Below the pieces are notes generated by a model that saw only the letters and a program-made list of their open reading frames with translations, ran no database searches and was not told the DNA's origin. Positions 1 to 64,000 of a DNA stretch of 64,000 bases are shown here, piece by piece; within the stretch, counting starts at the first letter, position 1, and each line of letters opens with the position of its first letter. The position numbers and the translations under genes were made by a program. The stretch is from Octopus sinensis (Eukaryota). The stretch covers positions 33,604,001-33,668,000 of the forward strand of contig NC_043012.1 of assembly GCF_006345805.1 (NCBI RefSeq), given 5' to 3'.

Positions 1-10
1 TGTGTGTGTA

Positions 11-223
11 AGGGGCTAAACATAGAGGTGACAAACAAGGACAGACAAACGGATTAAGTCGATTACATCGACCCCAGTGCGTAACTGGTACTTAATTTAT
101 CGACCTCGAAAGGATGAAAGGTAAAGTCGACCTCAGCGGAATTTGAATTCAGAACGTAGCGGCAGACGAAATACCGCTAAGCATTTCGCCCGGTGTGCTA
201 ACGTTTCTGCCAGCTCGCCGCCT
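11..223 (-). mobile_element. tRNA-derived SINE, type A (central domain resembles Meta/MESC)
   Basis: Minus strand reads AGGCGGCGAGCTGGCAGAAACGTTAGCA (A-box-like)...TTCAAATTCC (B-box-like)...GTCGACTTTACCTTTCATCCTTTCGAGGTCGATAAATTAAGTACCAG; more than 10 similar copies in the window. The superfamily name is from memory. Confidence 0.85.
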
Positions 224-829
224 CATTCACATGAAATATAAACGAGCCTTACCAACAGTGGCCAACACACAGGCAGTGTAACTCTGACATGCACTTTGTC
301 TCACTGTTTAATGTGAATTAGTGGAGAGCATTATCGGATATTTATTGATAGTAATTTTAATGTATTATAAAGCTGAACCTACATAGTATAACCTTAATGG
401 TTCTATGAGAGTACATACCTACACTGAACATCAAAACTACGTAAAGACGTACCTGCCTAACATCAAACAGTAGACAACGACTGATTTCTACGCAGAAATC
501 CACGTATTAAAGATAATTAAATGTACCACTTTTGTAATGAAATGCAATCGTTTACTCTTCATACTTTATAATAAATAATAAATATTTATAGTTTTGACCT
601 AGATAGGCACTGCTTGATACACCATACATTCATATATATCTTACAGAATCAGATATATCTGTGTGTGTGTGTGTGTATGAGTGTGTGTGTAAAATATGGG
701 GCTTGTACATATAAATGTATGCTTATACTTATTATATTAATATGTATGTGTATATATAATATATGTGTGTCTATGGATATGCATGTATGTATATGTGTGT
801 CCATGGGTGTATGTGTGTGTATGTATCTT

Positions 830-873
<44 letters not shown>

Positions 874-1803
874 CAAAGTACAATGACACAAATACAGATA
901 TGTCAATATAAATTACGTTACACGTGAGTGACCGCGGTTTCTTATACACACATGCACGCACACACATATTCACACACACACATACATACACATTCACACA
1001 CATACATACACATACACACACAGTCATGCTACAAACACACTACATACAAACATACGCGTATATTATTACACAGTTATAGACTGAATAAATTATTTAAGAT
1101 TAATGATAATGAGAAGGCCAAAAATAATTTCTGTGAAGTCCTCTTCCTTAAAAAAAACCAAAAAACAGAAAAGAAAATGAAACAAAAAAATTAACAACAA
1201 ACAAGTAAAAAAGCCTTCACCTCCCCAAATCTATTCCACGTGACAAAAAATATTTGAATGTTTAAATTATTTTTGACGATTGAGGTATAAATGGTCAAAG
1301 GTTACATCAACTCATTGATACAGTTTCTAAAATTTGAATATGCAAATGTAAACAAATGTGACTGAATATACACGCAGGAGCGCGCCCATACACACACACA
1401 CACGCGCACACACGCGCTAAAACACACACACACATAGCACACACACACACATACACACACATAAATGCATATGTAACACGCACACGCAAGCTTGCTTTAG
1501 CGCCAGTATATACAGGATCGGTCATCCAAGAAAATTGGCGGGAAACTATCAGCAGAAGTTCCCAAGTATTTATGTGTGTTCGCGTGCGCGCGTCTGTGGT
1601 GTGTGTGTGTGTGTGTGTGTGTGTGTGCCAGAGAGAAAGAAAATGAAAGAGAAAGAGGGAGAGAACTAGCGTTTCACATTTAAAGAGATCAGTGTTATAG
1701 ACTAACGTAGATAAGTGAAGAATGAACCATTATTGACCTAGGTTATATTTAACTTAATATCATCTGGTGTATGTGTGTGTCTGTGTAGATATATATATAT
1801 ATG

Positions 1804-1851
<48 letters not shown>

Positions 1852-2364
1852 AGTACATATATATGTATATCTTTGGACGATAATTGACGAGGGAAGAGAA
1901 ACATCCATGTCTTGTGTGTGAATTTTCCATTTGTTCCGTTGTTGTGTTTCTGTTTAAATTTTGGAACTATATATATATGTGTGTGTGTGTGTGTGTATAT
2001 GCGTGTGTATATATATATATGTGTGTATATATATATATATCAAAAAGGCAAAGAATGAAACAGCTAAAGCACGGACTACGGCTGTTTCATAGCAAGGTAT
2101 GTTTTTACGTAAGTCGTAACATACACAAAACAGCGACATGGGTTTATGGTCTCTGCTCGATGCAAAAACTTTCATGCATGTGCAAGAAGGGCGCGGTCAC
2201 CTGACATCTAAAGGATTTTTCGCACGCGATGATAGTTTTGCCGGGAAAAAATAAAGTTAGATACCTATAAAATATAAAGTCAGATACCAGCACAGATGAT
2301 TTGTTTATAGTGTCCAAACGTAGGTGCCAACATTAGGTCATTCCCTCCATGAAATCGACATTGT

Positions 2365-2517
2365 TTGAACAGGTGCACGGTGTATCACATGTCAGGTGTC
2401 GAGGTGATTGTAGAGCAACGAGAGATGAAGTGTTCTTGCCAAGAACATAACGCACCACCCGATCTAGGGATTGAAACCACGTTCTCGCAATCGTGAGCAC
2501 AACACCCTAACCATTAG
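2365..2517 (-). mobile_element. degenerate tRNA-derived SINE 5' fragment
   Basis: Minus strand CCTAATGGTTAGGGTGTTG...GGTTTCAATCCC...TGTTCTTGGCAAGAACAC; resembles the head of the SINE at 53450. Confidence 0.6.
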
Positions 2518-2731
2518 GGATGCTGAAAAGTTCCTGGCTTTAAGAGAATCGCGAAAGTCCTGGCTGGGGGCTCAGTCTTCTGAGTTCTTTTACAGGGCTT
2601 AGAAAAACTGAAATATCACTGCAATATGTGCGTGAATCTGAGAGGCGAATATGTTGAATAAACATCATAACTGACTGATACCCCGATATTTTTTTTCGTT
2701 TACTCAAAACCGGGAACTGTTCAGCACCCCT
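2516..2731 (+). mobile_element. non-autonomous Tc1/Mariner element with transposase C-terminal remnant
   Basis: Imperfect TIRs AGGGATGCTGAAAAGTTCCTGGCTTT (2516-2541) and AAACCGGGAACTGTTCAGCACCCCT (2707-2731). An internal frame reads GLEKLKYHCNMCVNLRGEYVE*, matching the mariner C-terminal pattern. Confidence 0.8.
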
Positions 2732-2829
2732 TTACATATACATCATATATAAACAAAATTGATGCAGAATCAATTGTAACTGATCACTAAAGATATTTTC
2801 AATTATTTCTATGACTTATTATTTGGCTT

Positions 2830-3065
2830 GGTGTGTGTGTGTGTGTGTGTTTTACGAGTGTGCTTGTCTGCCACTACCATTTGACAACCGGTGCTGGTGT
2901 ATTTACGTCCACATAAACTTAGCAGTTCAGTAAAAAGCGACTGATAGAATAAGTAGTAGGCTTTACAAAAAATTAGATGTTCTGGGGTCGATAAATTCGT
3001 CTAAAATTCTTCAAGGCGCTGCTCCAGCATGGCTGCAGTCTAATAACTGAAATAAGTAAAAGATT
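2830..3065 (+). mobile_element. SINE type B (CORE-like), 3' half
   Basis: TTGACAACCGGTGCTGGTGTATTTACGTCC...GCTCCAGCATGGCTGCAGTC...ACTGAAATAAGTAAAAGA matches the reverse complement of the copy at 33309-33710. Confidence 0.7.
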
Positions 3066-3289
3066 ATAAGATTATTATCACTATTGTTTTATTTCTCAGA
3101 ACGCTTGGTCTTAATTGCTCTGGTTGATTCTACGAGAGTGGACAGAAGCCGGCTGTTCGAGGTCTCACAGAGCCTCTTTCCGCACATTATGAGGTTTGAT
3201 AATTGAATGTTAATTATCATGGAAGACATGTTATAACTAGGGTGCTATATATTTGGTTTTGTACACAGTGTTGTTCAAGAGAATGTTTA

Positions 3290-3990
3290 AGAAACCATAA
3301 GAAAAGTGTGTGTTTGTTTTAAAATTTGAGATTATATAGAAAGTATTTTGCGTAGGATATGGGCAGTTCCCATGAGCACTATCTTTTGAATTTCTGCCAT
3401 TTTGTGATTTCCTTGCATCTGAGCTAGGTAGCTATCAGCTCCTTTTGCTATCATTCCCAGGGCACCTATGACGACAGGTATTTTTTTAGTCTTTAGGTTC
3501 CACATTTTGCTAATTTCTATTTCAAGATGTTTATACTTGCTCAGTTTTTAGCAGGTCTTCAAAGATACATTTATGTCGATTGGGACAATAATACCAATGA
3601 GGAGGCATGATTTTTGTCTGAAGTCTTTCAATATGATGTCTGGCATATTCGCATCTATCTGTCTTTCAGTTTGAATGGTGAAGTTCTAGAGGTGTGTGAT
3701 GTGATCATTTTCAAGCACTGGAGGTGGTTTGTGTTCCCACAAGTTTTTATCATGGGGCAAGTCTAGTTTTTTGCAAATTACCCAGTGAATATATTGTGAA
3801 GCTCTATCATACCTGTTGAGATACTCTGTAGGCGCAAGAAGGCTGCACATGGAGACAACACGACCGGTGGTTTCATTTTGTTGTTTATATACACATGTTG
3901 GGCAGCTGCCGTTCTTTAATATGTTGGCTTGGTATTTCCTTGTAGGTAGGCATTGATCTTGAGCTGCTATGATAAACCCTTCTGTAGTGT
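3290..3990 (-). mobile_element. R4/Dong-like non-LTR retrotransposon 3' fragment (zinc knuckle plus restriction-like endonuclease), decayed
   Basis: ORF 3686-4024(-) contains TEGFIIAAQDQCLPTRKYQANI...C..C...YIHW...WEHKP; the PDII-type endonuclease motif follows a stop; close match to 15460-16055. Confidence 0.8.
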
Positions 3991-4135
3991 CAACAACAAC
4001 TACAACAGCAACAATACAGTACAAGAAAAGTATGAAGTTACTTTTCCGCTGCTAAAAATTTCAACACCACCATCACCACCACAAGAACAGCAAAAGAGAA
4101 CAACGTCAACAGAAAGCTACACCAGCAAAAGCAAG

Positions 4136-4509
4136 TGGAGGCGCAATGGCGCAGTGGTTTGGGCAGTGGACTCGCGGTCGGATCGCGGTTTCGATTCCTA
4201 GACCGGGCGTTGTGTGTGTTTATTGAGCGAAAGCACCTAAAGCTCCACCAGGCTCCGGCAGGTGGTGGTGGCGACCCCTGTTGTACTCTTTCGCTCCAAC
4301 TTTCTCTCACTCTTTCTTCCTGTTTCTTCCTACGCAACCACTGAGCCTGGATGCGCATCCATCCATCCGTCGATGCTCTCGGTGTCGGGGAATTGATCTG
4401 CTTTCTCTTCTACGGGTCTTACGAATAGCAAAGGATCACGTTGCGGACTTCTCCCATCTTGCGAGCTCTGTGATGAAGACCGTTCGCTCAACAGCAACAG
4501 CAACAGCGG
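4136..4509 (+). mobile_element. full-length tRNA-derived SINE, type C
   Basis: Head GGAGGCGCAATGGCGCAGTGG...GGTTTCGATTCC; CAACAG-repeat tail; 16-bp TSD CAC(C/T)AGCAAAAGCAAG at 4120-4135 and 4510-4525. Confidence 0.8.
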
Positions 4510-4879
4510 CACTAGCAAAAGCAAGAACACTCCCATCTCCAACAAGTACACCAGCTCCACTACAACCGCCATCCCCAACACAAACATTAGTGAAACAGAA
4601 ACAGCGGACGTTGTTATTTCCAAACAAAATGGAATCGGTTTCGCACAAGCATACCGTCGACTGGAGAAGGTTGGCTCGTCGGGAAAAAAAAACAAAAAAC
4701 GTTAAGTGACGCCAAAGTGCACTTAACAAAAATGACAGAATAATATTTCGAAACACGTCAAAGAGAATACAAAAGATACAAGAAGAAGAAAAAACCTTTA
4801 TCTACAAGAGTATTTCATCAAAAACCATGAGACTAGAGCGAGCGACGCAGGCCCACACTGAAAAATGCGTAATACCAGT

Positions 4880-6080
4880 CTGGGGAATAAGATCTTATGT
4901 CGCCAGTGCACAATTGAGGCGAGATTCCCAACTGTAGAAAAAGCCCAAAGAAAGTGCAACCAGCCCTGAAAAGAAAGGAATTGTGGCTAATTCCGATATA
5001 GCTTGGTCGGAGAGTGGTTCGAATAAAGGAGCGAACAATTTTTTTGCTGTCTTGCCCCTGTTAACGTGTGACCTAAGCGTTTTCCGTGGAAGGGACGCAT
5101 TCCCGTTGCACTGGTTAGGCATTCCATCTACTGTCAACACCCGTGGCTGCTGATGCGCAGACATGCGCTAAGGCTGCGACATCTCCAGCACTTCCATTGA
5201 CGGTGAAGCAGGTGTAGTCACCGTTTGTCAGACAGGATTTTTCACAGCTGCAGTCCTAGATCAAGTGTAGACCGAGGCACCTAGAGTATCCTCAGGTGCA
5301 CGCAGTCCTCTGTCAGTCAGGCAATGCGGTCGGTGGAAGTTCCACTTTGGCGTTCTATGGAGGGTTAGTGGCAGGCAAGTGCGACGATGTTCTCGTGAAG
5401 ACTGGGCGTCAATGAGAAACAACTGACTGATCTGTTTCGGAGGAGTTTCAGACCGGGGCCCATAGAGAATTTCCACCGTGGAGAATTGCCGGTTCTCTAC
5501 AGGCATGGAAGTGCCGTTAGCCGAGCTTGTCCGAGGTGCATGCAAAGCGACGAATTTATTCTGCAAGATTCCGTCCCGTGTTCGAGCATTGCCGCTTGTG
5601 GCTTTATGTCGAACATCTGATGTCATGTTGTAGGATGGGTACATCTATCGGCTGAATCGATTGTGAAAATCGTTCTGCCGCCTTCCTTTGCCGGTAATGG
5701 TAGGCAGTGTTTGTTTGTCTGGTGTCTTAGCGAAAGATGTTGTGCGATGCGCCTGATTGAAAGGGCTGAAGGCAGACTTAAAAAGGAAGGTGATGTCTGA
5801 GAGGGAAGTGCTGCCTCATAGCAATCTTATTGAAAGGTGAGTGAATGTGGAAAGAATGGTCCAAGAGGACGGGCCTACTCTTAGCATGCGGGATCTTGTG
5901 GGGTCTCTACGAGCAGCCCTTGGAAGTCTTCCACTTTTCAGGGAAATGTTCGTATTTAAGATTTATACACTTATTGTTTTTGATTGTTTATACGCTTCTA
6001 TTTATGTAACCCCACATTGTATTGTCATGTGCCGTCCCCAATGTCTTTTGTGAACCCTTAGTTGTGAATAATGAAAACAT
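4880..6080 (+). mobile_element. decayed L1/Tx1-like LINE, ORF2 3' end
   Basis: GC-richer block with broken frames; zinc-knuckle start CPRCMQSDE at 5528; ends in a T-rich 3' UTR-like stretch with AATAA near 6068. Confidence 0.5.
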
Positions 6081-6439
6081 TATTATTGTTATTGTTGTTG
6101 GTGGTGGTGTCGTCACCGTCATCGTCATAATCGTCGTCCTTCTTGCTCTTGTTATATTAAAAAGAAATAAGTAGTTGTTCGTCTTTCTAAGACATTTCTG
6201 TTCAAAATAAAAGAAACAAATAAAATAAACAAATTAAACAAATAAATAGATGAAAGAAGAACCAGCCTGCTAAAATAATTAGCGGTGTTTTAAAGGTATA
6301 GAGTTACAAACGTAAAGTGGAGTTTTACTCTTCACTCAACATTACAAGTTTAATGTAAGGTGACATTACGCACCGAGAATCAATCCTAATGTTGTCAGTC
6401 ACATAATTCAGTGTTGCTTAAAGGACGAGGCGCTTAGCG

Positions 6440-6476
6440 CACACGCATACACACACACACACACACACAGAACAAT

Positions 6477-6507
<31 letters not shown>

Positions 6508-6576
6508 CTGTGTGTGTGTGTGTATGTGTGAGTGTACGTGATTGTATGTGTGTGTATCAATCTATCTATCTAATCA

Positions 6577-6650
<74 letters not shown>

Positions 6651-6815
6651 CTCTGTCAGTCTATCTATTTATCTTTTTACCTCTCCGTCTGTCCGTTTAC
6701 CTATCTATCTAGCTAGCTAGCTATGTATATATGTATGTCTGTATGTATGTGTGTGTATGCATGTATGTATGTATGTATGTATGTATGTATGTATGTATGT
6801 ATGCATGCATGTATG
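6440..6815. repeat. compound microsatellite (CA)n/(TA)n/(TCTA)n/(TATG)n
   Basis: Directly visible. Confidence 0.95.
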
Positions 6816-7033
6816 TAACTATATATGGATGACCATGATGGCAGTCTATGACATTGAGTTATCTATTGGATGTGTGTCACTTGCTTAAAAGTTCCATCGC
6901 CCCCACAACGTCCATTGCGCCTGTGCATGCAACAGTCGTGCCGGTTGCGTGTTTAGCTGCCATTGTATGCATCGTTGTTTATTTGGAAAAGGTTTATAAT
7001 TGAGGGGGTGTCGGATGTCAGCATATACAATAT

Positions 7034-7037
<4 letters not shown>

Positions 7038-7088
<51 letters not shown>

Positions 7089-7250
7089 TATTTAATATGT
7101 ATGTATATATGAATGGTGGTGTAGGCTGCATTTATTATAATTATGCATGTATCAGCAACGCGTTGTGTATGTATGCATGTATGTGTGTATATTATATAAT
7201 ATATCAAAATAGCAGCAAGGATATCCAGGAGTAAGGAATATATATATATC

Positions 7251-7310
<60 letters not shown>

Positions 7311-7393
7311 TATATATATATATGTATATATATATATTATATATATATTATATATATATATATATGTATGTATGTATATATTATATATATATG

Positions 7394-7464
<71 letters not shown>

Positions 7465-7566
7465 GTACATATATATATATCAGCGAGTGTGTATATGTGT
7501 CTGTCTGTGTATATGTATGTATGCATGTATGTAAACACAGACACACAACACACACACACACACACA
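7038..7566. repeat. long interrupted (TA)n microsatellite field
   Basis: Directly visible. Confidence 0.95.
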
Positions 7567-7984
7567 GGTATATAATTATGGGAGTTTCTGCAAAAATACT
7601 ATACATTATTTCGTAAATACACTCTTGCAATTGTATATCTATCATTGATTGATCTTTCTCTCCATATACCTACAAATGATTATTTACGTGCGTGCGTATG
7701 CCGTTGTGCAAAATCTCTTATATGTGTAAATGTGTGTGTGTATGTGTGGTGTGTGTGTTGTGTGTGTTTGTGATTGTTGTGTGCGTGCGCGCATATACAT
7801 ACTTACATCCAAACATTTTTCTCGTCTGAAATCGTGGATTGTTATATGATCTCATTCATTTTTACAAAAATTTTGTTTCGTCAAATATCAAAATGCCTAA
7901 TTACCAACATTATTTAGAAACACACACACACACACACGCAAACATATGTGTGTGTATATATATATATATGTGTATGTATATTCG

Positions 7985-8200
7985 TTCTTTTATTTCCTGC
8001 AGTCTTTTGATTGCGGCCATGCTGGAGTACCGCCTTTTAGTCGAATAAATCAACCCAATGACTCCTTATTTGTAAGCCTGGTACTTATTCAATCGATTTC
8101 TTTCACTGAACCGCTAAGTTGCGAGCACGTAAACACACCAACATCAGCTATCAAGCGATGGTGGGGAATCTTATAGAAAGACACACACATAAATATATAC
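7985..8200 (-). mobile_element. SINE type B, 3' half
   Basis: TTGATTGCGGCCATGCTGGAGTACCGCC...GAACCGCTAAGTT...GTAAACACACCAACATC is shared with other type B copies. Confidence 0.7.
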
Positions 8201-8306
8201 ATACATATATAAACACACATTCTTAAATATATATATGTACATATATAACACACACACATACATACATTACATACATACATACATACAACCACACAGGTAT
8301 ATATAA

Positions 8307-8348
<42 letters not shown>

Positions 8349-8510
8349 GTCGTATACTGTCAACTCAATGTGACAGTCCCGTAAGGGAATTACCTCACCG
8401 CCATTTAGCCCTAAAAAACATCGACGTTTCCTGTCGGCTTTGACACATTTTCTGCGTCCTTATATTTGCAAAGGGGAGGCAATCACCCCCGCAAGCCGGG
8501 ACAAAGCACA

Positions 8511-8552
8511 TGAAGACATATGTTTCTGAGTCTATTGCTCGTCATCAGTCCA
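8511..8552 (-). ncRNA. type I hammerhead ribozyme, canonical core
   Basis: Minus strand: UGGA [CUGAUGA] C-GAG-caauaga-CUC-A [GAA] ACAUAUGU C^ UUCA; stem I UGGA/UUCA, palindromic stem III, GUC cleavage triplet. Confidence 0.7.
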
Positions 8553-9054
8553 GGGTAGTCAGTCTCGCTCGCTGAGATGACTGCAACCTCTCTGCAAATA
8601 TATTCATATTATCAGTAAAATTTATTTACTGATCACCGAAATTAGAAATATTGAATTTCTAATGTTACTGTGTTTACGTCCCTGTAATCTAGCGGTTCGT
8701 CGAAAACGGCCGATAGAATAAGTACTCGACTAAAGGCGGTGCTCAAGCATGGGCGCAGTCAAATGACTGAAACAAATAAAAAAATAAAAAGATAAAAAGG
8801 ATATATGTGTATAAATAAATATGTAAATATATATATATATATATACATATATATAAGTATAACCAATGTGTTTCTAAAGAAATGTATTTATATAAATAAA
8901 TCTTAGACTTATGCATTTACGCACACATATACACTCAATTATACAGGTATCTGCACACATACCAATGTTATTTCTTGTGACGAGGTCATCTTTTGTTTTA
9001 GCCCGGATTAGAAAGCAGAGACATTCAGCTTATCTTTTATCTGTATTTCTCCAC

Positions 9055-9105
<51 letters not shown>

Positions 9106-9354
9106 CTCTCTCCCTTCAAAGACATTTCACATGAACTAAAAGCAAAAACATAAACCAAAAATAAATAGAAATATACAAACATGTCATGTATATTCATACT
9201 TGTGGCTTCTGTCTGTAATAAGTTCAGGCAAGCGTGTTCGTGCACTTTTAGGAATTTCGGTAAAAATACAGCGCGTGTGCGGACGCGCGCATGCGTATGA
9301 ATGTGTCTGATTATATATTCACGTTTACATATTTTCGAATGTACCTACATCTCT

Positions 9355-9574
9355 TTTCACTCTTTCTACTTGTTTCAGTCACTTTGACTGTGGCCATGCT
9401 GGAGCACCGCCTTTAGTCGAGCAAATCGACCTCAGGACTTATTCTTTGTAAGCCTAGTACTTATTCTATCGGTCTCTTTTGCCGAACCGCTATGTTAAGG
9501 CGACGTAAACAAATCAGCATCGGTTGTCAAGCGATGTTGGGGGGACAAACACAGACACCCAAACATATACATAC

Positions 9575-9655
<81 letters not shown>

Positions 9656-9656
9656 G

Positions 9657-9690
<34 letters not shown>

Positions 9691-9838
9691 TACATATACA
9701 TATATATATACATATATGTGACGGGCTTCTTTCAGTTTCTGTCTACCAAATCCACTCAGAAGGCTTTGGTCGGCCCGAAACTATAGTAGAAGACACTTGC
9801 CCAAGGTGCCACGCAGTGGGACTGAACCCGGAACCATG
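9355..9838 (-). mobile_element. SINE type B, near full length, with internal (TA)n expansion
   Basis: Minus-strand head ATGGTTCCGGGTTCAGTCCCACTGCGTGGCACCTTGGGCAAGTGTCTTC (B-box plus CORE-like ACCTTGGGCAAGT); tail ...ACTGAAACAAGTAGAAAGAG. Confidence 0.85.
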
Positions 9839-10395
9839 AGTGTATATATTTATAAATGTGCGTGCTCGTGCGTGTATGTGCGTGCGTGTGTGTGTTTGTG
9901 TATTCGTGTGTGAGTACACGTACATACGTACGTAATGATGTGTGAGTTGAGAAGCACACAGTAAAGTACTCTGTACAGAAATAATGTATTTGTTATGGTG
10001 TTGAAATGTCGTAATTACTCCAGGTTCCTACTCCAAGTTTGCGCGACTTTCACTGATTGCGTAAGTGAAGTCAGTTATATGATCAGCGTTATTCGTGAAA
10101 CTTTGAGCCTTGTGAATGGATTTGGAGGACGGAAAATGAACGAAGCCCGTCGTGTGCGCACGAACATGTGAAAACGTGTGCGTGTGTTTGTGCGCGCGCT
10201 CGCGCGTGCGAGTGCCTGGTACTTGCTGTAACAATGCCTGCTATTTATCAACGAATGGTACCATAATACAATAAGCATTGTCGAAACTTGTGAACGTAGA
10301 AAATCTATCCCTCATGAAATTCTTTCCAACCTATGCAAACATGGAAAAATGGACGTTAAAACGGTGATTATGAAGGTGTAAATGAGTAAAAGTAC

Positions 10396-10436
<41 letters not shown>

Positions 10437-10525
10437 AAGGATTAAGATTCAGTTGAATTAGATACTTAAGTTGAGGCACCAAGTCAGTCCGGTATTAACT
10501 GCACAGCTTGAAGTAAGGTGAATAA

Positions 10526-11105
10526 AATCAAAATAAGCAAGAGAATGTCAAGTATTAATGCAATACGACCGTTTCAAGCGGCTCCATTTAAATTAACAAT
10601 GCAAGCATTACAGCAGTTTAAATACAATGCTGATTACGGAGTAGTAAGAAATTAAGGAATAGGAGAAACATCTGATAATACTTATTTCTAACCAGCAGCC
10701 AGTTCTGAACTGCCAACTCACAATGGTCTTTATTCTCAATAAATGCAGTCTACTAGCCTTAGATCTTTTGTTGAGGATAAGAACGTAGATAAAAGAATTA
10801 GAACTTAATTACAGTCCTATGACCCTCACTGTGTTCCATTCCATGCCACTCCAAAATTATAGTTGTTATCTTAGCTTATTCTTGCTGCAATCGTGACAAC
10901 ATTAAATTCTTTCATCCTCTAACTCTGATAAAACATTTGAGAGAAAATATATTAATATATCTTGTCTGTTGAAAATTCATATTTTTTGCAACTGAAGATG
11001 GCATTGTTTTTAAATTGATGTAATGTTTGCATTATTCAATTAAATGGAGCCGCTTGAAACGGTCGTATTGCACTAATACTCGACATCCTGTTACTTATTT
11101 TGATT
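10526..11105 (+). mobile_element. PLE-like remnant bounded by ~105-bp inverted repeats
   Basis: 10526-10630 is the imperfect reverse complement of 11001-11105; the terminus CTTATTTTGATT is shared with the elements at 58410(-) and 63935(+). Confidence 0.55.
10987..11072 (+). ncRNA. type I hammerhead-like motif with long stem II
   Basis: UGCAA [CUGAAGA] UGGC...GCC-GCUU [GAA] AC-G-GU C^ gua UUGCA; stem I has a 3-nt offset and stem III is minimal. Confidence 0.45.
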
Positions 11106-12239
11106 ATGCCTCTATGTATGTATGGTCTGTCAGATCACTTGAAACCAATACTAATAACAAGTAAACCCGTACAAACAGTCGCATGGTCAGATCATCAGCG
11201 GCTAAATTGGCAACTCCACTAAGCTTGGTTGGTGATATTGGTGATATTGGACACGCCATAAGACGAAGAAAATGGCCTGTGGAAGTGTTGTTCAATTATG
11301 TGCCTAGGAAAATTATCGGATGTTTGCATTTCATTCGAATTAGACATGAAATAATTAAAGTTCATCTCGACAGTTTCGAAGTTGGTGGCAGCAGTCCAAG
11401 TGTGGCGATTTGTTTTTATGCTCAGCTTAGAACTCCTAATGTAAGCCAAACATCTAGTATATTAGTGACAGAGGCAATATTAATACCAAGAGGTAATATT
11501 TATCCCTACTTAAACGTGGACGTTCTGTAAGAACAAACTATACTGCAATAAGTACCATGAGAGAAACGTTTAAGAGGGGGTAAATATTACCTCGCGGTAT
11601 TAATAATACTTTTGTCGCTAATAAGTATTTTTTAACAAGCTAATCGTGACACTGTTATTCTATATATCGCTGGCAGGAAGATGAATTGTTGCTATCTTAA
11701 GCAGTCAAGTATCTATCGTTGACAAGACCAAGGCAGGGTGAAATGACGTGATCCGGTGGTTTCGGGCGCTGGCGGTGGCAGAGATTTGTCTCCTCGTTAG
11801 CGATATAAACAAGGATGCATTTTGCACCAGAAGCCAATTTGACAGTTTCTCTGGTGGTGTCTACCACAGTATAGTTTGTTTTAACTGAATATCCATGTTT
11901 AACTGGCGATGGATATTATATCCTGTTACATGATACTACAAGGTCTGGAGATCCACTTCAACCGTTTCTTAATCCCTCACATTCTCATACAAGCTCAGTT
12001 GTCTTGATTTTATCTTGCCACTTTGGTGTATCGCGTGCCAACGTGATAATAAGTCTGATTGTTTGCGCAGTTCTTTCTCATAATGAAAACTAAAATAAAA
12101 ATTAGTTTAGCACCTGACTATTCTTGGCGCCTGTTGTTAAATCATAGCTTTTAGGCCTTTTGCTTATAGCAGAAAGGATTATTATTATTTATATTATTAG
12201 CTTCTTAGCCATGAATTATTCGCACCCATGTTTTCATAT

Positions 12240-12480
12240 GGCTCATGTACCCGCTGCGAACCCTGGTGTCGCCGCTTGTAACGGGAAGGAAATAAAAATA
12301 AATACAGGAGCCTGGCCGGCCACTATCAGTTTAGAGGTCGCCGTCGAAACGCCAGGTTTTCTAGGACCCTTAAAGGCTACATCGACCTGTCGGAGAAATT
12401 AGCCTCGCGAGGTGAAGTGGCTGCAGCAGCGAGTGTCGCTGGCTATTCTCCGCGGCAACGCCATCACGATATATCCTGGA
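12240..12480 (+). mobile_element. CRE-like non-LTR retrotransposon C-terminal remnant
   Basis: Frames read VAVETPGFLGP and WLQQRVSLAILRGNA, matching the P.A.ET.G..G and QRLS.A.QRGNA motifs of CRE-type endonuclease C-termini. Confidence 0.6.
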
Positions 12481-12668
12481 ACATATCTTGTTCCAGGATA
12501 TGTGGCCCGTTGCGCCCCCTCCCCGTCTTCCGCTGCTTTGCTCCCGACGCCCACGCTTTGTTTCTGTTTTTATTTTCCCCCTTTTCTTTCTTTTCTTTCC
12601 TCATCCCTCTTCTTACCCGTTTCTGTGTATCTGTGAATCTTTCAAATTTAGCACTTCGAATAGACAAA

Positions 12669-13037
12669 TCTTTCTCTATATAAACGGCAAAATGTCTCTG
12701 TCTGTGTGTGTGTCCTTTATACAAATCCACAATTTTTCAGTTAGAGGGCTCGCACTTTCTACGGTCATTGAAAACCGTCCAAGGGTGGTCGTGCACATCT
12801 TATATTTCCCCAGTCACTCCGCAAAGCCATTAAAACATCAATAGAAGTGAGTTTTTTGTGAATTTTCTATTCAAAACCCAATCAAAATGCCCGAAACTTG
12901 ATACGCCAATTGAATGCCAGCTAGCTGTATGTGATTGGTCGGAGACAGGGACAGTACTCGCGTGTATGTGCGCACGCATGCAGCTGTATATGCATGCACT
13001 CGCACTATGACCCGGTAACGCCGGGTCATAGTGCTAG
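12669..13037 (+). mobile_element. non-autonomous Helitron, family H1 copy 1
   Basis: 5' TC after A, 3' CTAG before T, no TSD; 14-bp stem GCACTATGACCCGG/CCGGGTCATAGTGC at 13002-13034; similar copies at 28750 and 40205. Confidence 0.85.
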
Positions 13038-13769
13038 TTATTTATCAATTAGATTCTATTTTTCTCAGTATAAATACCCCCCATCCGCAGTAGGTTGTTA
13101 CAATTCGCCCCTGGCTCCAAAAATAATCCTTACCCTAGTTGGCCCGATGCAGATTTCTAGTTTGTTGTTTCGACTTTTGGCACTAGCACTGAGATTGTAC
13201 ACCAGTCTTCTAAATGCCCAACATGGATGCCTCAAACTGTTCAGATAGTTGGAAAAGATAGTTCGAGTCATTTTGCATATAGTAAAAAACCGTCACCAAT
13301 GGTCACGGCTGGAATGCTTTGAGCACTTGGTGTGGCAGGAGAGGCTTGAAGGACAATAAGAGCTCTATCACGAGAACCATTCATCTGTCAGCCACTGAAA
13401 GTCACAAAAGTGACCCCATTCTCGTTTTTCTTCTTCACGTGATCCGTGAAAGGGTCACCTATTAATTAATCGAGAAGCTTCGATTCTGATGTAGCAAAGT
13501 CTGGAACTGAAAATTAACAAGCGATTCCTTCGTGACTATGGAACGTTCCATTTCTCCAAAACCCTTTCAAACCGCATCATTATCTTTCACATTCCAAAAT
13601 ATAATTTAGAAACTATTTTCAATATATTTTTATTCAATTTTGTTCGCAATTTTTCTCTCATTTCCTTCTCATTCACTCTCCCCTCTCCCCCTTCTCTCGC
13701 TCTCTATTTCATTTTTATTTGCTTTTGCATTTTCTGTATTCCATTTATAAATTATTGAATGCATTTTAT

Positions 13770-14148
13770 GCGTGTATATATATGTATGTATGTGTGTATG
13801 TACATATTTATATATTATTAATATACGTGTGTGAAGTTGTGCGTGCGTGTGTGTGTATATATATATATATATATATGTGTGTGTATGTAAATATATAATA
13901 TAATATAATATAAATGTATATATATAGATAGATAGATATGTGCATGTAAATATGTTTGTAAATATATATACATACACATACGAATTACAAACACATATAT
14001 GCTACACGTATATACATATGTATGAATATATATATATATACAAATATATATACATATACATATATACGTATATATACATATACATATATATACATATACA
14101 TATATATACATATACATATATACATACATATATATACATATACATACG

Positions 14149-14215
<67 letters not shown>

Positions 14216-14225
14216 GCACACATAT
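13770..14225. repeat. (TA)n/(TACA)n microsatellite field
   Basis: Directly visible. Confidence 0.95.
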
Positions 14226-14421
14226 ATCAAAACTGCGTGTATGTGTACATATTTTGATCACTGGCCTACATATATATTACATATGCTCCAGTATGTTTCC
14301 ATGCAAGTGCGAATGAATATTTATATACCCATTTATCATTTTTCTCTTCGCGCCTTTGTTTCTGTAACATATACATGCTCTATAGCTTTCAATAAATATA
14401 CATACATACACGCGCACACAT

Positions 14422-14455
<34 letters not shown>

Positions 14456-15251
14456 GTATATGCATACATGTGTGTATGTGTGTATGAATGTTTGCATCAA
14501 AACACAAACGAAACTCATATTCTCACCGCGGCATACACATACACATCCACACACACACACACGCACACACACACGCATACGCACACACACACTCACACAC
14601 ACATATATATATATGCATACAGGTGTGTGTGCGTGTGTGTGTGTGTATGAATGTTTGCATCTAAACACAAACGAAACTCATATGCTCACCGCGGCACGCA
14701 CATTCACACACACACACGCACACACACGCGCACACACATACACACGCACGCGCGTGCACACACACACACACACACACACACACAACACACAGACATACAA
14801 GTCACTGAAAACCGAGTTTAATTTCCATATTTATGTATTTTGCTTAGCAAAGGTTTTTCTAAACTCGGAATGTTATTTTTGATGTCTATTGATTGATGAT
14901 AGAGTTATAGATAGAAATAATATAATAACCACTGTAATGGTGGTGGTTGTGATGGTGGTAGTGGTGGTGGTGGTGCTGATAATAGTGCTGGAGGTGGTTA
15001 GGGGTCAGGGTGGTATGGAGACCGGAAACAAAACCGAAACAAAATAGAATAAAACTAGAAACATGGTTGGTAAAGTAAAAACATTTTTTAGAACAGCGAG
15101 AAAGTACATCAGTACAAGAACATGTTCAGCAAAATACATCGTAGCTGTTGTTTTCGATGTTACTATTTATCATATTTTTATCATTAATATTTTATACTTG
15201 TTTTTATGACTATCTAGGAATTATCATCATTATTATTATTATTATTTATAT

Positions 15252-15460
15252 AAGGCGGCAAGCTGGCAGAATCGTTAGCACGCCGAGCGAAATGCTTAGC
15301 GGTATTTCGTCTGCCGTTACTTTATGAGTTCAAATTCCGCCGAGGTCGACTTTGCCTTTCATCCTTTCGGGGTCGATAAATTAAGTACCAGTTACGCACT
15401 GGAGTCGATATAATCGACTTAATCCGTTTGTCTGTCCTTGTTTGTCCCCTCTGTGTTTAG
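15252..15460 (+). mobile_element. SINE type A
   Basis: AAGGCGGCAAGCTGGCAGAATCGTTAGCACG...GAGTTCAAATTCCGCCGAGGTCGACTTTGCCTTTCATCC..., following an (ATT)n tract. Confidence 0.85.
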
Positions 15461-16055
15461 TATCTAAGCTAGGTAACAATCAGCTGATTTTGCTATCATT
15501 CCTAATGCACTTATGACAACAGGTATTGTTTTCATCTTGCGATACCACATTTTGCCAATTTCTATTTCAAGATCTTTTTACTTGCTCAGTATTTGGTAGG
15601 CCTTGACAGATACGTTTATGTTGATTGGGACAGTCATATCGATGAGTAGGCATGATTTTTGTCTGAAATCCTTCAATATAATGTCTGGCCTATTCGCATC
15701 TGTCTTTCTGTTAGTTTGAACGGTGAAGTTCCAAGATAGTGAGATGTGGTCATTTTCAAGCACAGGAGGTGGTTTGTGTTCCCACCAGTTTTTATCATGG
15801 GGCAGGTCCAGGTTTTTGCAAATCATCCAGTGAATATACTGTGCTGCTCTATCATGCCTATTGAGATACTCTGTAGGTGCAAGAAGGCTGCACATGGAGA
15901 CAACATGATCAATAGTTTCATTTTGTTGTCGACATACACGACATGTTGGGCAGCTGCCGTTCTTTAATATGTTGGCTTGGTATTTCCTTGTAGGTAGTCA
16001 TTGATCTTGGGCTGCTATGATAAACCCCTCTGTCTCTGATTTTAAACCAGAAGAC
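15460..16055 (-). mobile_element. R4/Dong-like LINE fragment (zinc knuckle plus REL endonuclease)
   Basis: ORF 15578-15895(-): EYLNRHDRAAQYIHW...WWEHKP...WNFTVQTNRKTDANRPDIILKD...LLIDMTVP. Confidence 0.85.
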
Positions 16056-16399
16056 ACTAAAACAGCAAAAACACGTTCGCGACAGTAGCAGAGAAATAGA
16101 AGCAACGCTTCACTGTGAACCTCACAAATAGAGATGAAATGTTGGCCCAGGCATGGAAACTGAATAAACAAGAAAAAACTCGAGCCAACCTAAATGCTCT
16201 GTCAGAAGCAATTGAAGCAGTAGAGAAAAGAACGGTGCTTCTCAGATGTATCTCAGCAAAGACGAAAAGAGCGGCTTTCATAGCCCAAGTAGATATTGAA
16301 GCGACGCTGGGGTGCACCAGAGATGACACTGAGTGCATAGTGTGGGACAAAAAATACGGTACCATTTTGGTGCTGTTTAAGTAAGAAGCCCTCGCTATG

Positions 16400-17345
16400 A
16401 ATCAATGGCCTCTTACAAAACCAGGCGTTAAAACTGTATTGGACTACTGGAAGTGCCAGGGTGTTAATGGATTTGTGTTCAGTTTTTAGTATGAGTCTTA
16501 CTCTTCTGTAATACTGCTTATATTTTCCTTCATAGTAGCATGTTGCATACCATCTCCTTAGTTTAACCCCAGGCATTTATAGCTTTCTTGTAGGTGAATC
16601 AACTTGATGGTAGTGTTGGTATCTAATTTAATGGAATCTGTTTGAGCTTACCTCTTACAAAATTTGCTTTAGCACACTTATCAAGGCCAAAATCCACCCC
16701 GATGTCATTACTGAACTCTTTAACAGTTATTCACAGCCCTACTAGTGCTTCGTCGTTTCTAGCAAACACCTTCAGATCGTCCGTATAAAACAGATGGTTT
16801 ACCATATTAGACACTTTGAACCCATACCTGATGCTACTCAGTTCGTTTGAGAGTGGGATCAGTGCTATGCAAAAGAGTAATAGGGAGAGGGAATCACCTT
16901 GAAAGATGCCTCCTTTGATGTTGATCTTGTTAGAGTGGATCATCCTATTACTATGGTGTAGAAGAAGACGTGTATTCCACCTGGCCATGCTACCTTGTAA
17001 GAATTTGGAGGCGATAGGAAAGATCTGATATTTCTCAAGGGCCTTGAGTAGCCAATTATGTGGGATATTATCAAACGCCTTCCTGTAGTCTATTCATGCC
17101 ATGCCCGGGTTCTTTTTTGCTCCGGCAGTTCTTAACAATCATTTTATTTATGAGTAGTTTATCTTTGCATCCATAAGAATTCTTTTTACAACCTTTTTGA
17201 GTTCTGTTCAAGGAAAGTGTATATTCTTTCAGTTAGTATCGATGTGAAGATGATGTAGGTGGTGTTGAGACATATTACTGGTCGGTAGTTTTTTGGATGT
17301 TTCGAGTCTTCAGTTTTTGGCAGAAGTTATGTTGTTCCTTCGGTC
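16400..17345 (-). mobile_element. R4/Dong-like LINE reverse transcriptase fragment, frameshifted
   Basis: ORF 16731-16988(-): GGIFQGDSLSLLLFCIALIPLS...HLFYTDDLK (QGD and YxDD motifs). Confidence 0.85.
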
Positions 17346-17349
17346 AGCC

Positions 17350-18060
17350 AGGCAGGTATTTGCTCTGGGCTCTTGATGACATCAGCTGAGTCTCATAGAT
17401 TGTTGTTTTCCCAGGGATCTGGTAAAAAAAATTTGTCAGTACCTTCTTGATCATTCTCAGGGCACCTACAACAGCAAGGATGGTTTTGGTTTTTAATTGC
17501 CACGTTTTAGATAGCTCAATCTCAAGGTCCTTATGTTTCGACATGTTTTCAAATTCCTTTGCTGAGATGTTTCTATCAGTAGACACTATCATATCCATTA
17601 ACAGGCATGTTTTTGTCTTAGGTCCTTGATGACAATGTCAAATTGTTATCATTTATTTGCCTGTCTGTATGTATCCCATAATCCCATAGGATGGTAACAT
17701 TCCCTCTCTCAGTGACTGACTCTGGATGATGTACATACCAGCTCCTAGGGTGCAGGATATCATAGTGAAAGCATACGCTCTAATACAAGTATCGGCAAAC
17801 TCGATCATGCCTGATTTTATATTTTGTCGGGGCAAGGACTGAGCAGCCGGCAGCAATATGGCAACACTGTGGTCAATACTCTCAAGTTTGTCATTGCAGA
17901 GTCTACACCTTGTGTCTATCACATTGTGTGTAACATTAACTTGACAGTTCCGAGTGACGAGACTCTGGTCTTGTGCTGCTAGGATTAACCCTTCTGTTTC
18001 CGCTTTCAAACCAACACTCTGCAGCCACTGATGAGTGCTTTTCTCCTGTCTACTTCAGCC
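17350..18060 (-). mobile_element. R4/Dong-like LINE 3' fragment, second subfamily
   Basis: KAETEGLILAAQDQSLVTRN...CRLCNDKLESIDH (17653-18009) and KHKDLEIELSKTWQLKTKT...VVGAL (17344-17598). Confidence 0.8.
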
Positions 18061-18099
18061 TCCCTTCAAAATTGCTGGCTTGGTGTCACAAATTGAAAC

Positions 18100-18266
18100 T
18101 ATTATTATTATTATTATTATTATTATCATCATTAGTAGTTGTAGTAATGGTGGTGGTGGTAGTAGTAGTAGTGGTGTCGTGTTGGTGGTGGTAGTAGTAG
18201 TGGTGTTGGTGGTGCTGGTGCTGGTAGTAGTAGCAGTGGTGGTAGTAGTAGTAGTAGTAGTAGTAA

Positions 18267-18298
<32 letters not shown>

Positions 18299-18325
18299 AT
18301 AGTAGTAGTAGTAGTAGTAGTAGTA
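18100..18325. repeat. (ATT)n/(GGT)n/(AGT)n trinucleotide microsatellite
   Basis: Directly visible. Confidence 0.95.
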
Positions 18326-19869
18326 AATAAATTTTAATAAATCCTGAAATATAAAAAAAGAAACATCATTATCAATATTTTATCTACATTATCGCCACCG
18401 ATACCACCACCACCGCCACCGCCACCGCCGCCACCATTATAATTATCATCTTTATCATCATCACCGTTGTCGTCATTATCTTCATCGTCATTTATATTAT
18501 TCTCAATGAAATATTATTACATATAAATTCTATCTTTATCCATGCTTTGCGCAGTTTTTTGTTATTTATTTGCTGTTAATTCTCTGAAATATTTTAAAGA
18601 TATTTTATGTTTTCATTTTTTCTTTGTTTTCTGGATTTTATTATATACTTCAACCATATACGATTGTTACTAATGTTTTTACTATTTTATACGTTATTTT
18701 GACGAACGTGTTATTGCGAGTGCAAATGTGATCGCGCACGTTTGTATCGATGTATGCGCATGGTTTTGTATGTTGATGTATTTCAGATACATTTCCTCAG
18801 CAAATTTAACTGCTGCTCAGAAATTTATTGCTTTTGGTTCCATATAAATACAAACTGTGTGAAGACTCTTTAGGTTGCCGCTCCAGTTGCTAGAAATAGA
18901 AACCAAATCAGTCTCAAACCTCACTAATTCTTTAACGCCTTAAAACGGGTAAGCATTCCCCACAAGTATATAAGTACAAGAAAATGTCCTAGAAGTCAAG
19001 AACCAAATGTAGCCCTAAAAAACAAAACAAATGCTCATTGGATAATGTTGTCTGTGGTAAGTGAGATGGTCACCACTGAAACTCTTTAACCTTCGGTCTA
19101 ATGGATGAGGGCTGACCCAAGGTTATATAAAAACAACAACAGTAGCAATAACAATAACAACACCAACAGCAATTCTCATGTCCTAAAACTAAGAAAATCA
19201 TTTTAGAAATAAAAAATGCCACGTTTTATGATTGCATAACTGCATAACAAACGGGATGGTCATGGTTCGGATACTTTCCTCATGATTAAGATTGGTCTGA
19301 GATTGCAGGTCATTTCCCCATTTAAATGTTTTGGCTGAAACATGATCCACTTGAATCTCAGTAGGCTGTTCACTCACCATGGATACTGACCTTTCTCTCC
19401 AGGATAAACAACGAATAAAATAACAGCCACTCCAAACTGCAATACAATCGTTCACAAGGAACAAGGAAGACGTGTTCTTATTTGTCTCCTGTCCAAGCTT
19501 GATTTACGCGTTCGCCACCACAGCTTCGTTTAGGCGTAGCAACCCTTCCTGTTTGTTTTCACTCTCCTGTTCGTGTTACTAATTTTGATCGTCCGCAAAA
19601 TCCTAAATTTTACTTAAAGAGCTTTGCGGGAGCAACTGTTTTATCGAAAGCGTATGTTGTTGTTAAATGCTCAAAACACGAGACTAGAAATACAGCCAAC
19701 AACTGACGAAGGGTCGTTATTTATGTTTGTTTTTCATTCGTGACTTTCGTTGTTCGAAAAAATAGTTCATGTTCCATGTACGTGTGCTTCGTATTTTTTT
19801 GTTGTACACAGTGGGACTGAACCTGGAACCCTGTGGTTGGTAAGCAAGCTACTTACCATACAGCTATTT

Positions 19870-19922
19870 TATACATATACTTATATGTATACATATATAT
19901 ACATACACATAAACATGTATAT

Positions 19923-19976
<54 letters not shown>

Positions 19977-19995
19977 CATATACATATATATATAT

Positions 19996-20056
<61 letters not shown>

Positions 20057-20120
20057 CAGATAGATAGATATACATACATACAAATAGATAGATACATACA
20101 TACATGCATACATACATAGA
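19870..20120. repeat. (TA)n plus (GATA)n microsatellite
   Basis: Directly visible. Confidence 0.95.
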
Positions 20121-20344
20121 GACATTGATATACGTATATGCATGCATGTGTAAAAGTGTGGTGTATGTGCGTGTATGTGTGAAGAGCAAGTAAAAATTAG
20201 ATGTCAATGTCCTATTTATCGCAAGAACATGGTAAAATGTCAATATATTTAGTCAGTGAGATAACAATGAGTTTATACCGTCATCGTATAACACAATGTT
20301 TGAACAGATCTGCAGGAAGCAACAGATAGGATTACATATTTACG

Positions 20345-20557
20345 CGTGTGTATGTGTGGTAGGAGTGAGTGAGTGTGTGAGTGAGAGAGTGAGAGTGTGA
20401 GTGAGTGTGTGAGTGTGTGAGTGTGTGAGTGAGTGAGTGTGTGAGTGAGTGAGTGTGTGAGTGAGTGAGTGTGTGAGTGAACGTGTGTGTGAGTGAGTGT
20501 GTGTGTGCGTGTGTGTGCGTGCGCGCGTGTATATGTGTGTATGTGTGTGTGCGTGTG
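20345..20557. repeat. (GAGT)/(GT) compound microsatellite
   Basis: Directly visible. Confidence 0.9.
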
Positions 20558-20894
20558 CTTCCTCTCCTCCGTGACACCTGTTTCAGTTGAAGCGATCTGC
20601 AAATCGTTAAGATAAACTGAAAAGGTTGCAAGTCGCAACGAAAATTTTAGGTAAATAAAAATAAGAAAAACGCGGAAATTTTACCGGTGAGTGTGTTACA
20701 TAATAAGGCACAAAAAGAAAATTACTCTCCCCAGACACAACAGAATATGCTGCAACACACGAACTCATGTAAAGAATCTGGCAAACCAAATCCAAAAACG
20801 AAATAAATTAGTAATAATCTGTATTTGAAAAGGCATTGAGCTTTTAAATAAAAGGGGTCGGTCTTCCCACGTATTTTGAACTGAAAATATTCGT

Positions 20895-21492
20895 ATTGCA
20901 ACCAACTAGTTTCGGTTTCAGTCCCACTGCGCGACACCTTGGACAAAAATCTGTTTCTTTACTACCCACAAGGGACTAAACACAGAGGGGACAAACAAGG
21001 ACAGACAAACGGATGAAGTCGATTATATCGACCCCAGTGCGTAACTGGTACTTTATTTATCGACCGCGAAAGGATGAAAGGCAAAGTCGACCTCGGCGGA
21101 ATTTGAACTCAGAACGTAACGGCAGACGAAATATGGCTACCGCATTTCGTCTAGCGTGCTAACGTTTCTGCCAGCTCGCCGCCCTCACCTTGGACAAGTA
21201 TCTTCTACGATTGCCCCGAACCATCCAATGCTTTGTAAGTGTGTAGATAGAAACTGTGTGAACGATGTGTCATGAATATGTGTGTGTCTGTGCCTTTGTG
21301 TTTTTCCTTTCCCTCCACAATTTGATAACCGGTGTCAGTTTGTGTACGTACCCCTAACTTAGCGATTCAGCAAAAGAAACCGGTAGATTAAGTACCAGAC
21401 TTGGAAATAAGTGTTGGATTCTATTTGTTCGACTGAATTCTTGAAGTCAGTGCGGCAGTAAGCCTGAAGTCGAATGCGTGAAGAAAGTAAAA
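20895..21492 (+). mobile_element. diverged SINE type B, interrupted by a type A SINE
   Basis: GGTTTCAGTCCCACTGCGCGACACCTTGGACAA resumes as GTATCTTCTACGAT after the insert. Confidence 0.7.
20947..21185 (-). mobile_element. SINE type A nested in SINE type B
   Basis: Full copy flanked by the 12-bp TSD CACCTTGGACAA (20935-20946 and 21186-21197). Confidence 0.9.
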
Positions 21493-21502
21493 TTTAAAAG
21501 AT

Positions 21503-21539
21503 ATGTGTGTGTGTGTGTGTGTGTGTGACTCTGTGTGTG

Positions 21540-21576
<37 letters not shown>

Positions 21577-21601
21577 TGTGTGTGTGTGTGTGTGTGTAAG
21601 T

Positions 21602-21676
<75 letters not shown>
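21503..21676. repeat. (GT)n microsatellite
   Basis: Directly visible. Confidence 0.95.
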
Positions 21677-22152
<476 letters not shown>

Positions 22153-22700
22153 CACAATAACACATTACCAAGGTTTTTTTAAGAAATATGTTTTACAAAA
22201 TTCAAATTGCCCTTATATGGAGAATAACTAAAGAAAAGAAAAACAGAAAAGGCATTAAGAGATAAAAAAGAGTGAGAAGGTGGACATGTGTATAATGATA
22301 GAAAAAGAAATAAAATATATATTGAATGACGAAAGAATGAAAGATACAATATAAAAGCAATAATAATTTCAAAAATACAACTAAAAATATAGATTCTGAA
22401 ATCTGTCACTATAATTTTTACAGCCGTCAAGGTAAAATTGTGACTAAGATGTTAGTTGGACTAACTATAATAAACGCTAAACTTTAGAGTCGTAAAGCAA
22501 CAAACTAAACAACGAAGTACTATAATATGGATACACATTTTTATCGTTGTCTGAACGGACAATATATCAAGGCAACATACATTTATTATCATTACCCTTA
22601 ATATATATATATACATACATATAAAATCTCACTTATACACACGTACAGATGTACGAAGATAAACTATAGAAACTTATGTACATAAACAAAAAAAGTATAT

Positions 22701-22749
<49 letters not shown>

Positions 22750-22861
22750 ATATATATATACCGGAATAAAAGCATAAATGCCAAACAAGGTGGGAAAAGT
22801 AGTACTCGAATACCAGAGGTAGAGTAATATACTTTATTAAAAAGTAGCAAAAATATCAAAT

Positions 22862-22906
22862 AAACTGTTACTCAGAGTTTCACGTTCCCGTTCGTCTGAC
22901 AGTTTT
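22862..22906 (-). ncRNA. minimal type I hammerhead, U4A core variant
   Basis: AAACUGU [CAGACGA] ACG-ggaa-CGU [GAA] ACUC-u-GAGU A^ ACAGUUU. Confidence 0.65.
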
Positions 22907-23774
22907 GTTTACAATGGAGCAAGATAAAATTTTATGTACAAATGCAATTATTTCGTTAGATACTAATAGGAACGCCAATCATTTCATTCTGTCTACCTCT
23001 GTCTATTCCCCCCCCCTCTCTCTCTCTAATTTTCTGTTTCTTTTTTCTTTATTTCCTTTCTTTTATCCCTTGTTTTTTTTCTCCCCCACCTCACTTGTTA
23101 CTCTCTGATTTTTTTCCTTTTCCTTTAGCTTGTAACAACTAAATCGTATAACGCATACACCAGGAGGTTTTGTGCGCGCATACGTATATATATATACATT
23201 TATATATATATTTATGTTTTGCCTATCTATGTCTGTATATGTATGTAGCCATGTTCCTACGCCTGTATGTTTAGTGTATATACGTATATTATAGATCGTT
23301 TGGCACGTGTATATATTGCTAAAAGTATATGTATTTTAGAATGAAATGTATCTTTTAATTTATTATTATTTTTGCAACTAATTATTTACCCTGGGTATTC
23401 AAGCCTTTTTCCTTCTTCATAAGCTATTTTTGATTGAAGATTAGAAACATCATCTGACCACATGTCTCTATATGTTTGCTCAATAGAATTTGGCGAACAT
23501 TGGTGTTCCGGATTGGCTGTTTGTGGACTCGTGAGCGTTCCGATAATCTGTTGCCTGTCTCGCCTATATATAATTCCTCGCAATTCGGGCATTTAATGCA
23601 GTAGATCAAATTTCTGCTTTTGCAGTTCATAACTGCATCATGTTATTTTCACAATAATATGATTTTAAACCGCAGTTTTGTTATTTCATGCAACCGGTTA
23701 TTGAAAAGGCCGTTAGTTGAAAGGTCCAACGAAACAAAACTATTTTCAAATGTGTATCTATCAAAGTAATTGTA

Positions 23775-23937
23775 TTTCTTTTCTACTCTAGGCACAAAGC
23801 CCGAAATTTTGGGGGAGGGGGCCAGTCGATTGGATCGACCCCAGTACGCAACTGGTACTTAATTTATCGACCCCCCCCCCCGAAAGGATGAAAGGCAAAG
23901 TCGATCTCGGTGGAATTTTAACTCAGAACGTAAAGAC
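23775..23937 (-). mobile_element. SINE type A variant (alternative 3' tail) inside the PLE
   Basis: CGACCCCAGTACGCAACTGGTACTTAATTTATCGAC...AAAGGATGAAAGGCAAAGTCGA...ACTCAGAACG. Confidence 0.8.
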
Positions 23938-23962
23938 AATTTTATCTTGCTCCATTGTAAAC

Positions 23963-24008
23963 AAAACTGTCCGACGAACGCGAACGTGAAACTCTGAGTA
24001 ACAGTTTT
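23963..24008 (+). ncRNA. minimal type I hammerhead, U4C core variant
   Basis: AAAACUGU [CCGACGA] ACG-cgaa-CGU [GAA] ACUC-u-GAGU A^ ACAGUUUU; perfect 8-bp stem I. Confidence 0.7.
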
Positions 24009-24413
24009 TGTGATATTTTTGCTGCTTTTTGATAAAGTATATATATATATATATATATATTGTTTCGAATTTGTGTGAATGTGTATAAAATATTATATCA
24101 GTTGAATAAAGTTAAAGCATAGTCTGGTTTTAAGGTTTTTTATTATGGTATTTTAAGAAAATTATCGCTTTCATACATAATATACTCATCAGATTTCAAA
24201 TGTGTTTAACTGACAGCTGACTTCTTGACAGCTTTAGTATCTCTTAGAACGCTCCAACCAGCTGAATTTTTAGAATACCTTTTTGACCAATCCGCATGCC
24301 CTTAAACATCATAGTTTACCAGGCATAGCGATATTCTGTAACTAGTTTATATTTATTAATCCACATCATTAACCGTTTGTTATATTATTGCTGTTATTTC
24401 CGTTCAGAACATT

Positions 24414-24790
24414 TTAATTAACCCTTTTTTCTTTTATCTTTCTATCAACCTCACTTGTGTCATATAGCTTGTGGAAAGGAAAAGTTAGAAACATCATCTG
24501 ACCACATGTCTCTATATGTTCGCTCAATAGAATTTGGCGAACATTGGTGTTCCGGATTTGCTGTCTGTGGACTCGTGAGCGTTCCGATAATCTGTTGCCT
24601 GTCTCGCCTATATATAAATCCTCGCAATTCAGGCATTTAATGCAGATCAGATTTCTGCTTTTGCAGTTCATAACTGCATTTGCGAAAATCTGTCCATTTT
24701 TGTGTTCTAATGGATCCACCCGTATGAATGTATTGATACGTTCCACATCTGTTATCATTACACTTGGATACTGTGAATGTTTTATCCTGT
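24414..24790 (-). mobile_element. second Penelope GIY-YIG endonuclease fragment
   Basis: ORF 24414-24758(-): MNCKSRNLICIKCLNCEDLYIGETGNRLSERSRVHRQQIR...HIETCG...FPFHKL; near-copy of 23424-23640. Confidence 0.85.
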
Positions 24791-25675
24791 TTGTTCATGT
24801 TGAATTTTGCCTTTGTTAATAGTTTCTTCAGGTTATGTGGTTGCCTTTTGCTTAAGATAAGTGTTTGATTAGTTATGTTTTTTATTTTTTTTCACTTAGC
24901 TTTATATAGAGAATCACACAGCACAACACAACCTGAGAACAGTTTGACATCCACCACCGACGAATGCGAGAGAGTTCTCCAGAAAAGCTAACAAGGAATC
25001 TTTAAAAATCTCCCCACCAAAGTCAACAAAGAACTTACTAGATCTACAAGCCAAACTGTAAAATTATATTATATTATTAGAAAATTAAATTGATTAGAAC
25101 TACCAGTAAAGTCATTCTTTTCCTTTTTCAAATAGATATATATATATAATAACTGTATATAATATATATCATAATATTTATTCTCCGATTCGAAGCCACA
25201 ATTTTTATATATAAACAAATGACCGAAAAATGATGAGCTAACCGCAGGCTGAATCGAACTCGCAAATCGACGCTTCCATGGCTCCTTGCGAATCTGATTA
25301 GCCAAACGCTCAACCATCAATTTCAGCCAAATTTAGTTAATATATACTTAAACTGTCTGGGATACTACGTAAATATTTTTATTTAAAAAAAAAAACGAAA
25401 GGCATGGCGAGTTACGGAGAGAAAGCTACCGTGGAAGACTCATCGTATATTAACTCTATGTAATATGTATCATAATGATATTTATCCTCCCATTTGAATA
25501 TACTGTATATGCACACGCACATATACACACAAAATATAAGCATATATATAGATACACAAACACACTCACACACATACACACACAAACACACATACGCACA
25601 CACACATATATTTCGCTTTTGTGTTCGGTCTGCAAGATTCTTTTTGTGAATTCGTGAGTTGAAGCATATTTTATT

Positions 25676-25837
25676 GTGCCTGGGGAGAGTCATTCTCTTT
25701 TAGGGCCTTACTATCTAACACACTCTCCGGTTCGATTTCCACTCATTTACTTATATATAAGTAAACACGTGGAAATCGAACCGGTGAGTGTGTTAAATAA
25801 TAAGGCACTAAAACAGAATGACTCTCCCCAAACAATA
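25676..25837. mobile_element. palindromic MITE-like element
   Basis: 25681-25742 pairs with 25769-25830; the centre TTTACTTATATATAAGTAAA is itself palindromic; a related single arm lies at about 20670-20790. Confidence 0.6.
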
Positions 25838-26324
25838 ATACACACATATCTAATGTACATACACTTATATCCGAGAGATATTTAAATATATATGCATATA
25901 TATATACATATATGTATGTATGTATTTATGTATGCATATATATATATATATATATATAAATATATATGCAGAGTTGGCATTATTTATACAGAGAGACTTG
26001 TGTGTGTGTATACACTTATATAGTTAGATAGATTCTGATACGTACAGGCGCATACATTAACGTGGCGGTGACTGTGAGGAAGAAGCCGGAGTACTAAAAT
26101 TGTATTAAATCTGTGTCTATAATCTGTGCTGTTCTATCACCATAAAACCTATTGATGTGTTTAGTTCAACAGAGATCAAAAGTAAGGGCAAAGGTAATAT
26201 CGTATCTGGCACATTGTTGTTCGTATAGTTGGAGGTGATTTCCTCCATGTTTCTAGCCTTCACTCAGGCTGTCACACACACATATATATATATAATATAT
26301 ACACACAAACACACACAGACACAG

Positions 26325-26357
<33 letters not shown>

Positions 26358-26434
26358 CATATATATATACATACATATATATATATAACTATATATACAC
26401 ATATATATATATAGCTACATTTACATGACTATGC

Positions 26435-26473
<39 letters not shown>

Positions 26474-27145
26474 TACATACATACATACACGCATACATAC
26501 ATACACCTATGCAGTGTTAAAGGTGAACCAGAGTTAGGAGAAATTTATCCACCTCGAAAATAGGAAAATGTTGTTGCTGCTCTAAATGATGTCCTTTTGT
26601 GTTTGTCTGTTGTTTTAAACTAATAAACTCAGCTGACATTTTGTTTTCTGTTCAGACTTTTACATTGAATGACGTTTAAATGAGTGCTTTCGTGTCATCT
26701 GTAGTGGACATATACATAAATATGGGCGCACGTGTATATTCATAAAGACGCACATACGTATATGCGTAGACATGTACGTAGATATTTTAATAGAAAATGT
26801 ACGTGAGAATGTATATGTATATGTGTGTGTGTGTACGTGCGCGCGTGTCAGAACATGCACACTTACACACACACACATATACACATACATATGCACCTAT
26901 ACAGTACATTCATTACACACCTACATACGTACATGCAACTACTTGTTCAAAAGTTCTGAACAACTGTTTCTTTTTGCTTTCTCTCACTTACTCTCTCTCT
27001 CTCTCTCTCTCTCTCCCACTTTCTCTCCTTCCCTCTCCCCCCTCTCTCTCTGTCTCCTCTCTCTGTACATTTTCCTTAATGCGCTGCTACTACACACAAG
27101 AACTTGAAAAAGCATTCGCTGCGGGATTTTGTCTCAGGGAAATTA

Positions 27146-27530
27146 TCTCTCTCTATATAAACGGCAGTTTGTCTGTGTGTGTGTCTGTGTGTCTGTCAGG
27201 TTGTACCCTCTCACTGACCACGGCTTTCAACCGATTCTGATGAAACTTGACACACACATAGCCCAATGTCATAATTCAAAACTAACGCAGCGAAAATTTT
27301 GAAAAGTTCCCCCAGTTCTGAAAAAAATCGATAAATTCGACATGGGGTCGAGAATCAGAAACCCAAACCACAGACCGTCTAGGGGACGCAACTCCACCTT
27401 TTTTAACTCTAAAAAAAAATTTACCATAATTTTTTTTCCATTTTTTTGCTATTTTTTGGCTATAACTCTCTAAAAATGCTTTATAGTTATTTCCCTTACA
27501 AACCTGAGCAACGCCGGGCGATACTGCTAG
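27146..27530 (+). mobile_element. non-autonomous Helitron, family H2
   Basis: A|TCTCTCTCTATATAAACGGCAG...CCTGAGCAACGCCGGG hairpin...CTGCTAG|T; no TSD. Confidence 0.8.
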
Positions 27531-28009
27531 TTCTCTCTAAAGACTTTGTGTAAAAGCAGGAGTAGTAGAAAGTATTATACAAAAGGCAAAGTTAATTAGA
27601 GGTTAGGGTTGGTAGTCAACATGGTGGTGAATTGATAGGATTTGTGAAATAACAAACTAAATACTTCAAGGTATTCAATTACGTCGCTTTACTTTCAAAT
27701 CCCGTCGTGTTTATCTCTTATCATTTCGAGGTCGATAAAATAAAGAATTAGTCAAGATTTACTTTCGGATTAATTGACCGCTCCTTCCACCATATTTCTA
27801 ATCTTTTGCTTAAGTCAGAAACGATTATTAATTATTGTTGTAACAAAATTTGACCGCTTTATTTATGCATTCTCAGTTCAAATCCAGATCTAGTCGCAGT
27901 TTTCTTTTCTGCCATCCTGGGACAAAAGTTGAAAGGTAGGAAGCATGTCCTGGAGTTGATTCAACAGTTGTATACCACTCCCTTGGTGACCTTGTGTCAA
28001 TATAAGAAA

Positions 28010-28048
28010 TTATCATCATCATTGTCATCGTCATCATCATCGTCGTCG

Positions 28049-28086
<38 letters not shown>

Positions 28087-28087
28087 G
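28010..28087. repeat. (CAT)n microsatellite
   Basis: Directly visible. Confidence 0.95.
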
Positions 28088-28749
28088 TGTAAGCACATGG
28101 AGGTTTTCTTTATTTACTTGTATCTTGAGACAGCCATCTACATTGTCCATTCTAATGAAGTATATACTTTAATAGGTATGTTCTAGTAAATTCCTACCTC
28201 TTCCTTACAAAAAGAAGAGGAAAATAAAATGGCCGTGTGCACTTATGATAGACAAATAGGTACACCTACTTATTGTTCAGTGAATTTCTCCAGTCTAATA
28301 CGTTTTTATTTGATAATGCAACCCCCACCCCTCTCACGCTTTCCTCCCGTTATGATGGACAACAACACCGCAGGTGACAGTAAACTTAAGGATTATCAAA
28401 CACAAAGCTTTGCTCTGTTGATTAAATATTATAATTAGAAGCTGGCAGACATAAAGGTTATCAAGTGGTCATTGTTTGTGGTGAAGAGTGAGAAAGAACG
28501 CCGCGTAGTGGTTTGTGTAGGTGAGAAGAAAAGATAAGAGAAACTGGGCCAAGCTCTCAAGTGACAGCATTGCAGTAGTAAATCGGGAGAAACTGAGGTT
28601 TTGAGTAAACAGCAGAGGAAAATTGCTGCTGTTGTGGGTGTTGTTTAGCCTTAAGGCTAGTCCTGATTAAGCAGACAAATGGTCAAAGGCGTTTCTACCA
28701 TGACCATCCCGTTTTTTCTTTGTGACATAGTATATGTAGAAATATATTA

Positions 28750-29117
28750 TCTCTCTATATATAAATGGCAAAATGTCTCTCTGCGTGCGTGTCCTTTATA
28801 CAAATCCACAATTTTTCAATTAGAGGGCTCGCACTTTCTATGATCATTCAAAACCGTCCAAGGGGGGTCGTTCACATCTTTACATTTCCCCAGTCACCCC
28901 GCAAAGCCATTAAAAAATCAATAGAAGTGACATTATTGTGAATTTTCTATCCAAAACCCAATCAAAATGCCCGGAACTTGATAGGCCAATTGAATGCTAG
29001 CTAGCTGTATTTGATTGGTCGGAGATTTGGTCAGTACTCGCATGTATATGCGCACGCACGCAGCTGTATATGCATGCACTAGCATTATGATCCGGCGTTG
29101 CCGGGTCATAGTGCTAG
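28750..29117 (+). mobile_element. non-autonomous Helitron, family H1 copy 2
   Basis: A|TC...CTAG|T termini, terminal hairpin, colinear with 12669-13037. Confidence 0.85.
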
Positions 29118-30744
29118 TCCAATATATAATGGAAGATACATGTTTAGAGAGTAAGTGTTTGACTTATTTCTAACATGTCTGAGGACCATATAGAAGCTAT
29201 CCATATTGACACGAGAATCTTGAGATTTAGTGGTATATATTGGGAAGAATGGTGTCTAATATGCTGTTTTTAAACTTGGAGGTGAGTAATACTGGGAGAA
29301 GTTAAGGGGCTTAGAAATTCAGATTTTTGCTCGGCAAAAATGTAGGATCAGACAGAAAACTCCTGTGCTTTTTGTTCAGGATCTCCACACTCTGAGTTCA
29401 AACTTACCGAAGTCAATTTTACCTTTGGTCGTTTCGGAGTCGATTAGCAAATAAGGATGATCGGGTGATTGGTGGACTTGTAAGAACATCGTCAGACCAG
29501 ATAATTAGTGGCTCATTTGGTGCTGGACAGAGCTAAACAGTCCAATCCTAGGAACACATCATTCAGCCCAACATAAGACAGCATAGAGTGGTAGAGGCAA
29601 AGGTGTGATGAGGTTTTCGTACTGCAGTGAATTGAAAATGGTAAATGAGAGATAGGTATTCTCCGAATTTGGCGAAGTGCTGGTGTTTTGTTAGTCCGGC
29701 AAAAATGATTAGCCAGAGATGCAAATTTATAGAATTAAAAAGGCTATAGACACTAGGTTCGACCTCACTGACACAAATACACCACTAGTACCTATTTTGT
29801 TAAATACAACCTGTACTTCTATATGCCCGGGCGGTTTGCTAGAAATAGTCCCCCATTAATGCACACACTATTGTCATAAAAAACTGATTAATACATCGAA
29901 CAATATCATTAGTCAGTGATATATTGCCGGGACATATTTAATCATATACCTGGTCAGGGTTGACCTGAAATTAAACAACTACAACACTAACAACTCCAGA
30001 AAAAAGTTGTTACGTGGATGCTCGACCAGCAAGAAATAGCAACGAAATCCACTGTCTTCAATAAGAAGTATGACTCATTAAATAATTCAGTCCTAGGTAC
30101 CCTTTAGAATACTTTTGATCATAGGTCTTCTGGGTCAGGCGCTACTGTCAGGCTACACATTTGCTAATGAAGCTTCTACGTGGTAGCTCGACTGCTAGAA
30201 ATAGCAACCAAATCTCCTCCAAATGGTTTCTCGCTATCTTTTATACCCAGTTTCAATTATTAACATTCCAAGTCAACATTTCAAAATTTTCTCGGTCTCA
30301 TCTTTTCATTGTATTGAGAATATAAGCGTGCTTTTTTAAAGTACAAAATTGAAAATAAAATGACAACTACAAAAAGGTGCCGCGCTTTGTAGTCATCATC
30401 AAAGGATGGTGGGAATAATGATGTAACTTGTAAAATCACTATCGGCAAATTTAAAACTGCTTAACTCTTGATTATTTACATAGTTTATTTTATGTGCAGC
30501 ACCTGTGTGCTGACTTTTGATTTGTGTTTTGTATTTATGAAAACTCCCATCGTTAACCTAGATTACTCTCTTTACTCTTTTACTTGTTTCAGTCATTTGA
30601 CTGCGGCCATGATGGAGCACCACCTTTAACATAGAATTCTGTTACAGAAAGACAACGCTATCAACTAATCGATTTACTTGGATTGTGCTCTTTATTTAAT
30701 GTAGCCTGCTGGTGTCATTATGTGTATATATGTATGTATAAACA

Positions 30745-30814
30745 TATACATTCATACAAACATACATACATACATACATACGTACGTACGTACATACATA
30801 CATACATGCATACA

Positions 30815-30845
<31 letters not shown>

Positions 30846-31372
30846 GTACATACATACATACATACATACATACACACACATACATACATACATACATACA
30901 TATGTACATACATACATACATACATACATACATACATACATACATACATACATACATACATACATACATTCATACATACATACATACATACATTCATACA
31001 TACTTCCATACATACATGCATACATACATACATACATGCATGCGTACATACGTACATACTTGCATGCATACATACATACATACATACATACATACATACA
31101 TACATACATACATGCATACATACATACTTCCATACATACATACATACATACATACATACATACATACATACTTCCATACATACATACATACATACATACA
31201 TACATACATACATACATACATGCATACATACATACATACATACATGCATACATACATACATACATACATGCATACATACATACATACATACATGCATACA
31301 TACATACATACATACATACATACATACATACATACATACATACATACATACATACATGCATACTTACATACG
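30745..31372. repeat. ~630-bp (CATA)n microsatellite
   Basis: Directly visible, with CATG and CTTC variant units. Confidence 0.97.
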
Positions 31373-31692
31373 TATGCACTCACTCTTTATATGTTACAAG
31401 AAAGGAACCATGAGGAAGGAAATGTTTTTTACAGGGAGTTGAATTTGGATTATTTCCTACAGCCACTTAAAACTTTTCTGAAACGGCCGTACGTTTGGAC
31501 TACTCCTTTCAATCGCCTCCTTTGATCTGACCATATTTTCTATTCTAACTATATTTTTTCTTCATGATACTCTTTCTATACTTTTTATGTTTTTTTTATT
31601 TATATGTTTATATTCTTATATTTCTATATTCTTATCATCTTTCTTAATATAAATATGTGGTTATTTTAATGGAATAATATCTCGTCATGATA

Positions 31693-31725
<33 letters not shown>

Positions 31726-31860
31726 GGTGAGAAAGTTGAGAAAATAGTAAAAAGTGAAAAAACTACAGAAGGCTTGTTTTAAAGGCTTAAAAAATATATA
31801 TTTGAGTCATTATGTCTGAAGAATGTTATAAATTTTTTTCATACAATGACATAGTTTTTG

Positions 31861-31900
31861 AAGAAATGACCAGTTTCGCGTTCAGCTTTTCACATTTCTT
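31861..31900 (-). ncRNA. hammerhead-like motif with divergent core GUGAAAA, left arm
   Basis: AAGAAAU [GUGAAAA] GC-ugaac-GC [GAA] ACUGGU C^ AUUUCUU. Confidence 0.4.
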
Positions 31901-32390
31901 ACATCGTTATGTTTACGTTGAGAAGTGTGAAGGAGAGTGAAGAGGAGTTCCAGATAAGGGGAGGTAATAAGTGATTTCTTCCGGTGTAAGGGAGATAATC
32001 GCTTAATATTTCTTGCCTTGTTTTTGGAGTGAGTTTTGGAGTGAATCGACAGCAGATTGCATTCCCAGAATACAGAATGATACCCTTTAGTGAGCACATT
32101 GAGAAATGCGCAAAGCAACTACTACCACAATTTTTAATCTTTCCATTTTACCAATGTGCTATCGGAACACCAACGCAAATTAGACTAAACAAGGAAACAT
32201 TCTTCATTGAAAAATACAAGCCCAAACTTAACCATTCCAACATTCTTATACAGAGAAACTCACTCCAAAAAAAGGCAAGAAATATTAAGCGATTATCTCC
32301 CTTACACCGGAAGAAATCACTTATTACCTCCCCTTATCTGGAACTCTCCTTCACTCTCCTTCACACTTCTCAACGTAAACATAACGATGT

Positions 32391-32430
32391 AAGAAATGTG
32401 AAAAGCTGAACGCGAAACCGGTCATTTCTT
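32391..32430 (+). ncRNA. hammerhead-like motif with divergent core GUGAAAA, right arm
   Basis: AAGAAAU [GUGAAAA] GC-ugaac-GC [GAA] ACCGGU C^ AUUUCUU; palindromic stem III. Confidence 0.45.
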
Positions 32431-32545
32431 CTATATTATGTCATTGTATGAAAAAAATTTATAACATTCTTCAGACATAATGACTCAAATATATATTTTT
32501 AAGCCTTTAAAACAAGCCTTCTGTAGTTTTTTCACTTATTACTAT

Positions 32546-32584
<39 letters not shown>

Positions 32585-32593
32585 GTATATATG

Positions 32594-32638
<45 letters not shown>

Positions 32639-32719
32639 AGCACATGTACATATATACATACATATTTACATGCATACATACATATTCGCTTCAAAATTTA
32701 ACAAAAGCAAAAGGCAGAG

Positions 32720-32810
32720 ATGAGGAGGAAGAAGAGGAGGTAGAAGAGGAGGAGGAGGAAGAAGAAGAAGAAGAAGAAGAGAAGAAGAAGAAGAGGAGGA
32801 GGAGGAGGAG
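32720..32810. repeat. (GAA)/(GAG) purine-rich microsatellite
   Basis: Directly visible. Confidence 0.9.
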
Positions 32811-33308
32811 TATGCCGTTGTTGTTATTGTTACTGTTATAGTTTAACCCTGATGTCAGCTTTGATCCAGTAGACATACGATGTAACCCAGCCATGACCTT
32901 CCTGACTTAATCTCAAGTATCTTAACGCAACATGATCCAATTTAATTTAGGACATAATGGTGCAACATATGGAGAGGAGGATTTGGCTGCTATTTCAAAC
33001 AGGTCAACCCAGTTGTGTAGAGGCTGCCTCATTGGTTCGCTGTTTCATTCCATTTTTAACACTATATCGTGTTTTTCTTTGTGTGTATTTTTTTAAGGCA
33101 ATTTGGCTGTTATTTCTACAATTAAATCCTAAGTAGCTACAAATATTCATCGAGAAGGGAAAGCGATATTAGTCGATAATTCATCTTTTAATTTTAGAAG
33201 CACGTAAGGGACACAACTTCGGACTTGCTTTATTATTATTATGACTCGTCAGCTAAGTGTAGTATTTGTTTCAGTAATCAAAGAAATGACGAAAGAATTA
33301 TTAAGTAT

Positions 33309-33710
33309 ACTCTTTTACTCTTTTACTTGTTTCAGTCATTTGACTGCGGCCATGCTGGAGCACCGCCTTTAGTCGAGCAAATCGACCACGGGACTTATTC
33401 TTTGTAAGCCCAGTACTTATTCTATCGGTCTCTTTTGCCGAACCGCTAAGTGACGGGGACGTAAACACACCAGCATCGGTTGTCAAGCAATGCTAGGGGG
33501 ACAAACGCAGACACACAAACATATACACACACACTTATATATATATACATATATACGACAGGCTTCTTTCAGTTTCCGTCTACCAAATCCACTCACAAGG
33601 CATTGGTCGGCCCGGGGCTATAGCAGAAGACACTTGCCCAAGATGCCACGCAGTGGGACTGAACCCGGAACCATGTGGTTGGTTAGCAAGCTACTTACCA
33701 CACAGCCACT
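33309..33710 (-). mobile_element. full-length SINE type B (tRNA head plus CORE-like domain)
   Basis: Minus strand AGTGGCTGTGTGGTAAGTAGCTTGC...GGTTCAGTCCCACTGCGTGGCATCTTGGGCAAGTGTC...ACTGAAACAAGTAAAAGAGTAAAAGAG. Confidence 0.9.
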
Positions 33711-34667
33711 ATTCACAGGATTATAAATTTATCGAGCAAACATAAGATTTATATAGTTTGGTCATTTAGTATTAAAAACTTTAATTTGAACGGCTAAGGT
33801 AGATGGGTATTGTAGTGGTTTATGCCCGGCTTGGCTCTGAGCGACGATAGCTCTAATCAGAAGTATTCCAGCCTTGACCATCCTGCCTTTTGGGCAGTAT
33901 GTGAAACCCCACAATGCAATGATTCTTGGTTTGTTTTTGTTTTTGTTTTTTTGTGGTCGGATTCGATTATCAATAGATTTAGCTGCTTTTTCTCGCAAGT
34001 CCTGCGACCTCTTACACACGCTCTCTCTCTCCCTTTCTTTGTCTCTTCTTGACTCTCTTTCTCTCTCTCTCTCCCTCTCTTTCACTGCTCTTTCTCTTTT
34101 CCTCTCTCTTTCTCCTCCCCCTCTCTCTCGGAAGAGCAAGACTACACAGAAGCACCGTGCATTGACCTCTGTACGGAACTGAAAGGAGAGGTTACAATAT
34201 CATTTCACCTTCCAACGTCCTATCCAAGGGGAACTGAATTTCACATCCGCTTTATCTCTTCTTATCGGTTAATATGCCACTTACCTGTCTTGAACAGATG
34301 TGACAATTAATTTATCTCTCATTGACTAAGAAAGGTCGATGCCCTCAGCTTGATTAGTCTTCTTGGCCAATGTGAAATGATGCAGCTCAGCCCCCGGTCC
34401 TCTTCTCTGATTAGAAATGTTATTGTTGTTTGTTTTTAGTCAAGAGATCAGGTACTTCAGGGAAGATTTTTAAAATGTTTTTTTTAATTATTTTTAGATA
34501 TACTTTTACATTTTACCGATAAAATAAAATAGATTAAACTATGTTGTTCAAAACATACCAAAGAGTACCATATGTTACACAATAACAAATAATTGAGTAA
34601 AATGTGACGTTGAAGACTTTATGCCATTGTGGCTAACAAAATAAATCACGATAATTGTTATTGTTGT

Positions 34668-35765
34668 TAAGGCATCGAGCTGGTAAAATCGTTAGCACGT
34701 CGGGCAAAGATGCTTAGCAGTATTTCGCCATCTTGACTCCTTTAGGAGTCGAAAAACACTGGGGTCAATATAATCGACTTAACCCCTCCTCCAAAATGGC
34801 TGCCCTTGTGGCAAAACTTGAAACCATTATTATTATTGTTGTTGTTGTTGTTGTTAAGATGGCAAGCTGGTGGAATCGTTCGTGCGCTTGACGAAATGCT
34901 GAGCGGTATTTTGCCCGTAACAAGGCAGCGAGCTGATAGAATCGTTAGCACGTCGGGCGAAAGCTTTGCAGTATTTCGTCTGCCGTTACTTTCTGAGTTC
35001 AAATTCCGCCGTGGTTGACTTTGCCATTCATCCTTTCGGGGTCGATAAAATAAGTACCAGTTACGCACTGGGGTCGATATAATCGGCTTAATCCGTTTGT
35101 CTGTCCTTGTTTTTCCTCTCTGTGTTTAGCCCCTTGTGGGTGGTAAAGAAATAGGTATTTCGTCTGCCGTTACGCTCTGAGTTCAAATTCCGCCGAGGCC
35201 GACTTTACCTTTCATCCTTTCGGGGGTCGACAAAATAAGTACCAGTTCAACACTGGTGTCGATGTAATCGGCTCATCCTTTCCCCCAAAGTCGTTGCCCT
35301 TGTTGCAAAATTCGAAACCACTCTTATTATTGTTGCTGATAAGGCGCCGAGCTGACAGAATTGTTAGTACGCTGGACGAAGTGCTTGGCGGTATTTCGTC
35401 TGTCTTCACGTTCTGAGTTTAAATTTTGCAGGGGTCGACTTTGCCTCTCATCCTTTCAGGGTCGATAAATGAAGAACCGTAAAACACTGGGGTCGATGTA
35501 ATCGACTTATCTCCTCCTCTAAATTATTTGTCTTGTGTCAAAACTTTGAAATTATCATTATTGTTGTTATTATGGTAGCAAGCTGACAGAATCGTTTTCG
35601 GTCACCAGCATTTCTTTCGTCTTTATGCTATGAGTTCAAATTCCGCCGAGGTCGACTTTGCCTTTCATCCTTTCAGGGTCGATAAAATAAGTACTAGTCA
35701 AGAACTGAGGTCTAAGTAATCGACTAGCCTCTCTCTCCAAAATGTCAGGCTTTTTACTTATGGAA
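34668..35765 (+). mobile_element. head-to-tail cluster of about six type A SINE copies or fragments
   Basis: AAGG..GAGCTG..AATCGTTAG-type heads recur near 34668, 34856, 34922, 35341 and 35572, mostly after (TTA)/(TTG) spacers. Confidence 0.85.
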
Positions 35766-35974
35766 GAAAAAATAATTAGTAAAATTAAGCTTCAAAAGAA
35801 TTTGTATTCAAGTCAAATGTTCAAAATATACTCCTTCGGTCAGATATCTCTGCAAATCTTTTAGGTTTCGATTGCAGCTTGTAGCTTTTAGGGTACTGAT
35901 AGACATTATTCTTGGGATATCTCCACAAGGTCTTGGGTGTCATTTATAAAATGTTTCTTACCCTCAATTAAATA

Positions 35975-36632
35975 TCGGTTTCGAGTTTTGGCACAAGGCC
36001 AGAAATTTCAGCGGAGGAGTTAGTCGATTACATCGATCCCAGTGCTCAACTGGTACTTATTTTATAGACCCCGAAAGGTTGAAAAGCAACGTCGACCTCC
36101 GCGAAATTTGAACTCTGGACGTAATGGCGGACGAAATTACGCTAAGCTTGGAGTACTAACGATTCCGCCAGCTCGCCCATTTAACCATACCCCTGTAATG
36201 GTGGTAAAAGTGGAGGATATATGCCTATTTCTTTACTAGCCACAAGGGGTTAAACACAGAGCGGACAGACAAACGGATTAAGTCGATTATATCGACCCCA
36301 GTGCATAACTGGTACTTATTTAATCGACCCCGAGAGGATGAAAGGCAAAGTCGCCCTCGGCGGAATTTGAACTCAGAACGTAGCGGCAGACGAAATACCT
36401 ATTTCTTTATTACCCACAAGGGGCTAAACATAGAGGAGACAAACATGGACAGACATAGATATTAAGTCGATTATATCGACCCCAGTGCGTAACTGGTACT
36501 TAATTTATCGACCCCGAAAGGATGAAAGGCAAAGTCGCCCTCGGCGGAATTTGAACTCAGAACGTAGCGGCAGACGAAATACCACTAAGCATTTCGCCCG
36601 GCGTGCTAACGCTTCTGCCAGGTCCCCGCCTT
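35975..36632 (-). mobile_element. type A SINE monomer plus partial dimer
   Basis: One copy at 35975-36178; dimer at 36224-36632 with its junction near 36395. Confidence 0.85.
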
Positions 36633-37184
36633 ATTTGGATGATATATACCATGTTAAGCTATGTGTGAACCGGTGTCAGACAATGTTAAGGACACCAATC
36701 TAGAAGTTATAGCTGTTATATATCAACGTCTTGACCCTACCTGTCAGTGTTATGTATGTCATTAAATGAGAAATTACTCCAGAACAGGTTGCAGTCTAAA
36801 CTGCAGAGCCAGCTGGTCATATGTGGTCATATGGTCGGCAAGTAATAGCAGCCTAATATCCTTCATGAAAAATTATACCTGGACTTTGATTTGCAGTTTA
36901 AATTGCAGAGCCAGCTAGTATGTAGTTATATTGTCTGTCAGAAGTAGAGGCCAAATCTCCTAGTTATACTACATTGAAAAAAATACATGCTGCATAATGT
37001 AATCATACAAACAATACTTGAAAAATAAGACAGGATTGCCATTGCCGGAATGTCTTTGATTAGTGAGTCTACATAAAGTTGGCCTAGGATTACGCAAATT
37101 AACAACTGGTTCTAAAGCGGAATCTATAAAACTGGATTCCGCCTCTTCGTCACCAACATTATCGCGTCGTGATAATCGCTGTCG

Positions 37185-37247
37185 TTACTATCGTCACCGT
37201 CATCATTATTATCATCGTCTTCATGGTCATCATTATCGTCAGCGTTG

Positions 37248-37281
<34 letters not shown>

Positions 37282-37575
37282 TATCATCATCATCATCGTC
37301 ATCGATAATACCTTTCAAATTTTCTTTGCCCCTTGTCGCTCTATTATCATCATTACTCTATAATCATCATTGGGTAGTAGTAGTAGTAGTAGTAGTAGTA
37401 GTTGTAGTAATTGTGGTGTTGGTGTTGGTTGTAGTAGTTGTGGTGTTGTTGGTGTTGGTGTTGGTGGTAGTAGTAGTAGTAGTAGTTGTGGTGATTGTGT
37501 TGGTAGTAGTAGTAGTAGTAGTTGTGGTGGTGGTGTTGGTGTTGGTGGTGGTGGTGGTGGTGGTAGTAGTAGTAA

Positions 37576-37609
<34 letters not shown>

Positions 37610-37880
37610 TGTGGTAGTGGTGTTGGTGTTGGTGGTAGTAGCCGTAGGAGTAGTAGTAGTAGTAGTAGTAGTAGTAGGGGAGGAGCAGCATGATGATGAT
37701 GATGATGATGATGATAATGATAATGATAATGTATCATACCGACATAATCATTATCCCCTTCTTCCTCTTTCTTACCCACTTCCCAGCCTCTTCATCATAA
37801 TCATCACCATTATCATCATCATCATCATCATCACTATCATCATCATCATCATCATCATCATCACCATCATCATCATTACT
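37185..37880. repeat. compound trinucleotide field (CAT)n-(AGT/GGT/TGT)n-(GAT)n-(CAT)n
   Basis: Directly visible; produces the spurious poly-V/S/I ORFs. Confidence 0.95.
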
Positions 37881-38406
37881 TCTCTCAATTTTGCCCACCA
37901 TCTTTTTTTACTCGCTGCTGTCTCAATTGTTTGCTCTAATTACCGTCTTGCGTACGAAAATTAAGTAAAATTCACCCCCCCACACTCACACACCCCACAC
38001 ACACACACATACATACTCAAGCATACATAACACGTACACAAACACGCACACACACGCGCGTGCGGCGGCGTAAACTATAAAACCAAATAATATTCTATTA
38101 AATTTAATTGTATGGAAGCCACTAAGCACCACCTTCCCTTCCCTGTTTATTCTAATTTAATTTAATCAGCTGACTTTGCTGTGTTTGCACCTATCTGTCT
38201 ACAGCGGAACATTTTCTCCATGAGAAGATACAGTAAATGGCATTCTTACGGGTTCGAATATCGCCCCAAGCATATTTGAACTAATAACAAGTTTGTATCT
38301 TTGTTACATTCTTGTTAAAATTTTATAGTTTTAGGTTACACACACACACACAACACACACACACACACACATATATATATGTATATACATATATATATAT
38401 AATATA

Positions 38407-38481
<75 letters not shown>

Positions 38482-38542
38482 AATTATAATATTAGGGAGT
38501 AAATCCAAACTTACAGAGAAAAATTAGATTTAATATAATATA

Positions 38543-38603
<61 letters not shown>

Positions 38604-38607
38604 CATA

Positions 38608-38770
38608 TACGACAGGCTTCTTTCAGTTTCCGTCTATCAAATCCACCCACAAAGCTTTGATCGGCCCAAGGCTATAGTAGAAGACACTTGCCCAAGGTTC
38701 CACGCAGTGGGATTGAACCCGGAACCATGTGGTTGGTAAGCAAGCTACTTACCACATAGCAACTCCTGCA
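38608..38770 (-). mobile_element. SINE type B, 5' half, abutting (TA)n
   Basis: ACGACAGGCTTCTTTCAGTTTCCG...CTTGCCCAAGG...GAACCCGGAACCATGTGGTTGGTAAGCAAGCTACTTACCAC. Confidence 0.85.
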
Positions 38771-39196
38771 CCAATGTATGTATTTGTGCATGTGTGTGTG
38801 TGTCTGTGTTTGTCCGCCTCGACTGGTCACAAAAAAATATAGTATTATCTTTTATTCATAGGACTGCGGCCATACTGGAGCACTGCTTTGAAGGGTTTAG
38901 TCAAAGAATTCGGCGGTAGTAGTTATTTTTTTAAAGGTTAGTACTTATTCTATCGGACTCTTCTACCGCACCACTATGTTACAAGGACATAAGCGAACCA
39001 ACTCTGGTTGTCAAGCGGTGAGGAGAGAAAAAAATACCAGCATGAATACACGCACACGCGCGCGCACACACGCACGCACACACACGCACACGCACACACA
39101 CGCACATATAGGTATTATAGATACTAAGATGTCTATCGGCAGATTTTGTAAAAATATTGTTTGTTGTTGATATTGTTGTCGTTGGTTCTGAGTTAA

Positions 39197-39198
39197 TC

Positions 39199-39229
<31 letters not shown>

Positions 39230-39522
39230 TCTCCTTCTTCTTCTTCTTCTTCTTCTTCTTCTTCCTTTTCTTCTTCATCTTCCTCTTCTTCTTCTTCTTC
39301 TTCTTCATCTTCCTCTTCTTCTTCTCCTTCTTCTTCTTCTTTTTCTTCTTCTTCTTCATCTTTCTGTTCTTCTTCTTCTTCTTCTTCTTCTTCTTCTTCT
39401 CCTCCTTCTTCTTCTTCATCATCTTCCTCTTCATCTTCTTCTTCTTTTTCTTTTTCTTCTTTTTCTTCTTCTTCTTCTTCTTCTTCTCTCCTCCTCCTCC
39501 TCCTCCTCCTCCTTCTTCTCCT
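39197..39522. repeat. ~325-bp (TTC)/(CTC) polypyrimidine tract
   Basis: Directly visible. Confidence 0.97.
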
Positions 39523-40204
39523 CAATGCAGAAATCTATTGTTCATAGTTTCTTTTACTTTTAAGCCAGTTTTCTTTAGATATCGTTAAATGTTTTGGGGT
39601 GGTGTTTTTTTTTTCTATTTGTTTTCTTTTGCCTTTGTTATTTTATTAATATTTCCAAATTGTCGGTTTGTAAATCTTCTCTGACAATACTTTATTGGAT
39701 TAGCTGCTACTTGTTTCGGCAACTCTTTACATAAATTACTTAAGCAACTTCCACAAGAAAGACTCTCCTTTCGTTTCGAATCATCTTTGATGACTGTTGT
39801 GTATACAAAGAGTGGCTTCTTGTTAAAGAAAACTTAATAAAACTCAACCACTCGCACAATCCTCGAAATCAGCTTAGTAAAATATTCTCTCTGGCAGTAT
39901 TCTATGCTGTCAAGATTTCCATTATAGAAGTTCAATTCTGTTTAATTGTTTGAAATGTTGGATTTACTTTTTTTGTCTGTGTGGAATGGATGATCCGTTA
40001 TATAAAACGGAAGACAAGATAAGAATTCTTTTTAAGCAAATAGAAAGAAAATGCCATTACGTTCTATTTCAAATATACAGATTTTCAACCAAAGCTAAAA
40101 AGGAAGCAATTTTACGTATGTACGATTTGAACGTTTGGATCCTAAAGTGGAAATTCTTGACCTTTATTTCAGGCATTTTCGACTCTTAAGTCCCTTATTA
40201 AAGA

Positions 40205-40530
40205 CTAGCGCTATGACTTGGCAACGCCGGGTCATAGTGCTAGTGCATGCATATACAGCTGCGTGCGTGCGCACATAAACGTGAGTACTGTCCAAATCTC
40301 CAACCAATCACATACAGCTAGCTGGCATTCAATTGGCGTATCAAGTTTCAGGCATTTTGATTGGGTTTTGAATAGAAAATTCACAAAAAAGTTACTTCTA
40401 TTGATTTTTAATGGGTTTGCGGGGCGACTGGGGAAATGTAAAGATGTGCACGACCACCCTTGGACAGTTTTGTATGATCATAGAAAGTGCGAGCACTCTA
40501 ACTGAAAAATTGTGGATTTGTATAAAGGAT

Positions 40531-40561
<31 letters not shown>

Positions 40562-40585
40562 TTTTGCCGTTTATATATAGAGAGA
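40205..40585 (-). mobile_element. non-autonomous Helitron, family H1 copy 3
   Basis: Reverse complement of 12669-13037 with TC and CTAG termini. Confidence 0.85.
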
Positions 40586-40659
40586 TTTCATCCCTTCCTT
40601 TAACACACTGGTTCGCGGCCATTTTTTATCTATAGACTCCTTTAGCGACTATTTTATTC

Positions 40660-40911
40660 TGGTGGGCTCCCATAGCCATTCGATGTTTTAAAACTAGTTT
40701 TATAGAAACTTCTTTCAAAATTCCTGTTTTGTTTTTCACACATTCACTTGCGTAAAATGTCAAAGACAGAAACCTAGCTGCTTCTTGCAATATATACATC
40801 GAAATCAAGTTTTTTCATAGATCTTTAAAATACTAATGCGGATCCCCAGTTTACTATTTTGCTAGCGTGGACCCCCTAAAATCTTATCTGGTCCCCGATT
40901 GAGAACCACTG
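40660..40911. mobile_element. possible hAT (Charlie-like) element end
   Basis: Ends in TTGAGAACCACTG (reverse complement CAGTGGTTCTCAA), with GGACCCC-like subterminal motifs; the other end was not found. Confidence 0.4.
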
Positions 40912-41266
40912 CTCTAACATATGCATCCAGACTTTATAGTAATTCAGTATTAATCAGAGGAAATTGTATAAGTTATCGATAAGGATGGTATCATTACTTA
41001 ATTATCGATTAGAGGATATCATCATGTAATGAATCAGATAACAGTCCTTAGATCGTTGTTCTTATAGTTTTATCTAATCTTCGATACATTATGGACTTGC
41101 TAAACATTTACACTCAGTTTTAAACTTCAAATATTCGAGGCGATCAAGATTAGAGAATCTGTGTCATTTTGAGATCCTTAAACGGGACTATCTGGAAATA
41201 TATTTTGCATAAAAGAGCATATTCTTGTTGATTAATGCATACCTTAATATTTGTCCGCTAAATATG

Positions 41267-41688
41267 ATACCTATTTCTTTACTACCCACAAGGGGCTAAA
41301 CACAGAGGGGACAAACAAGGACAGACAAACGGATTAAGTCGATTACATCGACCCCAGTGCGTAACTGGTACTTAATTTATCGACCCCAAAAGGATGAAAA
41401 GCAAAGTCGACCTCGGTGGAATTTGAACTCGGAACGTAACGGCAGACGAAATACCTATTTCTTTATTACCCACAAGGGGCTAAACACAGAGGGGACAAAC
41501 AAGGACAGACATAGGTATTAAGTCGATTACATCGACCCCAGTGCGTAACTGGTACTTAATTTATCGACCCCGAAAGGATGAAAGGCAAAGTCGACCTCGG
41601 CGGAATTTGAACTCAGAACGTAACGACAGACGAAATACCGCTACGCATTTCGCCCGGCGTGCTAGCGTTTCTGCCAGCTCGCCACCTT
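41267..41688 (-). mobile_element. type A SINE partial dimer, 184-bp period
   Basis: ATACCTATTTCTTTA starts at both 41267 and 41451; only the second unit has the full head. Confidence 0.9.
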
Positions 41689-42444
41689 CGACTGACACGA
41701 CTCCTACCGTTACTATTACAACCAACACGACATCTACTGTTGATGTTCCGTAAAGAATAACAACAACAACAACAGCATGATTATAATGTTCATAAAATGT
41801 TGCTTTATTAATTCAAAGCACAACAATTGCAACAACAAACATTAGAACCACAGCAAGAACCTCAAGAACAAGAACAAAAAAACAGTCATTACAACAAACA
41901 ACAAACGAACTCCTTATATAGCTGCAATAGGAATCGTGATTTACTGTTAATTTGATTTTCGGTTTCTTCCATAGATGTAAAACATGCAGTTATCATGATG
42001 ATGATCATGATGATGATCATCATCATCATCGTCATCATCATCATCATTATCTACAACATGAATGATGGCTGAAATCATCGTCGTCGTTGTCACCAGTAAT
42101 ATATATTTATCAGCAGCACAACCACCATCATCATTACTACCACCTCCGCTACCTCCACCATATCATCACATCTACCACCACCACCACCACCACCACTACC
42201 ATCACAAACACACCATATAATTATCGCTACCACCATTTTTCGACAATACCGTAATCATCATCAACATCATCATCACCGCCACCATCATCAACTCTGTTGT
42301 TCTTGGTCGGTGATAATGAATTCACTAGTAACAAAATATTGAATATTATTTGTATTAGTTATTATTTTTTTGCACTTATTTCTTGCACAGACAGACACAC
42401 TGACACAGACACACACACTCACACACATGTCACAAATATAAATA

Positions 42445-42856
42445 TGCATACATACATATACATACATACATACATACATACATACATACATACATACATA
42501 CATACATACATGCATGCATACATACATACATACATACATACATACATACATACATACACACACATACATACATACATACATACATTCATACACACACATA
42601 CATACATACATACATACATACATACATACATACATACATACATACATCATACACACACATACATACATAAATACATACATACATACATACATACATACAT
42701 ACATACATACATACATACATACATACATACATGCATGCATGCATGCATGCATACATACATACATACATACATACATACATACATACATACATACATACAT
42801 ACATACATACATACATGCATGCATACATACATACATACATGCATACACATACACAC
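42445..42856. repeat. ~410-bp (CATA)n microsatellite
   Basis: Directly visible. Confidence 0.97.
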
Positions 42857-43189
42857 ACGTGTATATTGTGTCGTCTTACAAAATGTAATACAAGTAGAGT
42901 GGTTTGCAAAATTATATTTTGCTGTTCATGTTCTTCAGCATTCAGTGTGTTATTTATTTCCTTGCATCTGTCACTGAAACCACTTCGACCGAACAGAAAT
43001 ACGGATTCAATATTTACTATTCTAACTGTTATGACGGCTAACACTGTCCTCCTGGTGGCCAACACTGACTGCCATGGCTGCTAAGAGTATCATTGCAGCT
43101 AACAATCTTTCATTTACGCAAACAAACGTCTAATTTAGTTTCTGACCTGTTGTTCAGATGAATTGGGTTTCTTTCCATAAACGAGAACA

Positions 43190-43785
43190 CTGCATGAGCG
43201 GACGAATGGATAAGTACACGCACATATCTTGGGTCATATATATCATCATCTGAAAAAGATTTTCTAACTAGAAAGGGTATGGCCTGGTCAGCCTGTAATG
43301 ACATGCATAAGATCTGGTCATCAAATCTAAGTAGAGATTTCAAACTTAAAATCTTCAAAGCCACAGTCGAACCAATTCTACTATATGGCTCAGAAACCTG
43401 GACATTATCAAAGAAGCTTGAGAGGTGGTTGGATGGAACTTACAATTGCCTCCTTATGAGAGCTCAAAATTTCTCGTGGAAGCGTCATCCAACAAAAGTA
43501 CAAATATATGGGAAATTACCACCTGTATCATCTCTTGTGAAATGTAGAAGAGTCCAGTTTGCTGGATATTGTTGTAGAGCTGAAAACGAGGTAATTTCTA
43601 CTCTTCTCCTCTGGAAGCCACCTGCTCGCGATACCAGAGAGCACACACTCTCCTACCCTGATGTACTCTCCAGGGATACAGGCATCCAGCAACAGGACCT
43701 CCGTAATGCTATGATGGACCATGAAGTCTGGCGCAACACAGTAAATTCCATTGTCTCGATCACGGTCGGACAATGATGATGATGT
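43190..43785 (+). mobile_element. RTE-clade LINE 3' fragment
   Basis: YLGS motif at about 43225; ORF 43279-43776 KLKIFKATVEPILLYGSETWTL...LDGTY...QFAGYC.R...AMMDHEVWR; (TGA)n tail. Confidence 0.85.
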
Positions 43786-43878
43786 ATACGTATAAAATTC
43801 AATATACATTTACTTGCGTGTGTTCACACATACACACACACCGCACCACACCACACACACCCACACACAAAAACACAC

Positions 43879-43916
<38 letters not shown>

Positions 43917-43932
43917 GCATATATACCTCGTA

Positions 43933-44006
<74 letters not shown>

Positions 44007-44053
44007 CATATATACCTCGTATATATGTGTACGCATGTACGTTCACATATATA

Positions 44054-44686
44054 CGAGGCCTGATCAAAAAGTAATGGGTCTGTCGCTATGGTAACGGAGC
44101 TAAAGTAAGGAGAGCGAAGATCGTTCGCCACAAGTTGACCATGGACTCTGTCGCGCATGCACACTAAGCTACAACGTTCTCGCTCACTTCCGTTGTTTAT
44201 AGCAGTGCTTGGGAGTGAAGTGTGTAGAGCGTGTTCGTTTCACCTCACCACAGCATCCGGCCATGTTAGAGAAAATATGTGTATGCGTGTGTATGTGTAT
44301 GCGTGTGTATGTGTGTGTGTATGTGAGAGAGAGAGGGGGGCGTGCATGGAAAGAGATACGGCTTGAAGATTATTACGGCCAAGATATTTTTCCAAAAATG
44401 AAATCTCACTAGAAAGGAACAAGATTTCCAGCCGTCGAGGTAATCAAAAAAGAATGCAACAAACCAGCCACCCAGTATTTCCCCCCACCCGTAACATGCA
44501 CACACACATACACAAAGAAAGGGTTACAGAAATATTTCCATGAATGGGAACGACACTGGATCAGTGTGTGAATTCAGAAGGGGACTATTTCCAATGATAT
44601 CAAATGCCGAACTGATGAGACGTGTTGTTGTGTCGTATTTTCTTTTTACAGCACCGACGCGATACCTTTTTTTTTATGAGACCTCT
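44054..44686 (+). mobile_element. internally deleted Mariner element
   Basis: TA|CGAGGCCTGATCAAAAAGTA...TTTTATGAGACCTCT|TA; internal DIFPKMKSH*KGTRFPAVEVIKK and, after frameshifts, QCVNSEGDYF. Confidence 0.8.
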
Positions 44687-44736
44687 TATATAGAGATGCG
44701 TATTACACCCTTAATTTTACATTCGATCCAGATATA

Positions 44737-45150
44737 GGATCTTTTCGGTTTGAACTGCAGTTTTTAACATAATTTCTAGGTAACTAAAAAATTTTAAACT
44801 TCGTATACTGGTAGAGTGTGTTTATAAAACCTCTCTTTCTCTTGGCTTTATTGAGAAAATTCTATAGTTTGTAAGATATTTGTTGTTTTTTTCTTCAATT
44901 TCTGCAATTTCAACCAATCACTGACGTCCATTGAGGTAAACAACATTCTGTGCCGCATGAATATGTCCCTCGTTTAAGAAACAGATTGGGTTTATTTACA
45001 TTTGTGAAGAAAAAAGATTCCTTTCCCCCACCCCTAACCCTAACCTAAAATAGATTGAAATGCAATAGATCGATACAAGGGTGATAATTATGGGTGACAA
45101 TTTCATATGACACCGCTAGAAAAAAACTGCCGTTCAAACCGAAAAGATCC
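44737..45150. mobile_element. MITE with 29-bp TIRs and 8-bp TSD (Merlin-like)
   Basis: GGATCTTTTCGGTTTGAACTGCAGTTTTT and AAAAACTGCCGTTCAAACCGAAAAGATCC; TSD CAGATATA at 44729-44736 and 45151-45158. Confidence 0.85.
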
Positions 45151-45230
45151 CAGATATATTATATATCAAGCATGGCTGTGTGGTAAGAAGCTTGCTTCCA
45201 AACCACATGGCTCCGGTGTTATTAATGATG

Positions 45231-45284
<54 letters not shown>

Positions 45285-46791
45285 GTTTCTAATATAGGCG
45301 CAGAACCAGCAACTCTTAGGAAAGGAAATTCGTCGATAGGAAAAAAAATGAATGCAAAGTTGACCACGGTGAGATCCGAACTCAGAACGTAAAGAACCGG
45401 GAAACATTGTTTTATAAAACATCATTTTTTTTTTCTGCAACAGCTTATGATGTTTATAGAGCAGAATGTGTGAAATTGTTCCAAAAGTGTTTTGATATGA
45501 ATCGTTCCAGCAGTTTGCATCTTGAACTATATCAACTAATGCGCTCTTCTATTTTTTAACACGTTTAGGTTTAATTCATTTTCGCAATTTGGTTGCTATT
45601 CCTAGCAAATCAAAAAGAACCCCATGTAGCTGGCAGTGTTCCAACATGGCTGCAACCCAATGTTTGGAATCAGTACAAGAGTTAAAATAGGAACTATTCA
45701 GTTTCCATCATTAATTCTCCTGTAATTATGATACCACATTGGAATTTCAGATTCCATTATATACTTTAGTGCGATGCAGTCGCTCCTCCATACAAAAGAA
45801 CTCTTTCTTGTCCTTGCTTTGCCAATTATAGCTTTATACCAATTAAAGGCTAATTAGTGCTACACATGCTTGGCTAGGTAAAATGCAAGTAATTCTTGAA
45901 GAAAAAATCTCCAGTTTCCAAATTCTTTTTAAGGATAGAATGCGTTACCTACAGCAAATTTGGTTCTGTTACTTTTTCAAGATTTGATGTAATAACAAGA
46001 ATTGAATCTAGCAGCAATATCAGTTAAAACGTACAATATGTTCTGTTTATTTAATTAGCTCAGCCGAAATAATAACTCATACAATATCTACAGCTTCCAT
46101 CCTTTCTGTGTTCACAGAATTTCGCAACCTAATCCTTTTGATACTTGTGGGGGTGTGTGGTTTGATTTTAATGTCTTTATAGAAAAAAATGATGCAGTAA
46201 TTAAAGTAACGTGTGTATATAAACATACATGTATACTTAAGTAGTGTCTGCGTGTGTGCGCACGTGTGTGTAAGTCTGCATATAAATATGACTTCCTCTA
46301 TAATTTGGTGGTGGAGATTAAAGTTTTTTGTTACCAAAGTTAATGTATTAAGAGAAATAGAGCCTGTATAATGCTCAGATACCCGCATATTTACAACACA
46401 ATTGGTATGTTAGTGTCAACATGATTAATGCATGATTTATTAAAACGCTATTTGAATTTAAAAAAAAAAAAGAAGTTATTTTGGTAGAATTGTGTGACAT
46501 CTCCAAATATGTTTCGATATTATTCTGCTTTCCTTAGCAAAATAGAGATTGAATTGTTTGGAAATTTAATAATTGTAATATAGATTTTTTCGGTTAACGT
46601 ATTTAATATTTTAACTCCAAGATAGTAAACTCGGTCTGCCATCCAGTTTGACACCACAATTTGGTACTTGGGTGTGCTTAGCGGAGTACAATCTGTAACA
46701 AACATTCAGGCCAAGACTCTTGCCTGAAGATAACTTCTTCCCTTCCTTTCTTTTGTTTCAGGGACCTTTTGAAAGTATTATGAGATGGATA

Positions 46792-47593
46792 CGGGGCCGG
46801 ATTAAGACCCGTAAAGGTCTTAAGCACTTAAAAAATGTTGGTGTCCTTACTTATACATGTAATTAAAAATATAAACAATAATATACTTATTTCTTTACTA
46901 CCCACAAGGGGTTAAACGCAGAAGGGACAAACAAGGACAGACAAACGGATTAAGTCGATTATATCGACCCCAGTGTGTAACTGGTACTTAATTAATCGAC
47001 CCCGAAAGGATGAAAGGCAAAGTCAACCTCGGCGGAATTTGAACTCAGAACGTAGCAGCAGATGAAATACTGCTGAGCATTTCGCCCGGAGTGCTAACGT
47101 AATATGGTATATTATTATAAACAGTAATATACCATACAATAAATTTGTATTTTTCAAAATGAAACAAAACTAATAGTAAGCTGGAAAATAATACTTACTA
47201 TTGAATACTTCTGCTTTATATTTGAAAATTTTTCTCCTACAGCTTTTTTTTTAATTACAAAGTCTTAGATCAAATCCTTGAAATTAATCTTATGTAACAC
47301 ATCTGCTTCTATACTTAGTAGAGATAAGGCATTCAGCCTGCATTATCAAATAATTCTCCTGATTGGACTTTTAATAAACTCCAACTGAGAAAATGAATGC
47401 TTAGCTGAATAATTTGTGACAATTAATGTTAAAAATATACGAAAGACAATATCTACATTTCGAAAGACGACACATTCAATGATGTTTAAAGGGAATTCTT
47501 TTGTGCCATAAACCATTCACTATTTCTGTGGTGCCTCTCTTCATTTGATACCCTAAGCACGTGCTCTTTTGCTTTCAGGTTAATCCAGCGATG
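46792..47593 (-). mobile_element. hAT transposon remnant with decayed C-terminal dimerisation domain
   Basis: 47247-47465(-) translates FRNVDIVFRIFLTLIVTNYSAKHSFSQLEFIKSPIRRII**CRLNALSLLSIEADVLHKINFKDLI*DF; imperfect TIRs CGGGGCCGGATTAA and TTAATCCAGCGATG; no TSD seen. Confidence 0.7.
46884..47100 (-). mobile_element. SINE type A nested in the hAT remnant
   Basis: Matches the other type A copies. Confidence 0.85.
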
Positions 47594-47684
47594 GGCCGAT
47601 GGCTGCACATCATCCACTGGATTGCTCTTTTAAACACATAAACAATACGTCAACAGTGGTTGATTTTCTTGCAGATGAGCCAGA

Positions 47685-48087
47685 AACCTGGCTCAGAAAC
47701 CTGGACGTTATCAAAGAAGCTTGAGAGGCGGTTGGATGGAACTTACACTCGCCTCCTTATGAGAGCTCAAAATCTCTCATGGAAGCGTCATCCAACCAAA
47801 GTACAAATATATGGGAAACTACCACCTGTATCATCTCTTGTGAAAGGTAGAAAAGTCCAGTTTGCTGGACATTGTTGTAGAACTGAAAACGAGGTAATTT
47901 CTCCTCTTCTCTGGAAGCCATCTGCTCGCGATACCAGAGACCACACACTTTCCTACCCTGATGCAATCTCCAGGGATACAGGCATCCAGCAACAGGACCT
48001 CCATAATGCTATGATGGACCGTGAAGTCTGGCGTAACATGGTAAATTCCATTGTCTCGACCACGATCGAACAATGATGATGATGATG
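47685..48087 (+). mobile_element. RTE-clade LINE 3' fragment, second copy
   Basis: GSETWTLSKKLERRLDGTYTRLL...QFAGHCCR...AMMDREVWR; (TGA)n tail; closely similar to 43385-43785. Confidence 0.85.
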
Positions 48088-48263
48088 TATAAATTATTTG
48101 TAGTTGTGATTATACGTGATTAAATGTGTTACACTATGGATGCCAATGTTACAGTACCAGATTTTGAACTAATTTCATTAAATTCATATTTTGTGTAGAA
48201 TGACAGATTCGAGAAAACAGTTTACAAGGAATATGAAAACCACTAGCCATTATAACCTGGCAT

Positions 48264-48478
48264 CAAGGCGGCAAACTGGCAGAATCGTTAGCACACCGGG
48301 CAAAATACTCAGCAGCATTTTGTCCGTCTTAACGTTTTGATTTCAAATTCCGCCGAGGTCGACTTTGCCTTTCATCCTTTCGGGATCGATAAATTAAATA
48401 CCAGTGAAATACTGGGGTTGATGTAATTGACTAGCCCCTCCCTCAAATTTCAGGTTTTGTGCCTATACTAGAAAGGGC
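48264..48478 (+). mobile_element. SINE type A variant
   Basis: AAGGCGGCAAACTGGCAGAATCGTTAGCAC... head; flanking ACCTGGCATCAA near 48255 and 48483 is a probable TSD. Confidence 0.85.
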
Positions 48479-49238
48479 TATGACCTGGCATCAATTCTCA
48501 GAACTTCAAACACACACACACATACACACACACATGCACGTACACGCACATATATATGCAGCCCCTGAATAGCCCATTTCCATGGGGGCATTTTAGCCTG
48601 GATTTCTCTTTAGTTTATTTAATTTTCGTTCGTATTTTCCCCTTTAACCGTCTTCCTCTTTCCATTCTATTTCCTATTTCGAAAACGAAGAATGCTTTCA
48701 AAATGTTTATGCACAGGTGCTGCTAGTGGTATTGGTTTCACAAGTTGTAATGACTGTAGTAGTAGCAGAATGGGTAATAGTTGTAAAGTGGTAGTTGTCG
48801 CGGCAGTAGTCTGTGCCATATTGAACTTTTAGCGGTGTTGATGGTGGTGGTGGTGGTGGCGGCGATTGTATGGCGACAGAAGTAATTTCACTACTTCAAA
48901 AACGAGCCACAACAATAAAACGTGCAGCTCGCGTGCATTGGCCAATACTTCACTATAAATACATATGCATTATATGCAGCTTTATGTCTCCATCTTTCAC
49001 TATCTCAACTCACTCTCTGTTTCTTTCTCTCTCTCTCTCCCACTCTCTCCCTCTTTCTCTCTCTATAACTGCTTTACTCTGTTGTGATAATTTTATGAAT
49101 ATCATGACTTTGAGATTAAGACGGAGTAGTGGAGAGTATCCATACATGTATGAATATGCCCGTCTCTATACAGAGACGCATTCATATACGTATGTATATA
49201 CATATACATATGGTGTATACATGTGTGCACATATATAA

Positions 49239-49279
<41 letters not shown>

Positions 49280-49318
49280 GTATGTATGTATGTATGTATA
49301 TATATATATATATATATG

Positions 49319-49368
<50 letters not shown>

Positions 49369-49429
49369 TATATATATATATACATGTATGTATATATATA
49401 TATATGTATGTATAATATATATATATATT

Positions 49430-49476
<47 letters not shown>

Positions 49477-49677
49477 CTATGTATATATATATACACACAA
49501 ATATAATTAAAATTCAGAAAATGGAGATGTTGCATTAATGCAATTTATTAACTGCGAAAATTCAACATATTCTCTTACAGCTGTTTCGTAATGAACCAGT
49601 AATTCATTGGATATTTTTATCCCCCTTAATGAAACTATTTTAACCTGTCTCTCCCCCCTCTCTCTCTCTCTCTCCCT

Positions 49678-49743
<66 letters not shown>

Positions 49744-49876
49744 TTACATTATATAGAGGGTACTATTATTCATAGGTACCGCACGCTAGGAGGGACCCTT
49801 GCAGTCAAAACTACTAAAATAAACAAATTGTACCGAATGCAAAACTTCAAAGCAAGTCATTTAAAAACAGAATTTA

Positions 49877-49940
49877 GTTACATATCAGCTGTGATTTCGC
49901 AATCAATGCAGAATATGCATTCTATGCTCTTCAGTGTAAC
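49877..49940 (-). ncRNA. type I hammerhead ribozyme, canonical core, inverted copy
   Basis: Reverse complement of 50556-50619. Confidence 0.8.
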
Positions 49941-50555
49941 GAACTCAAGACATGTAAGGAAAAAACACAATATAGCATACCTAACAGCCAACCGTAGAAT
50001 TCTTCGTAGCATGTACGAATGTTTATCTTTACATATCTATGAAAATGGCGGGCTTATTCGCAATGTATTTCGGTAACAATTTGCCTATTCGGAACAGAAA
50101 TTCAGTATTGAACTATTCCGGTGAAAAATATGAATTCAAAATTAAGGATAAAATCTTTATAAGATATTATCAGTAGTTTATTTTAGTAGTTTTGACTGCA
50201 AGAGTCCCTCCTAGCGTGCGGTACCTATGAATAATAGTACCCTCTATATAATAGAAATAAATATTTTCAAAGTGGAAAAAATTACAGATTTTTTCTCTTA
50301 CGAGGTTTTTCACGCTAACTACTGATAATATCTTATAAAGATTTTATCCTTAATTTTAAATTTATATTTTTCACCGGAATAGTTCAATACTGAATTTTTG
50401 TTCCGAGTAGGCAAATTGCTACCGAAATGCATTGCGAATAAGCCCGCCATTTTCATAGATATGTAAAGATAAACATTCGTACATGCTACGACGAATTCTA
50501 CGGTTGGCTGTTGGGTATGCTATATTGTGTTTTTTTCCTTACATGTCTTGAGTTC

Positions 50556-50619
50556 GTTACACTGAAGAGCATAGAATGCATATTCTGCATTGATTGCGAA
50601 ATCACAGCTGATATGTAAC
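50556..50619 (+). ncRNA. type I hammerhead ribozyme, canonical core
   Basis: GUUACA [CUGAAGA] GC...AAUGCA-uauuc-UGCAUU...GC [GAA] AUCA-cagc-UGAU A^ UGUAAC; perfect 6-bp stem I, 4-bp stem III, AUA cleavage triplet. Confidence 0.8.
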
Positions 50620-51017
50620 TAAATTCTGTTTTTAAATGACTTGCTTTGAAGTTTTGCATTCGGTACAATTTGTTTATTTTAGTAGTTTTGACTGCAAAAG
50701 TCCCTCCTAGCGTGCGGTACCTATGAATAATAGCACCCTCTATATAATATAAATAAACATTTTCAAAGTGGAAAAATTTACAAATTTTTTCTCTTACGAG
50801 GTTTTTCGCGCTAACTACTGATAATTTCTTATAAAGATTTTATCCTTAATTTTAAATTTATATATATATATATAATATATATATATATATAATATATATA
50901 TATTATATATATATAGATATATATATATATAATATATATATATATATATAATATATATATATATAATATATATATATATATAATATAATATAATATAATA
51001 TAATATAATATAATATA

Positions 51018-52082
51018 CTAGCAGTATAGGCTGGCTTTGCTCGGGATTAAGTTAGGATTATTAAGCTAATCAAGTTCTTTATTTCAAACCAAACTAAGTA
51101 ACATCGACGTCAAATTTGGGTGAAGTCCATTGAAATTGGTAAACTTTTGGCTGAAAATGAGTTGCAGAAAACTTGATTGGGTAATCCCATAAGGAATCGG
51201 TTTATCTATTTTTTTCCACTCATCGACTTTCTTTTTCGTTTTTGGAGAACTTAAAGCACTCAAAGATCCCATGAGTTCTTAGTAATGCTGGCATTAAATT
51301 TGAACAAAATACATCATAATTGGTGAAAGTTATGGTTGAAAATAGGGTGTAGCCAATTTCATTAGGAAATCCTATAAGGAATCGGTTTATCGATTTCTTT
51401 TTTATCATGATTAAATGGAAAACGCCATAAGGAATCAGCTTATTGATCTTTCACACCAAATAGGACTTAACCGAACACAATATTGCTGATTCAAAAACAT
51501 CTATATTTATACTTTAAAGTTGGTTTTCACACCCAACCCAGTTCTGCCGAATCAGTGTCCCGACGGGTTGCACATGCTAGCCCTTTGAAAACACCATCCC
51601 ATCATCTAACCCCACTTTTGCCCATGGGTTGAGAACCCTTCCAGCAAGGAAAATAGAATGCCCAACAGGGATCCCGATCCTCTGTGTCAAAAGCGGTTAT
51701 GTTCAAATCACAACTAAGTCTTAAGTATATATATATATATGGGCAACACACACACATACACGCACGTACGTACGTAAACCTATTGCATACATGTTCGTGT
51801 GTGTTGCCCGTATTTCAACAAAACATTTTTCCTCGATGGAAAAAGAAACAACAAAAGTCTTACTCGTCGCTAGGAGGGGACTTAACTCTTATTTGTAAAC
51901 AATGGTGATTTCTTCGACTTGAAAATTGTTAAAAGTTTTGGTTGAAAATTTATTTTTACTCCTATTCGCTGGTGCCTCTGGGGGAAATAAGTTGACGAAA
52001 ATACAGCTGGATCATGACGAATGTCCTCCTAAAATTGGAGCGACAAGCGTGCTAATTTGTGGACGTGCATTAATTACATTCA

Positions 52083-52130
<48 letters not shown>

Positions 52131-52163
52131 ACACACACACATCCTGCCTTTTATATATACAGA
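51018..52163 (-). mobile_element. non-autonomous Helitron, about 1.15 kb
   Basis: Minus strand A|TCTGTATATATAAAAGGCAGGATGTGTG...CCCGAGCAAAGCCAGCCTATACTGCTAG|T; termini resemble H1 and H2; internal CCATAAGGAATCGG-like repeats. Confidence 0.65.
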
Positions 52164-52173
52164 TATATAGCTA

Positions 52174-52727
52174 AGTGTTTGCGCTAAGCAATGTTTAGGC
52201 ATGAGCAGAATTAGGTAAGTTGAAATATGTTTGTCACATATTTTAACTGCTAAAAGGCAAATTTATTGCAGATACCTTGGAGAAAGTATCTCTCTTATGG
52301 TAAAAAGGTGTGAAAACACCCGGTTCATTCAGTGTCGCCATCTATTAGGAATCTCAGACGAATTTCAATTTACCTAATTTTGTCATGCTTAAACTGTACT
52401 TAGCACTAACACTTTGCTATTTTCCCTCGGTCGGGCGATCTACTTGCGCAAGTCAGTCAACGTGTTGACTGAATTATGCATAAAGCTACGGCTTTATAAG
52501 TTCGTTCAGAGTCGCCTCTCTTAGGTACATCTCATTGACAAGAGACAAGAAGTTGAAACATCGGTGTTTGAAATTCCAAATAGATTGCGACACTAAAACG
52601 AACCAGGTGTTTTCACACCTTTTTACCATAAGAGAGATATATTATCCGCGGTAGCTGCAACGTATTTACCTTTTCGTAGTTGAAATATGTGACAAACATA
52701 TTTCAACTTAACCTAATTCTGCTCAAT
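52174..52727. mobile_element. foldback or MITE-like element with nested inverted repeats
   Basis: About 52202-52368 pairs with 52553-52725, and about 52174-52223 also pairs with 52363-52412. Confidence 0.6.
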
Positions 52728-52730
52728 ATA

Positions 52731-52770
<40 letters not shown>

Positions 52771-52851
52771 TATTATATATATATATATATATTATATATA
52801 TATATATATATTATATATATATATATAATATATATATATATAATATATATA

Positions 52852-52903
<52 letters not shown>

Positions 52904-53218
52904 GTATTTGTATGTATATATATATACACACACACACTTATATTCAAATATGAATCAGAAGCAGCACTAGTGTTGTAGACATTATCGACCACGCATACTC
53001 AATGTACCATGTATACTTGTTTACCGGCAGGTTGCGTTAGCGCGGTGGGGGGTGACTCCCGCAAAGCGCTGGGTGTTTAAACATCTCGGCCGCACGCGTG
53101 CAAACATTCGCACGCACACTCACATGTACGTATATATGCATATACTTGCGTATACATATGTATATGTTTGTTGGTATGTAAGTATATGTATGCATGTATA
53201 TGTTCATATGTGTGTGTG

Positions 53219-53260
<42 letters not shown>

Positions 53261-53449
53261 GACAGAGCAACGGAAAGACAGACAGACAAAAGAGACGGAC
53301 AGATAAATAGGTAGGAAGATGAACAGGCAAATAGATGAATAGAGAGAGGCAAATATAGAGAGAGAAACAAACACAAGTTTATTTACATGCCTACCTTGGT
53401 AGGTAAGCAGGGACATAGACATGTTTTGTGCATCTGTAATATATACTGA

Positions 53450-53791
53450 TGTGAAGGCGCATGGCTCAGTGGTTAGAGCGTCGAGCTTACGATCGTGAGG
53501 TTGTGAGCTCGAATCCCGGACCGGGCTGCGTGTTGTGTTCTTGAGCAAGACACTTTATTTCAGGTTGCTCCAGTTCACTCAGCTGTAGAAATGAGTTGCG
53601 ACGTCACAGGTGCCAAGCTGTATCGACCTTTGCCTTTCCCTTGGATAACACTGGTGGCGTGGAGAGGGGAGGCCGGTATGCATGGGTGACTGCTGGTCTT
53701 CCATAAACAACCTTGCCCGGACTTGTACCTGGGAGGGTAACTTTCTAGGTGCAATCTCATGGTCTTTGTCGTGACCGAAGGGGGGTCTCAG
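53450..53791 (+). mobile_element. full-length tRNA-derived SINE, type D
   Basis: Head GGCGCATGGCTCAGTGGTTAGAGCG...GCTCGAATCCC, then TGTTCTTGAGCAAGACACTT; 12-bp TSD AATATATACTGA at 53438-53449 and 53792-53803. Confidence 0.9.
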
Positions 53792-54347
53792 AATATATAC
53801 TGACGAAATTTGACACATTAATCATCAGAAAGACATACTTAAGCACCTATGTAGATAGTAGCAGGAAGAGCCATAAATTGTGAGAACACACGCAATACAT
53901 TTATATGATCGCCATCATTATCATGGTCATCATCATCATCGTCATCATCATAAACATCATCATTATAATTAAGACCATTGTTCCATGCTATTGATATCTG
54001 AGATGTCTCAGTTATCGCCTCTCTCAGTTCTTTGTCATAATATGGTTTAGTTGTCAAGAGATGAAGTTCTTACTTGTACTTGCTGCAGCATTCACTCGGA
54101 GTGGGTTGAGCCGGCTCCGACCAACGAGTTCACCACGTCCCTCTGGAATGCTGACCACGTCTGACGGATAGGTACTTCATACGAGAGCAAGCGCGTCGGA
54201 TAGCGCGGTCGCCTTAGATGTAGTCGTCATTGGCTGTTGAGGTGTAGAGTTTGTGTTTCAGAGTTTCAGGGGAAATATAAGCTCACTTGTCGTCCCCGGT
54301 CACATACGTACACAGTTTCGGATATTATAATCCAGAGCAGCTCATCT

Positions 54348-54586
54348 TACCTATTTCTTTACTACCCACAAGGGGCTAAACTCAGAGAGGACAAACAAGG
54401 ACAGACAAAGGGATTAAGTCGATTACATCGACCCCTGTGCGTAACTGGTACTTAATTTATCGACCCCGAAAAGATGAAAGGCAAAGTCGACCTCGGCGGA
54501 ATTTGAACTCAGAACGTAGCGGCAGACGAAATACGGCTACGCATTTCGCCCGGCGTGCTAACGTTTCTGCCAGCTCGCCGCCTTGA
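54348..54586 (-). mobile_element. young full-length SINE type A
   Basis: Flanked by the direct repeat AGAGCAGCTCATCTTACC at 54334-54351 and 54587-54604. Confidence 0.9.
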
Positions 54587-55758
54587 AGAGCAGCTCATCT
54601 TACCGTCGAATGACGACCGTCGCAGAGGATTCACTGACCAAGTCGCAGCCGATTATAGGAGTAGACATAGCCCGGGTTTGAGGGGATGAGGTGCAGCCTC
54701 TTTAACCATTTCCAATACAGGTGGAATAACGAGAGCGATATATGCTTCGACCAAAAGCCTTCTTTCGATGTTTTCATCAGAAGCGACTTTAAGTCACTGA
54801 AGGATGTTTTTAATCGAGCAATGGATCAAATATAGCAAATATGATACTACGGGCTTCCATACAGTTTCCGTCCACCCAGTTTCACTTACAGGTTGTTGGC
54901 CAATACATTAGTGTTTGGCAGAAGATACTCGTCTAGATTTGTCCATCCAATTACCATCCAATTCTACAAAAAGCATCAGATTCGGTTCACCACACTCTTA
55001 AGGAGTGGAACTTTGACGTTTGTGGCATATTAGTTAATCCAATTACAAAAGTTTGAGTTACCCCATTAAAAACAAAACAATCCTATGCCGCCACATAGAA
55101 TGAATTGTCTGAAGGAGACATGCTCTGAGGCAGGGTTTCACTTAAGAACCGTTTCTATAAAAAGTTTCTCTTATTTATAACTTCCATTCATTTCTTTTCG
55201 TATCTGTACTTCCTTATTTTACCATTCTACTACATTAGCAGAAGATATAAATATATCACCGAGAAAAAATAAAAAACAAAAAAAAATCCTGCTTAACGAA
55301 AGTAAGTCCCTCCAGTAAATTGTTCTGCATCAAATTGGATATCTCCTTGCTATCATCGCCAGAAATACAGCGAACAAAGGATTGGTCCATTGGGACTTTG
55401 GGAATCTGCAATTGACGACGCTGTTCCTCACAATTTTATATATAACATTAATAGATAAATAAGTATATTAAAGTCTAAAACACTTTCATAAAAATTTAAT
55501 TCATAAACTCTTATAAAGCGATCTTTAGTTCCGCATAAACACTTATTGTCAAGTTTACTGCAGATGATTTATTTGGGGGTACTTGCCTCCCTCTTTATGC
55601 ATACTTAATACAAACGTACATACATATAAACATAATAGACACACACGTATACATATATGTATGTATGGTTGTATGTATGTGTCTACGTATATAGTATATG
55701 TGTGTGTGGTGTTGTGTGTGTGTATGTAGGTATATATACATACATGTATATAAATATA

Positions 55759-55851
<93 letters not shown>

Positions 55852-56168
55852 TGATTACAAAGTCACGCATGGTTTTAATTGCGATGAGGCTCAGTAATAG
55901 CCAATTAAACCATAATCTCAATGGTGATCATCTACTCCGTGGGAGTTATAATACTTGATTTGTTTAACAAGGTTAGATTTTCCCCGTAGATGTCTCTGAA
56001 GTATATGAGGCTGAGGCTGAGTGTGGCATAAATATGTGCATGTATAGTCATGAAGATGTGGGATTATACATTCATAATAAGAGCGTTTCTAAACGAGAAG
56101 GAGCGCATGATCTTTATGTGTATGTGTGTGTTTTCATATTGATGTGTGTTTACATACATATAGACATG

Positions 56169-56360
56169 CTATTTCTTTACTACCCACAAGGGGCTAAACA
56201 TAGAGAGGGCAAACAAGGACAGACAAACGGATTAAGTCGATTATATCGACCCCAGTGCGAAACTGGTACTTATTTAATCGACCCCGAAAGGATGAAAGGC
56301 AAAGTCGACCTCGGCGGAATTTGAACTCAGAACGTAGCGCCAGACGAAATGCTGCTACGC
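56169..56360 (-). mobile_element. SINE type A, 5'-truncated
   Basis: Matches the other type A copies. Confidence 0.85.
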
Positions 56361-58344
56361 CCAACTACCAGTTGTTGAGATCTGCAAAGCTGGAATGGTG
56401 CAAACGGTCATGATTCTGAGGGAGTTCAAAGACAAAAATACGGGACAATCGGCCAGATGTTATGACTACAAAATGGCTCCTATAGAAAGAAACTGATGAC
56501 ATCTTGACATAACTGGAACACCGAGATATAGTGGGAGCAATTCAAATTGACCGGAAGGAGATTGTTTGCAATCCAGTTAAACCATTTTCAACGATGACAC
56601 AGAGAGAGCATAGAGCCGCCATCTGTGGCTGTGTTAAAGGCAAAGTAAGAGAGAACTGCATTTTGATTCAATGCCTTCTGTCATATGACCAATTGGGAAG
56701 AAAAGATTATTGGAAAGGAGGTAGGCTGGAATGAAATCTGACGGTGGAGCACATTACGGTTGAATTTCCTCCTTCAAGCTGCCTATGAATAGCAGCCATC
56801 CCCTCGCAATCAGTTCATATGGAAAAAGAGTGAATAACAATGGTTTTGGAAAAGTATACATGGAGGTCCTCAAAATTCTCTATAGTGCCACTAAGAAGTA
56901 GAATGAAGCAATCAGTGGTAACAAGAACCCGCAGAAGGATGGTAGTAAACGGTTTATCACGTTTGTCTGTCAAGATCAAGGTGGCTGCCCAAAACAAGAA
57001 AAGCGTGAATGATGAGAGCTAGGACGGAGTATGGGAGGTAGCAGCAGATCTTTCAGGGTGTGAACGCCTCTTTTCAATATCAATAAGAAAGGAGTCGGAT
57101 ATGACGGTATGGTTGAGAAACTTAAGATAATACACCTTGTTGAATCAACTGTTCAACGCAAAAATAATATAGATGCAGCCCTGGTTAGAAAAGCCGAGCG
57201 CTATGAGGCCCTACTAAAATTTATGTTGGTTGGGGTGCAATACACTTTCTTGCAGAAGTTAGCTGTAGGGGTTTTATTCGGATGAGACAGAGATGGCAGC
57301 TGTTATCAATTGGTGTTCAACATCAGGAAGCAAACACAATCTTGAAGGATGCCACAGCATTTGTTAAGAGGAGGGCTTAGCCACTGGATATGGCTGAAAA
57401 GGAAATGATGAAACCTGGCTGGAAATGTAATGATCCTGAAGCGGATTTGAGGTCAAATACTAGTTAGTCGAAACAGTAAATGGAGTCTCACATCAGTGAG
57501 TGAGGTGGTAGTCTGTAAAGCAGTCGAGAAAAGGCCCTGAAATGGTGCGCATTTTCTGATGACCCCTGAGGCCTACTGGCGTCAGATATGTGGAGTTTTC
57601 GAATGGCGACATTTGTACTACCAAGATGTTTCTATGTCTCATGGATCGATCGATAGATGTTTATACCGAGAGAGAGCCGCAGACATATGACATAATCAAC
57701 ACACTCGCACGAACACGCGCGCACACACACACTCACACACACACACGCACGCACACAGAAATACAAGCATACACATGCTAAACACAAGCCAGTATTGAAC
57801 TCAATACCCAGTGATACCAAGCCTTTCCCCTACTTCCTGTTATTGACCCAATTGCAAATACCCGATCACTTTATCGTTCTATTATCATTTTTCAATACAT
57901 TATTTAAGATAAACATATTTGGCCACATTATCGATGTCACATGCGTACTGATACATACAGGAATCTTTTCAGTCCCTACGGAGGAAGTACCTGGGGTGAT
58001 ACTCGGCTGTGTTGACAACAACGAGACGATTTCTCAGCAGGGGAGTTTAAGAGGTTATCAAAAATACCAACGACGTTTGCATGATAGACAAGAAGGGAAA
58101 CAGGGGTAGTTAGTCTAACTGAGAGAGTATTGGCGTAATGATTAACGTAGTCGAACGGTATTTGACCGATTCTTGGTCCATCTAATTCTCGTAACCTCAT
58201 TTTGTCTACTATTTTCCATCTTATTCTGTGTTTGTGAATATACAGAAATCTTAACCTTTTGTACTACACACACACCTACGTGCATACATACATATAGATA
58301 TAATGTGTATCTATACGTATGAATGCACATGTGTGTGTGTGTGT

Positions 58345-58415
<71 letters not shown>

Positions 58416-58446
58416 CAAAATAAGCAACAAGTATATCCGAGGTAAT

Positions 58447-58532
58447 GTGGTACAATCGTTTCATGCTACTTCATTTTATTAAACACTATAAGTATTAAAT
58501 CAGTTTTAAAATGTCGAGCAATCTTCAGCCAC
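58447..58532 (-). ncRNA. type I hammerhead ribozyme, canonical core, long stem II
   Basis: Minus strand GUGG [CUGAAGA] U-UGC...GCA-U [GAA] ACGAUUGU A^ CCAC. Confidence 0.65.
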
Positions 58533-58664
58533 TTATAGACATTTTCCAATCAAACGGACAATGCACATTCTTATCTCTATTTAGTTTGCCAGCATTATAA
58601 AGAAGGTAGATATACACACAGAGAGGTTGATTTAATTCTTAAGATCATGATAGTATTAAATTTA

Positions 58665-58741
<77 letters not shown>

Positions 58742-59009
58742 CGTAAACTTTAGAGGTCAACATATTACTACGTAAAACGCTTTCAAGAAGCTACCGTGTA
58801 AATGTTACATATAGCGTGGACCGACTATAACGAATTCAGAGAGTAAATACGTTTGAAAATAATAATAATTGCTTATAATATAGGCCTAAAATCTGTGGGA
58901 AGGGAAGTTAGTCGACTACATGGACCCCAGGATTTGACTGGCACTTTATTCTTTCAGTCTCAGAGAATACAGGATTCCAGTCTTCTGTGCTTGTCAGAAT
59001 TCCGTATTT

Positions 59010-59830
59010 CGGATGTTGTGCCGAAGTGCACCAATTAACACAGAGTTAACTGGTGTTTTAGTCGTCACAGCCTCTGGTTCGTGTTCATACCATTTTCCCT
59101 GTTATTTCAAAACCACATCCTCGGCAAACATCCCAATGCACTCTTTTACCTATACAATCATACAAGTGCTCATTCTCATTTTGCGCTAACTTCCTCCATT
59201 CACTGGGGAGACGACTAGTACTATTATCATTGTTACGCTAGAACATACTAATTTAGTTAGCAGTCATTTTTTTCTTGAGGTTTAGTGACAAAAAGTCTCT
59301 TCAAATCTCAAGAATCAATCTGCATCTCTTTCAGTTTTTTAGATAAAATTTCATTTGTTGTGCACCAATTACCAAAGGAATAATCTCTTAATCCTCTCGT
59401 CTCCTCAGCTCTCTAGCTAGATCCTGATATTTCTCAACTTCTTTAATTTCTTTAGTATCGATTCTGCTATCATAGGGAACTGCAAACGATGTAAGATCTT
59501 TCCTGTTGAACACCCACACTCAGCTAACATCCCAATGCACACTTTTGTCTACACATCCATACTTGCCTTATACTCCGTTTGTGCTAGTATACTGCACTCA
59601 TTCAAACGTTATTGATGCTTTCGTTTCCTTTCCTGCAGATTCTACATTTGTTGTCTAATTGAGTTTTGTCGATCTTTGCCTCCTTTATCAGATATGTTCC
59701 AATGGCTTGTTCCTGAGCGGTTTGTTGTATGAATTGTTCATGCAGTTCCATTTCTTTCCATTTGTTGTTCTTCCTTTTCTCTTTGAATTCTCCTACTGTT
59801 TCGGTCAGTTTTGGGGTATCTCTCGCTGCC
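59010..59830 (-). mobile_element. two old R4/Dong-like LINE fragments
   Basis: The minus strand gives KLAQNE...GKRVHWDVC...KWYEHEPE near 59075-59200, and a similar VHWDV motif near 59525-59545. Confidence 0.55.
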
Positions 59831-59852
59831 GGTAGTATTCTTTACTCGTAGA

Positions 59853-59911
<59 letters not shown>
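59853..59911. repeat. (ATT)n microsatellite at a LINE 3' end
   Basis: Directly visible. Confidence 0.95.
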
Positions 59912-60600
59912 GAAAGACTCTCGGAGAGTTCTTAATTACTGGTTGTTCTTTACTTGAAAGCAGGCAATAATAAATCACAAAAAGTTTCAAGTAATGCTTT
60001 GTCCTGTGACTCAAAGAGATAATACTCTCCTTAGAATGCGAGCTTCACCCAACAATACTCCCTTCGGGATCACTTTTTCGAGCCTGACAGCAGCTCCAAT
60101 ATTCTAAATATGTTTGTCAAAGCCTTTGGAAACTGCTCCTAATGCTCCAATTACCACAAGGTATCACCATTACTTTCCTCATGCCCCATAACTTTCCTAT
60201 CTCATCCCGCAGTGGCTGGTATTTCTCACTCTTTTCTCTTACCTTACATTTCACCCTCGAATCGCCTGGTATTGCAACATCTATTATCTTTGCTTCTTCT
60301 TCATCTTTATAGATGACCACGATATCAGGCCGACTCGCCTCTATGACTTGATCGCAATGTATGTTAAAATCCCAGAGTATTTTGCAGTGTTCGTTTTCCA
60401 TTACTCCCTCTGATTTCTGTTCATGCCATTGTTCGGCTCTCTCGAGGTTTGCTTTATCGCACAACAGCCAGTGGACATATCTAGCCACATTGTCGTGTCT
60501 CCTTTTATGTTTGCGTTGTGCGAGCTTAACTTTCTCCCTTCTCGGAGCACATCATACACTGTGACTATTTTTATTACGTGCTTTCACTGCACTACCGAGT
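59912..60600 (-). mobile_element. R4/Dong-like LINE 3' end (REL endonuclease)
   Basis: ORF 60117-60488(-): ARYVHW...WHEQK...KILWDFNIHCDQVIEASRPDIVV...IIDVAIPGD...EKSEKYQPL; runs into (TAA)n. Confidence 0.85.
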
Positions 60601-60609
60601 GCAGCTCAG

Positions 60610-61400
60610 TGTGCCTTGGGTATGTGCTGTGGTTTGTTGTGTATTGAAAGCGTTTTACGTAGGATGTGTGCAGTGCCTAGTAGTGCTATTTTCTGCATGT
60701 TATATATACTTGTAAGTCCTGGAGTTTTCGTTATGTATTTGTCTAAATATATTTTTATCAAACCTAATGCGCCTACTATGATAGGAATTGTTTCTGTTTT
60801 TAGATTCTGCATTCGAATTACTTCTATTTTCAGATCTTTGTATTTTTAAAGTTTCTCCGTTTCTTTTAGAGAAACATTGTCATCTGTTGGTATTGATACA
60901 TCGGTTAGAATGCATTTTTTCTGGGTGATCTCTGACAACTATATCCGGCCTATTGGCCTTAATTTCTCTATCTGTATATATTGGGATATCCCAGAGTATG
61001 GTTGCTTTCTCATTTTCTGTGACCTTTTCTGTTGTTATTCCATAGTGTGGCATAGCTTCCAGTGTATATAGGTCCTAACTCTGTTCTGTCTCTGGTTATA
61101 TCTCTTCTTACCCGGCAATAGGCAGCCAGAGACAATATCATTTATTGTTTCTTCTCCATCTCCACTTATTCCGCAGTTACTTGTATTTCTTTTCATTACA
61201 TGTTTTGGTCATTTCTGGTGGGAAGGCTTTGATCTTGTGCTGCAATTAAAAATTCTTCAGTCTCTGCTTTGAGTCCTGAGCTCCACAGCCATTGCTGGGA
61301 CTTTGCTTTGTCTGTTACTTTTCATTTTAGTTTAACCTAGTATTTGCCATGAAGGGGCTTTTCTTGCCATCGTTTTATCATGATCCGTTGCTGTTCCAGT
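60610..61400 (-). mobile_element. R4/Dong-like LINE 3' fragment, third subfamily
   Basis: LKTETIPIIVGALGLI...MQKIALLGTAHILRKTL (60606-60812); upstream LKAETEEFLIAAQDQSLPTR near 61210-61275. Confidence 0.8.
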
Positions 61401-62288
61401 TGTTACTATTATGTATATTCAGTTTGCTTTTGTCATTACAGTTTAAAGCCAGAACTTAGCATCATCTTCAATTCTGATTCTTCCATTTATCGTACCTTCT
61501 CTTTTTTTTTTTAGAGTCCTGCTTTGTTATTGTTGGATTTTATATTTAATCTTGCTAATTGGTTGATCAAAACTATTTTTGCAGAGCCTTAAGGCATTTG
61601 GAAGAGTGCAAAGATGATTTGTCTGCGCGCGTTGTGCGGGTGTGAAAGTGTGTGTGCGTTTCCGACTGACTTTGTAGTGTCTATGCTAAAGTTAATAATT
61701 GCCTCAGCAAAATTTGAAAATAAATCCACGTGTAGTAGATACGTGTGTCTTTTATATAATCAATGATTAATTGATCAATGAATCATTAATTATTGCAGGT
61801 GTTGCTACTGTAATTGTAAAAGCCCGGTGCATCTTGGGATTTCTTCGTAAGTTTGGTGTTTTGGAAGAAGTTTCTTTGGCCTTGTGTTGATGCCACTAGT
61901 GGTGGTGGTGGTGGTGATAGTAATGTAGCCTAAAGTTCCGTTGATCGAGTATACCAAAAATTAAAGGTGTTCCGGCGATAGCATTCCCATACCTAATACT
62001 ACATCAACAATGTATTTTCGTATTTAATTTTGCTGCTCTTTCTATCAAATCAAGCGAATACTCCCTCAAATAAAACTCCCATTTTCATCTCTATTATAAT
62101 GTTTTTAATGTATTATTGGCCATCCTTGGACACAACCATCACATATTTTAATCAATTATATCAACATCACTTCTTGCTTTTATTGATCTCCTCTTGTCGA
62201 ATAATTAAGTTGCTGATAAAGACAGACATGAAAAACACCAGCTATTAGACCGATGTAAATGAAAGCACAGTAATGGACACACAAGACC

Positions 62289-62336
<48 letters not shown>

Positions 62337-62416
62337 AAACAACATATTTACTGATGAGGTAACTTGATACTAAATTTAGAATTAGTTTTAATTAGCAGCC
62401 CAATGTATGTTCATAT

Positions 62417-62458
<42 letters not shown>

Positions 62459-62469
62459 TATACTTTAAT

Positions 62470-63310
62470 TTATCCTTCTCCAACCCTACCCACACCAAGC
62501 TCTTCATCCTCGAACCCCAATTCCTCTGTCTACGCAGGCTCTGCACTGATGACCATGACTTTGAGACTCAGTCTCAACACAAGGCTCGCCACTTCATCCA
62601 ACGTGGAAATTCACTCACCATTATCCACACTGCCCTTGGCCGGGCACGATCTGTGCATCATGTCTCTGCTCTTTTTCCTCGTACCCGACTCACCTTTACC
62701 CGTCTCCCGATTTCCCTCACCTACCACTTCTCCACCCTACCCTTCCAATGCATTATTCTCCGAGCCTTCCTGTGACAGCAGCCCGACCCCTCCACCTTGC
62801 ATATCTTCCCTAACCTACACCTTCCCTTCTTCAAACAAGCCCATAACCTGCGTGACCTCCTAGTCCACAGTTTCTTCCCTATACCCGCCTCTCAGCCTGG
62901 ATCCTTTCCCTACTCCCAGCCACGCTGTCGCACCTGCCCCTACCTCTCTAACACCACCATCTTCACAAGCACATATCACCGTCCTTATCACCACACCGAC
63001 TCCTTTACCCGCACCTTTAGTAATGTCAATTACTGCATCTGCTCGCTGTACCTTCCTGTACATTGTCCAAACGGGACGCCGATAGGCTGGTCGGTACGCG
63101 AAGCACCTCTGGGACATCAGACTCAGCAATGACACCCCGGTCTCGCGCCACATCTGCTCTACTGGTCAGTCGCTACATCTGTCTGTGCTCGGACTGTCTT
63201 TCCACAGGTTCCGCCCGTTTTCCCACCTTCGCCGTGAACAAAAATTAATCTTCCCTCTTCGTTCCTTTGTGCCACATGGGCTAAATTCAGCTCCTCTCTT
63301 CATCTGACAC
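62470..63310 (+). mobile_element. Penelope-like element: RT thumb, Cys linker and GIY-YIG, decayed
   Basis: QFLCLRRLCTDDHDF...FIQRG...LTYH, then FKQAHNLRDLLVHS...PRCRTCPY...SNVNYCIC; terminal GLN motif near 63280. Confidence 0.8.
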
Positions 63311-63813
63311 CAACCTCAACTCCTCTCTTTATTTGATATCAATCCCACACGTATTCCCACTCACTTCTCACGTTCTCCACCTACACACCTGCATACAGCC
63401 CTCCTCGGTACCCTCACCCACATGCACACTGTTATCAGCTAACATCTTGTTTTAAGTTTTCCCTTACTAAACCTCATGACATTGCTTCTAATAAATCTTG
63501 ATTTTTATGACTATATCATCTAGAATGTCTGTCTACTCCCTCAACTCTACCCCAAGCAAATACGGCCCACTGTTTCTCTCAGCCTTAAATATATAAGGGA
63601 TTTGATAAACTAGTCTATAAATTAAAACTGACCCCATAAAAAAGAAACAAAAGCAATCAGTGAAAGGCAGTGTCTCCTTGAAAATTTTAGTTACGACTAT
63701 GCTGTTGTAGGTACAACATGCTCTTTGTCTATCTCCTTAACTTCTTGGCGATTTTAGGTATAATTATACTAATGTGTCCATCTGTTCTAATTTAATTAAA
63801 TTCTATGTGTTTG

Positions 63814-63900
63814 TGCAGCTAAAGATCGCTCTACATTTTAAATTGATGTAATGATTGCATTGTTTAATTAAACAGAGTTGCATGAAACGATCGTACTGCA
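63814..63900 (+). ncRNA. hammerhead-like motif with G5A core change, long stem II
   Basis: UGCAG [CUAAAGA] UCGC...GCAU [GAA] ACGAUCGU A^ CUGCA; followed by TTGCTTATTTTGATT and (TA)n. Confidence 0.55.
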
Positions 63901-63931
63901 TTACCTCTAGATATCCGTGTTGCTTATTTTG

Positions 63932-64000
<69 letters not shown>

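What the first reader, a model, noticed from the sequence alone, without database searches (positions are those of the whole stretch)
49748..50863. Candidate retrozyme: a 496-bp non-coding unit with an intact hammerhead, in inverted plus tandem copies inside (TA)n
Seen: a unit repeats directly with period 496 (starts at 50176 and 50672, ending near 50863), preceded by a ~430-bp inverted copy (49748-50178). There are two canonical type I hammerheads, at 50556-50619(+) and 49877-49940(-), and no recognisable RT or endonuclease coding. Established: Penelope-like elements carry hammerheads in pseudo-LTRs and often show inverted and partial-tandem layouts; metazoan non-LTR retrozymes are hammerhead-containing tandem repeats that yield circular RNAs. 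Inference: a greater-than-unit-length copy is what reverse transcription around a ~496-nt circular RNA would leave. The copies differ at scattered positions, while the two ribozymes look identical by eye. This locus has only one hammerhead per strand, so it could not release a monomer by itself.
Basis: partly seen in the sequence, partly recalled or inferred. Interest (0 to 1): 0.75.

Follow-up and report, generated by a model that had tools for sequence, protein, structure and literature searches.

The report
Two-armed hammerhead retrozyme, Penelope footprint
This is one of at least a hundred scattered copies of a 496-base non-coding repeat with a hammerhead ribozyme motif that sits in TA microsatellites, often as two back-to-back arms ending at two fixed sites, one each; it is likely a new member of the known animal retrozymes, likely pasted in by a Penelope-type retrotransposon enzyme that copies one, probably circular, RNA onto both cut DNA ends.

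Summary
In detail: a 496-bp direct repeat, a 438-bp inverted arm, two identical type I hammerhead motifs, no ORF, inside (TA)n. The unit is a dispersed family (127 and 242 exact matches to two short words in the 2.7-Gb genome). Arms are 5'-truncated and end at two fixed sites, A and B, about 103 nt apart, not at variable permutation points. All 47 head-to-head insertions with both ends at these sites pair one A with one B; 13 more have an unclassified end. In 17 of 47 neither arm can be a fold-back copy of the other. Arms of one insertion share rare variants, and 18 of 20 unselected arms run through the cleavage site. This is the Penelope-like-element 'tail' signature and fits two-ended priming on one uncut or circular RNA. 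Hammerhead stems covary in a sister family; helix III looks dimer-dependent, and this copy carries a variant predicted to weaken it. No autonomous partner was found in 84 Penelope-type loci. Cleavage and circular RNA are untested. Verdict: new member of the known non-LTR retrozymes. This scan has already noted the same one-A-one-B pattern in other families of this and other genomes.

The parts
49677..49740 (.). Left half of the (TA)n target microsatellite
   Evidence: TRF array 49677-49755; sequence
49741..50178 (-). Inverted arm: unit positions 142-496 then 1 to about 84; its 3' end (left) is at fixed site A; exact boundary 49736-49753
   Evidence: site A is one of two family-wide ends
49877..49940 (-). 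Type I hammerhead motif of the inverted arm; predicted cut between 49883 and 49882
50176..50178 (.). Head-to-head junction of the two arms, 3-nt overlap (microhomology)
   Evidence: 24 of 47 family junctions overlap by 1-5 nt
50176..50671 (+). Full 496-nt unit of the direct arm, 32.7% G+C, non-coding
50556..50619 (+). Type I hammerhead motif: 6-bp stem I, core, stem II, helix III at 50601-50612, predicted cut 3' of 50613; two departures from the family majority (50559 and 50608), both shared with the inverted arm
50672..50863 (+). Partial second unit (positions 1-192); passes site A near 50749-50760 and ends at fixed site B near 50856-50863; the A-to-B stretch is the ~103-nt 'tail'
50708..50813 (+). 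Predicted 7-bp helix (50708-50714 with 50807-50813) enclosing site A; conserved in the sister family but without two-sided changes; candidate recognition element (inferred)
50864..51017 (.). Right half of the (TA)n target microsatellite
   Evidence: TRF array 50859-51017

Best explanation
This is one insertion of a dispersed, protein-free 496-nt hammerhead repeat family, likely a non-LTR retrozyme that is likely mobilised in trans by a Penelope-like element (PLE) enzyme. Shown by sequence: hundreds of copies, (TA)n targets, two fixed 3' ends (A and B), variable 5' ends, head-to-head arms that pair A with B, tandem continuation with no ORF, and covarying hammerhead stems. Inferred cycle: (1) a copy with two same-strand hammerheads is transcribed; (2) the two ribozymes, probably acting as a double hammerhead through the self-complementary helix III, cut out a monomer that a host ligase would circularise; (3) a PLE RT/GIY-YIG protein, possibly a dimer, cuts both strands of a (TA)n and primes one cDNA from each end, one at site A and one at site B of the same RNA; (4) each cDNA runs a variable distance, through the cleavage site and sometimes past one lap; (5) the two cDNA ends are joined head-to-head by microhomology-type end joining. 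This copy is predicted to be a dead end: one hammerhead per strand, arms that would fold on each other in a read-through transcript, and a weakened helix III.
For: Copy number: 127 exact hits for a 22-nt hammerhead word and 242 for a 24-nt word near site A, controls 0; roughly 220 and 360 copies after correcting for 36/62 and 62/92 exact carriers. Fixed ends: 85 A, 80 B, 21 other among 186 unique arms; 138 of 165 A/B arms run into TA. Pairing: 47 A+B, 0 A+A, 0 B+B among 60 composites, 13 with an unclassified end (2^-47 is about 7e-15 if ends were independent and equally likely). Sister family (458-nt unit, about 73% identical): 24 A+B of 30. Not fold-back: in 17 of 47 neither arm is contained in the other. 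One template: at 21 marker sites the two arms disagree in 14 of 203 comparisons (6.9%; resampled null 37.6 +/- 5.2%), tandem copies in 23 of 235 (9.8%; null 39.5 +/- 3.8%); 25 rare variants are shared within 16 of 63 loci. Uncut or circular template: 18 of 20 unselected arms read through the cleavage site; no fixed difference between terminal and upstream units at 186 sites, lowest p 0.042; arms up to 1007 nt here, 2.3 and 3.3 kb in the sister family. Ribozyme under selection: stems I and II change in compensating fashion among subfamilies, 141 of 164 cores keep all three stems; the hammerhead is the least variable part of the unit, 1.3% vs 2.4-7.0%. Helix III is the same in 130 of 164 cores, +0.4 kcal/mol as hairpin, -11.2 as in-register duplex. 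Intact RT + GIY-YIG ORFs exist in the genome. PLE literature: one-ended tail and inverted 5'-truncated copy (PMC8557442, PMC3846280); two RT start sites, both strands extended, AT-rich target, predicted dimer (PMC11167929).
Against: No autonomous partner: profiles of the 3' region hit none of the 3' flanks of 84 PLE-ORF loci as a pLTR (only 150 of 5029 GIY-YIG candidates were scored). One true B+B composite in the sister family (L210), and 13 of 60 composites have an unclassified end, at least one of which (L172) could be B+B. The tail is ~103 nt, longer than the 30-40 bp in print. The hammerhead fold is not the dominant predicted fold, alone or in context, and Rfam does not detect it. Eight of nine predicted Xenopus retrozyme dimers did not cleave in vitro (10.64898/2026.07.22.740005). 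In PMC11167929 start sites did not differ between strands and ribozyme cleavage was not needed for insertion. 5' ends of the two arms lie within 12 nt in 6 of 47 (2.4 expected), so some fold-back may occur. Gene conversion between neighbouring arms could produce part of the shared variants. An uncut multimeric transcript explains read-through as well as a circle does.
Confidence: 0.72

Rival explanations
1. Same non-autonomous PLE-mobilised element, but the template is a linear, uncleaved read-through transcript of tandem copies; no circle is needed and the hammerhead is a passenger or acts at another step.
For: Unprocessed RNA was the dominant insertion substrate of a PLE in vitro (PMC11167929, parts 1-2). 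Read-through of the cleavage site is expected. Long arrays exist in the sister family. The active fold is poorly populated in predictions.
Against: Repeated 5' truncation would shorten arms each generation unless long masters exist; no arm above 1007 nt or with three hammerheads was seen for this family among 186 arms or the 100 listed of 127 hammerhead hits. No fixed difference between terminal and upstream units. Locus-private variants are shared by tandem copies. The hammerhead is conserved with covariation.
Confidence: 0.3
2. The unit is the pseudo-LTR of an autonomous PLE whose ORF-bearing copies were not sampled; the loci seen are its truncated ends.
For: Tandem/inverted layout, tail and TA target are those of PLEs (PMC8557442, PMC3846280). 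Retrozymes derive from pLTRs in Xenopus (10.64898/2026.07.22.740005). Genome searches scored only the best 40 of about 2000 candidates.
Against: Wherever arms extend upstream of unit position 1 they continue into position 496, for up to two units. No PLE protein match adjoins an arm in pLTR position. No profile hit downstream of 84 PLE loci.
Confidence: 0.08
3. The inverted arm arises by fold-back self-priming of one cDNA, or by DNA-level duplication and gene conversion after insertion, rather than by a second priming on RNA.
For: Self-priming was proposed for PLE inverted ends (PMC3846280, passages). 6 of 47 junctions are near-palindromic. Shared variants between arms are expected under copying.
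Against: In 17 of 47 composites neither arm lies within the other. Both outer ends are fixed sites abutting TA. Arms have since diverged 2.7-3.3% at other sites, so conversion is not ongoing.
Confidence: 0.12

Closest known systems
Metazoan non-LTR retrozymes (Cervera and de la Pena 2020, PMC7229834: abstract, sections 13, 14, 15, 17 read; Li, Clavereau and Pollet 2026, 10.64898/2026.07.22.740005: parts 1-3 of 5 read)
   Same: Short, low-GC, non-coding tandem unit with one type I hammerhead per unit; monomers, dimers and a few longer arrays; co-occurs with PLEs; dimer-acting hammerheads are described for axolotl.
   Different: Unit of 496 nt is above the 170-450 nt of the first paper, within the 51-972 of the second. 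Fixed A/B ends, head-to-head arms and (TA)n targeting are not described in the parts read ('inverted', 'target site', 'microsatellite', 'octopus' occur 0 times in PMC7229834). Cleavage and circles are shown there, not here. No pLTR homologue found here.
Endonuclease-bearing Penelope-like elements (PMC8557442 and PMC3846280: passages; PMC11167929: parts 1-2 of 4 read)
   Same: 5'-truncated partial tandems, adjacent inverted 5'-truncated copy, a tail at one end only, two RT start sites downstream of the hammerhead, AT-rich or (TA)n targets.
   Different: No ORF; the whole element is the repeat. Tail is ~103 nt (122 in the sister family) rather than 30-40 bp. Both start sites are TA-like and could pair with the target primer, whereas PAc starts without homology. 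A strict one-A-one-B count was not seen in the passages read.
Non-autonomous Chlamys PLEs such as MRC1 (PMC8557442, passage)
   Same: Non-autonomous, head-to-tail multicopy insertions moved by a PLE.
   Different: Those generally resemble their autonomous partner at the 3' end and their clade lacks canonical hammerheads; here no partner was found and a hammerhead is conserved.

Membership tests
Non-LTR retrozyme | Short unit in tandem, dispersed in the genome | tested here: met
   Period 496; unit position 496 precedes position 1 in long arms; 127 and 242 exact word hits
Non-LTR retrozyme | Type I hammerhead in each unit | tested here: met
   Core and three stems present; stems covary across subfamilies; not detected by Rfam
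Non-LTR retrozyme | No protein-coding capacity; G+C below 45-50% | tested here: met
   Longest stop-free frames 58 and 113 aa; 32.7% G+C
Non-LTR retrozyme | Two consecutive units with complete hammerheads ('active' in Li et al.) | tested here: met
   Met by the family: 11 of 160 arms. Not met by this locus, which has one per strand
Non-LTR retrozyme | Self-cleavage of the RNA | not testable with these tools
   Only folding predictions
Non-LTR retrozyme | Monomeric linear and circular RNA in tissue | not testable with these tools
   Only contigs of runs not on record as RNA; genomic evidence for a circle is indirect
Non-LTR retrozyme | Co-occurrence with autonomous PLEs | tested here: met
   Intact 775-781 aa RT + GIY-YIG ORFs in G000
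Non-LTR retrozyme | Sequence homology to a PLE pseudo-LTR (seen for 21 PLE matches among 57 Xenopus families) | tested here: inconclusive
   None in 84 PLE loci; 150 of 5029 candidates scored
Non-LTR retrozyme | Absence of PBS and polypurine tract | not tested
   No search for these motifs was run
Autonomous Penelope-like element | ORF with RT and GIY-YIG endonuclease | tested here: not met
   No ORF in the unit or next to any arm
Autonomous Penelope-like element | Partial tandem plus inverted 5'-truncated copy, tail at one end | tested here: met
   47 of 47 classifiable composites A+B; tail ~103 nt
Autonomous Penelope-like element | AT-rich or microsatellite target | tested here: met
   138 of 165 A/B arms run into TA
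Rfam hammerhead families | Covariance-model match | tested here: not met
   0 matches at gathering score; no hammerhead among 4 matches at E <= 10

The most novel reading that the evidence does not exclude
Each insertion records one circular RNA molecule copied twice at once by an asymmetric PLE enzyme dimer: one subunit always starts at site A, the other at site B, one on each cut target strand, and both can roll past a full lap. The circle is made by a double hammerhead that works only when two units are present, which would make dimeric copies the sources and leave the monomer circle uncut. This would explain the inverted ends and one-sided tail of Penelope-like elements in general, and tie retrozyme circles directly to PLE retrotransposition.
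Probability: 0.4. Interest if true: 0.72.

Novelty: new member of a known kind. Interest (0 to 1): 0.5.

Why it matters
The class is known, and a 2026 preprint already ties animal retrozymes to Penelope-like elements. The value here is mechanistic. How PLEs build their inverted ends and one-sided tail is open: PMC3846280 proposes self-priming, PMC8557442 endonuclease resolution, and PMC11167929 leaves later steps unvalidated. A short, young, ORF-free family with many scorable insertions gives a sharp rule (one A, one B; two overlapping arms from one template) and a ready RNA substrate for the existing in vitro PLE assay. It would also test whether retrozyme circles are real transposition templates.

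Tried and rejected
Expression: no RNA holder listed; all runs are contigs guessed to be RNA. Four were laid: 50-75 contigs each, from two organism labels; this says nothing on transcription or circularity, and a tandem junction reads the same as a circle junction. Partner search: GIY-YIG family search, 12 long-ORF loci, 40 further loci and PLE fragments near element loci gave no PLE with a related 3' region; the element copies in L133 and L266 lie 1.9 and 3.6 kb from a PLE fragment as separate insertions. RNA editing (lead from e1-8822049): only 2 of 25 shared rare variants are A>G; not supported in this family. Pile-up of 5' ends at the cleavage site, expected from a cut linear monomer: 2 of 20; not seen. 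Single diverged master dimer: no site differs between terminal and upstream units. Covariation downstream of the hammerhead: 22 predicted pairs, only 3 with two-sided changes, covariation term +0.39; the A-enclosing helix is conserved but not shown by covariation; the window's 250-nt segment folds no better than shuffles (z -0.37), the sister family's does (z -3.74). Circular-monomer folding: -119.3 vs -91.7 +/- 7.1 for the window unit, only 1.3-2.8 s.d. below shuffles for four other monomers with a cruder shuffle; weak. Target-site duplications cannot be read inside (TA)n. One search had one row with wrong coordinates and was not used. Search by sequence among earlier findings: nothing.

Full report
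Observation. 50176-50367 repeats at 50672-50863 with period 496 and 8 differences in 192 nt; 49741-50178 is an inverted copy of 50317-50755 with 12 mismatches in 438 nt; the two arms meet head-to-head with a 3-nt overlap; (TA)n lies on both sides. A strict hammerhead scan of the window returns only 50556-50619(+) and 49877-49940(-), letter-identical. Rfam does not detect them. The unit is 32.7% G+C with no frame above 58 aa on the ribozyme strand.

Family. The window lies in a 2.72-Gb genome, G000; earlier AI notes call it an octopus, which I did not test. A search with the unit scored 40 of 2041 candidates and gave 134 matches. Exact words gave 127 hits for the hammerhead and 242 near site A, reversed controls 0. 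Correcting for the share of sampled copies with the exact word (36/62; 62/92 for a word shifted by one base) gives roughly 220 and 360, lower bounds because the sample favours close copies. Copies differ from the majority by about 3%. In every long arm examined, position 1 is preceded by position 496: the element is the tandem itself, with no ORF.

Fixed ends. Read on the ribozyme strand, arms have variable 5' ends and two fixed 3' ends, near unit position 89 (A) and 192 (B), both in TA-like sequence. Of 186 unique arms from 207 overlapping locus records, 85 end at A, 80 at B, 21 elsewhere; 138 of the 165 run into TA. Most loci were chosen by whole-unit or hammerhead matches, so arm lengths are biased upward; among 32 arms chosen only by the site-A word the median is 240 nt and 5 exceed one unit.

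One A, one B. Of 60 unique head-to-head composites, 47 are A+B, none A+A or B+B, and 13 have an end at neither site. Several of the 13 reach A or B after an internal deletion; L172 could be B+B. This window is A (inverted arm) plus B (direct arm). A sister family found in L088 (458-nt unit, about 73% identical over the 3' region) gives 24 A+B of 30, 3 unclassified and 3 same-type calls: L210 is a true B+B, L223 continues to site A after a jump, and L262 is a diverged subfamily mapped to the wrong reference.

Two cDNAs, one template. In 17 of 47 composites neither arm lies within the other, so one cannot be a fold-back copy of the other; 5' ends are within 12 nt in 6 of 47 against 2.4 expected. 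Junctions overlap by 1-5 nt in 24, by 9-20 nt in 3, are blunt in 3 and carry 1-37 added nt in 17, as in microhomology-type end joining (recalled). At 21 subfamily marker sites the two arms disagree in 14 of 203 comparisons against 37.6 +/- 5.2% for copies from other loci; tandem copies disagree in 23 of 235 against 39.5 +/- 3.8% (100 resamplings). Twenty-five rare variants are shared within 16 of 63 loci, two whole-insertion duplications left out; 252 rare variants are unshared. Gene conversion could add to the sharing but the arms have since diverged 2.7-3.3%.

Circle or uncut RNA. A cut linear monomer would stop arms at the cleavage site; 18 of 20 unselected arms that reach it pass it. Eleven of 160 arms hold two whole hammerheads, the longest 1007 nt. 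No site differs between terminal and upstream units (186 tested, lowest p 0.042), which argues against one diverged master dimer. In the sister family one arm has five units 99% alike with five hammerheads, and another has about seven units alternating 459 and 485 nt. These fit rolling copying of a circle, but an uncut multimer is not excluded.

Ribozyme. Among 164 distinct cores of both families, stem I and stem II take several sequences that keep pairing, and 141 keep all three stems. The hammerhead is the least variable part of the unit, 1.3% against 2.4-7.0%. Helix III is the same 12-mer in 130 of 164, with five self-complementary bases on each side of a 2-nt centre: +0.4 kcal/mol as a hairpin, -11.2 as an in-register duplex of two copies. 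That is the layout expected of a double hammerhead; dimer-dependent cleavage is shown for axolotl retrozymes (PMC7229834, section 15). This locus has C at 50608 where the family has G, in both arms and nowhere else in the sample, which drops the in-register duplex to -2.4. The hammerhead fold is within 0.3 kcal/mol of the free minimum in isolation here but has near-zero predicted probability in context, and a transcript across the whole insertion would pair the two arms.

Partner. G000 holds many GIY-YIG elements, some with intact 775-781 aa RT + GIY-YIG ORFs (the RT match is just under Pfam's cut-off). One such family has a minimal hammerhead about 500 nt after the ORF and ends in TA 138-170 nt after it, in 6 loci, a similar geometry. 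No PLE among 84 loci has a 3' region related in sequence to this unit; only 150 of 5029 candidates were scored, so the partner is unidentified, not excluded.

Comparison with what is known. Non-LTR retrozymes are tandem, low-GC, non-coding units with type I hammerheads, expressed as circles, with PLEs the proposed mobiliser (PMC7229834: abstract and sections 13-15, 17); a 2026 preprint derives them from PLE pLTRs (10.64898/2026.07.22.740005, parts 1-3 of 5). PLE insertions show partial tandems, an inverted 5'-truncated copy and a 30-40-bp tail often at one end (PMC8557442 and PMC3846280, passages). A purified PLE cuts and extends both strands of AT-rich DNA from two internal start sites that define the tail, and is predicted to be a dimer (PMC11167929, parts 1-2 of 4). 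Seven literature searches showed no cephalopod retrozyme and no count of A/B pairing; an octopus repeat annotation has 0 occurrences of 'ribozyme' (PMC13282606, passages). The library lacks most subscription papers, and I saw no supplements; those of PMC7229834 and the preprint may bear on this.

Earlier scan notes. I had reached the A+B reading before looking (note). The scan has reported the same pattern for other units in this and other genomes; these are AI notes, not independent support, but they show the pattern is not peculiar to this family.

Verdict. A real, young, non-autonomous hammerhead retroelement; a new member of a known kind. Rough odds by step: retrozyme-type non-autonomous PLE passenger 0.88; two-ended priming at A and B 0.75; circular template 0.55; dimer-dependent ribozyme 0.55. 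Interest 0.5: the class is known, but the footprint makes an open question about PLE insertion directly testable.

Noticed in passing
window 23436-24876 (-), hammerhead core near 24192 (-): Truncated Penelope-type RT/GIY-YIG fragments (66-69% to the L063 ORF) followed by a minimal hammerhead motif and, about 110 nt further, (TA)n: an ordinary PLE 3' end, unrelated in sequence to the 496-nt unit. Another GIY-YIG fragment lies at 32035-32232 (+).
   Followed up: partly
window 10992 (+), 58528 (-), 8548 (-), 23971 (+): Further hammerhead-like cores from a relaxed scan; those at 10992 and 58528 have long stem II regions and 6-nt helix III segments and look related to each other.
   Followed up: no
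window 52190-52725: About 530-bp element with imperfect inverted arms (52216-52329 with 52597-52710, 87%) ending in (TA)n; may be another head-to-head insertion or a MITE.
   Followed up: no
window 51017-51730: Element starting right after the right-hand (TA)n, with internal 185-bp repeats and ending in TA; similar starts sit beside element copies in L130 and L164. Helitron-like by recall, untested.
   Followed up: no
L267:1637-5013 (G000:C3:82266136-82269512): Sister-family arm of about seven units alternating 459 and 485 nt; two of the long units are identical in aligned columns. Could record laps around a two-unit circle or a later local duplication.
   Followed up: partly
L270:4108-7001: Sister-family composite with a five-unit arm (five hammerheads, units 99% alike) ending at site B, head-to-head with a second arm that runs off the fetched stretch.
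   Followed up: partly
L067:6629(-)/7129(+) and L068:6762(-)/7262(+): Another hammerhead family in inverted pairs, 2.1-2.6 kb downstream of intact 781-aa PLE ORFs, at two loci 27 kb apart.
   Followed up: no
L065:1174-2610 and L069:5003-6439: A 479-aa open frame directly upstream of, and overlapping, the 781-aa RT + GIY-YIG ORF; PLEs are described as single-ORF in the papers read.
   Followed up: no
window 43198-43776 (+): 192-aa stop-free frame resembling the end of a LINE-type ORF by eye; only a sub-threshold DUF6451 match.
   Followed up: no
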